Assembly: GCA_966211335.1 (NCBI GenBank)
Contig: CBIHNF010000001.1
Location: 1,242,847 to 1,306,846 of the forward strand
Origin: an uncultured Alphaproteobacteria bacterium
GTDB taxonomy: Bacteria > Pseudomonadota > Alphaproteobacteria > Micavibrionales > UBA2020
Length of the DNA: 64,000 nucleotides
Reading direction: 5' to 3'
How positions within the stretch are numbered: position 1 is the stretch's first letter; each line of letters opens with the position of its first letter. A program made the translations under genes and the position numbers. Shown here piece by piece: positions 1-64,000 of this stretch. The notes below the pieces were generated by a model. It was not told the DNA's origin. It searched no databases and saw only the letters and a list, made by a program, of their open reading frames with translations.

Positions 1-1143
1 GAGAATAAGGTTTTCGACGTTATCGGGCAGGGTGTAGGAAATAATGCTGATCACGTTGTCGATGCCTTCGCCCTGGTTTTCAACAATGGTGTCGCCGGTG
101 TTGTAAATGGTGAAGGTGTCGTTGCCAAGGCCGCCGTACATGATTTCCGTGCCATAGCCGGCGGAGATAATATCATCGCCGTCGCCGGCGAAAATGGTCG
201 TGGTGGCGCCGGAAGCGGTTGCATAGATGACGTCATTGCCGGCATCGCCATAGAGCGTATCCATGCCGCCGGTGCCGGCGTCCAGCGTGTCATCGCCCGC
301 GCCGCCGTGAATGATATTGGTGCCGCTGTTGCCGGTGATGGTGTTGGAGTCAGCATTGCCGGTGGCGTCGATATTCGCCGTGCCGGTCAGGATCACAATC
401 TCCACGTTGTCGGGCACCATGGAAATGCTGACGCTGGACTGCAGCGTATCATTGCCGCCGCCCGCATTTTCGAAAATCACGTCGCCCGCGCTGTCCATCA
501 CATAGACATCGTTGCCAAAGCCACCGATCATGGTGTCGTTGCCGATGCCCCCATTGAGGGTGTTGTTGCCGCCATTTCCGGTGAGGATATTGTCGAGCGC
601 GTTGCCGGTCGCGTTGAAGTTGCCGGTGCCGGTGAGGGTGAGGTTTTCAACGTTGGCGTAATTGGCGAGCGAGAAGGTGAGGGAGGCGAGAATGGTGTCA
701 TTGCCTTCGCCCGCATTCTCGGTAATCACGTCGGCTGCCGCCGCCATGATATAGGTGTCATCGCCCAGGCCGCCGATCAGCGTATCGGTGCCGCCGCCGC
801 CATCCAGCGTGTCATTGCCGCCTAGGCCGCTGAGGACGTTGGCGCTGGCGCTGCCCGTGAGGGCGTTATCAAGCGCGTTGCCGGTGCCGGCGACCGCGCC
901 GGAGGTGATGATCAAATTCTCGACGTTATCGGACAGCGTATAGGCGACCGTGGCGCGCACGGTATCTATGCCTTCGTTGAAATATTCGATGATGGTGTCG
1001 TTGACATTGTCGACGTAATAAACGTCGTTGCCCGTGCTGCCGTACATGGTATCCGCGCCGGCCCTGCCGTCCAGCGTGGAATTGCCGCTGCCGCCGGTCA
1101 GCGTATCGACCCCCGTCGTCCCTGTCTGCGTATCGTCACTCAT
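1..1143 (-). CDS. RTX / hemolysin-type Ca2+-binding repeat protein, N-terminal 381 codons; the gene continues past the left edge
   Basis: Reverse-strand ATG at 1143-1141. Hand translation: MSDDTQTGTTGVDTLTGGSGNSTLDGRAGADTMYGSTGNDVYYVDNVNDTIIEYFNEGIDTVRATVAYTLSDNVENLIITS... I checked every in-frame triplet from 1143 down to 1 and found no stop. Gly/Asp nonapeptide clusters (GGxGxD type) alternate with a D-x-V-x-E-x-x-x-E-G-x-D-T...N-V-E-N-L segment. It is missing from the ORF track only because it has no stop inside the window. Confidence 0.8.
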   Translation of the reverse strand, partial: MSDDTQTGTTGVDTLTGGSGNSTLDGRAGADTMYGSTGNDVYYVDNVNDTIIEYFNEGIDTVRATVAYTLSDNVENLIITSGAVAGTGNALDNALTGSASANVLSGLGGNDTLDGGGGTDTLIGGLGDDTYIMAAAADVITENAGEGNDTILASLTFSLANYANVENLTLTGTGNFNATGNALDNILTGNGGNNTLNGGIGNDTMIGGFGNDVYVMDSAGDVIFENAGGGNDTLQSSVSISMVPDNVEIVILTGTANIDATGNADSNTITGNSGTNIIHGGAGDDTLDAGTGGMDTLYGDAGNDVIYATASGATTTIFAGDGDDIISAGYGTEIMYGGLGNDTFTIYNTGDTIVENQGEGIDNVISIISYTLPDNVENLIL

Positions 1144-1269
1144 GTCTGCCCCCTGACGAGATTGGATAAATTGGATTTTCGGTACTATAGCTGCCTGACG
1201 AACAACGCCATGAACACCCGTTTGGTTCACCGCGGCGCGAAAAATTTTGAAAATCGTGTTTATTAAAAT

Positions 1270-1306
1270 AAAAGAACCCGCCTTTTTTAAGGGCGGGGTC
1301 TTTTTT
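1270..1306 (-). terminator. Rho-independent terminator downstream of the HD-GYP gene
   Basis: Stem CCCGCC (1277-1282) / GGCGGG (1292-1297). Read on the minus strand it is followed by TTCTTTTATTTT. A T-run also follows on the plus strand (1301-1306). Confidence 0.6.
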
Positions 1307-1393
1307 GATCACTTACACACACAGAATAATCTCTATATCGCGGCCGTTTGTCCGCTGATGCCTGACGGTACCATTGGAGGCGTAAATTTTACG

Positions 1394-2008
1394 TTAACCG
1401 CGGCCATAATATTCAGGGTCAAGGCGGTAGCGCTGCTTGGTGTATAAATCCATGCAGGCCTCGACGACGGAAGCATCAAATTTAATGGCGCTGGCGCGCA
1501 GCAGCTCATCGAGGGCTTCGTTCACTTCCATCGCTTTCCGCCAGGGGCGGTCGGAGGTCATCGATTCCATGACATCGGCGACGGCAATAATTTGCGATTC
1601 CATAAGAATTTCATTGCCGCGCAGGCCTTGCGGATAGCCCGAACCATCCAGCCGCTCGTGGTGCTGCAAAACCATCTTGGCGACGGGCCAGGGGAAGTCG
1701 ATACCGGCCAATATGTCATGCCCGTGCTGCGAATGCTGGCGCACGATGGCGAATTCTTCACCGGTCAGCCTGCCGGGCTTGGAAAGGATGCCGTGCGGGA
1801 CGCGCAGGAAACCGCAATCGTGCAACGTCGCCGCGATGCGGATGCCTTCTATCGTGTCTTCATCGACCCGCATGATCTGGGCGATGGTGCGGGCGATCTG
1901 GGAGGCGTTCTGTTGGTGGCCCTTGATATTGGCTTCGCGGAAGCCGACTTCATCCGCCAGCACGTTCAGGGCCTGGTGGAGCGCGTGGAATGTATCTGTA
2001 TCGGACAT
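1394..2008 (-). CDS. Stand-alone HD-GYP domain protein (putative c-di-GMP phosphodiesterase)
   Basis: 204 aa. HD motif (ATLHDCG) and HHERLDGSGYP motif are both present. There is no receiver or other sensor domain. Confidence 0.85.
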   Translation of the reverse strand: MSDTDTFHALHQALNVLADEVGFREANIKGHQQNASQIARTIAQIMRVDEDTIEGIRIAATLHDCGFLRVPHGILSKPGRLTGEEFAIVRQHSQHGHDILAGIDFPWPVAKMVLQHHERLDGSGYPQGLRGNEILMESQIIAVADVMESMTSDRPWRKAMEVNEALDELLRASAIKFDASVVEACMDLYTKQRYRLDPEYYGRG

Positions 2009-2084
2009 AGTTGCCGTTATCCTTCTGTCACCATTCTATTCAGCCATGAAAAACTTACTGAATGATTAACGATGTCAGGGACTA

Positions 2085-2103
2085 ACACGCGTTCAAAATG
2101 CCC
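2085..2103 (-). terminator. Rho-independent terminator after secA
   Basis: GCCCGC-AG-GCGGGC palindrome at 2090-2103. On the minus strand it is followed by ATTTT (plus-strand A-run 2085-2088). It lies about 30 nt downstream of the secA stop. Confidence 0.55.
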
Positions 2104-2132
2104 GCAGGCGGGCCTTTCGTGGAGTTTTCGCT

Positions 2133-4832
<2,700 letters not shown>

Positions 4833-5073
4833 CGGGTGTAAATCTCTTCTTTTTGGGGCTATTTCTGAACCAACTGACATATAAAGCAGATTGGCATGAA
4901 GTCAATCAACGGTTTTCCCCGAATACAGGGGGAAAAGCCTTGCTAAACCGGCTTATTCTGCCTTAAATGCAACTCGAAAACGCCAGCGGGAAGGCGGCGG
5001 GCCGGGCGGGGGCAGGCGCTATCCTTATGGAATGATGGAAAATACCGGTATTAAACTTTTAGGAGAATATGGA

Positions 5074-6012
5074 ATGTCACTTCGAGCCACTCTGTCCGGC
5101 TTTGCTGCCGTTGCGCTGGTCGCCCTTGCGGTCGTCTCGCAGCCCGTCCAGCCCGCCTTCGCCAATGACGATGCCGTCGTCGCGAAGGTCAATGGCGACA
5201 ACATCTACAAAAAAGACGTCCTCGCCGCCGTGCAGCAGCTGAAAGTGCCCGCCGCCGACGTCGACAAGGCCTTCCCCATGGTGCTCGACCAGGTCATCAA
5301 CGAAAAACTGATCGATGAATCCGCCGCCGGCATGAACATCGAGCAGACGGAAGACTACAAAACGCGCCTCGAGGCGCTGAAGGCCCAGCTGCAAAAGCAG
5401 ATGTACTTTGAAAAAATCCTCAAAGGCAAAGTGACCGATGCGACGGTGAAGGCCGAATACAACAAGTTCAAGGAAGCCAACAAAGGCAAGATTGAAGTGC
5501 ATGCCCGCCACATCCTCGTCCCCACGAAGGAAGAAGCCGACAAGGTGATCAAGGACCTCGACGGCGGCGCCAAGTTTGAAGACCTCGCTAGAGAGCGTTC
5601 CTCCGGCCCTGCCGCGCAAAAAGGCGGCGACCTCGGCGGCTTCATGGTGAAGGAAGAATTCATCGACCCCGCCATGGGCGAAGCCGTGATCAAGCTGAAG
5701 CCCGGCACCTATTCCAAAACACCGGTGAAGAGCCAGTTCGGCTGGCACGTCTTCAAGGTCGATGAAAAGCGCGAGCGCAAAGTGCCCGAGCTGACCGGCG
5801 ATGTTGATATGGCCATCCGCAACAAGCAGTCGCAGGAAGCGCTGCAGGAAGTGGTAAAGGGCCTGCGCGCCAAGGCGAAGATTGAAATGATGGACTCCAA
5901 CGGCAAAGCCGCCCCCAAAACCGGCGACGCCGCCAAAGAACTCGAAGAAAAAGAAGCCGCGAAGAAGGACGATAAATCCGACGACAAGGCGGATGACGGG
6001 AAGAAAGAGTAA
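5074..6012 (+). CDS. Parvulin-type peptidyl-prolyl cis-trans isomerase (PpiC/SurA-like), exported or membrane-anchored
   Basis: Parvulin core HARHILV...GGDLGGF...GWHVFKV. N-terminal hydrophobic signal/anchor FAAVALVALAVV. AGGAG at 5061-5065 lies 8 nt before the ATG at 5074. The track start at 5032 is probably over-extended. Confidence 0.85.
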   Translation: MSLRATLSGFAAVALVALAVVSQPVQPAFANDDAVVAKVNGDNIYKKDVLAAVQQLKVPAADVDKAFPMVLDQVINEKLIDESAAGMNIEQTEDYKTRLEALKAQLQKQMYFEKILKGKVTDATVKAEYNKFKEANKGKIEVHARHILVPTKEEADKVIKDLDGGAKFEDLARERSSGPAAQKGGDLGGFMVKEEFIDPAMGEAVIKLKPGTYSKTPVKSQFGWHVFKVDEKRERKVPELTGDVDMAIRNKQSQEALQEVVKGLRAKAKIEMMDSNGKAAPKTGDAAKELEEKEAAKKDDKSDDKADDGKKE

Positions 6013-6032
6013 TCTCTTTCTGATTATAAATT

Positions 6033-6065
6033 GAAAAGGGCGGCCTTAATGGCCGCCCTTTTTTT
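6033..6065 (+). terminator. Rho-independent terminator after the PPIase gene
   Basis: GGGCGGCC (6037-6044), loop TTAAT, GGCCGCCC (6050-6057), then an 8-T run. Confidence 0.85.
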
Positions 6066-6212
6066 TATGCCCAACTGTGCGCGCTTGGCGGTGATTAAAA
6101 TTAGAAATTAAGTCGTTGAGGGAAGGACGCTAATCTATTCACAGTATTAGAGACAGCTGCATTACCCTAGTGTGGGCGAATGAATTACTAGCAATGTGAG
6201 GCAACAAAAAAT

Positions 6213-6225
6213 CCTTTTTTTGCCC
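6213..6225. repeat. Left copy of a 13-bp perfect direct repeat CCTTTTTTTGCCC
   Basis: The identical 13-mer recurs at 7128-7140. About 20 of 23 positions match when the flanks are included. The pair brackets the low-GC segment. Confidence 0.7.
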
Positions 6226-6245
6226 GAACAGAAAATGCGACTAAG

Positions 6246-6917
6246 TTATAGTTCCGGCCGAGATTTTATTTCTTCGTAGATTTTTTGAAATTCCTCGCCG
6301 CGACTTAGTACTTCAGGATTTCTAGAAATTTTCGCGGCGGAAAAAGCGTGATCGCAAATCTTTATGAGGCAAGAGCGTGCAAGATTTTCACGCTTTTCCG
6401 GAGTTTTTATCATCGTCATGGAGACTTCAGAAACTGATTTTATTCTTAATAAGCTATCCCGGATCCTATATACCTCTATCCTCTCGTCGGCAGTCAAATG
6501 TGCAAGCGGGTCGTTAAACTGAAATTCCTCCGGAACTAGTAGAAGTCGATCGAGCAAGAATTTGCACTCAATTGGCTTTTTACCGGATGCTAATGCGGCT
6601 AGTTCGAAGACAGCAACTGAGAAGGCTTCGCAAGAATGCCGGAATTGCGACAGACGTGTTTGTGCTGCAAGGCGCTGCGCAAGATAGGGGGTAGTGAGTG
6701 CTGTCAGAGCCGCGCCCACCGCCATTACACCCGTCCAGAACGATTGGAACCGGTAAAAGATAGTGTCGTTACGGCCTAGATATTCTAGAACTCCATCAAA
6801 ATCGATAACAATAAATAGGACAAAGCTAAACGCGATTGCAAAACAAGCGTCCGTAAAAGCGTTTCGTATGCTGCTCATCTCTTTGCCCTCTCTCTTATGG
6901 AGAGTTAACGATGACAT
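6246..6917 (-). CDS. Hypothetical two-TM membrane protein (ORFan) in a low-GC insert
   Basis: 223-aa ORF. It has two hydrophobic helices (FAIAFSFVLFIVI, GVMAVGAALTALTT) followed by a helical soluble part of about 150 aa with no motif I recognise. An alternative start at 6878 (M14) has a GAGGG-type SD. Hand-counted G+C is 38-43% in three 60-nt lines. Confidence 0.6.
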   Translation of the reverse strand: MSSLTLHKREGKEMSSIRNAFTDACFAIAFSFVLFIVIDFDGVLEYLGRNDTIFYRFQSFWTGVMAVGAALTALTTPYLAQRLAAQTRLSQFRHSCEAFSVAVFELAALASGKKPIECKFLLDRLLLVPEEFQFNDPLAHLTADERIEVYRIRDSLLRIKSVSEVSMTMIKTPEKRENLARSCLIKICDHAFSAAKISRNPEVLSRGEEFQKIYEEIKSRPEL

Positions 6918-7127
6918 TTTGACTCTAAAATGTCGAGTTAAGTATTAATGAATTTGGGCGACACCGTCAGCAAATGATTCTTTAGCAACACATATAATGT
7001 ATGCTCCATTAATAGCGCATTAAATTCAAATCTATGTCTGAGAGAAAGACTACGCGGGAAAAAAGCGCGGACATGAAATGCCGCTATTACCGGCTGGCGC
7101 TATAGTCCGGAAGCGAAGGCCAGAAAG

Positions 7128-7140
7128 CCTTTTTTTGCCC
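7128..7140. repeat. Right copy of the 13-bp direct repeat CCTTTTTTTGCCC
   Basis: See 6213-6225. Confidence 0.7.
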
Positions 7141-7223
7141 CTGCAAGTATTGCAATCGCGGAGAGATAAGAGCGCAACGCAATCATCCGGCTGGATGATT
7201 GATTACTTTCATACCAATAGAGT

Positions 7224-8357
7224 TTACCCCCGCGGCAGCCGTATCGTAAAAGTCGTACCGTTTTTTTCCGTCGAGGTGACGGTGATTTTGCCGTCGTGGG
7301 CGGCGACGATTTCTTTGGTGATGTAGAGGCCGAGGCCGAGGTTGGTGGTTTCGCCGGTCATGTTCACCACATTGCCATCCGTCACGCGGACGAGGGAGTC
7401 GAAAATACTTTCCAGCTTGTCCTCGGGGATCAGGGGGCCGAGGTTCTGGACGGTGATGGTGATTTCTTTTTCCTCGCCCCTGATGCCGACATGGATCGGC
7501 TCGTTCTTGAAGCCGTATTGGATGGCATTGCCGAGCAGGTTGGAGAAGACCTGCGCGATGCGCGCCTTGTCCCACTGGCCTTCGGTGTTGCCGGTGACGG
7601 TCAGCTCGAAACTGCGGGTCGGGTGCATAGATCGCATTTCCTCCACCAGCTGGCGGCCGATAAAGCCGATGTCTGCGCTGGCCTTGATGACGGGCAGGCC
7701 GGAGCCGAGGCGCACGCTGGTGATATCGAGCAGGTGGGAAATAATCTCCTCGATGCGGCTGCCGCTTTCGGTGATCTGCTGCACCAGCGCCGTCTGCCGC
7801 TCCTTCAGGGGGCCGATGCGCGGGATGAGGTTGGCGGACATTAATATAGCGCCGAGCGGATTGCGGATATCGTGGCTGAGAATGCCGAGGAAGAGGTTGC
7901 GTGAAATATCGAGGTTCTTGGCGTAGTAGTGGATGGATTCAACCATCTGCTGGTCGATCGCCTCGTTGAAGCGGATGAGGTCGTTCACACCCTCGTTGTC
8001 GCTCTCGCGTTTCGAGACGCGCCAGAGCTTGATGACGCTGGCACGCAGCGCCCGATATTCCGACACCATCTGGTCGAGGTTGAAGCCGCCGGCAAGGCGC
8101 AGGACGGCATGGGTTTCGGCGGCGCTCGGCTCCCGCGCTATATTTTGCTTGCCCTCGCCGTGCGATTTATCCACCTGCTCGCCCTTGGTCTGCGCACTGC
8201 GCATATCCGTGACGGTGAAGGCGAGGATATCCTGAATATGGTTGCGCAGCGCCAGCGGCGTCATGCTGCCGAAGGCGGGGATCAGGCTGCGGGCGAAATT
8301 TTCCCACTCGTCAATAATGGCGGGCGAATTATTGTGGATGAAATTGGCTAATGACAC
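7224..8357 (-). CDS. Cytoplasmic orphan sensor histidine kinase
   Basis: H-box SHDIRNPL, N-box NLLGNAIQY, and G-boxes VQNLGPLI and GLGLYI. There is no TM segment. The N-terminal approx. 130 aa resemble an RsbRD-N-type sensor domain (assignment from memory). No response regulator is adjacent. Confidence 0.85.
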   Translation of the reverse strand: MSLANFIHNNSPAIIDEWENFARSLIPAFGSMTPLALRNHIQDILAFTVTDMRSAQTKGEQVDKSHGEGKQNIAREPSAAETHAVLRLAGGFNLDQMVSEYRALRASVIKLWRVSKRESDNEGVNDLIRFNEAIDQQMVESIHYYAKNLDISRNLFLGILSHDIRNPLGAILMSANLIPRIGPLKERQTALVQQITESGSRIEEIISHLLDITSVRLGSGLPVIKASADIGFIGRQLVEEMRSMHPTRSFELTVTGNTEGQWDKARIAQVFSNLLGNAIQYGFKNEPIHVGIRGEEKEITITVQNLGPLIPEDKLESIFDSLVRVTDGNVVNMTGETTNLGLGLYITKEIVAAHDGKITVTSTEKNGTTFTIRLPRG

Positions 8358-8899
8358 GATGTCTCCTGACGTCGGGATTGAAAAAGCAGCGATGAAAAAT
8401 GATTTTTATAAGACCAACGGGGGCGGGACTTTTTCCGGCCGGGTTGCGGTCGCCCCTTATACTTATCATGGTATGGCGCGGCGGGTGAGTCATATCGAAA
8501 CAATCGTCATGGCATTACCTGCCGTTACCGCCAAACGGCGGGACGCTCGTGCGCGCTTTGTTTACAATAGGAGGAGCGATATGTGTGTCGCCGGTTACCC
8601 CGGCGTCACAGTGATGTAGAAGGCTGCATGGATGGCAGACAGGAGCAGAATAGCGATAGGGCATGCACCCGCGGCTCTAGGTTTCGCCGCCTGGTTTTTG
8701 CGCCTATTTTGGCGGCGGAATTAACCGGTAAAGGCATGGCGGGACAGGGTAAAAAAGGCAGTTGAGAGCGATTCTCATTTACCGGCGGCGGAAAAAAATG
8801 GCGCAACAAAATTTCTGCCAGTCGACAGGAAATTTCGTAACGGCAGTCACGCGCTTTGGCGCGTTGACTGTTTCCGGAAATGCGGCTATTGAATCTGTC

Positions 8900-9532
8900 A
8901 TGAGCATTTTAAACATATTCAATCGCGCCGAAGGCACGCGCGAACTCGTGCTGGACACGGAGTCGACGGGCCTGTTCCTCTCCGACGGGCATCGCCTCGT
9001 GGAGGTTGCGCTTGTCGAGATGGTCAACAAGAAGCCGACCGGCCGCGAGTTCCATGTCACCATCAACCCCGACCGCGACATCCCGCTGGAGGTCGTGAAG
9101 ATCCATGGTATTTCGAACGAGAAGGTCAAGGACAAGCCGAAGTTTTCCGAAATCGCGAAAGAGCTGCGCGAGTTCATCGGCGACGATCAGGTCATCATCA
9201 CCTGCCGCACGACCAACGGCTACACGCTCGACATCGCGCTGCTGAACTTTGAAATGCAGAAAGCCGGCCAGAAGGAAATTCCGGAAACCCAGTGGACGAA
9301 CGTCCGCCGCTGGTCGGAAGCCATGTTCGGGGACAAGCAGGCGACGCTCGATAAAGTGCTGGATCGTTACTCCGTCAGCCGCAAGGAGCGGGATGATAAC
9401 GGCCACGGCGCGCTGCTGGATGCCCGCCTGCTGGCGGAAATCTATCCGCGCCTGTCGAAGGACTATGATGCGCATAAAGCCGCCACCGTCACGGCGGAAG
9501 CAAAAGCGCAGAACAAGCCGCCACAGCCCTGA
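8900..9532 (+). CDS. dnaQ: DNA polymerase III epsilon-like DEDDh 3'-5' exonuclease (DnaQ)
   Basis: Exo I LVLDTESTGL and Exo III HGALLDARLLAEIY. The start is uncertain: ATG 8900 gives the homolog-like N-terminus, with ATG 8798 or the track TTG 8762 as alternatives. The Exo II region is atypical (see findings). Confidence 0.75.
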   Translation: MSILNIFNRAEGTRELVLDTESTGLFLSDGHRLVEVALVEMVNKKPTGREFHVTINPDRDIPLEVVKIHGISNEKVKDKPKFSEIAKELREFIGDDQVIITCRTTNGYTLDIALLNFEMQKAGQKEIPETQWTNVRRWSEAMFGDKQATLDKVLDRYSVSRKERDDNGHGALLDARLLAEIYPRLSKDYDAHKAATVTAEAKAQNKPPQP

Positions 9533-9533
9533 T

Positions 9534-9977
9534 ATGTCGAATTGTTTTGATAACGCTCCGGACGCATCCCTCGCTCCGGTGAAGACTGTCTATGTCGTCG
9601 CCGTGGCGCTCGTCGACCGCGACGGCCGCGTCCTCCTCGCACAGCGCCCCGCCGGCAAAAAACTCGCCGGACTCTGGGAATTTCCGGGCGGCAAGGTGGA
9701 GCAGGGCGAACAACCGGAAGAAGCCTTGTGCCGCGAACTTCACGAGGAATTAGGCATAGATACCAAGTCATCCTGCCTAGCGCCCTTAACCTTTGCCTCC
9801 CACCGCTATGATGATTTCCACCTCTTCATGCCGGTTTTCGTTTGCCGTGTCTGGAAAGGTGTGGTGCAATCGAAAGAAGGGCAAGCCTTTGCATGGGTTT
9901 ACCCCAAAGACTTCGATAAATACCCGATGCCGCCCGCCGATATTCCGCTCATCCCCATCCTTCGCGAACTGCTTTAG
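9534..9977 (+). CDS. mutT: NUDIX hydrolase, MutT-like (8-oxo-dGTP diphosphatase family)
   Basis: Nudix box GLWEFPGGKVEQGEQPEEALCRELHEELGI. The ATG lies 1 nt after the dnaQ stop. The track ORF 9249-9977 is an upstream extension that overlaps dnaQ. Confidence 0.8.
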   Translation: MSNCFDNAPDASLAPVKTVYVVAVALVDRDGRVLLAQRPAGKKLAGLWEFPGGKVEQGEQPEEALCRELHEELGIDTKSSCLAPLTFASHRYDDFHLFMPVFVCRVWKGVVQSKEGQAFAWVYPKDFDKYPMPPADIPLIPILRELL

Positions 9978-9978
9978 A

Positions 9979-10731
9979 ATGTATTCAAAAGCCATTGATC
10001 TACGCGAGTTTTACGATTCTCTGCAGGGCCGCGTGGTGCAGCGCCTTCTGCGGCAGCATATCCGCGCCTTCTGGCCCGGCGTTGCGGGGCTCCGCGTCTT
10101 GGGGCTTGGCTATGCAGTGCCGTTTTTGAAACCCTTCCTCGGCGAGGCCGAGCGTGTCGCGGCGCTCATGCCCGGCCACCAGGGTGCCGTCTACTGGCCG
10201 GCGAGGGAGAAGGGCGATGAACGCGGCCTTGTCGCGATGTGCGAGGAAGACGAGCTGCCGATCGAAACCAATTCCATAGATCGCCTCCTCGTCGTGCATG
10301 GGCTCGAAGGTCTCGACAGTCTCGACGCCGTGTTACGTGAAAGCTGGCGCGTGCTGTCAGGGCAGGGGCGCATCCTGCTTCTGGTACCCAACCGCACCGG
10401 CGTCTGGGCGCGCGTTGACTCAACGCCCTTCGGCCATGGCACACCCTACTCATTAGGGCAAATCCGCCAGATTTTGAAAGACTATCAGTTCGTTCCCGAA
10501 AGGGACGAGCGCGCGCTCTTCGTGCCGCCCTCGACCTCCCGCCTGCTGCTCACCACGGCGGGGGCTTGGGAGAGCATCGGCTACCGCTTCTTCAACGCGT
10601 TCGGCGGCGTCAATCTGGTCGAGGCGACCAAGCAAGTCTACGCCGGCACCCTCGTCGGCGCCGCCACCGCCCAAACCGCCGCCGTGCGCCGGCGCATGGC
10701 GACCACGCCGCTGGGGCGTAATTGTAAATAG
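9979..10731 (+). CDS. Putative class I SAM-dependent methyltransferase-fold protein
   Basis: 250 aa. Contains LRVLGLGYA (a degenerate motif I), IDRLLVVHGLE and GRILLLVPN. The ATG lies 1 nt after the mutT stop. Confidence 0.5.
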   Translation: MYSKAIDLREFYDSLQGRVVQRLLRQHIRAFWPGVAGLRVLGLGYAVPFLKPFLGEAERVAALMPGHQGAVYWPAREKGDERGLVAMCEEDELPIETNSIDRLLVVHGLEGLDSLDAVLRESWRVLSGQGRILLLVPNRTGVWARVDSTPFGHGTPYSLGQIRQILKDYQFVPERDERALFVPPSTSRLLLTTAGAWESIGYRFFNAFGGVNLVEATKQVYAGTLVGAATAQTAAVRRRMATTPLGRNCK

Positions 10732-10818
10732 CTGTTTATGCGAATAGCGGGTTCTGCTTGCGCCGCCGCCCTTGCTCCCATAAAAATTGCTAAGCCGATT
10801 TTTAGAGGAGCCGTCGCC

Positions 10819-11301
10819 ATGAACTTTGTCGAAACCCCGCAGCTGATCACCTGGCCGGAAACGCATTATGTGTTTGTCGAAAAAATCGGCCAGTTTCAGG
10901 ACACAGCCATGGCCGCCTGGCAGGAACTGCATGCCAAGCTGCCGCAGGTGAAGGTGCAGCCGAAGACTTTCCTGAGCCTCTACAACCCCGAGTTGGAGAT
11001 CTATCGTGCCGGCGCGGTGTTTGACACCAAGCCCGCCAGCCTGCCGCCGGGCCTTCAATATGAATTTTTCAAAGGCGGCAGCTACAAGCAGTTCACGCTG
11101 ACAGGCTCCTACGAGAACCTGCCGGAAGCCTGTGGCAGCGTCTTTGAATGGCTGGAGGAAAACGAGATCGAGCTGCGGGACGATTTCTGCCTCGAACATT
11201 ACACCAACGACCCGAAGACAACGCCTGAAGAGGCGCTGGTGACCAATATCCTTATGCCGGTCAAAAATATTCCGGCCAGCGCCAAACCGTTCAAAGCATA
11301 G
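10819..11301 (+). CDS. GyrI-like / effector-binding domain protein
   Basis: 160 aa. Typical ending ...EHYTNDPKTTPEEALVTNILMPVK and an internal two-repeat layout. AGAGGAG at 10804-10810 lies 8 nt before the ATG. Confidence 0.55.
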   Translation: MNFVETPQLITWPETHYVFVEKIGQFQDTAMAAWQELHAKLPQVKVQPKTFLSLYNPELEIYRAGAVFDTKPASLPPGLQYEFFKGGSYKQFTLTGSYENLPEACGSVFEWLEENEIELRDDFCLEHYTNDPKTTPEEALVTNILMPVKNIPASAKPFKA

Positions 11302-11309
11302 GTGCCATC

Positions 11310-12389
11310 ATGACCCAGCCGCAACCCAAACCCGGTATTCTCGATATTAAACCGTATATCGGCGGCGAGGGGCGCATGGAAGGGATTGCGCATCCGGTGC
11401 GGCTCGCCTCCAACGAAAACGCGCTCGGCTGCAGCCCGAAGGCGATGGCGGCGTATCAGAAGGCGGGTGCGGATTTGCAGCGCTACCCGGATGGCGCGGC
11501 AGCTGATCTCCGCGCGGCGATTGGCGCTAAATACAATATGGCGCCGGAAAAAATTATCTGCGGTTCGGGCTCGGAAGAGCTTATCTCGCTCCTGGTGCGC
11601 GCCTATGCGGGCGTGGGGGATGAAGTGCTCTACAGCCAGTACGGCTTCCTCATGTATCCGCTCTGCGCCAAAGCCATGGGCGCAACGCCTGTTGCCGCGC
11701 CGGAAGTGAACTTCCGCACCGATGTCGAAGCGCTGCTGAAGGCGGTCACGCCAAAGACGAAGATGCTGCTGCTGGCAAACCCCAACAATCCGACCGGCAG
11801 CTACCTCAACCGCGACGAGATGAAATACCTCTGCGAGAAACTGCCATCGAACGTACTGCTGCTGCTCGACAGCGCCTATGCCGAATTCGTGCAGGAAAAA
11901 GACTACGATGACGGCCGCAGTCTGGTCGATGCGCATCCCAATGCCGTTATGCTGCGCACGTTCTCGAAAATTTACGGGCTTGCCGCGCTGCGCCTTGGCT
12001 GGGGCTATTGCTCCCCCGATGTCGCCGGCGTCGTCAACCGCGTACGCGGCGCCTTCAATGTCAACGCCCCGGCGCAGGCGGCTGGCATTGCCGCGCTGTC
12101 GGACATTGATTTCCTGCAACGCACGATTGAGATGACGGCAACGGGACGGAAGTACCTCTTCGAGCAGCTTGGCACTTTGGGCGTGAAAACATGGCCTTCC
12201 GTCGGCAATTTCATTCTCTGCGAATTTGGGGAGAAGTCGGAGCAAATACGACTTGGCCTCAAAGACAAGGGGGTTTTCATCCGCCAGATGGGGGCGTATA
12301 ATCTGCCTCACCACCTGCGCATCACTGTGGGCACGGCAGACGATAACGCGCGCCTTATCGACCAGCTGAAACTGGTTTTGAAACAGTAA
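11310..12389 (+). CDS. hisC: Histidinol-phosphate aminotransferase
   Basis: 359 aa. PLP-lysine motif FSKIYGLAALRLGW, plus NPNNPTG. Confidence 0.9.
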   Translation: MTQPQPKPGILDIKPYIGGEGRMEGIAHPVRLASNENALGCSPKAMAAYQKAGADLQRYPDGAAADLRAAIGAKYNMAPEKIICGSGSEELISLLVRAYAGVGDEVLYSQYGFLMYPLCAKAMGATPVAAPEVNFRTDVEALLKAVTPKTKMLLLANPNNPTGSYLNRDEMKYLCEKLPSNVLLLLDSAYAEFVQEKDYDDGRSLVDAHPNAVMLRTFSKIYGLAALRLGWGYCSPDVAGVVNRVRGAFNVNAPAQAAGIAALSDIDFLQRTIEMTATGRKYLFEQLGTLGVKTWPSVGNFILCEFGEKSEQIRLGLKDKGVFIRQMGAYNLPHHLRITVGTADDNARLIDQLKLVLKQ

Positions 12390-12406
12390 CGACCGGGAGT
12401 TTTTAA

Positions 12407-13246
12407 ATGTCTTCCAAGTCTTCCTTCCAGAAATCCATCATCATCGCAGCCCTTGCCGCGCTGGTTGTCGGCGGCGGCATTGCCGTCGTCTACAAGAAGA
12501 AGCACGACGCGGTCGTTGAAAAGCACGAACAGCAGGTGATGGCGGTGCAAAGCGGCAAGGAAGTCATCATCGGCGTCGACCATGAAGGCGAGCCCGTTAC
12601 CGCACCCGCATCTCTCCCCCGCGCGCGGACGGAGGCGCGCCCTGTCAACGTGATCGGCACCTATACCGGCGCCGCACCCGTCACGCGCGAGAATTACATT
12701 TCCTCCGGCACGACGCAGATGCTGACCGGCAACCTGCGCCTGTTGCAGCAAAGCATTACCGCCGCGTTGCAGACGAAGCAGATCACGCTGGCGGACCTTG
12801 AAAAGCTCTCCTTCGGCGGCGTCGATCCCAAAGTTGACCCCAACTTCGCCGTGTTCAACCCGCAAGGCAAAATCCGCTTCAAGCCCATGATCAACCAGTG
12901 GATCGACCAGAAGCTGCGCGACCAGCTGACGACGCAAGCCGGCATGCCGCTGATCTTCAACCTCCGCCGCTTGACGGATGCCAGCCGCACGACGACCGAT
13001 ATCCTCTATGCGATTTTGCCGAACCCGGTGCCGCAGGTCTGCATCGATACCAAGCAGGTGCTGGCCGTCAACGCCGCCTTCAAGCTGGAAGTGGATAACC
13101 AGACTATTGTGACGGACGACCCGGGCGTGATGCCGGTTTTGAGATCGCCGGCCTGCCTGCAGACGCCGGACAAAAAGGTGTTCATGTTCTACCCGTTGCG
13201 CGCGCGCGTCTGGCGCGCCGGCGGCCGTCAGTGGGGTAGCTTTTAA
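12407..13246 (+). CDS. Hypothetical N-terminally anchored protein
   Basis: 279 aa. GGGAG SD lies 7 nt upstream. One TM helix (IIIAALAALVVGGGIAVV). I recognise no motif. The antisense ORF 12308-12937 has typical shadow composition. Confidence 0.6.
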   Translation: MSSKSSFQKSIIIAALAALVVGGGIAVVYKKKHDAVVEKHEQQVMAVQSGKEVIIGVDHEGEPVTAPASLPRARTEARPVNVIGTYTGAAPVTRENYISSGTTQMLTGNLRLLQQSITAALQTKQITLADLEKLSFGGVDPKVDPNFAVFNPQGKIRFKPMINQWIDQKLRDQLTTQAGMPLIFNLRRLTDASRTTTDILYAILPNPVPQVCIDTKQVLAVNAAFKLEVDNQTIVTDDPGVMPVLRSPACLQTPDKKVFMFYPLRARVWRAGGRQWGSF

Positions 13247-13996
13247 TCAGCTCATGCTGCCGAGGGCAGGGCCGCCGGCGGCGACCACCAGACGGTCGCT
13301 TTCGGCTTCAAGGCTCTGCTCCACCTGCGCGATGACTTTCAGCGGCGGCTGCCCCGCCGGAATCGCGGGCATGAATTCAAACACGACAACCCCCGGCTTT
13401 TTAAAGAAGGCATTGCGGCCCCAAAAGACGCCGGTGTTGAGCGCCAGCGGCACGATAGGCACGCCAAGGTCCTTATAAATTTTCGCGATGCCGGACTTAT
13501 ACGGCTTCACCGCACCGGGCTTTACGCGCGTCCCTTGCGGGAAGATGGCGATGGAGCGGCCGTTTGCGAGAGCATTTTTACAGCCCGCCGTCATGGCGCG
13601 CATCGACTCCATACCGTCGCCACGGTTGATGGCGACAAGACCCATGGCCTTCGGGTAAAAGCCCCAGATCGGCAGGCGAGTGAGTTCCTTCTTGAGAATG
13701 ATAACGGGGTAGCGGAATTCCTTCGTGAAGGGGATCAGCAGCGTTTCCATGGCCGACTGGTGCTTGGCGGCGATGATATAGGGCGTGTCCGTCGGCAGGT
13801 TTTCAAGGCCGCGGAATTCGAACTTCAGTCCCATGACATGCCGCATGATCCAGCGCATGTAGCCGCCATAGAAATGGCTGATGACTTCCGTGCATTTATT
13901 CGGCGGCAGGGCGAGCGCCCAGAGCAACGCAATGCTCCAGAACAGGGAGCCGAAGACGTACAGAATATTGAAGAGGATGGAGCGCAGGGCGTTCAT
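13247..13996 (-). CDS. plsC: 1-acyl-sn-glycerol-3-phosphate acyltransferase family (PlsC-like)
   Basis: Acyltransferase blocks AAKHQSAMET and IFPQGTR. The start at 13996 (MNALRSILFN...) is preferred over the track start at 14092, which would overlap the upstream gene. Confidence 0.8.
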   Translation of the reverse strand: MNALRSILFNILYVFGSLFWSIALLWALALPPNKCTEVISHFYGGYMRWIMRHVMGLKFEFRGLENLPTDTPYIIAAKHQSAMETLLIPFTKEFRYPVIILKKELTRLPIWGFYPKAMGLVAINRGDGMESMRAMTAGCKNALANGRSIAIFPQGTRVKPGAVKPYKSGIAKIYKDLGVPIVPLALNTGVFWGRNAFFKKPGVVVFEFMPAIPAGQPPLKVIAQVEQSLEAESDRLVVAAGGPALGSMS

Positions 13997-14007
13997 GTTT
14001 AACCTTC

Positions 14008-14598
14008 TTATGAGAGCGCGGCCCAGACGACCGTGACGAGGTATTTTGTGTATTCCCGCAAAATCACGCCGCGGAAAGCGGAATCGCGCCACCAGTTGTT
14101 CATCTCGACGCCTTCCGGCTTTACCGGCCAGGGCGTGATGTTGAGGTCGGGTGATAACGTGTGAAAGTCCAGCAGCGCGCGGCGCATGTGGTAATTGGCC
14201 GTGACAAGGAAGAGGGAGGTGTAGCCTTCCTTCCGCAGCCAGGCGATGGTTTCCTTGGCATTGCCTATCGTATCATCCGCCTCGAAGCCCAGCACGACGC
14301 AGCAGTCGAGGTCGGATTCATCTTCCTTCTTCCATTGGTCGAAAAGTTCCCGCACCTCGACGCCGCGGGCGACGCCGGAAATAAACAGCTTCTTGCCCAT
14401 GCCATTGTCCAAGAGGTCGAAGCCGGTTTTCAGGCGGTTGGTGCCGCCCGTCAGCACGACAATGGCTTCGGCCGGCTTGGCGTTTGGCGGCGCGATATCG
14501 ATGATGCTGCGCGTGAACCAGTGCAGCCCGCCCAGCCAAAGCGCCGCGAGCAGGACAAACAGGAGCCACAGGCGGGCAGGTTTGCTAAGGGTTTGCAT
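14008..14598 (-). CDS. DUF218 (YdcF/ElyC) family protein
   Basis: 196 aa. N-terminal TM segment, then AIVVLTGGTNR...LFISG, typical of DUF218. Confidence 0.7.
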   Translation of the reverse strand: MQTLSKPARLWLLFVLLAALWLGGLHWFTRSIIDIAPPNAKPAEAIVVLTGGTNRLKTGFDLLDNGMGKKLFISGVARGVEVRELFDQWKKEDESDLDCCVVLGFEADDTIGNAKETIAWLRKEGYTSLFLVTANYHMRRALLDFHTLSPDLNITPWPVKPEGVEMNNWWRDSAFRGVILREYTKYLVTVVWAALS

Positions 14599-14607
14599 GA
14601 TATCTGC

Positions 14608-15537
14608 TTAAGGCAGCCTTGCCAGTTCGCGCATCACCGTGCGCTGCGCCGTAAAATGCGCGATTAGCGATCCTGCAAACACGGGGGCAATGACAATGCC
14701 GGCCCAGTACAGCGGCATGATGCGGATATGGGGGAAGATGGCGGTGTCAATCGTATGCGTCATATAGCTGATGCCGGCGATGGTCAGCACCATGCAGATC
14801 ACGCCCAAGGTTGCGCCCTTCAGCGAACCCTTCAGCGTGTGGTGGCGGAACTGCCGGGCGATATATTCATCCGACGCGCCAACAAGATGCAGCGTTTCCA
14901 CTTCCTGCGCATGAATGGCCAGCTTCGCACGCACGATGCCGGAGATGGAGGCGGAGGTGAGAAGAATAATAACGCCCGTCAACAACAGCACAAACAGTCG
15001 CGCGGTCGCAATCAGCGTGCGTACATCATCCAGCGTGTCGGTATGGCTATCGATGACTGCGGCGGGGGCAAGGGCCTTGATATCCGTTTCCAGCTTGGCG
15101 ACATCGGCATTCGGCGCCAGCTTGATGTCGATAATGGCGGGGAGGGGTAGGTCTTTCGGCATGTCATCGCCAAGCCAGGGCCTGATGAGGGCGGAAATTT
15201 CTTCGCGTGACAAGGCGGTGCCTTCTTTCACCGCAGGGTGTTGCTTGGTCAGCGCCAGCACTTTCTTAACGCTTTCTTCAAACGTTTTTTGCGAGGCGGC
15301 GGCGGCTTTTTGATCCTGTTCGAACGGCGGGCGGATTTCGACAGTCAGGCTGCCGGAAAGGCCTGTTACCCAGTTTTGCGTGACGGTATTGAGCCCAAGA
15401 TTGACCGCGAGCGACAGCGTCACGAAGAAGACGAGAAGACCGGTCACCCAGGAAACAAGCTGTGCACCCGCGCCGTCATCAAGCCCGATGTCGTAGCGGT
15501 ATTTCGGCGGCAGGACTTTTTTAGCTTCCGTTGTCAT
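14608..15537 (-). CDS. ftsX: Cell-division ABC transporter permease FtsX
   Basis: 309 aa. One TM segment, a periplasmic loop and three C-terminal TM segments. It starts 1 nt after the ftsE stop. Confidence 0.85.
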   Translation of the reverse strand: MTTEAKKVLPPKYRYDIGLDDGAGAQLVSWVTGLLVFFVTLSLAVNLGLNTVTQNWVTGLSGSLTVEIRPPFEQDQKAAAASQKTFEESVKKVLALTKQHPAVKEGTALSREEISALIRPWLGDDMPKDLPLPAIIDIKLAPNADVAKLETDIKALAPAAVIDSHTDTLDDVRTLIATARLFVLLLTGVIILLTSASISGIVRAKLAIHAQEVETLHLVGASDEYIARQFRHHTLKGSLKGATLGVICMVLTIAGISYMTHTIDTAIFPHIRIMPLYWAGIVIAPVFAGSLIAHFTAQRTVMRELARLP

Positions 15538-15538
15538 G

Positions 15539-16225
15539 TCAGGCCGCCTTCGCTTTCTTGGAGGGCAGCACCGCGAGGGTGCCGTTATCCAGCTTCAGTT
15601 GCGGATGGTCGAAATGGTTGACGATCTCGGCATCATGCGTTGCGATGAGGACTGTGGTGCCGTGGCGGTGCAGTTCCTCGAAAAGGTACAATATCCGAGT
15701 GCCGATTTCATGGTCGATGTTGCCGGTCGGTTCATCCGCCACCAACAGTTTCGGGCGGTTGATGACGGCTCTGGCAATCGCGATGCGCTGCTGTTCGCCG
15801 CCGGAAAGCGTCGGCGGGCGTTTTTCCATTTTGTCGCCAAGACCGACCCAGCCGAGCAGTTCCGTCACGTTCTTTCGGATGTCTTTGTCCGACGCGCCGG
15901 CGGTGCGGAGCGGCAGGGCGACGTTGTCGAAGGCGGAAAGGTGGGAGAGCAGGCGGAAATCCTGGAAGACGATGCCGATCTGCCGGCGCACTTCCGGCAT
16001 CTCCTTGCGCGGCAGTGTCGCAAGATCCTTGCCGAACATGTTGATGAGCCCGCGCGTCGGCTTCTGGCCGAGGTAGAGGAGTTTGAGGAGCGAGGTCTTG
16101 CCCGCGCCGGATGCGCCCGTGAGGAAGTGGAACGAGCCCTTCTCCAGCTCGAACGACAGGTCGTGCAATACTTCTGGTCCGGTGGAGTAGCGGAGGCCGA
16201 CGTTCGAGAATGTTACCAATGCCAT
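15539..16225 (-). CDS. ftsE: Cell-division ABC transporter ATPase FtsE
   Basis: Walker A GASGAGKTS, signature LSGGEQQR, Walker B LLVADEPT. The start at 16225 (MALVTFSNVGLRY) matches the FtsE N-terminus. Alternatives are 16270 and 16363. Confidence 0.9.
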   Translation of the reverse strand: MALVTFSNVGLRYSTGPEVLHDLSFELEKGSFHFLTGASGAGKTSLLKLLYLGQKPTRGLINMFGKDLATLPRKEMPEVRRQIGIVFQDFRLLSHLSAFDNVALPLRTAGASDKDIRKNVTELLGWVGLGDKMEKRPPTLSGGEQQRIAIARAVINRPKLLVADEPTGNIDHEIGTRILYLFEELHRHGTTVLIATHDAEIVNHFDHPQLKLDNGTLAVLPSKKAKAA

Positions 16226-16395
16226 TTGCGCTGACCGGTTTGGAGGGGCGGAAGTCACGTTCTTAGACATAACGTGACGGTTTCGCGGCATCCATATCTG
16301 TTCATTTATTAATGATTTATATGCTATTCTGAAATCAATGTATATGCCACTTTTATTTGGCATTATGTTGTTGAAAAACAGGAATTAAAGCCGCT

Positions 16396-17232
16396 ATGCA
16401 GCTGACCTGCGCCGACTGCCAGACGACCTACCGGCTGAACCCGCGCCTGCTGGGCGACAAGGGACGTATCGTGCGCTGCGCGCAGTGCAATAATACCTGG
16501 CGGCAAAAGCCCCTCAGCCCCGAAGAAATCGAGAACGACCCGGATGCCGCGCCGCTGCCGGACCCCGCAGACAATGTCTTCATGGTCGAGGATGTGCAGT
16601 CGCCGGAGAAGCCGATCAGCGACGAATGGAACGTCGAAGAGCCGGAAGTTGCGGAGGTTGAGGAGCCGATCAGTTTCAAGCCGCTTGTGAAGGGCCAGTT
16701 CTTCACCGAAGATGGCGTCGAAATTCCGCAAGGGCTGAAACCCGGCGCGCGGCCGGATTTCGCCATCCCCGTTATGACGCACCGCCCCTTCGGCATGGAA
16801 GCTGGGCAGTTCGGCATGGCGACATTCCTGCTGCTGACCTTCGCGACGCTGGTGATTGTTTTTGCCGCTAAGCACCCAATTCTACGCGCAGCTCCTGTCA
16901 TGGCGTCCTTCTATCGGGCCATCGGCTTTACTGTGACCGCGCCGGGGGAGGGCTTTACCCTTGCCGATATGACCGCTGAAAACCGCATCGACGGCCTCAA
17001 GCACAGCATTGTGCTGAACGCCAAGCTTGCCAACATTACAGCCGATGAAATGGCCTATCCCGCCATGGGCATCGAGGTGCGGGGCGCATATGGCGCGGTG
17101 CTGCGCAGCTGGGATTTCGCGCCGAATGCCGATAAAAAAATCGCCGGCGGTGAAACCATTCCCGTGATGCTTCAGTTTGACGATGCGCCGGACGACGGCA
17201 AGACCGTCGCCCTCAGCGTCATCGATAAGTAA
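16396..17232 (+). CDS. MJ0042-type zinc-ribbon protein with a TM segment and a DUF3426-like C-terminal domain
   Basis: N-terminus MQLTCADCQTTYRL...RCAQCNNTW has two CxxC pairs. An acidic linker and one TM helix follow. Confidence 0.7.
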   Translation: MQLTCADCQTTYRLNPRLLGDKGRIVRCAQCNNTWRQKPLSPEEIENDPDAAPLPDPADNVFMVEDVQSPEKPISDEWNVEEPEVAEVEEPISFKPLVKGQFFTEDGVEIPQGLKPGARPDFAIPVMTHRPFGMEAGQFGMATFLLLTFATLVIVFAAKHPILRAAPVMASFYRAIGFTVTAPGEGFTLADMTAENRIDGLKHSIVLNAKLANITADEMAYPAMGIEVRGAYGAVLRSWDFAPNADKKIAGGETIPVMLQFDDAPDDGKTVALSVIDK

Positions 17233-17248
17233 TTTAAAGGAAACGCAT

Positions 17249-17638
17249 ATGACAGCCTCCGGAAAAGACGACGCGGACGAACCGAAATGGGTCTTGGTGG
17301 CGGATGACGAACCTTCCGTCCGCCAGTTCGTCGAACGCGCGCTGAATTACGCAGGCTATGCCGTGACCGTGGTGCCGGACGGCAACGCGGCGCTGGAGGC
17401 CATCGCCAAGCGCAAATATGACCTGCTGCTGACCGACATCGTGATGCCGGACCTCGATGGCATCGCCCTCGCGCTGAAAGTCGCGAAGGATTACCCCGAT
17501 ACCAAAATTCTGATGATGTCCGGCTATGCCAACCAGCGGCAGCGCGCCCATAACCTTGATTTCCTCGCGCATGAGGTCATCAGCAAGCCTTTCTCGCTGG
17601 AAGAAATTACCAAGCGCATCGGCGCGGCGCTAGCCTAA
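17249..17638 (+). CDS. cpdR: Single-domain response regulator, CpdR-like
   Basis: 129 aa, receiver domain only. DLLLTDIVMPDLDGIALA and SKPFSL closely match my memory of Caulobacter CpdR. AAAGGA SD precedes the ATG at 17249. Confidence 0.7.
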   Translation: MTASGKDDADEPKWVLVADDEPSVRQFVERALNYAGYAVTVVPDGNAALEAIAKRKYDLLLTDIVMPDLDGIALALKVAKDYPDTKILMMSGYANQRQRAHNLDFLAHEVISKPFSLEEITKRIGAALA

Positions 17639-17645
17639 TCTAAAA

Positions 17646-20600
17646 TCAATTGAACTGGTCGAGGAGGCGGTCGATGTATTCGCGCTCTTCTTTCGGGCGT
17701 GAGAAATCGTTGGAGCGGCTGCGAAGTTCCTCGATAATTTCCTGCACGCGCCGGCGTTCTTTTTCGTCAGGGATTTTGACGTAGTCGCTGCCGGGCTTGC
17801 CGCGACCGTTGGGTTTTCCCTGTCCGCGGCCGAGAGGGTCATAGCCTTCACCAAAGCCCTTATCTGCGCCCTCCGGCATAAAGCCGAAGTTCAGCATCGT
17901 CGCCGACAGGCTGTCTGCCATGGCCTTGACCGATTTATCCATGCCCTGCTGCAGCTGGTCGAGCGCTTCGCGCTGCATCGGCACCGCATTTTTCAGGTCG
18001 TTGCCGTTCAGGTTGTTGACGGCGCCTTTCATGGCTTGGTCTGATTTGGCAAAGTTATCGGGAAGCTGGGGCATGCCTTCGCCCATCTTGCGCATGATAT
18101 CGCCGAGCTTGTCGCGAATGCCGCCCTGTTCCGCCGCGCTGTCTTTCGGCGAGCGGATCGGCGGCATGGCGGGTTCGGGCTTGCCGTCACCGCCCTGCGC
18201 CTGCTGCTTTTGCGGGTTCTGGCCGTAGTCGTTGTTTTTGTGCAGGGACTGTTGCTGCGCCTGCGCGTCATTGGGTGTCGGGTCCGGCATGCCGCCATTG
18301 CCGCCCGGAATCTTCATCGCGTTTTGCGGCGGCTGGTTGCCGCTCTCACCCGGAATGGGCACGGGCATGTTCTGCTGGCCTTTGCCGCTACCCTGACCCG
18401 GTTGCAATTGCGGCCGGCCTTGGCTCATGCCGCTGCCTTGTCCTTGCTGGCTGTCACCCTGCTGGCCGCCCGGCGTCTGGCCAGGCTGCTGCCCTTGGCT
18501 TTGGCCGGATTGCTGACCGTTCGGCACCTGCTGCTGTCCGCTGTTGCCCTGCTGCCCGCCGGCTTGCTGGCCTTGTTGCTTTTGTCCCTGCTGGTCACCC
18601 TGTTTGCCGTCATCGCTGCCGGGCTGGGGTTGCTGGTCCTGCTGTTGACCTTGTTGCTGGCCTTTATCGCCCTGATCGCCCTTGTCGCCGCCCTGCTGCT
18701 GCTGTTCCTGCTTCTGGCCGCCTTGGTCGCCGCTGTCTTTTTTATCGTCCTTCTGCTCGCCGGACTGCTTGTCGTCTTTTTTCTGGTCGTTTTTTTTGTC
18801 GTCCTGCTTCTTCTCATCCTGCTTTTTATCGTCAGACTTCTTCTCGTCTTGTTTTTTCTCGTCGGGCTTTTTTTCCTCGGGCTTCTTGTCTTCCGGTTTT
18901 TGCGCGTTTTCGTCCGGCAGCTGCTGGTCTTTCGGCTGCAGCTTGTTGGTCTTGTCGTTCAGCTGCTGCTGGCGCTGGATAAGTTTTTGCAGGTCTTCTA
19001 GCGCCTGCATGGATTCCTTCTGCCCCTTCTGCATCTGGTCCATCTTGCGCATGTCCATGTTGTCGATGGAATTTTTCATGTACTCGGCCATGCGTTCCAT
19101 CTGCTCGCGCTCGGAGCCCTGGTCCATGGCCTGCAGCTGGTCCATCAGCTTCTGCATATCGACCTGCTGCATGATCTTATTGGCAAGCTCCGGCGACATC
19201 TGGGGCTGGTTCTTGCCCTCCATCATGCGCTGCTGCATTTCATTGGCGAGGTTTTTGACGTATTCTCGCATCTTCTGGTTGACGTTATCGCGCAGCTGCT
19301 GGAGCTGTTCCTTGCTCGTCGTCTTGTCCTTCAGGCCGTCGGAAAGTTTCTGCAGGGCATCCGACAGTTCACGGCCAGCGAGAGACACGCCGCCGTCTTC
19401 GACGCGTACGGCCAAATCCCAGAGGAAGGGGATAAGCGAGGCGACGGCTTCAGTCTTCCCGTCGTAAACAAGACGCTTCACGGCAACATCGAGGCCGAGG
19501 AAGGTGATGCGATCCCATTTATAATTGTCCGGGTGGCTGGCAATATCCGCAAGCTCTGTAATCACCAGTTTCTGCGTTACTTTGTCGCTATACCAGATCA
19601 GCTTTTTGCGCGCGGCAATGATGCGCTGCGCGACCGGGTTGGTAAAGGCGCGCTCCGGTAGCACAATCTGTTTCACTTCCGAAACCGATTCATGGCCTGC
19701 GTCATCGCTGGCGGTCAGCGTCAGCAGTACAGGCGACCCTGCCCAGGGATGGGAAGTGAGGTCGGTCGTGTAGTCCATTTCCTTGTCGGGGCTATCCGGC
19801 ACTGGCACGTCAAAATCGACAGTTTTGGTGCCAAAAACTTTCAGCAGCTCCGGCGTGGGCGCGATCGTGCCGCTGACGGACTTGATACGGTAATCGTCCT
19901 TCGCCATGTAGGTGATTTTAAGCTTGCTGCGTTTTGTGGTTTCCGTCTTTAAAACGACAATGCCGGGGGCGAGGTCGTTGGTGACCGTGACGGGCCAGTT
20001 GCCCAACTGGCGGAAGTACCATTGCGTAATCTTTAGTTCGCCGGATTTGGTAATCGGCATTTCAAGGGTGAAGTTCTTCGGCTGGCTTTGGGTGAAGGCA
20101 TGCTCCACGCCGTCATAGACCAGTTTCGGCGGGCGGCTGTAGCCGGCAAGGCGCACTTTCAGAATGCTATTTTCCGGCACGGTGATCGCGCCTTTTTCAG
20201 GGGTGGCGCCCAGCTGGGTCGTTGCGAGGAAAACAGGGTTCTGGTGCGTGTAGTCCGGCGGCGTGATCCAGGCGTCCAGCGCGACGGGGCCAAGCGTAAA
20301 CCATGACTTCACATCCGGCGTCAGCGCTTGATGAATGCGGAAGGGCGCCTCATGGCGCGCGACGCCAAGGCCGATGAAGAGCAGGGCGAGCGTCGCAAAG
20401 CGGATGTAATAGGGGTCGCGCGCGCCGACATTCGGGCGCGGGCGGGAAATTTTCAAGCGGATGCCAAGTTTACGCAGACGTTCCTGATAGCGGTTCCACA
20501 ACTGCATGGTTTCAACGCTTTGGCCTTTAACGGGTGTATCTTTCATCGCCTCCAGCGGGCGGTGGCGAAGGTCGCTTTCTTTTTCAATCGCGCGGCGCAC

Positions 20601-20849
20601 ATCGCCCGTGCGCGGCAGGGTGAAGCGCGTGCCGAAGCGGCCTGCGGCTACAAAGGCCGCGACGAAAAGCAGCAGCAGCGCGGCATGGCCAGCGTTGCTG
20701 AACATGTCGAAGAATTTCAGGCACGCCAATCCTAGAAAGGTGAAGAGGACGGAAAGTGCCGGCCAAAAGCTGCGCCACAGGCGCTCCGCCAGCAGGGAGA
20801 TAAAGCTCCAGAAAAAGACCCAGTTAAATGTCAGGCCTTCCAGACTCAT
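17646..20849 (-). CDS. TIGR02302 / DUF4175 family membrane protein with a long low-complexity region
   Basis: 1067 aa with N-terminal TM helices. A region of about 190 aa runs from Lys/Asp/Glu-rich to Gln/Gly-rich, followed by a C-terminal conserved tail. The ATG directly abuts the lysA stop (TAAATG). This position next to lysA is typical for the alphaproteobacterial family. Confidence 0.8.
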   Translation of the reverse strand: MSLEGLTFNWVFFWSFISLLAERLWRSFWPALSVLFTFLGLACLKFFDMFSNAGHAALLLLFVAAFVAAGRFGTRFTLPRTGDVRRAIEKESDLRHRPLEAMKDTPVKGQSVETMQLWNRYQERLRKLGIRLKISRPRPNVGARDPYYIRFATLALLFIGLGVARHEAPFRIHQALTPDVKSWFTLGPVALDAWITPPDYTHQNPVFLATTQLGATPEKGAITVPENSILKVRLAGYSRPPKLVYDGVEHAFTQSQPKNFTLEMPITKSGELKITQWYFRQLGNWPVTVTNDLAPGIVVLKTETTKRSKLKITYMAKDDYRIKSVSGTIAPTPELLKVFGTKTVDFDVPVPDSPDKEMDYTTDLTSHPWAGSPVLLTLTASDDAGHESVSEVKQIVLPERAFTNPVAQRIIAARKKLIWYSDKVTQKLVITELADIASHPDNYKWDRITFLGLDVAVKRLVYDGKTEAVASLIPFLWDLAVRVEDGGVSLAGRELSDALQKLSDGLKDKTTSKEQLQQLRDNVNQKMREYVKNLANEMQQRMMEGKNQPQMSPELANKIMQQVDMQKLMDQLQAMDQGSEREQMERMAEYMKNSIDNMDMRKMDQMQKGQKESMQALEDLQKLIQRQQQLNDKTNKLQPKDQQLPDENAQKPEDKKPEEKKPDEKKQDEKKSDDKKQDEKKQDDKKNDQKKDDKQSGEQKDDKKDSGDQGGQKQEQQQQGGDKGDQGDKGQQQGQQQDQQPQPGSDDGKQGDQQGQKQQGQQAGGQQGNSGQQQVPNGQQSGQSQGQQPGQTPGGQQGDSQQGQGSGMSQGRPQLQPGQGSGKGQQNMPVPIPGESGNQPPQNAMKIPGGNGGMPDPTPNDAQAQQQSLHKNNDYGQNPQKQQAQGGDGKPEPAMPPIRSPKDSAAEQGGIRDKLGDIMRKMGEGMPQLPDNFAKSDQAMKGAVNNLNGNDLKNAVPMQREALDQLQQGMDKSVKAMADSLSATMLNFGFMPEGADKGFGEGYDPLGRGQGKPNGRGKPGSDYVKIPDEKERRRVQEIIEELRSRSNDFSRPKEEREYIDRLLDQFN
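18321..18905 (-). repeat. Coding low-complexity tract: about 8 tandem K-x-[DE]-[DEQ]-K pentapeptides, then a Q/G-rich stretch
   Basis: Translation: KPEDK KPEEK KPDEK KQDEK KSDDK KQDEK KQDDK KNDQK, then ...QGGQKQEQQQQGGDKGDQGDKGQQQGQQQDQQPQ...GQQPGQTPGGQQ. The DNA is built of imperfect 15-nt units (approx. 18766-18899). Confidence 0.85.
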
Positions 20850-22112
20850 TTAAAGCCACCCGGGGATAATATCCTGCTTCACAAGGTCGTCTACCGTCTG
20901 CTTCTTACGGGCGAGGGCGAATTTATTGCCCTTCACCATGACTTCCGATGCCAGCGGCCGCGTATTGTAGTTGGACGACATGACCGCGCCGTAAGCCCCC
21001 GCCGTCATGATGGCGACAAGGTCGCCGGCTTTCAGCTCGGGTAGCGTTTCATTGGTCAGGAATGTATCGCCGGTTTCGCAGACGGGGCCGACGACGTCAT
21101 AGAGCCGTTTTTTACCGCCGGGCTTATAGGGCAGCACGGCGTGATAGGCGTCGTACAGCGACGGGCGCATCAGGTCGTTCATCGCGGCGTCGAGGATGAG
21201 GAACTGCTTGTCGTCGCCTTTTTTCACGTTGACAACGCGGGAGAGGAGGATGCCGGCATCGCCAACAATGGAGCGGCCGGGCTCCAGCACGATATGCACG
21301 CCAAGCGGGGAAATCACATCGCGGATCATCAGCGCGTAGAGATACAAATCAGGCGGTGTTTCGTCCTTATAGGTAATGCCAAGGCCGCCGCCAAGATCGA
21401 CGCGGGTAATGTCATGCCCCTGCTTGCGTAATTTCAGCACAAGCTCGGCCACGCGAATATAGGCTTTGCGGAACGGCGCAAGGCTCGTCAGTTGCGAGCC
21501 AATGTGGACGGCGACCCCGGAAGCCTTGATGCCTTTCATCTTTTTCGCGCGGGCATAAAGGGCGGGCGCTTTATCGATGTCGATGCCGAATTTATTCTCT
21601 TTTTTGCCGGTGGTGATCTTGGCATGGGTCTTCGCATCGACGTTGGGGTTGATGCGGATAGAAACCGTGACTGTCTTTTTCAAGCGCTGCGCAATGCGGG
21701 AGATGAGTTCCAGCTCCGGCTCGGACTCGACGTTGATCTGGAAAATATTGCGTTTGATCGCTTCGGTGAGTTCGGCTTCCGACTTGCCGACGCCGGAGTA
21801 AACGATTTTGCCGGGCGACACGCCGGCAGCCAGCGCGCGGGCAAGTTCGCCGCCGGAAACAATATCCGCGCCGGCGCCCAGGTTTTTGAGCAGGCTCAAA
21901 ACGGCAAGATTGCTGTTCGCCTTGCAGGCGTAGCAGAGGGAGAAGTTTTTCTCCGACATCACGCTTTTCAGCGCGTCATGGTAAGCGCTGAAATTTTCGG
22001 TCAGCCTTTTCGCGCTGTAGCAATAGGCAGGGGTGCCGACTTTGTCAGCGATGGCTGCAAGGTCCACGTCTTCCATGAAGAGGCGGCCGGTTTTGTAATG
22101 AAGTGGGATCAT
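20850..22112 (-). CDS. lysA: Diaminopimelate decarboxylase
   Basis: 420 aa. PLP-lysine motif CYACKANSN, plus GGGLGI and CETGD motifs. Confidence 0.93.
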   Translation of the reverse strand: MIPLHYKTGRLFMEDVDLAAIADKVGTPAYCYSAKRLTENFSAYHDALKSVMSEKNFSLCYACKANSNLAVLSLLKNLGAGADIVSGGELARALAAGVSPGKIVYSGVGKSEAELTEAIKRNIFQINVESEPELELISRIAQRLKKTVTVSIRINPNVDAKTHAKITTGKKENKFGIDIDKAPALYARAKKMKGIKASGVAVHIGSQLTSLAPFRKAYIRVAELVLKLRKQGHDITRVDLGGGLGITYKDETPPDLYLYALMIRDVISPLGVHIVLEPGRSIVGDAGILLSRVVNVKKGDDKQFLILDAAMNDLMRPSLYDAYHAVLPYKPGGKKRLYDVVGPVCETGDTFLTNETLPELKAGDLVAIMTAGAYGAVMSSNYNTRPLASEVMVKGNKFALARKKQTVDDLVKQDIIPGWL

Positions 22113-22288
22113 CTGCGGATATACCGTTGGGGGTCAGGGTCGTTGGCGGGATCGGGGTAGGTATGCGGGAAATAGTCCTTATCGACCGAATCCGGCGGGT
22201 CGACCGCAGAAGGCTTCACGCCGCAACCCGACAGGCTTGCGGCCGACAAAAAGACGGCTAAATAAAACGACAGGAAAACTATTCTCAT
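22109..22288 (-). CDS. Small lipoprotein (59 aa), not in the ORF track
   Basis: Hand translation: MRIVFLSFYLAVFLSAASLSGCGVKPSAVDPPDSVDKDYFPHTYPDPANDPDPQRYIRR*. Lipobox L-S-G-C. Its stop TGA overlaps the lysA ATG (ATGA at 22109-22112). It falls below the 60-aa cutoff of the track. Confidence 0.7.
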   Translation of the reverse strand: MRIVFLSFYLAVFLSAASLSGCGVKPSAVDPPDSVDKDYFPHTYPDPANDPDPQRYIRR

Positions 22289-22345
22289 TTCACACCCATT
22301 CTTAACTATTATATAGTCCGGTTTCTAATTTGGAGTTAATGAATC

Positions 22346-22885
22346 ATGCGCACAAAAGCCCAAATTTACCTCTGGACGGTGGCGCTTGCCGCTTTGCTGG
22401 CCTATGGCGCGGTCGGGCTATTTGTTAAGGAAAATCAAACCGGAGAATCTGCCACCGCCGAAAAGCTGGCACCCGTGGTTTTCTACGATGAAAAAAACCG
22501 TGAAACGACGCTGGATGATTTCAAGGGCAGGGTGGTGCTGGTTAACCTCTGGGCCACCTGGTGCCCGCCCTGCGTGGCTGAACTTCCGTCCCTCGATCGT
22601 CTGCAGGAAAAGATGAAAGGACAGAAATTTATCGTTGTCCCCATATCAGTCGAAACCGACCGCAAAAAGGTCGCGAGTTTTATGAAGCTGCACGGCGCCC
22701 TTAACCTTGGTGCCTATGTTGACCGCGTGCATGATATCCAGAGCAACTGGATTTACCAAGGCATCCCGACCAGCTACCTGCTGGATGCGAAAGGCAACCT
22801 GATCGAGACCATCCCCATGCCAGCGGAATGGGACAAGGGCAGAATGCTGGATAAAATTCAAAGCGCAGTTGCGGCACAAAAATAA
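22346..22885 (+). CDS. TlpA/ResA-like periplasmic thiol:disulfide oxidoreductase
   Basis: 179 aa. N-terminal anchor and thioredoxin motif WATWCPPC. Confidence 0.85.
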   Translation: MRTKAQIYLWTVALAALLAYGAVGLFVKENQTGESATAEKLAPVVFYDEKNRETTLDDFKGRVVLVNLWATWCPPCVAELPSLDRLQEKMKGQKFIVVPISVETDRKKVASFMKLHGALNLGAYVDRVHDIQSNWIYQGIPTSYLLDAKGNLIETIPMPAEWDKGRMLDKIQSAVAAQK

Positions 22886-22887
22886 AA

Positions 22888-22937
22888 AGAGCATAGGTGC
22901 GTCCCCAGGGGGGAGAACATACCTATGCTCTTTCTTT
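22888..22937 (+). terminator. Terminator hairpin after the tlpA-like gene
   Basis: 11-bp stem AGAGCATAGGT (22888-22898) / ACCTATGCTCT (22921-22931), with an inner TCCCC/GGGGA stem, followed by TTCTTT. Confidence 0.65.
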
Positions 22938-22971
22938 ATCTCCGCCGCGGGGTTGCGGCGGATAAAACACC

Positions 22972-23565
22972 TTACGGCAGCAAACCTTCTTTCGTCAGCA
23001 CGCCTTTGGCATGCGGGCTGGTGAGGTTGATGTCGCGGATATAGTCAACATCCATGCCGCGTTCTTCCAGCAACTCGGCTTTACGCGCTTCCAGCTTGCG
23101 GCCAAGACGGTCGAGGTCAAGGTTGGTGGCGCGGACTTTCGGGAACATTTCTTCCTGTTCCTCACGGATATGGTGGTTGGTGGCTTCGCCGAGGACGATG
23201 AATTTCGCATCGAAAAGCTCATCGCCGGCTTCCATGCCAGCCAGCTGTTCGATCAGGTCGTTGCAGCCATCATGCTCTACTTTCGCTTCATCCATGATTT
23301 CGTGATCGTTGATAAGTTTCGCGACGGCAGGATAAAAAATCTCTTCCTCAATCTGCGCGTGAATAGAAAGTTCGGCGCAGGCTTCGCGCACGATTTCGTT
23401 TTTGCGCTCAAGATTATTATCGTCATCTTCAACCAGCTGCTGGAATTCCTTGAACAGCTTTTGCACCTTCTTGTGATCCTGCGTCAGGAGTTCAATGGCA
23501 TCGACCTTGCCGGTGAGGCGCTCTTTCAGCGTGGGGGTATGGAGAGGGGGGCGTTGCTTTTTCAT
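22972..23565 (-). CDS. Hemerythrin-like (HHE cation-binding) domain protein
   Basis: 197 aa. Spacing of His/Glu ligands (LLTQDHKKVQKLF...IEEEIFYP...HHIREEQEEMFP) is typical of hemerythrin domains. The ATG at 23565 (MKKQRPP) is preferred over 23616. Confidence 0.7.
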   Translation of the reverse strand: MKKQRPPLHTPTLKERLTGKVDAIELLTQDHKKVQKLFKEFQQLVEDDDNNLERKNEIVREACAELSIHAQIEEEIFYPAVAKLINDHEIMDEAKVEHDGCNDLIEQLAGMEAGDELFDAKFIVLGEATNHHIREEQEEMFPKVRATNLDLDRLGRKLEARKAELLEERGMDVDYIRDINLTSPHAKGVLTKEGLLP

Positions 23566-23623
23566 GGGGCAGCCTCTGGAAGTTGTTGGCGCGGATTGGT
23601 GTTCTGCAATCCCCAACGCGCCC

Positions 23624-23938
23624 TTATCCCGCTTCGTTCCGCCATGCCGCCAGCCGCAACATAAGATTTTTAGTATCGCCTTGAATTAAAATGGTTTTAA
23701 GGCGACTGGTCACGCCTTTCAGGAGACTGACGTGTGCTTTTGGAAGGTTCAGTTCATCGGCGATAAAGCTTAACAATTCCTTATTCGCTTTGCCGTCTTC
23801 AGGGACAGAGCGGACCGAGATTTTAAAGGCGGTTTCGCCATCGCCGATATCCATGATGCCTTGAAGGCCCGCTTTTTTGGCGCCGGGCGTCAGGCGCACA
23901 TTTATCGTAACGCCGTCACTGTGCGCCCGGAAAGGCAT
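23624..23938 (-). CDS. DUF167 (YggU/UPF0235) family protein
   Basis: VRLTPGAKK...KISVRSVPEDGKANKELLSFIADELNLPKAHVSLLKGVTSRLK. The start at 23938 (MPFRAHSDG) gives the usual length of about 100 aa. Confidence 0.75.
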   Translation of the reverse strand: MPFRAHSDGVTINVRLTPGAKKAGLQGIMDIGDGETAFKISVRSVPEDGKANKELLSFIADELNLPKAHVSLLKGVTSRLKTILIQGDTKNLMLRLAAWRNEAG

Positions 23939-24236
23939 CTGTCGTGCGCTTGATTTTAATGCGTGCAGGGGAAACGCCGGAAGTGGGATCGACAAAGTAA
24001 ATATAATCGCCGTCAGGCGTTGCGACGTAGAGCGCAATACCATCTTTCCAGGCGGAAATATGCTCGACATGGCTTAAGTTCGGCAGCTGCAATTCGGAGG
24101 GTGCTGCGGTAACAGGCTGTTTTGCCGTTATTTTTGTGGATGTTTTGGTGACAAGGCCATAGACCAGCAGGCCCATGCCCAAAGCCAGCAGCACCGTCAT
24201 GGTGGCGACAAGAGTTTTCAATCCGCGCATTGGCAT
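23916..24236 (-). CDS. Small N-terminally anchored hypothetical protein (106 aa)
   Basis: This is the C-terminal part of track ORF 23916-24734. Only the part starting at MPMRGLKTLVATMTVLLALGMGLLVYGLV lies outside rluD. The upstream 166 codons are antisense to rluD. Confidence 0.5.
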   Translation of the reverse strand: MPMRGLKTLVATMTVLLALGMGLLVYGLVTKTSTKITAKQPVTAAPSELQLPNLSHVEHISAWKDGIALYVATPDGDYIYFVDPTSGVSPARIKIKRTTDAFPGAQ

Positions 24237-24266
24237 TGTCCCTTTAATTATGCGATAAGCTATATC

Positions 24267-25238
24267 ATGGAAACCTTTACCGTCAAAGCATCCGACAGCG
24301 ACAAGGGCCTGCGCCTCGACAAGGTGCTGGCAACCCATGCGCCAGATTATTCGCGCTCCCGCCTCCAGCAGCTGATCGAGGGCGGTAACCTGCTGCTGAA
24401 CGGCGAGAAATTTGATAACAGCGCGTATAAAGTGAAACCAGGTGATGTTTTTGAAATCACCGTGCCGCCGTCTGTCGAGGCCATACCGAAGCCGCAAAAG
24501 ATTGATTTGGAAATTGTTTACGAAGACAAGGACGTCGTCGTCATCAATAAGGCGCCCGGCATGGTCGTGCATCCCGGCGCCGGCAATCATGACGGCACGC
24601 TCGTCAATGCGCTGCTTGCCTATTGCGGCGATGAACTTTCCGGCATCGGCGGTGTCAAGCGCCCCGGCATCGTGCATCGGCTGGATAAAGAAACATCCGG
24701 GCTTCTTATCGTCGCGAAAAACGATGCCGCGCATAAAGGGCTGACGGAGCAGTTATCGTCGCGCAAACTGAAGCGTATTTATCAGGCTGTCGTCTGGGGC
24801 AATATGTCGCCCGTTTCAGGCCGCATTGAAACACAACTGGCGCGCAGCCGCGAAGACCGCCAGAAAATCGCCGTCGTGCTGGAGGGCGGGCGTGAAGCGA
24901 TCACCGATTACGAAATGCTGGAGGCCTATGGCCTCTACGCCTCACTCGTGCAATGCCGCTTGCAGACCGGCCGTACGCACCAGATTCGCGTGCATATGGC
25001 GCATATCAAGCATTGGCTCGTCGGCGACCCGACCTATGGCAAGCACGCCATCCCGCGCTTCGTGAAGTTGCATAAAGTGCCGGAAAAAACGGCAGAAGCC
25101 ATGATGCGCTTCCCGCGTCAGGCACTGCATGCGGCGCAGCTTGAATTTATCCATCCGATCAGCGAAAATAAGATATCGCTGAAAGCGGAGCTGCCGGAAG
25201 ATATGAAAAATCTCCTCAAGCTGCTGCGAAAATCATAA
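24267..25238 (+). CDS. rluD: 23S rRNA pseudouridine synthase, RluD family
   Basis: 323 aa. N-terminal S4 domain, catalytic HRLDKETSGLLIVAKN, and TGRTHQIRVH. Confidence 0.9.
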   Translation: METFTVKASDSDKGLRLDKVLATHAPDYSRSRLQQLIEGGNLLLNGEKFDNSAYKVKPGDVFEITVPPSVEAIPKPQKIDLEIVYEDKDVVVINKAPGMVVHPGAGNHDGTLVNALLAYCGDELSGIGGVKRPGIVHRLDKETSGLLIVAKNDAAHKGLTEQLSSRKLKRIYQAVVWGNMSPVSGRIETQLARSREDRQKIAVVLEGGREAITDYEMLEAYGLYASLVQCRLQTGRTHQIRVHMAHIKHWLVGDPTYGKHAIPRFVKLHKVPEKTAEAMMRFPRQALHAAQLEFIHPISENKISLKAELPEDMKNLLKLLRKS

Positions 25239-25249
25239 GGATCAAAGAA

Positions 25250-25861
25250 ATGCAGGCAGGCACCGATCGCGCGCATATGAACAAAGGGCAGGAAGTCGAC
25301 CTGCTCGAGGTTGATCCTCAGCTGCACAAGCTTTTTGTGGGCCTCGGCTGGGAAGCGCCGGCGGAAACCGGCGGCAACCCCGTCGACATCGATGCCTCCG
25401 CCTTCATCCTCAACCGCGATAACCGTGTCCGCCGCGATACCGATTTCGTTTTCTACAACAACCTTGAAGCCGACCAGGGCTCCGTCAAGCACAAGGGTGA
25501 CAACACCACCGGCGAAAAAACCGACGGTGCCCACGACAACGAAATCATCGAGATCAACATGGAGGACATGCCCTTCGACGTTGACAAGATTTCCTTCGCC
25601 GTCACGATCCACAACGCGGAAGACCGCCAGCAGAACTTCGGTCTCATCAAGGGTGCCTATATCCGCATCGTCAACCTGCTGACGGGCATTGAAATCGCCC
25701 GCTACGACCTGACGGAAGACGCCTCCACCGACAACGCCATGATCTTCGGCGAAATGGTGCGCGAGGGGCTTGGCTGGAAATTCAAGGCCATCGGTCAGGG
25801 CTCCAAGGGCGGCCTCTACCAGATTGCCCGCGATTTCGGCGTCAACGTCGCTCCGATGTAA
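25250..25861 (+). CDS. TerD-domain stress protein
   Basis: 203 aa. Contains VDIDASAFILN and the Ca-binding-type KGDNTTGE...DNEIIEINM segment. AAGGA SD lies 7 nt upstream. Confidence 0.8.
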   Translation: MQAGTDRAHMNKGQEVDLLEVDPQLHKLFVGLGWEAPAETGGNPVDIDASAFILNRDNRVRRDTDFVFYNNLEADQGSVKHKGDNTTGEKTDGAHDNEIIEINMEDMPFDVDKISFAVTIHNAEDRQQNFGLIKGAYIRIVNLLTGIEIARYDLTEDASTDNAMIFGEMVREGLGWKFKAIGQGSKGGLYQIARDFGVNVAPM

Positions 25862-25957
25862 TTTAACCCCTTGGTTTTCTAAATCTTTTTGAGGTTTGAC
25901 AAGCCGGGTTTTCGGTCTATTTTACGGCTACCTCCTCCATCGGAAAGGTGACCGGCC

Positions 25958-27229
25958 ATGACCATCAAGAAATCGGCATCCCCCAAGAAAACGGCAAAAA
26001 AAGCGCCTGCCAAAAAGGCACAGAATTTTGATGTGATCATCATCGGCGCGGGGCCCGCGGGCCTCGCTTTCGCCACGATGGTTTCAGGCACCGGCCTTAA
26101 AGTCGCCATCATCGAAAAGCAGCCGGAAGCGGCGCTGGCCGATCCCGCCTATGACGGCCGCGAAATCGCGCTGACGCATCTGTCGCAGAAAATCATGGAG
26201 GACGCCGGCCTCTGGAGCGGCATTCCCATGCGCGATGTGTCGCTGATCCGCGATGCGAAGGTTCTGAACGGCGACAGCGACACCGCCTTTGCCAAGGCGA
26301 AACCGCTGCATTTCAACCATGTGGAGACAGGCCGCGACAACCTGGGTTTCATGGTGTCCAACCATCTGATCCGCACCGCCGCTTATGAAGCCGCCAAAAG
26401 CTGCAAAAACGTGACTTTCCTCACCGGCGTTGAAGTCACCTCCGTCGATACCACTGCGCAGCGGGCAAGGGCCGTCCTCTCCAATGGCATCACGCTGGAA
26501 GCGCCGCTGCTGGTGGCGGCGGACAGCCGCTTTTCAAAATCGCGCGGCGAGATGGGCATTGATGCCGCGATGCATGATTTCAACCGTTTGTGCATTGTCA
26601 CGCGCATGAACCACGAGCGCGCGCATGACGAAACCGCCTATGAATGCTTCTTCTATGACCGCACCCTGGCCGTGCTGCCGCTCAACCGCCGCCATGTTTC
26701 CGTCGTCGTCACGGCCGGTAACGAAGACGGCAAAAAAATCCTTTCGCAGTCGCCGGAGGAATTTGCCCGCGATATTGAAAAACGTATCGGCAAGCGGCTG
26801 GGAAAAATGCAGCTGACCGAAAAACTGCACGCTTATCCGCTGGTCGGCGTCTATGCCAAAAGCTTTTACAGCCGCCGCTTCGTGCTGCTTGGCGATGCTG
26901 CCGTCGGCATGCACCCTGTCACCGCGCATGGCTTCAATTTCGGCCTTCGCGGCGCGAAAGTGCTGACATCCGAAATCCAGAAAGCGCTGGAACTGGGGCT
27001 TGATATTGGCGCCGGTGAGGTGCTGGAAAAATACGAACGCCGCCACCGCGCCGCCACACGCGCGATGTACCTTGGCACCAATGCGCTGGTGGGGCTTTAT
27101 ACCCGCAGCTCGCCGGTCGCCAAAGTCGCCCGCGAATTGCTGCTGCGCCTCGGCGGCGCGCTGCCGCCCGCGCGCAAAGCCATCATGCGCCAGCTCACCG
27201 AGCTCGACGCAATTCAGGCGCTGTCTTAA
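25958..27229 (+). CDS. FAD-dependent monooxygenase, UbiH/UbiF/Coq6 family
   Basis: DVIIIGAGPAGLAFA Rossmann motif and GDAAVGMHPVTAHGFNFGLRG. A Lys-rich N-terminal extension of about 22 aa is present. Confidence 0.85.
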   Translation: MTIKKSASPKKTAKKAPAKKAQNFDVIIIGAGPAGLAFATMVSGTGLKVAIIEKQPEAALADPAYDGREIALTHLSQKIMEDAGLWSGIPMRDVSLIRDAKVLNGDSDTAFAKAKPLHFNHVETGRDNLGFMVSNHLIRTAAYEAAKSCKNVTFLTGVEVTSVDTTAQRARAVLSNGITLEAPLLVAADSRFSKSRGEMGIDAAMHDFNRLCIVTRMNHERAHDETAYECFFYDRTLAVLPLNRRHVSVVVTAGNEDGKKILSQSPEEFARDIEKRIGKRLGKMQLTEKLHAYPLVGVYAKSFYSRRFVLLGDAAVGMHPVTAHGFNFGLRGAKVLTSEIQKALELGLDIGAGEVLEKYERRHRAATRAMYLGTNALVGLYTRSSPVAKVARELLLRLGGALPPARKAIMRQLTELDAIQALS

Positions 27230-27233
27230 AAAA

Positions 27234-29345
27234 TTATTCTTTCGCCTTCGTCACCGCTGCCGGCGTCTGGTTCATGTCGATGTTCCAGCCGAAGAGGCGG
27301 AATTCCGCGTGCCAGACTTCCGTATAGTGCGGGTCGATGTCCTGTTTGCTGAAGACGGTGATACGGTGGGCGGAGTTGCCCTTCGCCAGCGTGCTCGTCC
27401 AGGCATGCTTAATGGCGACGCCCGGCAAAATATAGCCGTAGCGGGGGGAGATATTGCAGGTCTTGTTGCGCTCCGTGCCCGCCTGAATCTCATGCGTGTC
27501 GTTTTCTTTTTCACGCAGGAAGCGGATATAGGCGGCAGGCGCGCCGGCTTGCGTCAGGCGGTATAAATGCGGCCCTGCGTCTTCCACCATGCTGCCCGGC
27601 GGGAAATGCCAAGACTGCTCGAAGTAATGCGCATCCTGCCCCTGCATCTGGTCGATGACAATCAGCGTCGAGGTTTTTTTCAGCCAGACGAGGACGCGAC
27701 GGTGCGTCACGGCAATGCGCTCGTAACTGTCATGCTGGGCGTCGAGGACGATGAATTCCTTTTCATCAAGCGCTTCGGTATGCCCGGGCTTCAGCTGGTA
27801 ATTCCAGTGGAAACGGCCGAGCGGCTCCGACTGGTTCAGCATATCAACTGCGACAGTGTTATGCGCAAAGGTGGAGCGCAGCGCGTTGCGGAAGCCGTTG
27901 TCGCCGGCAAAGCGGTAGGTACCGGCATCAGCCAGCACGGGGCGACCGTCGAAGAACAGCAGGATACTCAAGAGGTCGGCGTGGTTGTGGCCGGACTCCG
28001 GCGCAGGGTCCGGGTTGTTTTTGAAAAGAACAAAATCCTTATCGCGGCGAATGATGTTGATGCAGCTTTCATGGAAAGAGGCGAGGGCAGGGAAGTCTTC
28101 CGGGTAGGAGGCCAGCAGGCGGTAATCCTCCCCGCCTTTTTCACCGAGCAGCAGATGGGCATAGAGCGGCCAGGTACTTTGCGAGGCCGCCTTGAAATCG
28201 GGGCGCTCGTATAGGACGGCCATGGTGGCGGCAATACCCTCTATGCGGTCCTCGGTTGAAAGCTCCAGCGGCATCAGCACGCCGCCGTCATTGTCGTTGA
28301 TGTTCGGCAGTTCGCCGTCCGGCTGACGCGACAAGCGCAGGACATTCACCATGGATTGCAGCAGCGCATAGGCCTTGGCGGGCATGGGGCGCTTCTGGCG
28401 GCGCATTTCGCTGAACAGCAGCAACAGGCATTCCACCGCCAGCAGGTGATAGCCGAAGGACGCTTCGAAGTGCATGCCGTCCGGATAGATCTGGTCATCC
28501 AGCGTCGACCACAGGCTGGCAAGCCCACGCTTGATCCACTTTTCGCTGTCGGCCCACTGCGGGTTGCACAAGGCAAGCCATGCAAGGGTTGAGGCCTCGA
28601 CGATCAGCCGGTGGTTGCGGTGGCCGCCTTCCGCATAGGAAAGGTATTCGGCAAGGTGGCGCGCATGCGCCAGCAGGTTGCGATGAAGACGGCTTTGCGT
28701 TGCCATGTCATAGCCGTCGTTGCCGCGCAGCAGGCGGCTTGCAAACAGCCAAGCTGTCGCGCGGATGCCTATGTCGATGCCGTGCAAATAATTGATGCCC
28801 ATCTCAGGCTTGTTCTGGTCGCACCAGCTGTTGAGCAGGGCGCAAAAGGCGCGCGCGTATTTCGCGTCACCCGTCTGAACGGCGGCAAGGGCGAGCGTGA
28901 CGAGAGAGCGGTGACGGTTCAATTCGCGGCACGGGCGGGTGTCGACATTTTCCGGCAGCTCCAAAGCGATTTTCGCCCAGCCCACCGTGCCATCGCCAAA
29001 GCCGCAGTGCCAGTCGATGGCGCCGGCAAATTTAAAATCAGTATCCAGCAGCGGGAAGTGCCGCAGGCAGGCTTCCTCTGCCGCGTCTTTCACGCCCGCG
29101 GGGATCAGCTTTTTCGGCACGGATTTCCACGGCAGACCGGCGTCGTTCTGGTGCTCCAGAAAATCTGCCATGGTATCGAAAGCGCCGGGGAGGAGGGCTT
29201 TCAGGAAGTCATTTTCCGAAGGCTCGGCGGCCGGCAGTTTCGTGAAGGCACCGACGGCGTTCGCCGCAACCGACATAAGCCTATTGCCCGCGGAAGGTTC
29301 TTCCCCGGCCAGCAGGTCATTATATAAAGACTGAAAACTGTTCAT
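27234..29345 (-). CDS. Heparinase II/III-like family protein
   Basis: About 703 aa. SGHNHADLLSILLF matches the GHxHxDxLS signature of the family's C-terminal domain. The start at 29345 (MNSFQSLYN) is preferred over 29435. Confidence 0.7.
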   Translation of the reverse strand: MNSFQSLYNDLLAGEEPSAGNRLMSVAANAVGAFTKLPAAEPSENDFLKALLPGAFDTMADFLEHQNDAGLPWKSVPKKLIPAGVKDAAEEACLRHFPLLDTDFKFAGAIDWHCGFGDGTVGWAKIALELPENVDTRPCRELNRHRSLVTLALAAVQTGDAKYARAFCALLNSWCDQNKPEMGINYLHGIDIGIRATAWLFASRLLRGNDGYDMATQSRLHRNLLAHARHLAEYLSYAEGGHRNHRLIVEASTLAWLALCNPQWADSEKWIKRGLASLWSTLDDQIYPDGMHFEASFGYHLLAVECLLLLFSEMRRQKRPMPAKAYALLQSMVNVLRLSRQPDGELPNINDNDGGVLMPLELSTEDRIEGIAATMAVLYERPDFKAASQSTWPLYAHLLLGEKGGEDYRLLASYPEDFPALASFHESCINIIRRDKDFVLFKNNPDPAPESGHNHADLLSILLFFDGRPVLADAGTYRFAGDNGFRNALRSTFAHNTVAVDMLNQSEPLGRFHWNYQLKPGHTEALDEKEFIVLDAQHDSYERIAVTHRRVLVWLKKTSTLIVIDQMQGQDAHYFEQSWHFPPGSMVEDAGPHLYRLTQAGAPAAYIRFLREKENDTHEIQAGTERNKTCNISPRYGYILPGVAIKHAWTSTLAKGNSAHRITVFSKQDIDPHYTEVWHAEFRLFGWNIDMNQTPAAVTKAKE

Positions 29346-29559
29346 CCTGCGCCAGAGTATGCCGCAAAATCCCCCTCGGGGGAAATATTTTGCTGCGCTG
29401 CTTCGCCCACAAAAACCTGCAAAAACAGCTTGCATGGCGGGCCATAAAAGATTATTAATTATGGCAATAATTTAAGGGTGCGCCAGCCTTGACAAAAGAG
29501 GTGCCCGCACCCATTTTCAACTCGCGCAAAGCACCATCTTCAAGAAAGGTATTACTTCC

Positions 29560-30105
29560 ATGCTGACAATCGGCCAGAAATTTCCCCAATTCAAACTCAC
29601 CGGCGTCGTTTCCTCCGAACAGAAAACGGCCTTCAAAGACATCACCAACGAAACGTACAAGGGCAAATGGCTCGTCGTTTTCGCCTGGCCGAAAGACTTC
29701 ACCTTTGTCTGCCCGACCGAAATTTCGGCCTTCGGCAAAATGAACAAGGATTTCGCGGACCGCGATGCGCAGGTTCTCGGCATGTCGACCGACAACGAGT
29801 TCGTTCACCTCGCCTGGCGCCAGAACCACAAAGACCTGAACGCCCTGCCGTTCCCCATGCTGTCCGACATCAAGCGCGACCTTTCCACCGCGCTCGGCAT
29901 CATCAATGAAGAAGCGGGCGTCTGCAACCGCGCGACCTTCATCGTCGATCCTAACGGTGTCATCCGCCATGTGTCGGTCAACGACCTGAACGTCGGCCGC
30001 AATGTGAACGAAGTCCTGCGCGTCCTCGATGCGCTGCAGACCGACGAGCTGTGCCAGTGCAACTGGACCAAGGGCGACGAAACACTGACCAAAAAAGCGG
30101 CGTAA
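29560..30105 (+). CDS. ahpC: Typical 2-Cys peroxiredoxin (AhpC/Prx1 type)
   Basis: Peroxidatic Cys motif DFTFVCPTE. C-terminal resolving-Cys region DELCQCNW. Confidence 0.88.
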   Translation: MLTIGQKFPQFKLTGVVSSEQKTAFKDITNETYKGKWLVVFAWPKDFTFVCPTEISAFGKMNKDFADRDAQVLGMSTDNEFVHLAWRQNHKDLNALPFPMLSDIKRDLSTALGIINEEAGVCNRATFIVDPNGVIRHVSVNDLNVGRNVNEVLRVLDALQTDELCQCNWTKGDETLTKKAA

Positions 30106-30124
30106 CTTTTACGCTGATAAATTG

Positions 30125-30157
30125 AAAAAGCCCGGGGTGTTGCCCCGGGCTTTTTTT
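30125..30157 (+). terminator. Rho-independent terminator after the peroxiredoxin gene
   Basis: GCCCGGGG (30130-30137), loop TGTTG, CCCCGGGC (30143-30150), then T7. Confidence 0.85.
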
Positions 30158-30302
30158 ATATTTTTTCGCTGCAACGCAGCATGATTTCCGTTTATGGCAA
30201 CATGAATACGCGATAAATAGCGCGCAATTTAACCCTTTTCACACGTCCGGCGGCGTATGATAGTGAAGCATTCAACGCCACCCGAAAGCATAAGGTTTCA
30301 TC

Positions 30303-33300
30303 ATGGCCAAGCAGCCGCAAAAAGACCGCCTCATCGAAAACGCTCTCATCGCATCGCGCGAAGGTAGGAAGGCGCTCAGCCGCGAAAACCAGCTGCTGCA
30401 TGAATTCCTCGGCGCGTTTTACCAGCAGGTGCCAGCCGATGATTTGTCGGGCTGGAAGGCGGAGGATCTTTCCCGCGTCGCCGCCGCCATGTGCGAGATG
30501 GGGGCGGAGCGCAAAGCCGGGCAGTTGAAAGTCCGCGTTTTCAATCCGGAACAGAAACGCGACGGCTGGCACATCCCGCATACGGTCGTGCAGATCGTCA
30601 ACGATGACATGCCCTTTATCATCGACACCATTTCATCCGAAATGAATACGCACGGCTTCAATATCGACGTTCTTTTTCACCCGATCCTCAGCGTGAAGCG
30701 CGACGGACAGAAGCTGACGGGCGTACAGCCGGGCCGCGTGGCGGATGCCGCGCTGGTCGAAAGCTTCGTCTACATCCAGTTGGAGCAGATGCTGACGACG
30801 GATGCCTGCCGCAAGCTTGAAGCCTCCCTGCAAAGCACGCTCGCCGATGTGCGCGCCGCGACCAATGACTGGCGGAAAATGCTGGTGAAGATTGACGATG
30901 TGGCGCAATTTGGCGCCGGTTTTGCCAAGGCGTATGACAAGGACGACCTCAAGGAGGGGCAAGACTTCCTCAGCTACGTGAAAAACAATAACTTCACGCT
31001 GCTCGGCTATCGTGAATACAAATTCAGTGGCACCGGCGACAAAGCGTCGTCCGCCGCCGTTACCGGCTCTGACCTGGGCGTCCTTAAAAATGACGTGAAA
31101 CTCAACTTCGGCGTTGGAACAGCTTCGCCGGAAATCGAAGCGCTGCGCATCGCGCGCTGGCCCGTGATGATTTCGAAGCTGGTGGATACCTACTCCACCG
31201 TTCACCGCCGCGTGCCGATGGATGCCATCAGCGTAAAAATCATTGACGCCGACGGCAAGTTCGCCGGCATGCATCTTTTTGTCGGGTTGTTCACCTCCAG
31301 CACCTATTCCTGCCGCACCAGCGAAATACCCATGGTGCGCCAGAAAGTGGCGGAGACGGTTGAACGCGCAGGCTTTATCCGCGGCACGCATGACTACAAG
31401 GCGCTCGAACACATCCTCGAAAAAATGCCCCGCGATGAGCTGTTTCAGGTGACGTCGGAAGAACTGTCCGGCCTTGCGCTTGGCATCCTGCGTCTGCAGG
31501 TCAAGCAGCGTGTCGCGCTCTTTACGCATATGGATCCCATGGGGCAGCATATGTCCTGCCTTATCTATGTCCCGCGGGAGCGCTACAACACCAGCTTCCG
31601 CCAGCAGGCCGCCCGCATCCTTGAAGCAGGGCTGCAGGGCAAGGTCACAAACTATTTTACGACGCTGGATGACAGTCTTCTCGCTCGCGTACTATTCACC
31701 GTGCGCGTTGAAAACCGTGCGAATAATTTTAACCACGCCGCCATCGAAGCTCAGCTGATTGACCTGTCGAAAGAATGGGACGAAAGACTTAAAAAAGTTC
31801 TCGTCGACGTCTACGGCAAAATCAAGGGTGCGGAACTCGTGGCCATTTATGGCCGTGCCTTTACGACGGCCTACCATGAGTCCATGTTTATCGGCAACAC
31901 GGTGCACGACATCCGCCATCTTGAAACGATGGTTCACAATGATGTCAAAAACGACATTCGTGTCGAGTTTTATAAATTGCACAATGCTGCGCCGGGTGAA
32001 TTCCGCCTGAAGGTTTACCATGAATCGGTGCCTGTGCCGCTGTCGGACATTCTGCCGGTGCTCGACAACATGGGGTTCCGCTCCATGTCGGAAATGCCCT
32101 ATGAAGTCCGGCCGCAAGGCTTTGACACCGTCATCTGGATCCACGATTTCCAGCTGAAGGGCGCGCAGGATGTTGACATCGAAAAAGTCAAAGAAAACCT
32201 CGAGGAAACTTTCCTCCAGGTCTGGCGCGGCCGCGCGGAAAACGACGGGCTGAACAAGCTCGTTCTCCGCGCCAATCTCAACTGGCGCGAAGTGATGATG
32301 CTGCGCACCTACAGCGGTTACATGCGCCAGGCGCGTCTGCCGTATAGCCTTGTCTATGTGGAGCAGGTATTGAGTACCTATCCGCATATCGCCCGCGAAC
32401 TCGTCGAAATGTTCAAGGTGTTGCATGACCCGAAAGCCGCCGCAAAATCGGCGGAAAAAGGCCGCCTTGCCGCCGAAAAAATTATCGAGATGCTGCAGCA
32501 GGTGCAAAAGCTTGACCATGACCGCATCCTGCGCAGCTTCAAGACGCTGATCGAAAAAACCCTGCGCACCAGCTACTTCCAGACGGACAGCCTCGGCCAG
32601 CCGAAAAACCTGCTGGCGCTGAAGCTTGACAGCAAAAATATCGCCGAGCTGCCCCTGCCGCGCCCGCATGTGGAAATCTACGTGTATTCCACGCGCGTCG
32701 AGGCTATTCACCTCCGCGGCGGGGAAATCGCCCGGGGCGGCATCCGCTGGTCGGATCGCCTTGAAGATTACCGCACCGAAGTCCTCAGCCTGATGAAATC
32801 GCAGCAGGTCAAGAACACCGTTATCGTGCCGGTCGGTGCCAAGGGCGGCTTCGTCGTCAAGCAGCCGCCGCAGACAGGCGGGCGCGAGGCGTATCAGAAC
32901 GAAGGCATCGAATGCTATAAAATTTTCGTGCAGGCCATGCTCGACCTCACCGACAACAACGTGAAGGGCAAGATCGTCCGGCCGAAAGACGTCGTCTGCC
33001 ATGACGGTGTTGATCCCTACCTTGTCGTGGCGGCAGATAAGGGCACGGCGACTTTCTCCAACATCGCCAACGCGCTTTCCGTGGCGCACGGCTTCTGGCT
33101 CGGCGATGCTTTCGCCTCCGGCGGCTCGACAGGCTATGACCACAAGGAAATCGCCATCACCGCCCGCGGCGGCTGGGAATCAGTCAAGCGGCACTTCCGT
33201 GAGATGGGCAAGGATATCCAGAAGGAGCCCTTCACCCTCGTCGGCGTCGGCGATATGGCGGGTGACGTCTTTGGCAACGCCATGCTGCTTTCGAAACAGA

Positions 33301-35132
33301 TGAAGCTCATCGGCGCCTTTAACCACGTGCATATCTTCTGCGACCCGAACCCTGATATCGCCGCCAGCTTTGCAGAGCGGGCGCGCATGTTCAAGGCGCG
33401 CCTCGGCTGGGACGGCTACGACAAGTCGAAGATTTCGACGGGTGGCGGCGTGTTCGAACGCTCGGCGAAGACGATTAAAGTGTCGCCGCAAATGAAAAAG
33501 GCCTTCGAGATTGATGCCGACAGCGTGACGCCGGATGAACTTATCCGCGCCATCCTGAAAGCTCAGGTCGAACTGCTGTGGTTTGGCGGCATCGGCACCT
33601 TTATCAAGTCCTCCCGCCAGAGCAATGCCGAAGCGGATGACAAGACCAACGACAACCTGCGCATCGACGGCCGTGAAATCCGCGCCAAGGTGGTGGGCGA
33701 GGGGGCTAACCTTGGCACCACGCAGCTCTCACGTGTCGAATACGCCCGCAATGGCGGCCGCATCAATACCGATTTTATTGATAACTCCGGCGGCGTTGAC
33801 TGTTCTGACCACGAAGTCAACATCAAGATCCTGCTCAGCGATGTGATGGCGAAGGGCAAACTGACCCTCGAGCAGCGCAACAAGCTGATGAAGGACATGA
33901 CCGACGAAGTCTCCGAGCTGGTGCTGAAGGACAACTATCAGCAAACGCAAAGCCTTTCGCTGCAGGAATATCTCGCGCCGGGCCACCTTGGCCTGCATGC
34001 GGATCTGATCCGCTCGCTCGAAAAATCGGGGCTTATCAAGCGGAGCCTGGAAGGCCTGCCGGATGACGAGGCGCTCAACCGCCTCTCCAAAGAGCGCGCA
34101 GGACTTACACGGCCGGAGCTCTGCATCCTGACGTCCTATGCTAAAATCGATATCTATAACGAAATCCTGAAATCGACCATCCCTGATGACCCGATGATGG
34201 AAACGCAGCTGTTTGATTACTTCCCGAAAGCGCTGCATAAGTACGCGGCGGAAATTAAAACCCACAAGCTGCGCCGTGAAATTATCGCAACACAGATCGT
34301 GAATATCCTCGTCAACCGCATGGGCCCTGTCTTCGTGCAGTCGCGCATGTCCAAAACCGGCGCGCCGGCGGCGGAGGTGATCAAGGCGTTCATGATTGTC
34401 GTCGCGGCCTATGGCCTGCCAGAACTCTGGAAGGCGATCGAGGTGCTCGACAACAAGGTGCCTGCACAGGTGCAGATTTCCGCGCTCAACGAAGTCTTCC
34501 AGGTCGCAAAGCGTACCATCACCTGGTACCTGCGCTTCGGCGGCAATAACCTCAACGTCGCCGCCGAGATCGAGGACTTCAAACCCGGCATCGACCTGCT
34601 CAAGAAGTCAATCGCCACCATGGCGCCGCAGGATGTGAAGAACGGCGTGATCGAGGCGGAACAATCGCTTACCAAGGCCGGCATGCCGGAACCTCTGGCG
34701 GCGGAAATTTCCACCATCAAGCTGCTGGCGGTCGCGAGCGACATCATCAGCCTCACCCGCAAAACCAATGGCGATATCAAGTCGATTGCTTCCGCCTACT
34801 TTAATGTCGGCGAGCGTCTTGGCCTTGACTGGCTGCGGCGTCAGGTGGCGGCAATCTTGCCTGCCAATTCCTGGCAGGCGCGTGTCATGGGCGGGCTGAC
34901 GGATGATTTCTACATCCACCAGGCGGCGCTCACCGCGGCGCTCATCGGCACCGTCAAGAAGGGCGGCAAGCTCGACAAGGCGCTGCTGGATGGCTGGTTC
35001 ACGGTCAACCGCGACCGCACCGAGAAAATCATGCAACTGGTGAACGAGCTGAAAACGCAGCCGAAGGTTGATTTGGAAATGCTTGTCCTCGTCAGCCAGC
35101 GTATCGGCCAGCTGGTGCATCAGGCGAAGTAA
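30303..35132 (+). CDS. gdhB: Large NAD-specific glutamate dehydrogenase (Bac_GDH family, 1609 aa)
   Basis: Length and the catalytic core ARGGIRWSDRLEDYRTEVLSLMKSQQVKNTVIVPVGAKGGFV are typical of the 180-kDa class. Confidence 0.92.
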   Translation: MAKQPQKDRLIENALIASREGRKALSRENQLLHEFLGAFYQQVPADDLSGWKAEDLSRVAAAMCEMGAERKAGQLKVRVFNPEQKRDGWHIPHTVVQIVNDDMPFIIDTISSEMNTHGFNIDVLFHPILSVKRDGQKLTGVQPGRVADAALVESFVYIQLEQMLTTDACRKLEASLQSTLADVRAATNDWRKMLVKIDDVAQFGAGFAKAYDKDDLKEGQDFLSYVKNNNFTLLGYREYKFSGTGDKASSAAVTGSDLGVLKNDVKLNFGVGTASPEIEALRIARWPVMISKLVDTYSTVHRRVPMDAISVKIIDADGKFAGMHLFVGLFTSSTYSCRTSEIPMVRQKVAETVERAGFIRGTHDYKALEHILEKMPRDELFQVTSEELSGLALGILRLQVKQRVALFTHMDPMGQHMSCLIYVPRERYNTSFRQQAARILEAGLQGKVTNYFTTLDDSLLARVLFTVRVENRANNFNHAAIEAQLIDLSKEWDERLKKVLVDVYGKIKGAELVAIYGRAFTTAYHESMFIGNTVHDIRHLETMVHNDVKNDIRVEFYKLHNAAPGEFRLKVYHESVPVPLSDILPVLDNMGFRSMSEMPYEVRPQGFDTVIWIHDFQLKGAQDVDIEKVKENLEETFLQVWRGRAENDGLNKLVLRANLNWREVMMLRTYSGYMRQARLPYSLVYVEQVLSTYPHIARELVEMFKVLHDPKAAAKSAEKGRLAAEKIIEMLQQVQKLDHDRILRSFKTLIEKTLRTSYFQTDSLGQPKNLLALKLDSKNIAELPLPRPHVEIYVYSTRVEAIHLRGGEIARGGIRWSDRLEDYRTEVLSLMKSQQVKNTVIVPVGAKGGFVVKQPPQTGGREAYQNEGIECYKIFVQAMLDLTDNNVKGKIVRPKDVVCHDGVDPYLVVAADKGTATFSNIANALSVAHGFWLGDAFASGGSTGYDHKEIAITARGGWESVKRHFREMGKDIQKEPFTLVGVGDMAGDVFGNAMLLSKQMKLIGAFNHVHIFCDPNPDIAASFAERARMFKARLGWDGYDKSKISTGGGVFERSAKTIKVSPQMKKAFEIDADSVTPDELIRAILKAQVELLWFGGIGTFIKSSRQSNAEADDKTNDNLRIDGREIRAKVVGEGANLGTTQLSRVEYARNGGRINTDFIDNSGGVDCSDHEVNIKILLSDVMAKGKLTLEQRNKLMKDMTDEVSELVLKDNYQQTQSLSLQEYLAPGHLGLHADLIRSLEKSGLIKRSLEGLPDDEALNRLSKERAGLTRPELCILTSYAKIDIYNEILKSTIPDDPMMETQLFDYFPKALHKYAAEIKTHKLRREIIATQIVNILVNRMGPVFVQSRMSKTGAPAAEVIKAFMIVVAAYGLPELWKAIEVLDNKVPAQVQISALNEVFQVAKRTITWYLRFGGNNLNVAAEIEDFKPGIDLLKKSIATMAPQDVKNGVIEAEQSLTKAGMPEPLAAEISTIKLLAVASDIISLTRKTNGDIKSIASAYFNVGERLGLDWLRRQVAAILPANSWQARVMGGLTDDFYIHQAALTAALIGTVKKGGKLDKALLDGWFTVNRDRTEKIMQLVNELKTQPKVDLEMLVLVSQRIGQLVHQAK

Positions 35133-35143
35133 AGTGAGCTGTT

Positions 35144-35177
35144 AAAAAGCCCGCCGGTAAAACGGCGGGCTTTTTTT
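35144..35177. terminator. Bidirectional terminator shared by gdh (+) and the RND gene (-)
   Basis: GCCCGCCG (35149-35156), loop GTAAAA, CGGCGGGC (35163-35170), flanked by A5 and T7. The T-run overlaps the RND stop codon at 35176-35178. Confidence 0.8.
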
Positions 35178-38100
35178 ATTCTTCTTTTACGTACTGTTTC
35201 GCCAGCAAGCTATAGACGACGGGCACGACGAAGAGGGTGAAAAAGGTGCCTATCGTCATGCCGCCAATGATGACCCAGCCGATCTGCTGGCGGCTTTCCG
35301 CGCCCGCGCCGCCCGCCAGGGCGAGCGGCAGCGCGCCCAGGACCATGGCGCCCGTGGTCATGAGAATGGGGCGGAGGCGCAGCGCGGCGGATTTCTTGAC
35401 CGCTTCCATTTTCGGCAGCCCTTCAATCTCCTGCTGCTGGTTGGCGAATTCAACAATCAGAATGCCGTGCTTGGTGATCAGGCCGATAAGGGTGACAAGG
35501 CCGATTTCGGAATAGATATTCAGCGTGCCGCCCGTCAGGTACAGCGCCAGCAAGGCGCCTGCGATGGACAGCGGCACCGACAGCATGATGATGAAGGGCG
35601 TGACAAAGCTTTCAAACTGCGCCGAAAGTACGAGGAAGATAAAGGCGAGGGCGAGAGCGAAGGTCGTCGCAATGCTGGAGCTGGAGCTTAAAAATTCACG
35701 CGATTCACCGTTGTAGTCGATGATGAAACCGGGCGGCAAAACTGCATGCGCACGGTCAACGACATGCTGCAGCACCTCGCCCAGTGAATAGCCGGGCGCA
35801 ACGCTTGCCGAAAGTTCCGCCGCGCGCAGCTGGTTGAAGTGGTTAAGGGCGGTGGGCGCGACAGTCTCCGTCACATCCAGCAGGTTGTTCAATTTCACCA
35901 TGTCGCCCTTGTTGGTGCGCACGTAAATATCCGTCAGGTCCTGCGGCTTGGTGCGTTCGGCGTCCGTCATTTGTACGATAACATCATATTGCTCGCCGCG
36001 GTCTTTGTAGCGCGTGACCTGACGGCCGCCGAGCATGGTTTCGAGCGTGCGGCCGACAACGTCAACATCCGCATCTACCGCCGCGGTCTTGTCGCGGTCA
36101 AGGTGGACGGTCAGCTGCGGCTTGTTCATTTTAAGGTCGGTATCAACGTTGGCGATACCGGGATAATCCGCAAGGTCTTGAACAAGCTTCTGCATCACGG
36201 GATCAAGCTCGGCATAGGTGCCGCTGGTGAGAATATCCACCTGAATGGGCTTCGAGCGCGCGCTGGCGCCAAGCGACGGGGGGTTGATGGGGAAGGCGGA
36301 AACGCCGGCGGTGGCCGCGACGATTTTGGGGGCGAGTTCCTTGACGATATCCTGCTGCTTGCGCTTCCGGTTTTCCCAAGGCGTCATACGGCCGAAGGCG
36401 ATGCCCTGGCTGACGGTGGGGGAGCCGGCGACGACGAAGGTTTTGTCGACCTCGGGATATTGCTTGAAGATCGGCTCCAGCGCGCGCATCCATTTTTCGG
36501 TATAGCCGATGGTCGAGCCTTCGGGTGCGGTGACGTTGACGACGATATTGCCGCGGTCTTCGATGGGGGCGAGCTCCGATTTCAGCTGCGTCAGCAGCAG
36601 GATGTTTGCCGCCGCAACCGCTAGGCCGATAACGATAATGCCCAGGCGCCAGCCAAGGGCAAGCCCCAGCAGCCGCTGATAGCCGGCGGATATCTTGTCA
36701 AAAAATGCCTCGATGATGTTGAAGAGGCGGCCGTGCGAGGTTTCATGCTTCAAAATGCGCGAGGCCAGCATAGGCGTGAGCGTGAGGGCGATAAAGCCTG
36801 AAATCAAAACTGCGCCGGCAAGGGTGAGCGCAAATTCAACAAACAGCTTGCCGGTCTTGCCTTGCGTAAACGCCATTGGCGCATAGACGGCGGCAAGGGT
36901 GATTGTCATGGCGATCACCGCAAAGCCGATCTCCGTGCCGCCTTGTATTGCGGCGGCGCGCGGTTTCTTGCCTTCCTCGATATGGCGGAAGATGTTTTCC
37001 AGGACGACGATGGCATCGTCAACGACGAGGCCGATGGCGAGGACGAAAGCGAGCAGCGTCAGAGTATTGATCGTGTAATTGAGGATGTACATGATAAAGA
37101 ACACGCCGATCATCGAAATGGGGATTGTCAGCAAAGGGATCAGCGTCGAGCGCACCGAGCGCAGGAAGAAGAAGATAACCAGTAGGACAAGGACGATCGC
37201 TTCGAAGATTGTTTCATACACCGCCTTGATGGAACGGTCGATAAAGACGGAGGTATCGTTGGCAATGGAAATCTTCATGCCCTCCGGCAGGCTGCGGGTG
37301 ATATCCGGCAGCATTTTCTGGATGGCTTTGGAAACCTCAAGAGGGTTGGCAGTCGACTGCTTGATGATGCCGAGGGCCACGGCGTTTTCACCGTTGAAGC
37401 GCACAACGCGGCGCTCGTCTTCCGGCGCGACCTGCGCAAAGCCGACGTCATGCAGGCGCAGGAAGGTTGCACCATCGCGCTTTAAAATCAGGTTGTCGAA
37501 CTGTTCGGGGGTGCGCAGGTCGGTTTCCGAGAGGACGGTAAATTCGCGCTGGTTACTTTCAATGCGGCCCGCGGGAATTTCAACGTTCTGGCTGCGAAGG
37601 GCGGTTTCAATATCGGCGGGCGTCAGCTTGGCAGCGGCAAGTTTCTGCGGGTCAAGCCAGACGCGCATCGACTGGCGGCGTTCACCGAGAATAACTGCCT
37701 GCGCCACGCCGTTGACGTTTTGCAGCCGGTCTTTCACGTAGCGGTCAGCGTAATCGGTAATTTCCATCGCGGAAGCGCGGTCGCTGGTGAAGGCGAGGTA
37801 GATGATAGGCTGGGCGTCAGCCTCGACCTTCGCAATCACGGGGTCGTCGACTTCATCGGGCAGGCTTTTGCGCACGCGGGCCGCGCGGTCGCGCACATCG
37901 TTCGCGGCGTCATCGGAATCGCGGGAAATTTTAAAGCGGAGCGTAATCTGGCTTTGCTCTTGGCGGCTGATAGAGGACATGACCTCGATCCCCTCGATCC
38001 CGGCGAGGGATTCTTCGAGGATTTTTGTCACCTGCGTTTCCATGATCTCGGCGCTGGCACCAAGATAGGTCGTGGAAATGGTGACGACGGGCTCGTCGAT

Positions 38101-38217
38101 GTTCGGGTATTCGCGGATGGCAAGGCGCGTCATGGCGACGAGACCGAGCAGGATAAGGAAGAGGTTCAGGACAGTCGCGAAAACGGGACGGCGGACGGAA
38201 AGTTCGGGAAGAAACAT
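35176..38217 (-). CDS. RND efflux transporter permease (AcrB/HAE1-like)
   Basis: 1013 aa with the 12-TM, two-large-loop layout and a typical N-terminus, MFLPELSVRRPVFATVLNL. Confidence 0.9.
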   Translation of the reverse strand: MFLPELSVRRPVFATVLNLFLILLGLVAMTRLAIREYPNIDEPVVTISTTYLGASAEIMETQVTKILEESLAGIEGIEVMSSISRQEQSQITLRFKISRDSDDAANDVRDRAARVRKSLPDEVDDPVIAKVEADAQPIIYLAFTSDRASAMEITDYADRYVKDRLQNVNGVAQAVILGERRQSMRVWLDPQKLAAAKLTPADIETALRSQNVEIPAGRIESNQREFTVLSETDLRTPEQFDNLILKRDGATFLRLHDVGFAQVAPEDERRVVRFNGENAVALGIIKQSTANPLEVSKAIQKMLPDITRSLPEGMKISIANDTSVFIDRSIKAVYETIFEAIVLVLLVIFFFLRSVRSTLIPLLTIPISMIGVFFIMYILNYTINTLTLLAFVLAIGLVVDDAIVVLENIFRHIEEGKKPRAAAIQGGTEIGFAVIAMTITLAAVYAPMAFTQGKTGKLFVEFALTLAGAVLISGFIALTLTPMLASRILKHETSHGRLFNIIEAFFDKISAGYQRLLGLALGWRLGIIVIGLAVAAANILLLTQLKSELAPIEDRGNIVVNVTAPEGSTIGYTEKWMRALEPIFKQYPEVDKTFVVAGSPTVSQGIAFGRMTPWENRKRKQQDIVKELAPKIVAATAGVSAFPINPPSLGASARSKPIQVDILTSGTYAELDPVMQKLVQDLADYPGIANVDTDLKMNKPQLTVHLDRDKTAAVDADVDVVGRTLETMLGGRQVTRYKDRGEQYDVIVQMTDAERTKPQDLTDIYVRTNKGDMVKLNNLLDVTETVAPTALNHFNQLRAAELSASVAPGYSLGEVLQHVVDRAHAVLPPGFIIDYNGESREFLSSSSSIATTFALALAFIFLVLSAQFESFVTPFIIMLSVPLSIAGALLALYLTGGTLNIYSEIGLVTLIGLITKHGILIVEFANQQQEIEGLPKMEAVKKSAALRLRPILMTTGAMVLGALPLALAGGAGAESRQQIGWVIIGGMTIGTFFTLFVVPVVYSLLAKQYVKEE

Positions 38218-38218
38218 G

Positions 38219-39370
38219 TTATTTCCCCGCCGGCGCGTTGCTGTCGGCAGGTGCCGCGGTTTTCGGCGCTGGTGTTGCCGTTGGGTCTACCTGCGGCTCT
38301 ACATCGGCGGGAATGTCCTTGGTCTTGGCGACTTCCTTGACCGGCGCGCCGTCTTTCAGCTTCAAAAGACCTGCGGTAATGACGCGATCGCCGGCTTTGA
38401 CGCCGTCGGTTGCTTCGACAAAGCCTGTCTGACGGATACCAAGGCTGATTTTGCGGTAGCTGGCCTTGCCATTGTCATACAGAAAGACATAGCTGTCATC
38501 GCCCTGCGGCACGATGGCTTCTTCCGGCACCATAACGACATTGTCTCGCGCAGTGGTCACAACATCGATGCGCGCATACATGCCGGGGCGCAGACGCATA
38601 TCCGGGTTCGGAATATTCGCCTTTACCGTGAAGTTCCGGTTCTCCACATTGATGCGGGGGTCGATGGCGTAAATCGTGCCCTTGAATTTCTCGCCGGGGA
38701 ACGCATCCACGCTAAAGGTAATTTCCTGATCCGGATGAATGGCTGCATAATTTTTCTCTGGCACGGAGAATTCAATTTTCAACGGATTGAGGGAAACGAC
38801 GGAGGTGAGCATCTTGCCCACTTCCGCATAATCGCCCGGGCTGAAGTCGCGCAGACCTGCGATGCCGTCAAAGGGCGCCTTGATGCTGGTTTTTTCCAGC
38901 TGGATGCGCGCGTTATCGGCCGCGGCTTGCGCCGACTGCATATCGGCGCGGGAAGTATCCCACTGCTGCGTCGCGATGAAGCCCGTTTTCTTCAGCTTGT
39001 CTTCACGCTGGAAAATCGCGCTGGCGACGCCAAGGGCGGCATTGGCCTTGGCAAGTTCTGTCTCGATAAGGCTGGAATCCATTTTCACCAGTACATCGCC
39101 GGCTTTTACAGCTTGGCCTTCCGAAAACTGGATGGAGTCAATTTGGCCCGCGATTTCGGGATGGATCTCTGCTGACTCGCCAGCCAGGAGGGAGCCGACA
39201 GCGGAGATGGAGCTCATGACGCGCCGCGTCTCTAGCGTGACGACTTCAACGGCCTGCGGGCCCTTCGGCGGTTGTGTCACGTCCGTCTTGTGCTTATGCC
39301 AGAAGTAGGCGCCACCGCCGACGGCGAGCAGCGCGACAAGGGCAAGGGCGAGGATGGCGGGGCGTTTCAT
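38219..39370 (-). CDS. RND periplasmic adaptor (membrane fusion protein)
   Basis: Signal/anchor MKRPAILALALVALLAV, with coiled-coil and beta-barrel segments. GGAGA SD lies 7 nt before the ATG at 39370. The stop is 1 nt before the RND start. Confidence 0.88.
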   Translation of the reverse strand: MKRPAILALALVALLAVGGGAYFWHKHKTDVTQPPKGPQAVEVVTLETRRVMSSISAVGSLLAGESAEIHPEIAGQIDSIQFSEGQAVKAGDVLVKMDSSLIETELAKANAALGVASAIFQREDKLKKTGFIATQQWDTSRADMQSAQAAADNARIQLEKTSIKAPFDGIAGLRDFSPGDYAEVGKMLTSVVSLNPLKIEFSVPEKNYAAIHPDQEITFSVDAFPGEKFKGTIYAIDPRINVENRNFTVKANIPNPDMRLRPGMYARIDVVTTARDNVVMVPEEAIVPQGDDSYVFLYDNGKASYRKISLGIRQTGFVEATDGVKAGDRVITAGLLKLKDGAPVKEVAKTKDIPADVEPQVDPTATPAPKTAAPADSNAPAGK

Positions 39371-39634
39371 TTTAAGGTCTCCGGTCGAAAATTCGGAAGT
39401 CATGTTTTCACGAAAAAGCTAGCATGAACCTGCGGTCGATACGAATATTTTCATATCTGTAAATATGGATATGGGAATGGCTTTCGCCGCCATGGCCGCA
39501 TTGCCCCCTGCAAATATCGCGCCTAGTATGTGACTGGTAAAAAGTTCCTTTCATACATGCGTTTTATTTTTTAGAAAGTTCATCGCTTGGCTCCCGTCAA
39601 ACCCACGCTCAACATCGTCAAAGGACAACCCCCC

Positions 39635-40441
39635 ATGGATTCCGGCATCGCCAAAAAACTCGTACTGCTCGTCGTTATTCTGCTGATCGGCGCTTACTTC
39701 TTCGCCTCCACCGTCATCGTGGTTGATGCAGGCCATACAGGCGTCAAGAAAACCCTCGGCAAGGTTGCGGAGGAGGCTTATCCGCCTGGCCTCTATATCG
39801 TCGTGCCAATGATTTCGAGCATTACCCAAATCGACAACCGCGTGCAGAAATATGAATCCGATACCGCCGTTTACACCAAGGACGTGCAGCAGGCGGATGT
39901 GAAATACGCCATCAACTACGCGCTCGATCCGTCATCCACCGTCAAGATTTACACGACCGTCGGGTCAGAATGGGCGAACAAGCTTATCCCGCAGGTCATC
40001 ACGTCCTCGATGAAGAACGTGATCGGCCAGTGGGCAGCAATGGATTTGATTTCCAACCGCCTGAAAGCCCAGCTGGATATCGAGACGATGATTTCGGAGA
40101 ACCTGAAGGAACACGGCATCACCGTGACGGGCTTCTCCCTCACCAACATCGATTTCCAGACCCAGTTCGAACAGGCGGTGGAAGCGAAGGTCGTCGCGGT
40201 GCAGAGCGCCGAGATGGCCAAGAACCAGACCGTGCAGATTGAGGAGCAGGCAAAGCAGCGCGTCATTTCCGCCAAGGCAGATGCCGAGGCGATGATGATC
40301 AAGACCGACGCGCTGACGAAGAACCAGTCGCTGATCATGTATGAAGCGGTTCAGAAGTGGAACGGCGAACTGCCGAAAATCATTACCTCCGGCGGTGGCA
40401 GCCTGCTGAACATTCCGGAAGGCCTGCTGAAAGAGAAGTAA
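39635..40441 (+). CDS. SPFH / Band 7 (prohibitin-like) membrane protein
   Basis: N-terminal TM segment LVLLVVILLIGAYFF, an SPFH core, then a coiled coil (AVEAKVVAVQSAEMAKNQTVQIEEQAKQR). The ATG at 39635 is preferred over 39587. Confidence 0.8.
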   Translation: MDSGIAKKLVLLVVILLIGAYFFASTVIVVDAGHTGVKKTLGKVAEEAYPPGLYIVVPMISSITQIDNRVQKYESDTAVYTKDVQQADVKYAINYALDPSSTVKIYTTVGSEWANKLIPQVITSSMKNVIGQWAAMDLISNRLKAQLDIETMISENLKEHGITVTGFSLTNIDFQTQFEQAVEAKVVAVQSAEMAKNQTVQIEEQAKQRVISAKADAEAMMIKTDALTKNQSLIMYEAVQKWNGELPKIITSGGGSLLNIPEGLLKEK

Positions 40442-40457
40442 TCAGCGTTTCTTCAAG

Positions 40458-41291
40458 TCAATTGCTATTGGCGGCCGTTGCAAAAACAGGGGCCGCCAAT
40501 TTCTTTTGCGCGGCAAGCCGTTCTTCCACTTTATCAAAGATGTCCTGCGGCAGCGCCTGCTGCAGCGCGACGAGGCGGTCGATGATTTCCGCCTCCGTCT
40601 GCCGCGCGGTATCGAAGGCGGGGCGCAGTTTCATGTCCTGGAGAGCCGATGTATTGTTGGTGCTGAGACCAACCGTCGCGACGTCAACCGTATTACCCTG
40701 CTTGTCGTGCACCAGCTTCAGTCCGGGCTCGGAAAATTCATAGGCTTTGAGACCGGCGTCATACTTACCGCTTTCCAGCACCTCGACCCGCGCGGTCTCG
40801 GCCTCGACGGATTTGATAATCCGGCGCACGGTGTCGGACGTAGATTCCTGGCTTGCCTGCTGGAAAGCACCAGCGATATTCATGATGCGCACCTGTGCCT
40901 GATGCAACCGGCATAAATCAGCGCGCGTGCCCCGCACCAGCTGGCTGGCGAAATTGCGTTCGGTGATGATTTCTTTGCGTGTGCGCAAGGACTGGGAAAA
41001 CTCCAAAGCGAACATGCCGACGCCCGCGACGGCAAGCCCCGCCGCAACCCATGCCATCGCATCCATTGAAACAATCGCGATGGCAGAAGCCCAGAGGAGG
41101 CGGGTGCCGAAGGAGCGCGACGTATCGATCATCGTCGAGCCGAAAGCGGTCTCCGTCGTTTCGGGCATGTTTTTGCGGGGGCTGGTGAACAGCGACCAGA
41201 AGGTGGTGGGGTCGCTGCGGTAGTTGCCTTCCGTCAGGACCTGCTGGAACTTGTCGTAGGCATCGCGGATTTTCTCGAGCAAAGCCGGCAC
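40458..41291 (-). CDS. Hypothetical protein with a central TM hairpin
   Basis: 277 aa with a GTG start. It has one hydrophobic hairpin (LLWASAIAIVSMDAMAWVAAGLAVAGVGMFAL) and no recognisable motif. Confidence 0.5.
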   Translation of the reverse strand: MPALLEKIRDAYDKFQQVLTEGNYRSDPTTFWSLFTSPRKNMPETTETAFGSTMIDTSRSFGTRLLWASAIAIVSMDAMAWVAAGLAVAGVGMFALEFSQSLRTRKEIITERNFASQLVRGTRADLCRLHQAQVRIMNIAGAFQQASQESTSDTVRRIIKSVEAETARVEVLESGKYDAGLKAYEFSEPGLKLVHDKQGNTVDVATVGLSTNNTSALQDMKLRPAFDTARQTEAEIIDRLVALQQALPQDIFDKVEERLAAQKKLAAPVFATAANSN

Positions 41292-41377
41292 CGGAAATTG
41301 TGAAAGGGTAAGGCCACTTTAGCCGATTTTACCGAAATCGGCAAGTTTATGACAATCTTTTGGAATCCCAGCCTTAT

Positions 41378-42091
41378 TTAGCGGCTTTCCGCCGCATGGA
41401 GAAAGTTTCCGGTCAGGAGAAAGCTGCGTGTCTGGCGAATAACGGATGCATTCTCCGGCATGAATGTGTGCGTGACGGGCAAAATCAGCCGGTCTTTCAT
41501 GCCGGCCAGCGCAGTGCTCTTCACAGAAACCTTGCCGTCGTCGGCACCCGGAATAATTGCGGAGGAGGCTGGGTCGATGCTGCGCGTGCCGGCGATAACG
41601 CCGAGGTCGTAATCAACAGGCCCGAAGGCCGCGCCAGCGTTCCATGTCGTCGTTAGTTCCTGTCCCGCCGCGCCGCCAAAGCGCTTATACAGTTTTGCGT
41701 CTTTCAGCAGGTCAGCGACCTCGCTGCCGTGGTTTGGCGTGCCTAACAGGACCATCCGCCCCATATGCTGCGGCGGGTAGGCTGTGACATAGGCGCGTGC
41801 GATAAGGCCGCCCATCGAATGACCGACGAAACTGACAGGCTTGTTTTTATCTTTCACGAAACTGTCAATCTGCGGCCAGATCAGTTCGACAAGATTGCGA
41901 ATGTCATAGGAGCGGGAGGGATAATCGAGGTTCAGCACAATAAAGCCGTGTGCTGTAAAATCCCGCTGCATTCTCGCCATGATATGCGGTGACCGGCTAT
42001 GCCCGTGAAGGAGTATGACATAGCCATGATCAGCAGCGAGGGCTGGCGTAGCCAGTAGCATCAGGGAAAATAAGAAGGCGATAAGTTTCAA
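41378..42091 (-). CDS. Secreted alpha/beta-hydrolase (esterase/lipase-like)
   Basis: Signal peptide MKLIAFLFSLMLLATPALA|AD and nucleophile elbow GHSMGG. The TTG start overlaps the upstream stop (TTGA). Confidence 0.75.
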   Translation of the reverse strand: MKLIAFLFSLMLLATPALAADHGYVILLHGHSRSPHIMARMQRDFTAHGFIVLNLDYPSRSYDIRNLVELIWPQIDSFVKDKNKPVSFVGHSMGGLIARAYVTAYPPQHMGRMVLLGTPNHGSEVADLLKDAKLYKRFGGAAGQELTTTWNAGAAFGPVDYDLGVIAGTRSIDPASSAIIPGADDGKVSVKSTALAGMKDRLILPVTHTFMPENASVIRQTRSFLLTGNFLHAAESR

Positions 42092-43152
42092 GCCAGCGTT
42101 TCCGCAACCAGGTTCTGGAAGTAGGCGAGGCCGTTCTCGTGGCGCGGGGAAAGTTCGCCGGTGCGGTAAACGCCGGCGGCAAGGTTGCGCTGCACGATCT
42201 CGCAGATGTCGATATCTTCCTGTGTCACAAGGAAGCTGAGATCGATGGCTTTCTGGTTTTCAACCGCCGCCGCATCGGAAATATCGCGGAACAGGTAACA
42301 GTAGCGCAGTTCCGATGTATCAGGGCCCGTCGGCATGACAATTTCAAGGTTCATGCCGTTTTTGTAAATGTTCAGGGCGACGTTCGGCCACAGCCAGACC
42401 CAGACACCATTGTTGACGGCGTCTTTCGCCCGGTCGGCCTTGAGGCCGGTTTCGTGGCGTGCGATGCGCTTGCCGGGAATGACCTTGTAGGTCGCGAAGT
42501 CCACATCCTTGTTCAACTCCGGGTGAATGGCGGGAATGTGGTAGCCCTCCATGTAATTCTCGATGTAGGTCTTCCAGTTGCACTTCATCGGGTGGACAGC
42601 CATGCTGAAAAACTTGTAGTCCGCAAGGCCAAGGCCGGTCAGTGCGGCCGGCAGGTCGCCAAGGCTTGTCTCGAAATCCGGCGCCTTGTCGGCCATGCAA
42701 ATGAAGACAAGCCCGTCGCGGCTTTGCACATGCACGGGAAATAATGATGTGCGCTGGCACAAATCAGCCTCATCCCCGCCGAAGCCGGGCGTCTTGCAGA
42801 GGTGACCATCCGTATCATAAACCCAGCCATGGTACATGCAGCGCAGCACTGCGGTTGTGCCGTGGCCTTCCTTCAGCACCATGGAGGCACGGTGGCGGCA
42901 GACGTTGTGGAAGGATTTCAGTGCGCCGTCCTTGCCGCGTATGACAAATACCGGCCGCCCCGCAACGGTATAGGCGACATAGCTGCCCGGTGTTTTCAAC
43001 AACGCTTCGTGGCAGAACAGCATCCAGTCCTTAAAGAAAAGTTTCTGCTGTTCAGCCGCATAAATCGAGGGGTCATGATAGTAGCTGGCGGGAAGAGTGA
43101 CGGCATTTGCCATGGAAACGGGGGCGAGGGGCATGGCGGAGGTTTTGCTCAT
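42088..43152 (-). CDS. Rieske [2Fe-2S] non-heme-iron oxygenase, alpha-subunit type
   Basis: Rieske motif CRHRASMV...CMYHGW and mononuclear-iron region EGYHIPAIHPEL. GAAGGA SD precedes the ATG at 43152. The track start at 43338 is over-extended. Confidence 0.85.
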   Translation of the reverse strand: MSKTSAMPLAPVSMANAVTLPASYYHDPSIYAAEQQKLFFKDWMLFCHEALLKTPGSYVAYTVAGRPVFVIRGKDGALKSFHNVCRHRASMVLKEGHGTTAVLRCMYHGWVYDTDGHLCKTPGFGGDEADLCQRTSLFPVHVQSRDGLVFICMADKAPDFETSLGDLPAALTGLGLADYKFFSMAVHPMKCNWKTYIENYMEGYHIPAIHPELNKDVDFATYKVIPGKRIARHETGLKADRAKDAVNNGVWVWLWPNVALNIYKNGMNLEIVMPTGPDTSELRYCYLFRDISDAAAVENQKAIDLSFLVTQEDIDICEIVQRNLAAGVYRTGELSPRHENGLAYFQNLVAETLA

Positions 43153-43234
43153 CGGTTGGCATCCTTCTCGAAGCATCGCGAATTTTATGTTCCCGCAGTC
43201 TAGTGACAAACGTGTTCGGGTCAACAGTCCCCCG

Positions 43235-43298
43235 CTTTGGAAAGCAGATACTTGCCAAAGGCTATTATTTTCTTTCCAAAGGGGTGATTTTTGGAAAA
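43235..43298 (+). promoter_or_regulatory. Array of four related half-sites upstream of the GGDEF gene
   Basis: CTTTGGAAAG (43235), CTTGCCAAAGG (43251), CTTTCCAAAGG (43272) and TTTTGGAAAA (43289). TTTGGAAA and TTTCCAAA are reverse complements. The two CCAAAGG copies are 21 nt apart. Confidence 0.35.
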
Positions 43299-43377
43299 TG
43301 GGTGCCATTTTAACCTTTTGGGTATTACGCTGGGTCATTCGGCGTTATAATTAAGAACACTGCAGGTATAGGGTTCC

Positions 43378-44412
43378 ATGACAGACACTTCAAAGACACC
43401 GGCAATATCCAGCAAAAAAGAAAAATCCTACGCCATCACCGTGAGGGCGCTGGAAAAAATCGACCAGGTCGGCCTGCCTTCCAGTCCGCAGTTCTATGAG
43501 CTGTGGTATCGCTATTTCGATGGCGACCCCGAAATCGTCCGCGCCATCAACACCCACCAGGGCCCGCTGGATGAAGCGGCCTGCCAGAAAATTTACGCAC
43601 GCTTTGTCGCCGCCGGCCAGAATGATGGCGCGGTGCGCAAAGTCAGCGACCAGGTGCAGACCTCTATCGTCGAGCTGGTCGGCATGCTGAAAAGCGCGAC
43701 CTCCGCAACGCAGCAATATAACGACTCCCTCGGCGGCGTTTCCGAAAGCCTTGAAAAGGCGGGCAGCATCGAGGATCTCGGCAGCGTGATTTCCGACATC
43801 GTGCAGGAAACCCGCAAGATGCTCACGAAGAACCACGAGCTGGAAGAGCACCTTGCAAGCTCCGCGACCAAAGTGACAGAGCTCAAGCAGTATCTCGAGA
43901 CGGTCAAGAAGGAAGCCAGCACCGACAGCCTTACCGGCATCGCCAACCGCAAGGCTTTTGACAAGAGGCTGATGGATTCCATCGAAGAAAGCATCACGGG
44001 CAAACAGCCGATGGTGCTCATGATGATCGATATCGACTTCTTCAAAAAGTTTAACGACACCTACGGCCATCCGGCGGGCGACCAGATACTGCGCCTTGTC
44101 GCGCGGACGCTGCTCAGCAACGTTAAAGGCCAGGATATGGCCGCGCGTTACGGCGGGGAAGAATTCGCGATTATCCTTCCGGCAACACCGTTGTCGGCGG
44201 GTCTGCGTGTAGCTGAAGTGCTGCGCAAGGCTGTCGAGAGCAAGGAAGTCACCAATAAGGTCAGCAACGAGCGTCTCGGCAGCATTTCGATTTCCGTCGG
44301 CGTTGCCGAATATGTTGTCGGAGAAAGCTCTGAAGACCTGATTACACGCGCGGATACCGCGCTGTATGAAGCCAAGCGCACGGGGCGCAACAAAGTCTGC
44401 AAAGCAGGATGA
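43378..44412 (+). CDS. Diguanylate cyclase (GGDEF) with a coiled-coil N-terminal region
   Basis: Active site RYGGEEFAI, DSLTGIANRKAF, and a helical N-terminal half of about 170 aa. Confidence 0.88.
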   Translation: MTDTSKTPAISSKKEKSYAITVRALEKIDQVGLPSSPQFYELWYRYFDGDPEIVRAINTHQGPLDEAACQKIYARFVAAGQNDGAVRKVSDQVQTSIVELVGMLKSATSATQQYNDSLGGVSESLEKAGSIEDLGSVISDIVQETRKMLTKNHELEEHLASSATKVTELKQYLETVKKEASTDSLTGIANRKAFDKRLMDSIEESITGKQPMVLMMIDIDFFKKFNDTYGHPAGDQILRLVARTLLSNVKGQDMAARYGGEEFAIILPATPLSAGLRVAEVLRKAVESKEVTNKVSNERLGSISISVGVAEYVVGESSEDLITRADTALYEAKRTGRNKVCKAG

Positions 44413-45053
44413 AACACATGAACCGCTACAAGCTGTCTCTTCTCGCTCTTGCGTTGTGCCTGATGCTGCTGCCGCATACGGCGCGCGCCGCTGTGCAGAC
44501 GCTGGATTTTTCTGTGATGCGCAAGGGCGGGGAAATCGGCACGCATAGCCTGCAGATCAACCGCAATGGCGATAAAACCCTTGTCACCATCAAGACCCGC
44601 GTGACGGTGAAATTCCTCTTCGCAACGGTATATTCCTTTACGTTCGACGGCACGGAGAGCTGGGAAAAAGGCAAGCTGGTCGCCTTGAGCAATACCAGCA
44701 ACGACAATGGCGAAAAACATAACGTGTCCGTCAAAAAAGTGGATGGCAAACTCATGCTGACCACGGATGGCAAAACCTCCGAACTGCCGGATGATATCCT
44801 GCCCTCGAGCTGGTGGAACAAGTCGCTGGTTAGGGAAAGCGAATTGCTTGACATCATCAAGGGTCGCGTTGCCAAGGTGACGATCAAGAAGGGTGCCAGC
44901 GAAGATCTAGACGTTCTCGGCAAGGCGATGTCGACCGATATGTACCTTGTTTACGGCGACCTAACCCGCGAGGTCTGGTATGCAAAAGATGGCACGATGG
45001 TAAAGCAGTCTTTCTATAAAAAAGGCGAGCAGATCGAATATATCCGGAAATGA
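44409..45053 (+). CDS. Secreted protein of unknown function (beta-rich)
   Basis: Signal peptide LSLLALALCLMLLPHTARA|AV. The ATG overlaps the GGDEF stop (ATGA). An alternative ATG at 44418 has AGGA 9 nt upstream. Confidence 0.6.
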   Translation: MKHMNRYKLSLLALALCLMLLPHTARAAVQTLDFSVMRKGGEIGTHSLQINRNGDKTLVTIKTRVTVKFLFATVYSFTFDGTESWEKGKLVALSNTSNDNGEKHNVSVKKVDGKLMLTTDGKTSELPDDILPSSWWNKSLVRESELLDIIKGRVAKVTIKKGASEDLDVLGKAMSTDMYLVYGDLTREVWYAKDGTMVKQSFYKKGEQIEYIRK

Positions 45054-45131
45054 TGCTGCGTCGCAGCACAACAAGATAGCACCACTCGCCCGAATTTATC
45101 CTGAACACCTGTGCGTATAGCGAAAACACCC

Positions 45132-45159
45132 TTAACAGCAGGTAAGGTTGCGCTACAAT
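45132..45159 (+). promoter_or_regulatory. Sigma-70-like promoter candidate for the FadL-family gene
   Basis: TTAACA (45132-45137), 16-nt spacer, TACAAT (45154-45159), about 45 nt upstream of the ATG. Confidence 0.3.
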
Positions 45160-45204
45160 GACGTCAGAACTTCCACGCAAGGTTTTGTCAGGAGATTACG
45201 GTTC

Positions 45205-46479
45205 ATGCAACTTTCCAAGAAACTAGGCTTCGTCGTTATCGCAGCATTGTTGGGCACATCCACGGCTGCGCAGGCCGGCGGCTTCTACATTCAGGAACAA
45301 AGCGTTTCAGGGCAGGGCTCCGCCTTTGCCGGCGCGCAGGCCGAGGCGCGCGATGCCTCCGTTCTCTTCAACAACCCCGCGCTGATGACCGAGCTGAAAG
45401 GCGCGCAGATCACCATCGGCACCAGTGTGCTGATCCCAAGCTCAAAGTTTCAGAATAACGGATCCACCACGACGTTTCCGGCAACTGTGCCGCTGACCGG
45501 CGGCGACGATTCAAACCCCTTCAACGCAACACCGGTGCCGAATATTTATGCCGTGACGCCGCTGGCCGATGACCGCTACTGGCTTGGCATTTCTGTGACG
45601 GCCCCGTTTGGTCTTGCCAACGACTACGGCACGACCTGGGTCGGCCGCTATGACTCGACGAAGACACGCCTGCAGACGATTGACATCTCGCCGCAGCTGG
45701 CCGTGAAAGTGAACAACAAGCTGTCCATCTCCGGCGGCCCTGATTTCCAACGCGCCAGTGGCACGCTGGAAGCCGCCATTCCGACGGGCATCCCGGGTTC
45801 GCCGGCGACGGATGCGCACTCGCGCCTCACGGGCTCCAGCTGGACGGTCGGCTTCAACGCAGGCCTGCTTTACAAGTTCAATGATGCGACACAAGCCGGC
45901 GTGCATTACCGCTCCGGCATGACGCAGAGCCTCGATGGCGCGCTCGCCATCACCGGCCTGCCGGTGCCCTCGCCGGTTCATGCCACGGCCGACCTCAAGC
46001 TGCCGGATATCGTCGAGCTCGGCGTATCACACAAGCTGGACAGCCAGTGGACGCTGCTCGGCAGCGCCAACTGGTACAACTGGAGCAAATTCCAGGGCCT
46101 CACCGTTGTCGCCCCGCCGTTCCCGGCGAACACGACGCAGTTCCACTATAAAGATAGCTTCTCGCTTGCGGCCGGTGCTTCCTACCAGTATTCGGACGCT
46201 TGGACTTTCCGCGGCGGCCTGCAGTTCGACAAGACGCCGACGCAGACGAACTTCCGCTCCTCCCGCGCGCCGGACAGCAATCGTTTCTGGGTGTCGCTTG
46301 GCACCAGCTATAACATCAACCCGCACTTCAGCATCGATGGCGCGGCAACACACATCTTCATGCCTGACAGCGATGTCAATGTGACGGATACCGCCGCAAC
46401 CGGCATCGTGACCAACCTTAAGGGCACGACCAAGAACAGCGTCGACATCCTGTCGCTCGCCGGCACCTATCACTTCTAA
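45205..46479 (+). CDS. Outer-membrane transport protein, FadL/TodX (OMPP1) family
   Basis: Signal peptide ending AAQA, then GGFYIQEQSVSGQGSAFAG. The C-terminal beta-signal ends in Phe (AGTYHF). GGAG lies 10 nt before the ATG at 45205. Confidence 0.85.
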   Translation: MQLSKKLGFVVIAALLGTSTAAQAGGFYIQEQSVSGQGSAFAGAQAEARDASVLFNNPALMTELKGAQITIGTSVLIPSSKFQNNGSTTTFPATVPLTGGDDSNPFNATPVPNIYAVTPLADDRYWLGISVTAPFGLANDYGTTWVGRYDSTKTRLQTIDISPQLAVKVNNKLSISGGPDFQRASGTLEAAIPTGIPGSPATDAHSRLTGSSWTVGFNAGLLYKFNDATQAGVHYRSGMTQSLDGALAITGLPVPSPVHATADLKLPDIVELGVSHKLDSQWTLLGSANWYNWSKFQGLTVVAPPFPANTTQFHYKDSFSLAAGASYQYSDAWTFRGGLQFDKTPTQTNFRSSRAPDSNRFWVSLGTSYNINPHFSIDGAATHIFMPDSDVNVTDTAATGIVTNLKGTTKNSVDILSLAGTYHF

Positions 46480-46494
46480 GCATTTGATTTGAAG

Positions 46495-46528
46495 AAACCG
46501 GCGCCTTTTTAAAGGGCGCCGGTTTTTT
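46495..46528. terminator. Bidirectional terminator between the fadL-like (+) and MFS (-) genes
   Basis: ACCGGCGCC (46497-46505) / GGCGCCGGT (46515-46523), then T6. The T-run overlaps the MFS stop codon at 46527-46529. Confidence 0.8.
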
Positions 46529-47741
46529 ATGCCGCGGTTGCCGCCGCCGGCTTTTTCCGGCAGGCGCAGAGCAAGGCGAGGCCGAGGGCGCAAATGAGCC
46601 CGCCCGCGATGAAGGGGCTGCCCGGGAAGTCAATAACGGCATGCGGCCCTGTGAAAAGGGAAAAGAGGGCGGTGTAAAAAATCGGCCCGATGATCTCGGT
46701 AAGGGAGCTGATGGAAACAAGCCCGCCCTGCAGTTCGCCCTGTTCAGACTCGCTGGCTTCCTTCGAGATCAGCGATTGAAGGGCGGAGCCGGTAACGAAA
46801 GATGTCGCGCTAACGACGCTGAACAGATAAATCATCCAGCTTTGTGTGGCGAGGCCAAACAGGCAAAAGCTTATGCTGGCGATGGTGATGCCGAAAACGA
46901 CAGCCCCGCGCTCCCCCAGTTTTGAAACGATACGGCCTGTCATGACGCCCTGCATAAAAATCATCAGGACGCCAAAGAAGGCGAGGGAGAGGCCGACATC
47001 GAAAACGCTCCAGTGGAATTTATACTGGGTGTAAAGCGTCCAGATGCTGGGGTAGACCTGTCCTGCGAGAAAATAGAGGCCGTAGACGGATATCAGCAGC
47101 GGCGAGAGGCGGAAGGACTTCACCATGGATTTGAGCGGGTGGAAATCGCGAAGGTTAATCGCCCGCCGTTTTTCGGGCGGCAGGGATTCCGGCATGATAA
47201 AAATGCCGAACAGGAAGTTGATGACACAGAACAGCGCCGCTGCAAGGAAGGGGGCTGTCGGGCCGAAGTGCGCGCCGAGGAGGCCGCCGACAGCGGGGGC
47301 GATAATAAAGCCAAGGCCGAAGGCTGCACCAAGCTTGCCGTAATAGGCCGCGCGCTGGACTTCGGTTGAAATATCGCTGATATAGGAGTTGGCGACAGCG
47401 ATGTTGGCGCCGGTAAGCCCCGAGATGATGCGGCCCACGAAAAGCAGCAGCAGCGACGGCGCGTAAGCCATGAACAGGTAATCCACCGCCGAAAAAGCGA
47501 GGGAAACCAGCAGCACGGGCCGGCGCCCGTATTTGTCCGACAGCGCGCCCAGTACGGGGGAGGCAATAAACTGGCAGGCGGCATAGGCCGCGATGAAAAA
47601 CCCGTAGTAAAGGTTGACGGCCGCAGGGCTCGCCTCGAACCGCCTCACGACATCCGGCAGGTTGGGAATGATAAAGCCAAGCCCGAACGAATCAAGGCAG
47701 GCGGTCAGGAGGATAAAATGGAGCGTGGGTTTCAGTTTCAT
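46527..47741 (-). CDS. MFS transporter (TetA/drug:H+ antiporter-like)
   Basis: About 12 TM segments and MFS motif A GALSDKYGRRPVL. The ATG at 47741 (MKLKPTLHF) is preferred. Confidence 0.85.
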   Translation of the reverse strand: MKLKPTLHFILLTACLDSFGLGFIIPNLPDVVRRFEASPAAVNLYYGFFIAAYAACQFIASPVLGALSDKYGRRPVLLVSLAFSAVDYLFMAYAPSLLLLFVGRIISGLTGANIAVANSYISDISTEVQRAAYYGKLGAAFGLGFIIAPAVGGLLGAHFGPTAPFLAAALFCVINFLFGIFIMPESLPPEKRRAINLRDFHPLKSMVKSFRLSPLLISVYGLYFLAGQVYPSIWTLYTQYKFHWSVFDVGLSLAFFGVLMIFMQGVMTGRIVSKLGERGAVVFGITIASISFCLFGLATQSWMIYLFSVVSATSFVTGSALQSLISKEASESEQGELQGGLVSISSLTEIIGPIFYTALFSLFTGPHAVIDFPGSPFIAGGLICALGLALLCACRKKPAAATAA

Positions 47742-47785
47742 GCGGCGATAATGCCCCTGCAAAGGCGCGGGGCGCAAGACCAAAA

Positions 47786-49345
47786 TCAGGCAGGCTTCAG
47801 CGTTATCCTGAAATGCGCGCCTTTTTCCGACCGGATATGCTCGATTTCCCCGCCGTGCGCGCGCAGCAGCGACCGGGTAATGACAAGGCCAAGCCCCGTG
47901 CCGCCTGTTTCGCGCCTTGTGGTGAAGAAGGGGGTGAAAAGCTTCGCCGCATTATTTTCAGAGATGCCAGGCCCATTGTCGCTGATATCAATCGTAATCG
48001 CGCTGCCTTGGGTGGCTGTAACCGCAATTTTATTTGCGCCCTGTTGCAGGCTGTTATCGACAAGGTTGAGCATTGCGGTTTCAAGGATGTCACCGCCAAT
48101 CGCTGCGGGTAGAACTTCTGCCGGCAAAGAGAGTGTAATGTTCTGCGGGTATTTTTTTATCAACGCCACAAGCAGCGCTGCCGCATCGCAGTGCTCCGTA
48201 CCGGGCTGCATAACGTCCGCACGCGCCAATTCGAGCAGCCGCGACACGAGTTTTTTCAAACGGTCGGTATCTTTCGAAATATTTTCGAGGAAACGCGCGC
48301 GCTGGTCGCGGCTCATGTCCTCCGGGTGGTCGTTCAGCAGTTCGATTGCGCCTTGAATGGCGGTCAGCGGCGTCTTGAATTCATGTGCCAGATGCATGGC
48401 AAAGCTGCGGATATATTCAGACCGCGCGTCGATCGTCAGCGACATTTTTTCAAAGCTGTCGACGAGGGACGCCAGTTCCTCGATGGGCGGGGAGGGAAGT
48501 TTCTGCCTGTCGCGGTCACCGGCCGCCAGCTGCAGGGCAGCGCGTTTCAGGTCACGCAAGGGGCGGCCGATGGTCGCGCTTAAAATCCACGCAATCAGGC
48601 CGGTCATGAAAAGAATGAACAGGCCGGCGAGAAAGACGCTTTCGCGCTCCTCATACAGCGCCTTCAGGATATTGCGGGGAGAGCGGGAGAGGTAGGCCAC
48701 GCCAATCACCCTGTCATCCTGCACAATGGGGAGGGCGATAAAAACGCGCACATCCGTGCCGCGGCTGAGGCTGGCGAGAGGAGGGCGGGGATCATGCGTA
48801 ACGCGCTGGCGCAAAACACTGGCGTATTCGCCTCGCAGTGCGTGTTGTACTTCGATGGCGCCCGCAAGCGACATGCCGATTTCGCTGGTGCCCGCTATGA
48901 CGACGCCTTGCGGGTTTAAAATCCGCATGCTGGCAAGCGTGCTGAGCTTTGCGTCCTGCATAACAGGGAGCAGGCGGTTACCGGTGTCAATCTCAAAGGG
49001 TTTCGCGGGGGTTAGCGGCTTTTCCGCGTCGCCGCGCGGCGCCAGAATATCCGCAGTGCGCAAATCCAATAGGGGCGGGAAGGGTTTGAATTTTTCCTCA
49101 GCGTCGCGCGGCATCGGGCCGATCAGGTTGCCATAGCCTTTCGGCGGATCCAGCCGATCTTTATACATGGCGGAAATAAAGACGCCTTGGGCGATCAATT
49201 CCGATTCCGTCTGGCGGACGAGTTCGTTTTCGTAGATGCGGAAGAAGTAGCCGCCGCTGAGCGGCAGCAGCAGGACGAAAAGCAGAATGCCCGCAAAAAC
49301 GGTGTGTAGGCGGAAGCCCGCCTTCAATTTTTGCACTATTTGCAT
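47786..49345 (-). CDS. Membrane sensor histidine kinase
   Basis: Two TM segments flank a periplasmic domain of about 190 aa, followed by a HAMP-like linker. H-box AHEFKTPLTAI, N-box LVDNSLQQG, plus DNGPGI and GTGLGL. Confidence 0.88.
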   Translation of the reverse strand: MQIVQKLKAGFRLHTVFAGILLFVLLLPLSGGYFFRIYENELVRQTESELIAQGVFISAMYKDRLDPPKGYGNLIGPMPRDAEEKFKPFPPLLDLRTADILAPRGDAEKPLTPAKPFEIDTGNRLLPVMQDAKLSTLASMRILNPQGVVIAGTSEIGMSLAGAIEVQHALRGEYASVLRQRVTHDPRPPLASLSRGTDVRVFIALPIVQDDRVIGVAYLSRSPRNILKALYEERESVFLAGLFILFMTGLIAWILSATIGRPLRDLKRAALQLAAGDRDRQKLPSPPIEELASLVDSFEKMSLTIDARSEYIRSFAMHLAHEFKTPLTAIQGAIELLNDHPEDMSRDQRARFLENISKDTDRLKKLVSRLLELARADVMQPGTEHCDAAALLVALIKKYPQNITLSLPAEVLPAAIGGDILETAMLNLVDNSLQQGANKIAVTATQGSAITIDISDNGPGISENNAAKLFTPFFTTRRETGGTGLGLVITRSLLRAHGGEIEHIRSEKGAHFRITLKPA

Positions 49346-50025
49346 GGGCCCAGCTTGTAGCCGATGCCGTGATTGGTAACGATGACCTCGCCACTCACAA
49401 AAGTTGCGAATTTACCGCGAATGCGGCGGATGTGGCTGTCAATCGTGCGGTCACTCACCGTGATATTGGCGTCATAGGCATGGTTCATCAGCTCGTCGCG
49501 CGTGAAGACTTTTTCGGGGTGGCGGAACAGCGCCAGCAGCAGGGCGAATTCCGTCGCGGTCAGTGGTACGGTGTTATCGCCGCAACGGGCGGTATAGCTG
49601 GCCGTATCCATTGTCAGGCTGCCTTGTGTCAGCTTGTGGCTGGCGTTCGGCACCTGTCCGCCGGTCTTGCGCTTCAAAATCGCGTTGACGCGGGCGATCA
49701 GCTCCCGCGGGCTGAAGGGCTTGGTGACATAGTCGTCGCCGCCCAGCTCAAGCCCCAAAATTTTGTCGATTTCCTCATCGCGGGAGGAGAGGAATAAAAT
49801 GGGCGTATCGCTCTTCTTGCGGATCTGGCGGCAAACCTCAAGCCCGTCAAGCTCCGGCATCGAAATATCGAGGATGATAAGGTCCGGCGCGCTTGCCGTG
49901 AAAATCTTCAAGGCTTCCATGCCGTCGCCGGCCTGCAGGGCGCGCATGCCCGCCTTTTCAAGCGCGAAGACGACAACTTCCCGGATATGGAGGTCGTCGT
50001 CGACGACCAGAATCTGCTTTACCAT
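49336..50025 (-). CDS. OmpR-family response regulator
   Basis: Receiver ILVVDDD...LIILDISMPELDG...TKPF plus a winged-helix C-terminus. GAAGGAAAG SD precedes the ATG at 50025. It overlaps the kinase start by 10 nt. Confidence 0.9.
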   Translation of the reverse strand: MVKQILVVDDDLHIREVVVFALEKAGMRALQAGDGMEALKIFTASAPDLIILDISMPELDGLEVCRQIRKKSDTPILFLSSRDEEIDKILGLELGGDDYVTKPFSPRELIARVNAILKRKTGGQVPNASHKLTQGSLTMDTASYTARCGDNTVPLTATEFALLLALFRHPEKVFTRDELMNHAYDANITVSDRTIDSHIRRIRGKFATFVSGEVIVTNHGIGYKLGPCK

Positions 50026-50077
50026 GGGGCTTTCCTTCTTGACCCGTAATCTATTCAAAATCGCCTGCCGGGTCAAA

Positions 50078-51571
50078 TCAAGGATGCGTCCTCAATTCCG
50101 TCTCTTTAAGCCGCCAATAGCGTAAAAGTGTCCATGCTTGCCAGTGGTTGTTAAAGGTCTTGGCGAGATCTGCGTCGAGTTCGTCAGCCGCAAAACCAGC
50201 AGTGGGAAGCGGCGACAACGTCACGGCGGGATTTCGCTGAATTAACCCGCCTGCATCATATTTCACATTTTCCTGAAACCAATGCAGGGCCGGAGCGGCT
50301 TGCCAGCCAAGGCTTTTTAGATAAGACACATCAAGGCCGGGTCCGTCCCCTGTCATCTCCCGGCAGTGGCGCACGTTATAATCCGCGATGAAACCAGAAA
50401 AATTCATGAAGCAGCAAGCGTAGACAACCGCCGCGAGGGCAAGCATATTCGCGTTGATAAGCCAGAGGTTGCTGCGGTTCCACGCCACGCGCACGACCAG
50501 CGTCATGAGACCGAAAGCGACCAGACCCATCCAGATGAGGGCCGCCACCCGCAGCGATGTCAGTGAATAGGCTGCGACGTAATGCAGTGTACGGTCAATC
50601 GCGGAAACGACGAGGAAAATATTCTGCGCAATCCAGACGTAAACCAATTGGCGGGAAAGCCGTGATTGGTACTTGCCGCCGCCGTTACCGAAGGTGATGA
50701 GAACATAAACGCCCGCCAGCAGCGCCGTCGCAATCAGCGGATAGGCGCCGGCATGCGCGTATTCAGCATAGCTGACGCCTTCCGGCAGCGATTTCTGCTG
50801 CCATAGGTACCAGATGTCGGACGCGTTCTGCAGCGCGAAAAGAACGTTGAAGACGATAAGCGAGAGGGCGATAGAGTTACGGTTGACGAAAGCCTCGATA
50901 TTGATATCGGCGCGCTGCCCAAGCTGTTTTGCCATCGGAAACCGCGGCCGCAGAAGTGCCCAGATGACCGTTCCGCACGACAGCCAGAAGAGCCAGCGCC
51001 AGAGGGAAAGAAGTTTCGCCACCCGTGACCAGTCAAATTTTTCTAGCGCCTGCATTAATACGGGGTTTGCCTCGGCGAACAGCCAGCAGAATAGAATGCT
51101 GAGCATGACGGGAACTGCGACATGGCCGATGCGCCGTGCGCTGCCGCGGTCTTGCGCCGCATAACGCTTCTTTAAGATTGCATTGATCTTGAATAAATTG
51201 TGGTTCCAGATTTTCGCCGTCGCGAGCGAAAATGCGATGACATCTTTCAACCACAGCGGTGCCGAGGGAAGACTATGGCGCTTTTCCATGACGATGAGCG
51301 TGACGAGCAAAAGACAAAAGCTGATGATATTCAGCGTTCCCGGTTCTAAAACCATATCTATGGCAAGCGTCGCGCCCATGAGGGCCGCGGCCCTGCCCGC
51401 AAGCGTCTTTACACACTGTGGTTGCGATAGAAGAACGGCAGCCAGCATGGTCAGGGCAAAAAGACCGCTGCCCCAGCCATCGGGCTCCTCGTAAAAAAGA
51501 ATATCGGCAAGCGTGATAAGGGACAGCGCCGCCAGCATTTTGGCACGCAGATGATAAAATATCCGCGTCAT
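50078..51571 (-). CDS. Polytopic membrane protein (DUF4153/DUF4173-like, assignment from memory)
   Basis: 497 aa with about 12 hydrophobic segments. It is the first gene of the same-strand cluster with the two-component system. Confidence 0.6.
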   Translation of the reverse strand: MTRIFYHLRAKMLAALSLITLADILFYEEPDGWGSGLFALTMLAAVLLSQPQCVKTLAGRAAALMGATLAIDMVLEPGTLNIISFCLLLVTLIVMEKRHSLPSAPLWLKDVIAFSLATAKIWNHNLFKINAILKKRYAAQDRGSARRIGHVAVPVMLSILFCWLFAEANPVLMQALEKFDWSRVAKLLSLWRWLFWLSCGTVIWALLRPRFPMAKQLGQRADINIEAFVNRNSIALSLIVFNVLFALQNASDIWYLWQQKSLPEGVSYAEYAHAGAYPLIATALLAGVYVLITFGNGGGKYQSRLSRQLVYVWIAQNIFLVVSAIDRTLHYVAAYSLTSLRVAALIWMGLVAFGLMTLVVRVAWNRSNLWLINANMLALAAVVYACCFMNFSGFIADYNVRHCREMTGDGPGLDVSYLKSLGWQAAPALHWFQENVKYDAGGLIQRNPAVTLSPLPTAGFAADELDADLAKTFNNHWQAWTLLRYWRLKETELRTHP

Positions 51572-51735
51572 AGCTGTGACCGGAGGCGGCGCTGCACGCT
51601 CCAGCTGATGAGATACAGGAAGGCGTGGAAATCGGCTTTAAGGTGTGATTTGTGTTTCATTCCCCAAGCATGCACACGAAATATGCCGTCCTGATGGCGG
51701 GTTTCAGGCTTAATCGTGGCTTTTTTGTGCAGAAA

Positions 51736-52320
51736 TCAGGCGGGAAAGGCTTTCAGCGCCATTTGCGCCGTCCGCATCAGGTCGTTGCGGCTGGCGCCGC
51801 TATTGCTTTGCACCGACATGCCTTGCATCAATGTCGCATAAAAGGCGGCAAGATCGGCGGCATTTGAGCCCTTCGGGATATCCCCCTCGGCAATCCCGCG
51901 CTCAAAACGCTCCCGCAACATGTTTTCTGTGCCGTGGCGCCGCGCAGCGAGTTCGCGACGCATGGGTTCCGCCTCATCGCCGCCACTCATGGCCTGCACA
52001 AGCAGGCAGCCGCGCGGTGTTTTCGGGCAGGCTGTCGCTTCTGCAATCGAAAACAGTAGCTTTTCGAGACCTTCGCGCGCTGTCGGTGCGGAAAGCAGGG
52101 CATTCATGCGGGCGGCTGATTTTTCGGTGTAGCGGTCAAGCGCCTTGCGGAACAGCTCCTCCTTATTGCCGAACGCGGCATAAAGACTCGGGCGGTTGAT
52201 GCCCATCGCGGCGGTCAGGTCGGGAAGGGATGCGCCCTCGTAGCCTTTTTGCCAAAACACATCCAGTGCGCGATCCAGCGCAACAACAGTGTCAAACTCC
52301 CTCGGTCGGCCCATGGCCAT
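51736..52320 (-). CDS. TetR/AcrR-family transcriptional regulator
   Basis: N-terminus MAMGRPREFDTVVALDRALDVFWQKGYEGASLPDLTAAMGINRPSLYAAFGNKEELF is a canonical TetR HTH. AGGAG lies 7 nt before the ATG at 52320. Confidence 0.9.
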   Translation of the reverse strand: MAMGRPREFDTVVALDRALDVFWQKGYEGASLPDLTAAMGINRPSLYAAFGNKEELFRKALDRYTEKSAARMNALLSAPTAREGLEKLLFSIAEATACPKTPRGCLLVQAMSGGDEAEPMRRELAARRHGTENMLRERFERGIAEGDIPKGSNAADLAAFYATLMQGMSVQSNSGASRNDLMRTAQMALKAFPA

Positions 52321-52480
52321 GGCGCATCTCCTCATATAGCCTATGACTTAATAATAAGACTAATCGATATAAAAATCCACAGTTTTAAATAGTTAGTTCA
52401 TAGTTGTGTACTTGAAGAAGAAATATACATTTATCTAAAATTTTGAAAATAAACGGTAAATTCTGATTTTGAATAAATTA

Positions 52481-52494
52481 ATACCAATCGGTAT
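52481..52494. promoter_or_regulatory. Palindrome ATACC-AATC-GGTAT in the TetR/SDR divergent region (operator candidate)
   Basis: Inverted arms ATACC/GGTAT within a very AT-rich spacer of about 260 bp (52321-52583). A related TCGGTAC occurs at 52546-52552. Confidence 0.3.
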
Positions 52495-52583
52495 AGAAAT
52501 CTATTGACCAGCAATGATTCGTCATCATATATTTACTTGTCGGTACAGAACAAGCCGAGCAACATTTAACCGGAGTAGATCTT

Positions 52584-53333
52584 ATGACCCAGCAACTGAA
52601 AAACAAAATCGCCCTCGTCACCGGCGGCTCGCGTGGCATTGGCGCGGCGATTGTTCGCCGTTTGGCGGCAAATGGCGCAACTGTTGCCTTTACCTATGTC
52701 AGCGCGAAAGATAAAGCGGAGGCGCTGGTGAACGAGGTGAAAGCGGCGGGTGGTATTGCTGTTGCAATCCATGCCGACAGCGCGGATAAAAAATCGGTCA
52801 GTGCCGCGGTCGCGGAAGTAATCAAAAAGCACGGCCGCCTTGATATCCTCGTTAATAACGCGGGCGTGTTCGTTACCGGCGGTGTCGGTGATGCGGCGAA
52901 TGATGAAGCTGCGCTTGATCGGCAGTTTGCAGTGAACGTGGGTGGCGTGATTGCGGCGATTGAAACGGCCGCGAAAAGCATGACTGCTGGCGGTCGCATT
53001 GTGACGATCGGCTCTATCGTCGGCGACCACACGCCTTTTGCGGGACTTGCGCAATATTCGGCATCCAAGGCGGCGGTGGCGGCCTATACCCGCGGCGCAT
53101 CGCGTGATTTTGGCGCGCGCGGCATCACCATCAATACCGTCCAGCCCGGCCCCATCAACACCGATATGAACCCCGAAAACGGCGAGATGGCGGAGGCGAT
53201 GAAAGCCGGCATTCCGCTTGGGCGCTACGGTACGGCTGACGAAGTTGCGGCGGCTGTCGCCTTCCTCGCCTCGCCGGACGCCTCCTATATCACCGGCACA
53301 ACCCTCAATGTCGACGGCGGCATCAGCGCCTGA
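52584..53333 (+). CDS. Short-chain dehydrogenase/reductase (FabG-like SDR)
   Basis: TGGSRGIGAAI cofactor motif, NNAG, and catalytic YSASKAA. Confidence 0.9.
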   Translation: MTQQLKNKIALVTGGSRGIGAAIVRRLAANGATVAFTYVSAKDKAEALVNEVKAAGGIAVAIHADSADKKSVSAAVAEVIKKHGRLDILVNNAGVFVTGGVGDAANDEAALDRQFAVNVGGVIAAIETAAKSMTAGGRIVTIGSIVGDHTPFAGLAQYSASKAAVAAYTRGASRDFGARGITINTVQPGPINTDMNPENGEMAEAMKAGIPLGRYGTADEVAAAVAFLASPDASYITGTTLNVDGGISA

Positions 53334-53362
53334 GCAAAACCACACATCATACGGAGACGACC

Positions 53363-53815
53363 ATGTTTGACAAATTTTTCGATAAACTGAATGCTTTCGA
53401 GGCCTTTCACCGCGATAGCCTCATCGAAATCCGCAAGTTCATGCGGCATGAAGACAGCAAGGCAGAAGTGATGGTCGCAGGACGGCCCTATGCCCTGCAC
53501 GACTGGAGCATGGGCGGAGTCCTGTTCGCAACGCCGAACAACGACTGGAACATAGGCGGTGTTTATTACGACGCCCATCCGGTTCCGGAGCTGAAGGCGA
53601 ACGATACGCTGAAGCTTGCCCTGCGCTTCCACACCCTTAGCGAAACAATCGAAGTCCCGTTGGAAGCGACGATTGTCCGCATCGGCAGCCGCGGGACGGT
53701 CGCGAAGTTCAACAACCTTTCCCAAAGCGCCCGCCGCCGGCTGCAGCGCGTGCTCGACTTGCGCAATGCCGAGGAGTTCCTGCAATCGCAGGCACCGCAA
53801 AGCATGGCGGCGTGA
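53363..53815 (+). CDS. PilZ-domain protein (putative c-di-GMP receptor)
   Basis: RKFMR (RxxxR), then 18 residues, then DWSMGG (DxSxxG), in a 150-aa protein. GGAGA SD lies 5 nt upstream. Confidence 0.6.
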   Translation: MFDKFFDKLNAFEAFHRDSLIEIRKFMRHEDSKAEVMVAGRPYALHDWSMGGVLFATPNNDWNIGGVYYDAHPVPELKANDTLKLALRFHTLSETIEVPLEATIVRIGSRGTVAKFNNLSQSARRRLQRVLDLRNAEEFLQSQAPQSMAA

Positions 53816-54025
53816 ATCCGCAGCGTTGGTGCATAATGTTTCAATTGCGCGGGTGAAAAGTTAATTTTTGTTCGCGACCACTGCAATCCTAAAATAGCTG
53901 CGCGGGGTAAATTCTATCTGCTTCAAAACACGGTGTTTTTTAAACGGTTTAAATTTTTTTCTTTACGCCGTAGCTGAGAAGGGTACATTAGCCTTCTCAA
54001 GCAAACATCGCAGGGGATAGAAGTT

Positions 54026-54649
54026 TTGGACAATAACGCCACCGCATTTGACCATGTGATCGAAGACCTGAAAGCCGGCAACGCAAGGTTTCTTGCCGGC
54101 CAGTCGATACAGTCGTCGGAGTCATCACTTGCCAAGCTGAAGGAATTCGGCAAGCACGGGCAGCTGCCAAAGGCCATCGTGCTTTGCTGCTCCGACTCGC
54201 GCGCGCCGGTCGAGATGATTTTTGACCAGGATATCGGCGACCTTTTCGTCATCCGCGTCGCCGGAAATATCGTCGCACCCTCGCTGGTGGGCAGCGTTGA
54301 ATTCGCGGCCAGCATGTTCGGCACCAATCTGGTGCTTGTCATGGGCCACACCCGCTGCGGCGCGATCAAGGCGACGCTTGACCATATTTCCGGCGCGGCC
54401 ATTTCATCGGAAAACATCCATGACATCGTCAGCCGCATCCGCCCGCATATCTTCCCCATCACCCAACTGGCGGGGGTTTCCACAGAAGACAAAATGGTCC
54501 GTGCTGTCGAGGCAAACGTGCGTGCTTCCGTCAGCCAATTATCGCATTCCAGCCGCCTTATCGAAGGGCTGGTCGCCAAAGGCGATATTAAAATCTGCGG
54601 CGCGGTGCTCGACCTCGAAACCGGCCGCGTTGATTTTATCGAAGTGTAA
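54026..54649 (+). CDS. Beta-class carbonic anhydrase
   Basis: CSDSRAPVE and GHTRCGA zinc-ligand motifs. TTG start with AGGGGA 8 nt upstream. Confidence 0.88.
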   Translation: MDNNATAFDHVIEDLKAGNARFLAGQSIQSSESSLAKLKEFGKHGQLPKAIVLCCSDSRAPVEMIFDQDIGDLFVIRVAGNIVAPSLVGSVEFAASMFGTNLVLVMGHTRCGAIKATLDHISGAAISSENIHDIVSRIRPHIFPITQLAGVSTEDKMVRAVEANVRASVSQLSHSSRLIEGLVAKGDIKICGAVLDLETGRVDFIEV

Positions 54650-54660
54650 GCGTGACGAAT

Positions 54661-54697
54661 GAAAAAGCGCCGCCGGATTTTTCTCCGGCGGCGCTAT
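54661..54697 (-). terminator. Strong terminator closing the minus-strand four-gene operon (also downstream of the carbonic anhydrase gene)
   Basis: 12-bp stem AGCGCCGCCGGA (54666-54677) / TCCGGCGGCGCT (54684-54695). On the minus strand it is followed by TTTTTC. Confidence 0.8.
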
Positions 54698-54715
54698 TCA
54701 TTTGGAGGCCAATTC

Positions 54716-55300
54716 TTAGCGCGAGCGACGTGCGCGCAAGATATTATCATCGTTGATCGAGCTGGTGCCGAGCGGCAGCGTATCTTCCGACGTTGCGCCA
54801 GTGCTGGACGACAGTGATCCGGATCCAGTTGTGCCGGGGAGGCCGCTAGACCGCGTCATGGCGCTACCGGTGGAGCTGGATAGGCCTAACCCGCTCAAAG
54901 TATCCGACGCGGTCAGGCTGACGGGCCCATTGGGCGTTGCCGCGCCCGGGATTGAGCTGTTCACGCCAAGCGTGCCACCGGTGCTGCCCAGAGGGGAATT
55001 TGCGGCGGCTGAAGCGTTGCCGCTAAATTCACTGGTCGAGGCACCGTTTAGGTCTGCGGGTGTTCCATTCGCGGTAGATGCGCCAGCGCGTGTCGAAACG
55101 CCGGTACGTCTGCTTTCGGTGCCTGCTGCCGTGCGGCCGGAGGCAGCCGAAGAACTTCCGCTCATACCTGCCGTGGAACCGGAGGATGCCGCGGCACCAC
55201 CGCCTGAGCCGCCGCCGCCACCGCCACCAGCAGCCATAGCTGAGGCGCTTACAAGAAGGGCAGCAGAAAGTGCAAGGGAAAGTACTTTATTGAAATTCAT
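54716..55300 (-). CDS. Secreted Gly/Ser/Thr/Ala-rich low-complexity protein
   Basis: Signal peptide MNFNKVLSLALSAALLVSASAMA|AGGGGGGGSGGG. The rest is about 170 aa, almost entirely G/S/T/A/N/P, ending in the basic tail ...NILRARRSR. AGGAG lies 6 nt before the ATG. The plus-strand ORF 54753-55316 lacks these signals. Confidence 0.7.
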   Translation of the reverse strand: MNFNKVLSLALSAALLVSASAMAAGGGGGGGSGGGAAASSGSTAGMSGSSSAASGRTAAGTESRRTGVSTRAGASTANGTPADLNGASTSEFSGNASAAANSPLGSTGGTLGVNSSIPGAATPNGPVSLTASDTLSGLGLSSSTGSAMTRSSGLPGTTGSGSLSSSTGATSEDTLPLGTSSINDDNILRARRSR

Positions 55301-55363
55301 GACGTGCTCCTATTGACTGTTCCACAAATCAACAAGCCGGTCGCGGAGTGGTTCCAGTAAGAG

Positions 55364-56251
55364 CTATTTTTTCGTGCGGGTGGGGTACCCGTAGCCGAAG
55401 TCATGCTTTAAATAACGGGCGCAGGTTTCGTTAAAAAAAGCCTCGTCCGCCGGCGGGAAATAGTCGGTAAGGGGCTTTTTGGGGGCCGTGCGGACAACGG
55501 TTGTCGAGACTTCCGGGTTGGGCTTTTCTGCCATTTTCTCGCGGCTGTTGGCGGCGACGGCTTCGGTCAAGAGGTCGTCCGTTACCTTATTAACACCGAA
55601 AAAGTCACAGACGTTTTTCAACGCGCCTTTGCCATCGGCTTTCATGTCTTCATAGCGCAGAGCCATCACTTTGCCGTGATTATTCTCCAGCACATCGCCC
55701 CATTCATTCATGAAGCGGATGCGCGACCAGATATCGCTATAGAAGGTTTTCTGCGCCACATCGCCGCGCAGGTAGGTCGAGAAATCGCAATTATAATCGC
55801 CCTTGAATCGCTCGTAGTGAGAGACGAGGGATTCTTTCAGCTCTCGCACCAGCACGAGATAGCGGGGGAAGTGAAGGCCGGGAATGGCGAGCGTCAGCGC
55901 ATGCGGGTAGCCGTGCGAGTGGACAATCTGCGGGATCTGCTTGTATTTGGGCGGCGACTTGGTGTGGCCGACGACGCTGTCATCCTGAATGTGCTCGAGC
56001 GCTGGCAGGTTGTAGAGGCGGATAAGCACCGTCGACAGCATGTTCTTGATCCAGTGGCTACCGGACTGCTGCATGGAGACGATATGGCCGTCGAAGTTGC
56101 GGTGCGCCAGAAGGCTCGCATTGGTCCAGCGGCGGTTGAGCGTGTAAAGTCTGAAAATCCTGTCCGTGCGGTTCAAGGCCGTGTGCTTTCCAATGTCGAT
56201 TTTGTCAGAATTGGAATTTAGCGACATTTGGCGGTCTTGGAAAGGCTGCAT
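55364..56251 (-). CDS. Sulfotransferase-family protein (cytoplasmic)
   Basis: 5'-PSB-like loop MQQSGSHWIKNML and a 3'-PB-like segment YLVLVRELKESLVSHY. The start is ambiguous: 56251 lies after the M48 stop with AGGAA upstream, and 56290 and 56227 are alternatives. Confidence 0.7.
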   Translation of the reverse strand: MQPFQDRQMSLNSNSDKIDIGKHTALNRTDRIFRLYTLNRRWTNASLLAHRNFDGHIVSMQQSGSHWIKNMLSTVLIRLYNLPALEHIQDDSVVGHTKSPPKYKQIPQIVHSHGYPHALTLAIPGLHFPRYLVLVRELKESLVSHYERFKGDYNCDFSTYLRGDVAQKTFYSDIWSRIRFMNEWGDVLENNHGKVMALRYEDMKADGKGALKNVCDFFGVNKVTDDLLTEAVAANSREKMAEKPNPEVSTTVVRTAPKKPLTDYFPPADEAFFNETCARYLKHDFGYGYPTRTKK

Positions 56252-56264
56252 ATTTCCTGTCAAA

Positions 56265-57074
56265 TCATTGTTTTTTGGGAACCGGAACATCCTTGCAATA
56301 GTGCTTTACCTGCACCCAGTCATCCTTGGTCATGACGGGTTTGGCGTCTTTGTTGTCGAATTCCGCGGCCATTTCGGCGCGGGAGGTGCTGGAGGGGTGG
56401 TCGGAGATGAACTGGCTGGCAATGCCGCCGTCTTCCAGCCGCTCGAAGAATTTGCGAAAGCCGCTGTTATCCACATGCGCGGCCTGCAGGCGGGCAAGGC
56501 CGTCATGGTCGGCTTCGGCTTCCTGCGCCCGGGAGAAGTTGGCGCGCATGAGGAAGTCGGCCGTTTCCGCGCTAGAATCCGCATCGCCGCCAAAGACCAT
56601 GCTGAGGCCTTGGCTGGTCAGCAGGCGGACGAGGATCACCTCCATGATATGGCGGTGGCGCACGTGTTCAATCTCATGTGCCAGCACGCCCGCCGCTTCA
56701 TCCGCCGATTGCGCTTGTGTCAGGAAGCCGGTGTTGATATAGAGCTTGCCGCCAAGGCTTGCGAAGGCGTTGATGGCAGGGTCGCGCACGACTTTGACGT
56801 CGATCGAGAATTCGGCATCCCCCGGCTGCACGGGATAGATGCGGCGAATGAGTTTATCTAGCAGCTTGTCCGCGCCGGGGTTGGCGGTGCAGGCCTGCAA
56901 CGGCAGGTTGAAGGCATCTCTTTCCGCCATTTTTTTTTCCCAGCTCCAGGGAATAGCATGGGCGAGGGGCGTAATGCCGAGCGCGAAGCCTGCCGCAAGA
57001 AGGCAACCGCAGGCGAGCCACAGTAGACCCTTTAGTTTTGAAGCCTTGTCGCTATGTTCCGCGGCTTCGGTCAT
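56265..57074 (-). CDS. M48-family zinc metallopeptidase, N-terminally anchored
   Basis: HEIEHVRHRH (HExxH) and downstream EAEAD. One N-terminal hydrophobic segment, LLWLACGCLLAAGFALGI. The ATG overlaps the upstream stop (ATGA at 57071-57074). Confidence 0.85.
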   Translation of the reverse strand: MTEAAEHSDKASKLKGLLWLACGCLLAAGFALGITPLAHAIPWSWEKKMAERDAFNLPLQACTANPGADKLLDKLIRRIYPVQPGDAEFSIDVKVVRDPAINAFASLGGKLYINTGFLTQAQSADEAAGVLAHEIEHVRHRHIMEVILVRLLTSQGLSMVFGGDADSSAETADFLMRANFSRAQEAEADHDGLARLQAAHVDNSGFRKFFERLEDGGIASQFISDHPSSTSRAEMAAEFDNKDAKPVMTKDDWVQVKHYCKDVPVPKKQ

Positions 57075-58372
57075 GGGTGATGCTTCGTGTAGGCAATGAA
57101 GGCGTAGAAAATAATCAGGATGACAAAGCCGATGATCCTCATCGGCCCTGCCTGCGAGCGCCTTGCGTTGCTGGCGGTCGCGAGCGCAGCCACGGTATCG
57201 CCGCGCGCGGCTTCCACAAAGGTTTCGCGGTCCTGGATAATCGCCTGCGCCGGCAGGATCGGCTGTTTGGTCGTGAGGCCCGGCACGCGTTTTACCGCCG
57301 TGCCGATCGCCATGATTTCAACCAGCCCGCCGCCCATGTCGTAGACGCGGGTTTTAACGCCAATGACTTCATCTGCGTTGCATTTGGTCGCTGCGGTCTG
57401 CAACCGCTCGAAGGCTTTTTCGCGCGCCTCATAGAGCAATTCGCTCAAGGTATTCACCTCGCCGCCGGCAAGGCTTTTCACGAAGGAGCCGATGCCGGAG
57501 GCGAGGCCCAGCGAATAGACGGAAACGCCCATGACAAGCGTGATCGGCATATAGCCGATGTTAACCATGTTCCACAACTCTTCATTGGTCATGTCGGACG
57601 TCACGGGGTCGTGGTTGTAATTCGCCAGCGACGGGTGCGAGGCGGCGGTGCCGAGCATCAGCATCTCCTGCGCGCCAAGGAGCGGCATGATGGAGGTCTG
57701 GATGCCGATGACGGCATTGGCGCCGACTTCACGCGCCGCGTCCTTGATGCGCGAGAGGGCAAGGTGGCGGGTGCGGTCGAAAATTTCGGTATACTGCGGC
57801 ACTTCGCCGCGCTTCAAGCCGCGAAAGGCCCCCGCGATATTGCCGCCGACGCCGATGGAATAGGCAACGTTGCCGCTGACGAAACTTTTCGGCGTGAAGC
57901 CTGAATCAATCTGGCAGTACAGCTGCTGCGCATCGGCGAAGGAGGAAAAGCTCATGGCGCCGGCGGTGTTGTTCGGGTCGTTGACGGTGGAGCCGAAGGC
58001 GAGGAATTCAATATTGCTGCCGTGATTGATGAGGTCGAAGGTGACGCCGGCAAGGCCGACGCCGCCGTAATGCGCCGCTTCCTTCATCATGCGGTCATAG
58101 GCGTTTTTGCGGCCGTCGTAGACAAGCTTGGTGATCTCCGTCACTTCGCCGCCCGCTAGGTTGGAGAGGCCGGCGCCAATGCCGCGCCCGACGCCGAGCG
58201 AGAGGACGTTGTTGCCAAGGCACAGCTGCCCCGGCCGGTAGCCGAGTTTTTCAAGGCAGAAAATTTCGTTGCCGGAGAAGCCGGTAATCTTGCCGTGATC
58301 TTTAATGGGCACTTTGGAAATTCCTTTGCTGAAAAATGCGGAGGCGCACTCGCATTGTTTAGCATGGAACAA
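57071..58372 (-). CDS. Protein with three tandem YbjQ/UPF0145-like domains and a C-terminal TM tail anchor
   Basis: Three modules of about 105 aa each contain G-x-x-x-L-A/K-G/R-GEV...Y...R..A..R......A....ANAVIG-type blocks: NLAGGEVTEITKLVYDGRKNAYDRM, GLKRGEVPQYTEIFDRTRHLALSRI and SLAGGEVNTLSELLYEAREKAFERL. The C-terminus MRIIGFVILIIFYAFIAYT is hydrophobic. Confidence 0.7.
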   Translation of the reverse strand: MFHAKQCECASAFFSKGISKVPIKDHGKITGFSGNEIFCLEKLGYRPGQLCLGNNVLSLGVGRGIGAGLSNLAGGEVTEITKLVYDGRKNAYDRMMKEAAHYGGVGLAGVTFDLINHGSNIEFLAFGSTVNDPNNTAGAMSFSSFADAQQLYCQIDSGFTPKSFVSGNVAYSIGVGGNIAGAFRGLKRGEVPQYTEIFDRTRHLALSRIKDAAREVGANAVIGIQTSIMPLLGAQEMLMLGTAASHPSLANYNHDPVTSDMTNEELWNMVNIGYMPITLVMGVSVYSLGLASGIGSFVKSLAGGEVNTLSELLYEAREKAFERLQTAATKCNADEVIGVKTRVYDMGGGLVEIMAIGTAVKRVPGLTTKQPILPAQAIIQDRETFVEAARGDTVAALATASNARRSQAGPMRIIGFVILIIFYAFIAYTKHHP

Positions 58373-58441
58373 ATAACAAGCTGTTAAAGGGCGCGTTTCA
58401 GTAACGCTGGAAAAAAAAGGAGTGAGAAGTGCGACTCGTTC

Positions 58442-58476
58442 TTAATTGGCAATAAATACGGTATTGAATCAATTAA
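58442..58476. promoter_or_regulatory. Nested palindromes in the AT-rich leader of the four-gene operon
   Basis: TTAATTG (58442-58448) / CAATTAA (58470-58476) enclose AATAC-G-GTATT (58454-58464). They sit about 70-100 nt upstream of the ATG at 58372. Confidence 0.3.
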
Positions 58477-58599
58477 TTAGACGTATTTTTAGCCTTTAAA
58501 AAGGACTATTTCTAAAACAGCTTCCGCGGCATCCCATCTCCCACCGTCGTTTTCTTCCTGGGCTATTTTACAGTATTTCTGGCGGTCACGGCGATAAAA

Positions 58600-59775
58600 T
58601 TACCTGCCGCGCGCAGTCTCTGTTTGCGACGCAGTTACAGGCTCGTCCGGCGCGGCGGCGGCGAGGGCTTTGCGGTCGCCTTCGATGAAAAGGCCGAGGG
58701 GCTGCAGCCGCTCGATACGGTCGCAGATGATCTTGATCATGGCGAGGATGGGGACGGACAATATCGCGCCCGCAAGTCCCCACATCCAGTACCAGAAAAT
58801 CAGCGAGAGGATGACCAGCACGGGGTTGAGCGTAAAGCGCCGCGCCAGCAGGTGCGGCGTGATAAAGGTGCTTTCAATGATATGCACGACAAGGTAGAGC
58901 GCGGCCGGCAGCGCGGCATTCCATGATTCCGAGGTGCCCATGAGACCGACAAAGACAAACAGCGCCGCCGCGAAAAAGGGCCCCGCAATCGGCACGTAGT
59001 TGAGAATAAAGGCGGCCGCCGCCCAGAGCATGGGGTCGCCAACGTCGAGATACCACATGATGAAGAAGGTGGCGAGGCCGACAATCGCGTTCATGATGGT
59101 AATGGTCATGAGGTAAATGGAAATATCCTGCTCGATCTGCTTGAAAATTTCCACCGCCTGCCGCTTGTTGCGGAATTTCGGCAGCGATTCAACGATGCGG
59201 CGCAAAAACGTATCGCCGGACGACAGCATGAAGAACAGCAGCAGTACGATGGTGAACAGGTTGCTGGCAAGGCTCTGCGTCGTGATCATGATCTTGTCGA
59301 CAAGGCGGGAGCCCGGCATGACGACGGTCGTCGTGGCCTTCGGCCCCGTGCCCTTGGTCAGGTCTTCCGCCTGCGCCAGCATTTTCTGCGTATCGGCGAC
59401 AGGCTTGCTGAGGAAGTGCAGCTTGGCCTTTATCTCGGGCAGGTTGTCCGGAATCTGCTGCGCCCAGTTGGCGGCGGGGCCGGCAAGGGCGGAGCCCATG
59501 ACCCAGAGCGCGCCGACCAGCAGCGCGATAATCAGCAGCGCCGCCAGCCGCCGCGGGATGGGGAAATTACCCAGCAGGCGCAGGAAGGGCTGCAGCACCA
59601 GCTTCAGGAAGATGGCGATGACGATAGGGATGAACAGCGTATCGGCAATCTTGAGCGCCGAAAAGAGCAGGATGATGAAAATGCCGCCTAGGAAAAAGGT
59701 GCGAATGGGAATGATGGGCGCATCATCTGCCTCGATAACGCTATCGTTTAAATTCTCGGTTGCCGGTTCAGTCAT
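58600..59775 (-). CDS. AI-2E family transporter (PerM/UPF0118)
   Basis: About 391 aa and 7-8 TM segments, with the family-typical layout. The ATG at 59775 is preferred over the TTG at 59796. Confidence 0.8.
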   Translation of the reverse strand: MTEPATENLNDSVIEADDAPIIPIRTFFLGGIFIILLFSALKIADTLFIPIVIAIFLKLVLQPFLRLLGNFPIPRRLAALLIIALLVGALWVMGSALAGPAANWAQQIPDNLPEIKAKLHFLSKPVADTQKMLAQAEDLTKGTGPKATTTVVMPGSRLVDKIMITTQSLASNLFTIVLLLFFMLSSGDTFLRRIVESLPKFRNKRQAVEIFKQIEQDISIYLMTITIMNAIVGLATFFIMWYLDVGDPMLWAAAAFILNYVPIAGPFFAAALFVFVGLMGTSESWNAALPAALYLVVHIIESTFITPHLLARRFTLNPVLVILSLIFWYWMWGLAGAILSVPILAMIKIICDRIERLQPLGLFIEGDRKALAAAAPDEPVTASQTETARGR

Positions 59776-59936
59776 GAAAGCCTTGATAAATATCAATTTG
59801 CATAATTTTCAAACGCTGGTTTGCGTCAATATGACCTAACCCGCGCGCGGGCTTATCGTTCCATATGGGGGCATAGTGATTGTTATGGCCGCCAAAGAAC
59901 TTATATTAGGAAAGAAGCAGGAGCCGCCCGAAAGCC

Positions 59937-60812
59937 ATGAGCCTTATTGACCTCACCATTCCCCCGCGCCTTGCCGATGTCGGCGGTGCAACAGTGCGGC
60001 GGTTGCTGCCCTATGTGAAGCGCCGTATGGTGGGGCCGTTTATTTTCCTCGACCATATGGGCCCCGCGCATTTTGAAGCCGGGCAGGGCATGGAAGTGCT
60101 GCCGCATCCGCATATCGGCCTCTCCACCGTGACCTATTTGTTTGAAGGCGAGATTACCCACCGCGACAGCATAGGCTCCGAACAGCGCATCACCCCCGGC
60201 GCGCTGAACTGGATGACGGCAGGCCGCGGCATTACCCATTCGGAACGGACGGATGCGCAGGAGCGCGCGCACAGCCACAACGCGCACGGGCTGCAAAGCT
60301 GGGTCGCGCTGCCGAAAGAATGTGAAGACATGGCGCCGGAATTCCACCACCACGCGGCGGAAGACCTGCCTGCCTTCCGGCAGGGCGATGCCGCGGTGAC
60401 GCTGGTCGCTGGTCGCGCCTTCGGCTATGAATCCCCCGCCAAAATCTACAGCCCGCTGTTTTATGCCGATGTGAAATTGAAGGCGGGCGGCAGCATCGAC
60501 CTGCCGGCGGATTATGCCGAGCGCGCGTTGTATCTCGTCAGCGGCGCGCTGAATATTGGCGGCACGGATGTTGCGGCGTTGAGCCTGCCGGTGTTCGGCA
60601 AGGGCGAGACGGTGAAGGTGACAGCGGCGAATGACAGCCACTTTATGCTGCTCGGCGGCGAACCCTTTGGCGAGCCGCGCTACATCGACTGGAATTTCGT
60701 GGCCACTTCGAAAGAACGTCTGCAGCAGGCGAAAGAAGACTGGCGCCATGGCCGCTTCCCTAAAATTCCCGGCGACGATGCCGAATTTATTCCGCTGCCG
60801 GCCTATCCCTGA
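59937..60812 (+). CDS. Pirin-family bicupin protein
   Basis: HPHIGLSTVTYLFEGEITHRDS metal-binding motif; 291 aa. Confidence 0.88.
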   Translation: MSLIDLTIPPRLADVGGATVRRLLPYVKRRMVGPFIFLDHMGPAHFEAGQGMEVLPHPHIGLSTVTYLFEGEITHRDSIGSEQRITPGALNWMTAGRGITHSERTDAQERAHSHNAHGLQSWVALPKECEDMAPEFHHHAAEDLPAFRQGDAAVTLVAGRAFGYESPAKIYSPLFYADVKLKAGGSIDLPADYAERALYLVSGALNIGGTDVAALSLPVFGKGETVKVTAANDSHFMLLGGEPFGEPRYIDWNFVATSKERLQQAKEDWRHGRFPKIPGDDAEFIPLPAYP

Positions 60813-60838
60813 TGCACTCTATGACAGGATCTCAAGTT

Positions 60839-61855
60839 ATGAAGCGTGTTTTCTTTCTGGGGCTTATTCTCGCGGCGGTGGCGGCGGGTTATTTGTGGCA
60901 CAACCGGCCGCTCAGCGTCAGCGTTGTGAAGCCGCAGCGGCAGGAAGCCATTCAGGCTGTCTATGCCACCGGCACGGTCGAGCCCTCCGTCATGTTCCCC
61001 ATCGCGCCGCGCATGGCAGGCAAGCTGATGTCGCTGCAGGCGGATGAAGGCCAGCGCGTCGTCAAAGGGCAGGTGCTGGCGCAGCTGGAGGATACAGATC
61101 TTCAGAAAATGCTGGAGCAGCAAAAGGCCAAGCTCGACCAAGCGGAGAAAGATTACACCCGCAAGGCAATGCTGCTGAAGACCAACGCCGTCTCGCCGGA
61201 TGCGGTGGAGCAGGCGCTGTCGGTGCGCGATGCCTCCCGTGCGGCCGTGGAACAGATCAATGCGCAGATCGGCTATATGCAGCTGACAGCGCCGGCGGAT
61301 GGCGAGTTGCTCCGCCGTGATGGCGAAGTTGGGCAGCTCATCCCCGTCAACCAGCCGGTGTTCTATATGTCGTGCTGCGCCCCCTTGCGCATTGCGGCGG
61401 ATGTGGATGAGGAAGACATCTCGCTTGTCCAGCCGGGGCTGGAGGTTGTCATCAGCGCCGATGCGTTCCCCGGCAAGGTCTATCACGGCAAGGTGCAAAG
61501 CATCACGCCGAAGGGCGACCCTGTCGCCCGCAGCTTCCGCACCCGCATCGGCCTTGATGGCGATACCGACCTCATGATCGGCATGACGGCGGAAACGAAC
61601 ATTATCATCTCCAAAAAACAAAACGCCCTCATGCTGCCCGTCGCGGCGGTGAAGGACGGCAACGTCTGGCTGGTCGGCGCGGGCGGCAGCATCACCGAAA
61701 AACCCGTCAAAACTGGCATCAAGACCATCAAGGCGATCGAGGTCACGGAAGGCCTTGCCGATGATGACACAGTAGTCGCCGACGTCAGCCAGCCGCAGCC
61801 CGAAGGCCGCCGCATCCGCCCGCAGCTGGACAGCTGGCAGGCGAAACAGGAATAA
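60839..61855 (+). CDS. HlyD/MacA-type periplasmic adaptor
   Basis: N-terminal anchor VFFLGLILAAVAAGYLW, coiled coil (LEDTDLQKMLEQQKAKLDQAEKDY) and a beta-barrel C-terminus. The alternative ATG at 60812 overlaps the pirin stop (TGATG). Confidence 0.85.
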   Translation: MKRVFFLGLILAAVAAGYLWHNRPLSVSVVKPQRQEAIQAVYATGTVEPSVMFPIAPRMAGKLMSLQADEGQRVVKGQVLAQLEDTDLQKMLEQQKAKLDQAEKDYTRKAMLLKTNAVSPDAVEQALSVRDASRAAVEQINAQIGYMQLTAPADGELLRRDGEVGQLIPVNQPVFYMSCCAPLRIAADVDEEDISLVQPGLEVVISADAFPGKVYHGKVQSITPKGDPVARSFRTRIGLDGDTDLMIGMTAETNIIISKKQNALMLPVAAVKDGNVWLVGAGGSITEKPVKTGIKTIKAIEVTEGLADDDTVVADVSQPQPEGRRIRPQLDSWQAKQE

Positions 61856-61857
61856 CC

Positions 61858-63099
61858 ATGCGCCTTCTCGCCTTTATCGCCATGAAACACCTGCTCGCAC
61901 GCAAAAGGCAGAGCCTTGTCTCGCTGCTCGGCATCGTCATCGGCGTCGCCTTTTTCCTCACCATCTCCTCCCTCATGCAGGGGTCGGAGAAAGATTTTAT
62001 GAAACGCCTTGTCGATAATTCGCCGCATATCACGGTGTCGGACGAATTCCGCACCCCGCGTCGCCAGCCGCTGGAGGTGCTGTACCCCGACGGCGTCATC
62101 GAGCTGCGCCATGTGACGCCGGAAACCGAAACCCGCGGCATTCGCGGTTTCCGCCAGATGCTTGACCAGCTGCAGGCAACGCCGGGCCTTCGCGCCTCCG
62201 GCGTGTTGACGGCGCAGGCCATTCTCAGCTACGCGGGGCGCGATATCAGCCTCACCCTCAATGGCATGGTACCGTCCGAAATCCGCGATATTACGACGAT
62301 TGACGACCATATCACCCAAGGCTCGGTCGATGACCTTATCGCCAACCGCGACGGCATCATCATCGGCGACGGAACCTTGAAAAAAAATGCGCTCCGCATG
62401 GGTGACAACATCAACCTTGCCGCCTCGACGGGGCAGGTGCGGAGCTTTAAAATCGTCGGCGTCTTCCGCACCGGCCGCACCGAATATGACGAAACCGTCG
62501 CCTTCGTCGACATCAAGCGCGTGCAGGCCATGACCGACCGCAGCAACCGCGCCAATTCCATCATCATCAAGCTCGACAACCCGAATGACGCGCTCGCCTT
62601 CGCCAAATCGCTGGAAGCCCGCATCGGTTATAAATCCGTCTCCTGGCAGGAAGCATCTGAAGACCTGCTCTCGACGCTGGTCGTGCGCAACGTCATCATG
62701 TATTCCGTCGTCAGCGCCGTCCTGATCGTCGCGGCCTTCGGCATTTACAACATTATCTCGACAGTCGTCATGGAAAAGCAGCGCGATATCGCGATTCTAA
62801 AATCGATGGGTTTCGAGGCGAAGGATATCCAGAAAATCTTCCTCGTACAGGGGGCGATCCTCGGGGTTGCGGGCCTTGTGCTGGGGTTGCCGCTCGGCTG
62901 CGTCATGATGACGGTGCTGGGGCAGGTCAAACTGCGCCCACCGGGAGTCAGCGAGATGGTCTATATCCCGCTCGACTGGAGCCTGCCGCAATTCGTGCTG
63001 GCCGGCAGCTTTGCCTTCCTCTCCGCGCTGTTTGCCAGCTATTTGCCGGCGCGCAAGGGCGCGGCCGTCATGCCCGTCGATATTTTAAGGGGCAGCTAA
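61858..63099 (+). CDS. ABC transporter permease, FtsX-fold (MacB/LolC-like)
   Basis: 413 aa. One TM segment, a large periplasmic domain and three C-terminal TM segments. Confidence 0.85.
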   Translation: MRLLAFIAMKHLLARKRQSLVSLLGIVIGVAFFLTISSLMQGSEKDFMKRLVDNSPHITVSDEFRTPRRQPLEVLYPDGVIELRHVTPETETRGIRGFRQMLDQLQATPGLRASGVLTAQAILSYAGRDISLTLNGMVPSEIRDITTIDDHITQGSVDDLIANRDGIIIGDGTLKKNALRMGDNINLAASTGQVRSFKIVGVFRTGRTEYDETVAFVDIKRVQAMTDRSNRANSIIIKLDNPNDALAFAKSLEARIGYKSVSWQEASEDLLSTLVVRNVIMYSVVSAVLIVAAFGIYNIISTVVMEKQRDIAILKSMGFEAKDIQKIFLVQGAILGVAGLVLGLPLGCVMMTVLGQVKLRPPGVSEMVYIPLDWSLPQFVLAGSFAFLSALFASYLPARKGAAVMPVDILRGS

Positions 63100-63102
63100 C
63101 CC

Positions 63103-63798
63103 ATGCTGCTGGATGCAAAACATCTGACGCGCACGCTGCAGGGCGACATTCCCGTCACGCTCGTGAAGGATGCGGATGTCAGCGTCAACCTCGGCGAATT
63201 CGTCGCCATCACGGGGCCGTCGGGCTCCGGCAAATCCTCGCTGCTCTACATCCTCGGCCTGCTTGACCGGCCGACCTCCGGCACCGTGACGATTGACGGG
63301 CAGGATACCTCGAAACTCGGCGAAGATGCCCTCGCACGTTTCCGCCTCGAAAAAATGGGCTTTATCTTCCAGTTCCACTTTTTGCTGGCGGAATTCACCG
63401 CGCTTGAAAACGTCATGCTGCCCATGCGCCGCCTCGGCAAACTTTCCGACCGCGACATTCGTGATCGCGCGCGGCAGTTGTTGCGTGATTTAGGCCTCGA
63501 AGAACAGGCCGATAAACTGCCAAAGCAAATGTCCGGCGGGCAGGCGCAGCGCGTTGCCATCGCAAGGGCGCTGTCCAACCGCCCGCGGCTGATACTGGCG
63601 GACGAGCCGACCGGAAACCTTGACACCGTTTCAAGCCACAATGTGCAGACCATTTTGAAGGAACTTGCCGCAACCGGCGACTGCTCCGTCGTCGCCGTGA
63701 CGCATGACACCTCCTTCGCCGATTTCGCCGACCGCCGTATCCATATTGTGGACGGCGTGATCACCGACAATAAATTGCAGCCTCAAGCTGCACCTTAA
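63103..63798 (+). CDS. ABC transporter ATP-binding protein (MacB/LolD-like)
   Basis: Walker A GPSGSGKSS, signature MSGGQAQR, Walker B LILADEPT. Confidence 0.9.
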   Translation: MLLDAKHLTRTLQGDIPVTLVKDADVSVNLGEFVAITGPSGSGKSSLLYILGLLDRPTSGTVTIDGQDTSKLGEDALARFRLEKMGFIFQFHFLLAEFTALENVMLPMRRLGKLSDRDIRDRARQLLRDLGLEEQADKLPKQMSGGQAQRVAIARALSNRPRLILADEPTGNLDTVSSHNVQTILKELAATGDCSVVAVTHDTSFADFADRRIHIVDGVITDNKLQPQAAP

Positions 63799-64000
63799 CG
63801 CCCTTTATAATCGGCGTAATTCGCCTCGATGTTGAATTCGGCGGCGTAGCTGCTCATGTAGTAGGAGAGGTAGTAGAAGTGGAAATCATCGCTCCACAAA
63901 ATCTGCTGCGGTTTCCGCGCGGGGTCGGAGTTATCCATCATGTTTTCATCATTCACCGTGCCCTGCGCCACCGCGCGGCCATCGACCAGCACAGTATAGG
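63795..64000 (-). CDS. C-terminal end of a hypothetical protein (the gene starts beyond the right edge)
   Basis: The reading frame is open from the window edge to the TAA at 63797-63795 (...NDENMMDNSDPARKPQQILWSDDFHFYYLSYYMSSYAAEFNIEANYADYKGR*). Its stop overlaps the stop of the convergent ABC ATPase gene. Confidence 0.45.
   Translation of the reverse strand, partial: YTVLVDGRAVAQGTVNDENMMDNSDPARKPQQILWSDDFHFYYLSYYMSSYAAEFNIEANYADYKGR

Follow-up and report, generated by a model that had tools for sequence, protein, structure and literature searches.

Bacterial operons coding for both a membrane scaffold and a membrane protease, such as those encoding stomatin and NfeD, HflKC and FtsH, or LemA and HtpX, are often translationally coupled. 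Members of the M48 protease family, among them BepA, LoiP and HtpX, play a central part in envelope quality control; HtpX has several transmembrane helices and a cytoplasmic active site. Sulfotransferase genes can likewise be found near genes for exported peptides, an example being the tyrosine sulfotransferase RaxST with the peptide RaxX, which exits the cell via a dedicated transporter. The YbjQ/UPF0145 family is widespread and structures of its members were solved some twenty years ago; to our knowledge no function has been assigned to it, and the searchable literature returned no established function for any YbjQ protein. Known members are soluble, about 100 amino acids long, and crystallise as homopentamers (PMC4092069).

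The window analyzed here is a stretch of 64,000 nucleotides from an uncultured alphaproteobacterium, whose minus strand carries four open reading frames, g1 to g4, with the domains that an earlier note on this DNA had assigned to them: Pfam models for YbjQ_1, Peptidase_M48, and Sulfotransfer_1 and PF13469 were all matched, and g4 matched none. One model in the note made a sulfation system of all four genes. The locus is instead a composite, whose conserved core is the two-gene cassette formed by g1, a triple-YbjQ protein (YbjQ3), and g2, an M48 protease, while g3 and g4 are additions in this species and not parts of the conserved system. The cassette follows the same two-gene logic as stomatin-NfeD, HflKC-FtsH and LemA-HtpX, an oligomerising membrane-tethered protein accompanied by a membrane-anchored protease, but the families are unrelated, and the soluble domains of YbjQ3 and M48 would face opposite sides of the membrane. 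A literature search for the YbjQ3-M48 cassette found no description of it.

Organization of the locus

The first two genes are joined by an ATGA overlap at 57071-57074, seen directly in the sequence as previously reported. The stop of g2 lies at 56265, and its placement within or just before the start of g3 agrees with two candidate starts of the latter, an ATG at 56290 that overlaps g2 and an ATG at 56251, the choice of the gene callers, that leaves a 13-nt gap; a third candidate, a TTG at 56176 where the alignment with homologs begins, leaves 88 nt. The 63-nt spacer between g3 and g4, then followed by AGGAG-N6-ATG at 55300, had been called hairpin-free, and folding against shuffles indeed gave no significant structure (z -0.95), nor was there any at the g2/g3 junction (z +0.56). 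Past g4 lies a bidirectional intrinsic terminator (54666-54695), whose 12-bp stem includes 10 G-C pairs and is accompanied by U-runs on either strand; g4 shares it with the beta-carbonic anhydrase gene that converges from the plus strand (54026-54649). The description of this terminator as strong was borne out (-34.5 kcal/mol, z -5.66, with none of 200 shuffles folding equally well), as was the claim that the cluster has no internal terminator, since no other terminator-like site was found on the minus strand between 54600 and 58600. Promoter-like matches in the cluster were at chance level (5 found vs. 2.4 ± 1.8 expected). With unstructured gaps and no internal terminator-like site on the minus strand, the sequence is compatible with a single four-gene transcript, and g3 and g4 are probably co-transcribed with the cassette in this genome. 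None of the five proteins matched the PADLOC models of defence proteins.

The leader, or intergenic region, upstream of g1 (58313-58599, minus strand) is AT-rich as noted earlier (GC 0.49 vs. about 0.60), but measures 287 bp from the GTG start of g1 rather than the 227 bp initially given. It contains imperfect inverted repeats (58448-58460 and 58482-58494; 13 nt, 85%), in a stretch that is not conserved in the closest relative, L006; the leader matched no Rfam family. Aligned with L006, the region retains only a proximal block (58360-58388), the AAGGA Shine-Dalgarno sequence of g1 (58322-58326) and the GTG. An ECF-like motif, GAAAC-N16-TGTT, occurs at 58375-58399, and among 68 loci it was present in the window and L006 only (2/68, vs. 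a background of 1%).

The triple-YbjQ protein

The gene g1 (57071-58312, minus strand) encodes a tail-anchored protein of 413 aa. The list of open reading frames extended it to 57071-58372; translation most likely begins at the GTG of position 58312, because homologs are 412-414 aa long, public gene calls give 413 aa, and L006, a 93%-identical relative, retains both the Shine-Dalgarno sequence and the GTG. Three stretches, at about residues 12-112, 126-226 and 241-343, match PF01906 (E 3.9e-44, 149.9 bits, cut-off 23) and are 25-31% identical to one another. They are followed by a flexible linker (residues 363-387), a TQxGP motif, a C-terminal transmembrane helix (about 57083-57142) and a His-rich end. 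The AF2 model is confident (pLDDT 81.5, pTM 0.78); it leaves the linker disordered and ends in a helix, and the tail anchor of the earlier note corresponds to this hydrophobic helix, at about residues 383-410 in the model.

Each repeat matches PF01906 and the structures of YbjQ/UPF0145 (1Y2I, 1VR4, 2GTC) and DUF74 (3QKB) proteins. Foldseek retrieved single YbjQ/DUF74 domains only, with probability 1.00 to 1Y2I, 1VR4 and 3QKB, and none of the solved structures searched covers the architecture of triple YbjQ, linker and membrane anchor. With respect to known YbjQ members, g1 therefore differs in its three fused copies, its linker and its C-terminal membrane anchor. Its identification as a single soluble YbjQ domain of ~100 aa is ruled out by its 413 aa, three repeats and transmembrane tail, and the NCBIfam single-domain YbjQ equivalogs reached at most 98 bits (cut-offs 160-181). 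More than 2,200 homologs were found, the best 120 of them at 63-93% identity, and YbjQ3 is about 66% identical across phyla. The tail TQxGP-TM-(K/R)HH is present in all M48-linked YbjQ3 members; only 3-6 residues lie beyond the helix, and a His is found within the last four residues in 27 of 31 YbjQ3 proteins.

The M48 protease

The product of g2 (56265-57074, minus strand; 269 aa) is a membrane-anchored zinc metalloprotease that matches PF01435 (E 1.1e-21, 78 bits, cut-off 20.3), with HEIEH at residues 133-137 (56664-56678). Across 142 orthologs there is little or no variation at the residues of HExxH (H133, E134, H137), E185, D189 and H226, and likewise at G16 and W19 before, and P42, W43 and E46 after, the transmembrane helix of the N-terminal signal anchor (residues about 17-40; 56955-57026), the single hydrophobic segment noted in the protein. 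The residues preceding 'PW' in the orthologs usually show no AxA cleavage site, which argues for a signal anchor and not for a cleaved signal peptide. Charge is nearly neutral on both sides of the helix, so that the proposed orientation depends mainly on a KxKG motif and on a pair of cysteines: Cys62 and Cys260 co-vary, with both present in 123, neither in 10 and one in 9 of the 142 orthologs (Fisher 3e-9, phylogeny ignored), which suggests a periplasmic disulfide.

The subfamily of g2 comprises about 115 proteins scoring at least ~165 bits, followed by a cliff in the scores. Its best NCBIfam matches are BepA and LoiP, both far under cut-off. BepA (NF052400) was rejected at 68.5 bits (cut-off 570), with a match confined to the protease core and the protein being 269 aa long against a model of 483 positions; LoiP (NF052399) at 45.6 bits against 365, with no lipobox visible and a conserved signal anchor instead; and HtpX at no more than 19.8 bits against cut-offs of 245-422, with only the one hydrophobic segment noted in g2. 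HtpX, with its role in quality control, is like g2 a membrane-bound M48 zinc protease, but g2 has a single transmembrane helix and a domain that would be periplasmic. The M48 fold, HExxH, the distal Glu and an 'HP' motif are common to g2 and to BepA, LoiP/YggG and YcaL, the His of the BepA THPL motif aligning with H226, and the catalytic domain of these proteins is periplasmic, as we infer for g2. Unlike these periplasmic proteases, g2 has neither a TPR domain nor a lipobox; its signal anchor is conserved, and nearly all surveyed loci pair it with a YbjQ3 gene. Among solved structures its nearest relative is 3C37 (E 2e-21, 192 query residues matched), an M48 family peptidase of similar size (253 aa) for which we know of no partner protein or function, and whose score of ~80 bits places it outside the YbjQ3-linked subfamily.

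Conservation of the gene pair

The survey covered 80 genomes carrying a triple-YbjQ gene: 47 loci in the clade of the window, hereafter the linked clade, defined by at least 56% identity, and 33 loci of Cyanobacteria and Armatimonadota. An M48 ortholog lies immediately downstream of YbjQ3 in 41 of the 47 linked-clade loci, and in the reverse look-up both of the M48 orthologs checked (2/2) have a triple-YbjQ gene just upstream, so the link between YbjQ and M48 suspected earlier proved to be deeply conserved. The linked clade includes Alpha-, Beta- and Gammaproteobacteria, Planctomycetales, Omnitrophota, FCPU426, Bdellovibrionota, Desulfuromonadales and Geobacteraceae, Coxiellaceae and Rickettsiales, and the arrangement is also found on metagenome contigs. 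Adjacency is kept over at least eight phylum-level lineages despite wholly different flanking genes, and unbiased clustering of neighbours revealed no conserved neighbour besides M48. Stop and start codons overlap by 4 nt in 8 loci and by 1 nt in 6, the remaining junctions being mostly within about 12 nt, and the pairwise distances of YbjQ3 and M48 are correlated (Spearman 0.72, phylogeny ignored). The pair is thus a self-contained unit conserved across many bacterial phyla. No fusion of the two proteins was found, an apparent one in L052 being an N-run artefact. No M48 gene adjoins YbjQ3 at the 33 loci of the cyanobacterial and Armatimonadota clade, many of whose members keep the transmembrane tail, and M48 is missing at five loci within the linked clade, which indicates that YbjQ3 does not strictly need the protease.

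The sulfotransferase and the orphan reading frame

The gene g3 (55364-56251, minus strand; 295 aa as called, with the alternative starts given above) matches PF00685 (E 1.1e-13, 51.7 bits, cut-off 22) and PF13469 (3e-06). Homologs lack an equivalent of its first ~25 aa, and residues 1-23 are disordered in the AF2 model (pLDDT 90.6). It carries a 5'-phosphosulfate-binding loop, 'QQSGSHW', in which G64 and W67 are invariant in the family. SULT2A8, SULT7A1, Teg12 and StaL are at the top of its Foldseek neighbours, which also include SOT16, and no protein sulfotransferase was among the matches listed in sequence and fold searches; no signal peptide was found. The protein is a cytoplasmic SULT-type enzyme of the small-molecule kind, presumably dependent on PAPS. 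As with RaxST and RaxX, a sulfotransferase gene here lies near a gene for a putative exported product, but g3 resembles SULT, StaL and Teg12, and g4 has no tyrosine and bears a Sec signal. A protein tyrosine sulfotransferase of the RaxST/TPST type was accordingly rejected for g3, its neighbours being small-molecule enzymes and its proposed substrate having no Tyr. Among 93 homologs, the close orthologs lie in four of four cases in a conserved string, gatCAB-TerD-TerD-sulfotransferase-HAD; in the lineage of the window alone, g3 adjoins the cassette, away from its usual setting.

The last gene, g4 (54716-55300, minus strand; 194 aa), is preceded by an AGGAG ribosome-binding site and starts with a predicted Sec-type signal peptide (residues 1-23; 55232-55300; AMA|A), with a Lys in the n-region and a hydrophobic core of 16 residues, beyond which the protein is of low complexity and rich in G, S, A and T. 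It matched nothing in Pfam, NCBIfam or PADLOC, and a search of 1.84 billion representative proteins gave one weak match and no homolog.

Discussion

We consider it fairly probable that the locus is a composite in which a conserved YbjQ3-M48 cassette forms a membrane-spanning complex and to which g3 and g4 have been added. The three tandem YbjQ/UPF0145 domains of g1 would reside in the cytoplasm, tethered to the inner membrane by the flexible linker and the one C-terminal helix, and g2 would be held in the same membrane by its uncleaved N-terminal signal anchor, its catalytic domain facing the periplasm. Encoded by genes that are translationally coupled and inherited together, the two proteins could be joined by their antiparallel single-pass helices and by the conserved motifs adjacent to the membrane. 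The YbjQ3 module on the cytoplasmic side, under strong constraint and probably oligomeric, would then place or control a periplasmic protease akin to BepA and LoiP, and the complex would couple envelope proteolysis to a cytoplasmic state. That the pair is an undescribed trans-membrane device, present in at least eight phylum-level lineages, in which oligomeric YbjQ3 gates or positions the protease via the paired helices, is a more tentative proposal, possible but doubtful.

Two other accounts of the pair dispense with such a device. The genes might merely be co-expressed, e.g., within an envelope or general stress regulon, their products acting independently and without forming a complex, which would fit the lack of fusion proteins and the occurrence of YbjQ3 alone in Cyanobacteria, Armatimonadota and five linked-clade loci; we deem it rather unlikely, given that the pair stays adjacent across eight or more phylum-level lineages whose flanking genes have nothing in common, that the M48 subfamily adjoins YbjQ3 in nearly all loci surveyed, and that both proteins carry invariant membrane-adjacent motifs. 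Alternatively, YbjQ3 might be the substrate or target of the protease and not its regulator, M48 controlling its abundance or its release from the membrane, as the NfeD protease acts on its stomatin partner. The conserved pairing and translational coupling, and the terminal His placed at the inferred face of the protease domain, speak for this account, but the few residues past the helix leave little for a soluble-domain protease to grasp and the terminal His is common also in cyanobacterial homologs without M48, and it appears improbable to us.

As to the downstream genes, one model of the earlier note joined all four in a single pathway: g3 would sulfate the secreted G/S/T/A protein, M48 would trim it, and YbjQ3 would serve as its sensor or chaperone. 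The tight spacing on one strand, the single strong terminator at the end with none inside, the plausible ribosome-binding site and signal peptide of g4 and the stability of the arrangement on four contigs would all suit it, but the four-gene order occurs only on contigs with identical proteins, i.e., in the same species. The neighbourhood search seeded with the triple-YbjQ gene, which recovered M48, found the sulfotransferase and the secreted frame near 0 of 80 YbjQ3 loci; the close orthologs of the sulfotransferase have their partners elsewhere, in the TerD-TerD strings, and its fold neighbours are small-molecule SULTs. Moreover, g4 has no tyrosine, an atypical codon usage and no homologs, and g3 has no signal peptide, whereas g4 would exit via Sec as an unfolded chain. 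On these comparative grounds, of which the unconserved neighbourhood and the sulfotransferase partners elsewhere are two outcomes that the note itself had named as refuting, the pathway appears largely refuted and, in our judgement, hardly credible. Whether g4 is a gene at all is a closer question. A chance reading frame in the GC-rich spacer between the sulfotransferase and the shared terminator is a real possibility, if the lesser one: besides the lack of homologs, its codon log-likelihood is -0.18, against 0.45 ± 0.14 for the genes of the window (4.4 SD lower), its GC3 is 0.59 vs. 0.74, and a frame of 187 aa lies opposite on the other strand. However, AGGAG stands 6 nt ahead of the ATG and a textbook Sec signal peptide follows, its own frame scores best of the six in codon log-likelihood, and it is among the gene calls on four public contigs. 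A coding status is hence probable, and g4 may be a species-specific orphan encoding a secreted low-complexity protein.

The tight packing observed in one genome would thus suggest a spurious four-component 'sulfation system' that the comparative data dissolve. The conserved coupling of YbjQ3 to a dedicated M48 subfamily, on the other hand, offers a concrete and testable handle on both families and, if true, its reading as a trans-membrane device would provide the first functional context for the YbjQ/UPF0145 family.

Results

The YbjQ3 gene g1 (57071-58312, minus strand), which encodes a tail-anchored triple-YbjQ protein, belongs to a large family, with more than 2,200 matches and the top 120 at 63-93% identity across very different taxa; judged from these alignments, the triple-YbjQ family is also unusually constrained. 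One genome per species was scanned, which gave YbjQ3 relatives in 318 sequence stretches; the best 80 loci were retrieved, and the presence of neighbours was scored by tblastn with the window's proteins. An ortholog of the M48 protease gene g2 (56265-57074, minus strand) lies immediately downstream in 41 of the 47 loci whose YbjQ3 is at least 56% identical to g1 (the linked clade, within the best 80 of 318), so that this part of the four-gene operon proposed in the earlier note is upheld. The linked clade spans Alpha-, Beta- and Gammaproteobacteria, Planctomycetales, Omnitrophota, FCPU426, Bdellovibrionota, Desulfuromonadales and Geobacteraceae, Coxiellaceae and Rickettsiales. Its six exceptions comprise one contig that stops inside g1 and five loci with unrelated genes downstream. 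At locus L051 a HepT-like/nucleotidyltransferase (MNT) toxin-antitoxin pair (L051:7251-8005) occupies the usual M48 place directly downstream of YbjQ3, and the contig stops shortly beyond it.

All-against-all clustering of flanking ORFs from 74 loci left M48 as the sole conserved neighbour (39 loci), the remaining large clusters being antisense shadow ORFs, and the two-gene unit also occurs on gene-called metagenome contigs with entirely different flanks. The M48 subfamily comprises about 115 proteins, 250-270 aa long, beyond which scores drop sharply from 165 to 124 bits, and in a reverse look-up a YbjQ3 gene preceded each of two randomly chosen members. Stop/start overlaps between the two genes are common (4 nt in eight loci, 1 nt in six), and pairwise distances of the two proteins are correlated (Spearman 0.72), YbjQ3 being far more constrained than M48 (mean identity 66% vs. 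44%). No M48 gene was found by tblastn in the 33 cyanobacterial and Armatimonadota loci among the best 80 of 318, where YbjQ3 is 51-57% identical. YbjQ3 of these loci (L053-L085) comes in two forms, one of about 406-412 aa with a transmembrane tail carrying an LNQP.N motif and one of about 377-381 aa lacking the tail (examples among these loci are L054:5989-7215 and L069:4125-5258). An apparent 686-aa YbjQ3-M48 fusion in a Coxiellaceae MAG (L052:3373-5433) was rejected, since the ORF crosses a run of N that marks a scaffold gap between two genes; all listed matches of the M48 subfamily are about 250-270 aa and carry only peptidase families in Pfam. A defence system (no PADLOC match) and mobile element or plasmid cargo (just two remote Streptomyces YbjQ proteins by tblastn against 72,556 plasmids) were likewise discarded.

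The four minus-strand ORFs described earlier are all present in the window. Pfam assigned YbjQ_1 (PF01906) to three stretches of g1 (E 3.9e-44), Peptidase_M48 (PF01435) to g2 (E 1.1e-21) and both Sulfotransfer_1 (E 1.1e-13) and Sulfotransfer_3 (E 3e-06) to the SULT-type sulfotransferase gene g3 (55364-56251), as anticipated, and gave no match for g4 (54716-55300), a low-complexity ORF rich in Gly, Ser, Ala and Thr. The sequence itself shows the ATGA at 57071-57074, where g1 and g2 overlap, and the 63-nt spacer ahead of AGGAG-N6-ATG at 55300. RNA structure at the two internal junctions was not significant (z −0.95 and +0.56), and the hairpin at 54666-54695, proposed as a strong terminator, folds very stably (−34.5 kcal/mol, z −5.66). 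This hairpin serves both convergent genes, g4 sharing it as a bidirectional terminator with a beta-carbonic anhydrase gene at 54026-54649 (+); a small PilZ-domain protein gene lies at 53363-53815 (+). On the other side, an AI-2E family transporter gene (58600-59796, minus strand) is syntenic only in L006, the closest relative, with 81% identity.

Two candidate starts are available to g1, TTG at 58372 and GTG at 58312, and the GTG is most likely the one in use, as it yields 413 aa where homologs measure 412-414 aa and public gene calls agree. The AAGGA Shine-Dalgarno and this GTG are kept in L006, a relative at 93% identity, and the sequence farther upstream is divergent with an indel. Counted from the GTG the leader would measure 287 bp instead of the 227 bp stated before, and the palindromes in it, at about 58442-58494, are not conserved in L006 and were dismissed as an operator. 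At 58375-58399 (minus strand), 87 nt upstream of the GTG, stands GAAAC-N16-TGTT, which we take to resemble ECF/EcfG-type promoters; L006 has GGAAC-N15-TGTT at the equivalent place. The ECF-like G(G/A)AAC-N15/16-TGTT was rejected as a general promoter motif, since out of 68 loci just two, the window and this relative, have it (background 1%). A regulatory RNA in the leader was also discounted, no Rfam family coming near its gathering score; the best match, isrG, scores 26 bits (threshold 100) and falls inside g4 at 54997-55223 (+).

An exhaustive HMMER search of 1.84 billion representative proteins returned a single weak low-complexity match for g4, whose codon score lies 4.4 SD under that of the window's genes (GC3 0.59 vs. 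0.74) and whose product contains no tyrosine. Despite the poor codon score, g4 is a probable species-specific gene, given that it has a ribosome-binding site and a Sec signal peptide of textbook form. A 187-aa antisense ORF (54753-55316, plus strand) overlaps g4, and this ORF and the isrG match look like by-products of GC-rich low-complexity sequence.

The sulfotransferase has just 93 detectable relatives. Gene callers place its start at ATG 56251, but this position is uncertain: the first 25 or so residues are unmatched in homologs, and the AF2 model (pLDDT 90.6) shows them as disordered. All four close orthologs of g3 (57-76% identity) belong to another arrangement, a TerD-TerD-sulfotransferase-HAD hydrolase string that is conserved among Alphaproteobacteria MAGs (L090:4478-7493, L091:4456-7502, L092:5232-7508 and L095:109-3190); gatCAB lies immediately ahead of it in each of the three loci reaching far enough upstream. 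The string has the appearance of a TerD-associated small-molecule pathway not yet described, and we found nothing in the literature linking TerD with a sulfotransferase. TerD and HAD partners were sought in the window and none is present; the window's g3 is an ortholog of the TerD-string enzyme situated apart from those partners. A more distant relative adjoins FemAB-like and aminoacyl-tRNA-protein transferase genes. By sequence and fold, the neighbours of g3 are cytosolic small-molecule sulfotransferases, including bile-acid, steroid, glucosinolate and strigolactone enzymes and the glycopeptide-aglycone enzymes StaL and Teg12; the listed matches include no protein sulfotransferase.

Discussion

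A sulfation and processing system of four components, in which g3 would modify the secreted g4 product, M48 would trim it and YbjQ3 would act as sensor or chaperone, is not supported. Neither the sulfotransferase nor g4 was detected by tblastn in any of the best 80 of 318 YbjQ3 loci, contrary to the proposed co-occurrence across genomes; the four-gene order was met only on contigs encoding identical proteins, and the L006 contig stops inside M48. We consider such a pathway highly improbable, while the YbjQ3-M48 pair very probably constitutes a functional unit.

The architecture of the two proteins suggests how they might cooperate. The three YbjQ repeats share 25-31% mutual identity. AF2 yields a confident model (pLDDT 81.5, pTM 0.78) that comprises three alpha/beta modules, disorder over residues 363-387 and, at 383-410, a terminal helix; Foldseek retrieved only single-domain YbjQ/DUF74 proteins and RcsF. 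Solved single-domain YbjQ/DUF74 structures appear pentameric (PMC4092069). Nearly all linked-clade members end in (S/A)A..TQxGP, a transmembrane helix with a conserved FY and then (K/R)HH, and 27 of 31 M48-linked YbjQ3 carry His within the last four residues (overall His 2.1%). The residues past the helix are strikingly His-rich (KHH, RHH or HHH; window 57071-57090 and equivalents in L006-L051), and this end may serve in metal binding or as an interface on the periplasmic side. Across 142 M48 orthologs, HExxH, E185, D189 and H226, which aligns with the His of the BepA THPL motif, are invariant or nearly so, as are K.KG..W ahead of the single N-terminal hydrophobic helix and PW..E behind it. 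An AxA site rarely precedes PW, for which reason the helix looks like a retained signal anchor and not a cleaved signal peptide. In these orthologs Cys62 and Cys260 are retained or lost jointly (both in 123, neither in 10, one in 9; Fisher 3e-9, phylogeny ignored), and we read them as a probable disulfide, which would place the catalytic domain in the periplasm.

With no signal peptide and a C-terminal anchor, the bulk of YbjQ3 should be cytoplasmic, held at the membrane by that anchor, and the M48 domain would face the periplasm. Translational coupling, exclusive co-occurrence and the conserved motifs beside both single-pass helices suggest that these helices pair into a membrane-spanning complex. 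There, the strongly constrained YbjQ3 module, which is probably oligomeric, would act as scaffold or regulator for a protease of BepA/LoiP-like type. Such a physical complex is a tentative proposal, to which we give slightly less than an even chance. By analogy with stomatin-NfeD, YbjQ3 could instead be the target of the protease, but its periplasmic tail would offer just 3-6 residues. Co-expression of the two proteins with no contact between them is a further alternative, and the occurrence of YbjQ3 alone in cyanobacteria speaks in its favour.

The YbjQ3-M48 pair is a variant, built from known parts, on the theme of a membrane protease with a membrane-tethered partner. The YbjQ, M48 and sulfotransferase families are all already known; the g1 architecture and its dedicated M48 subfamily fall below every curated NCBIfam cut-off. 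Our literature search turned up no paper on what YbjQ does or on any tie between YbjQ and M48. As a conserved gene pair, YbjQ3-M48 is simple but previously undescribed, and it provides the first contextual clue for YbjQ/UPF0145.
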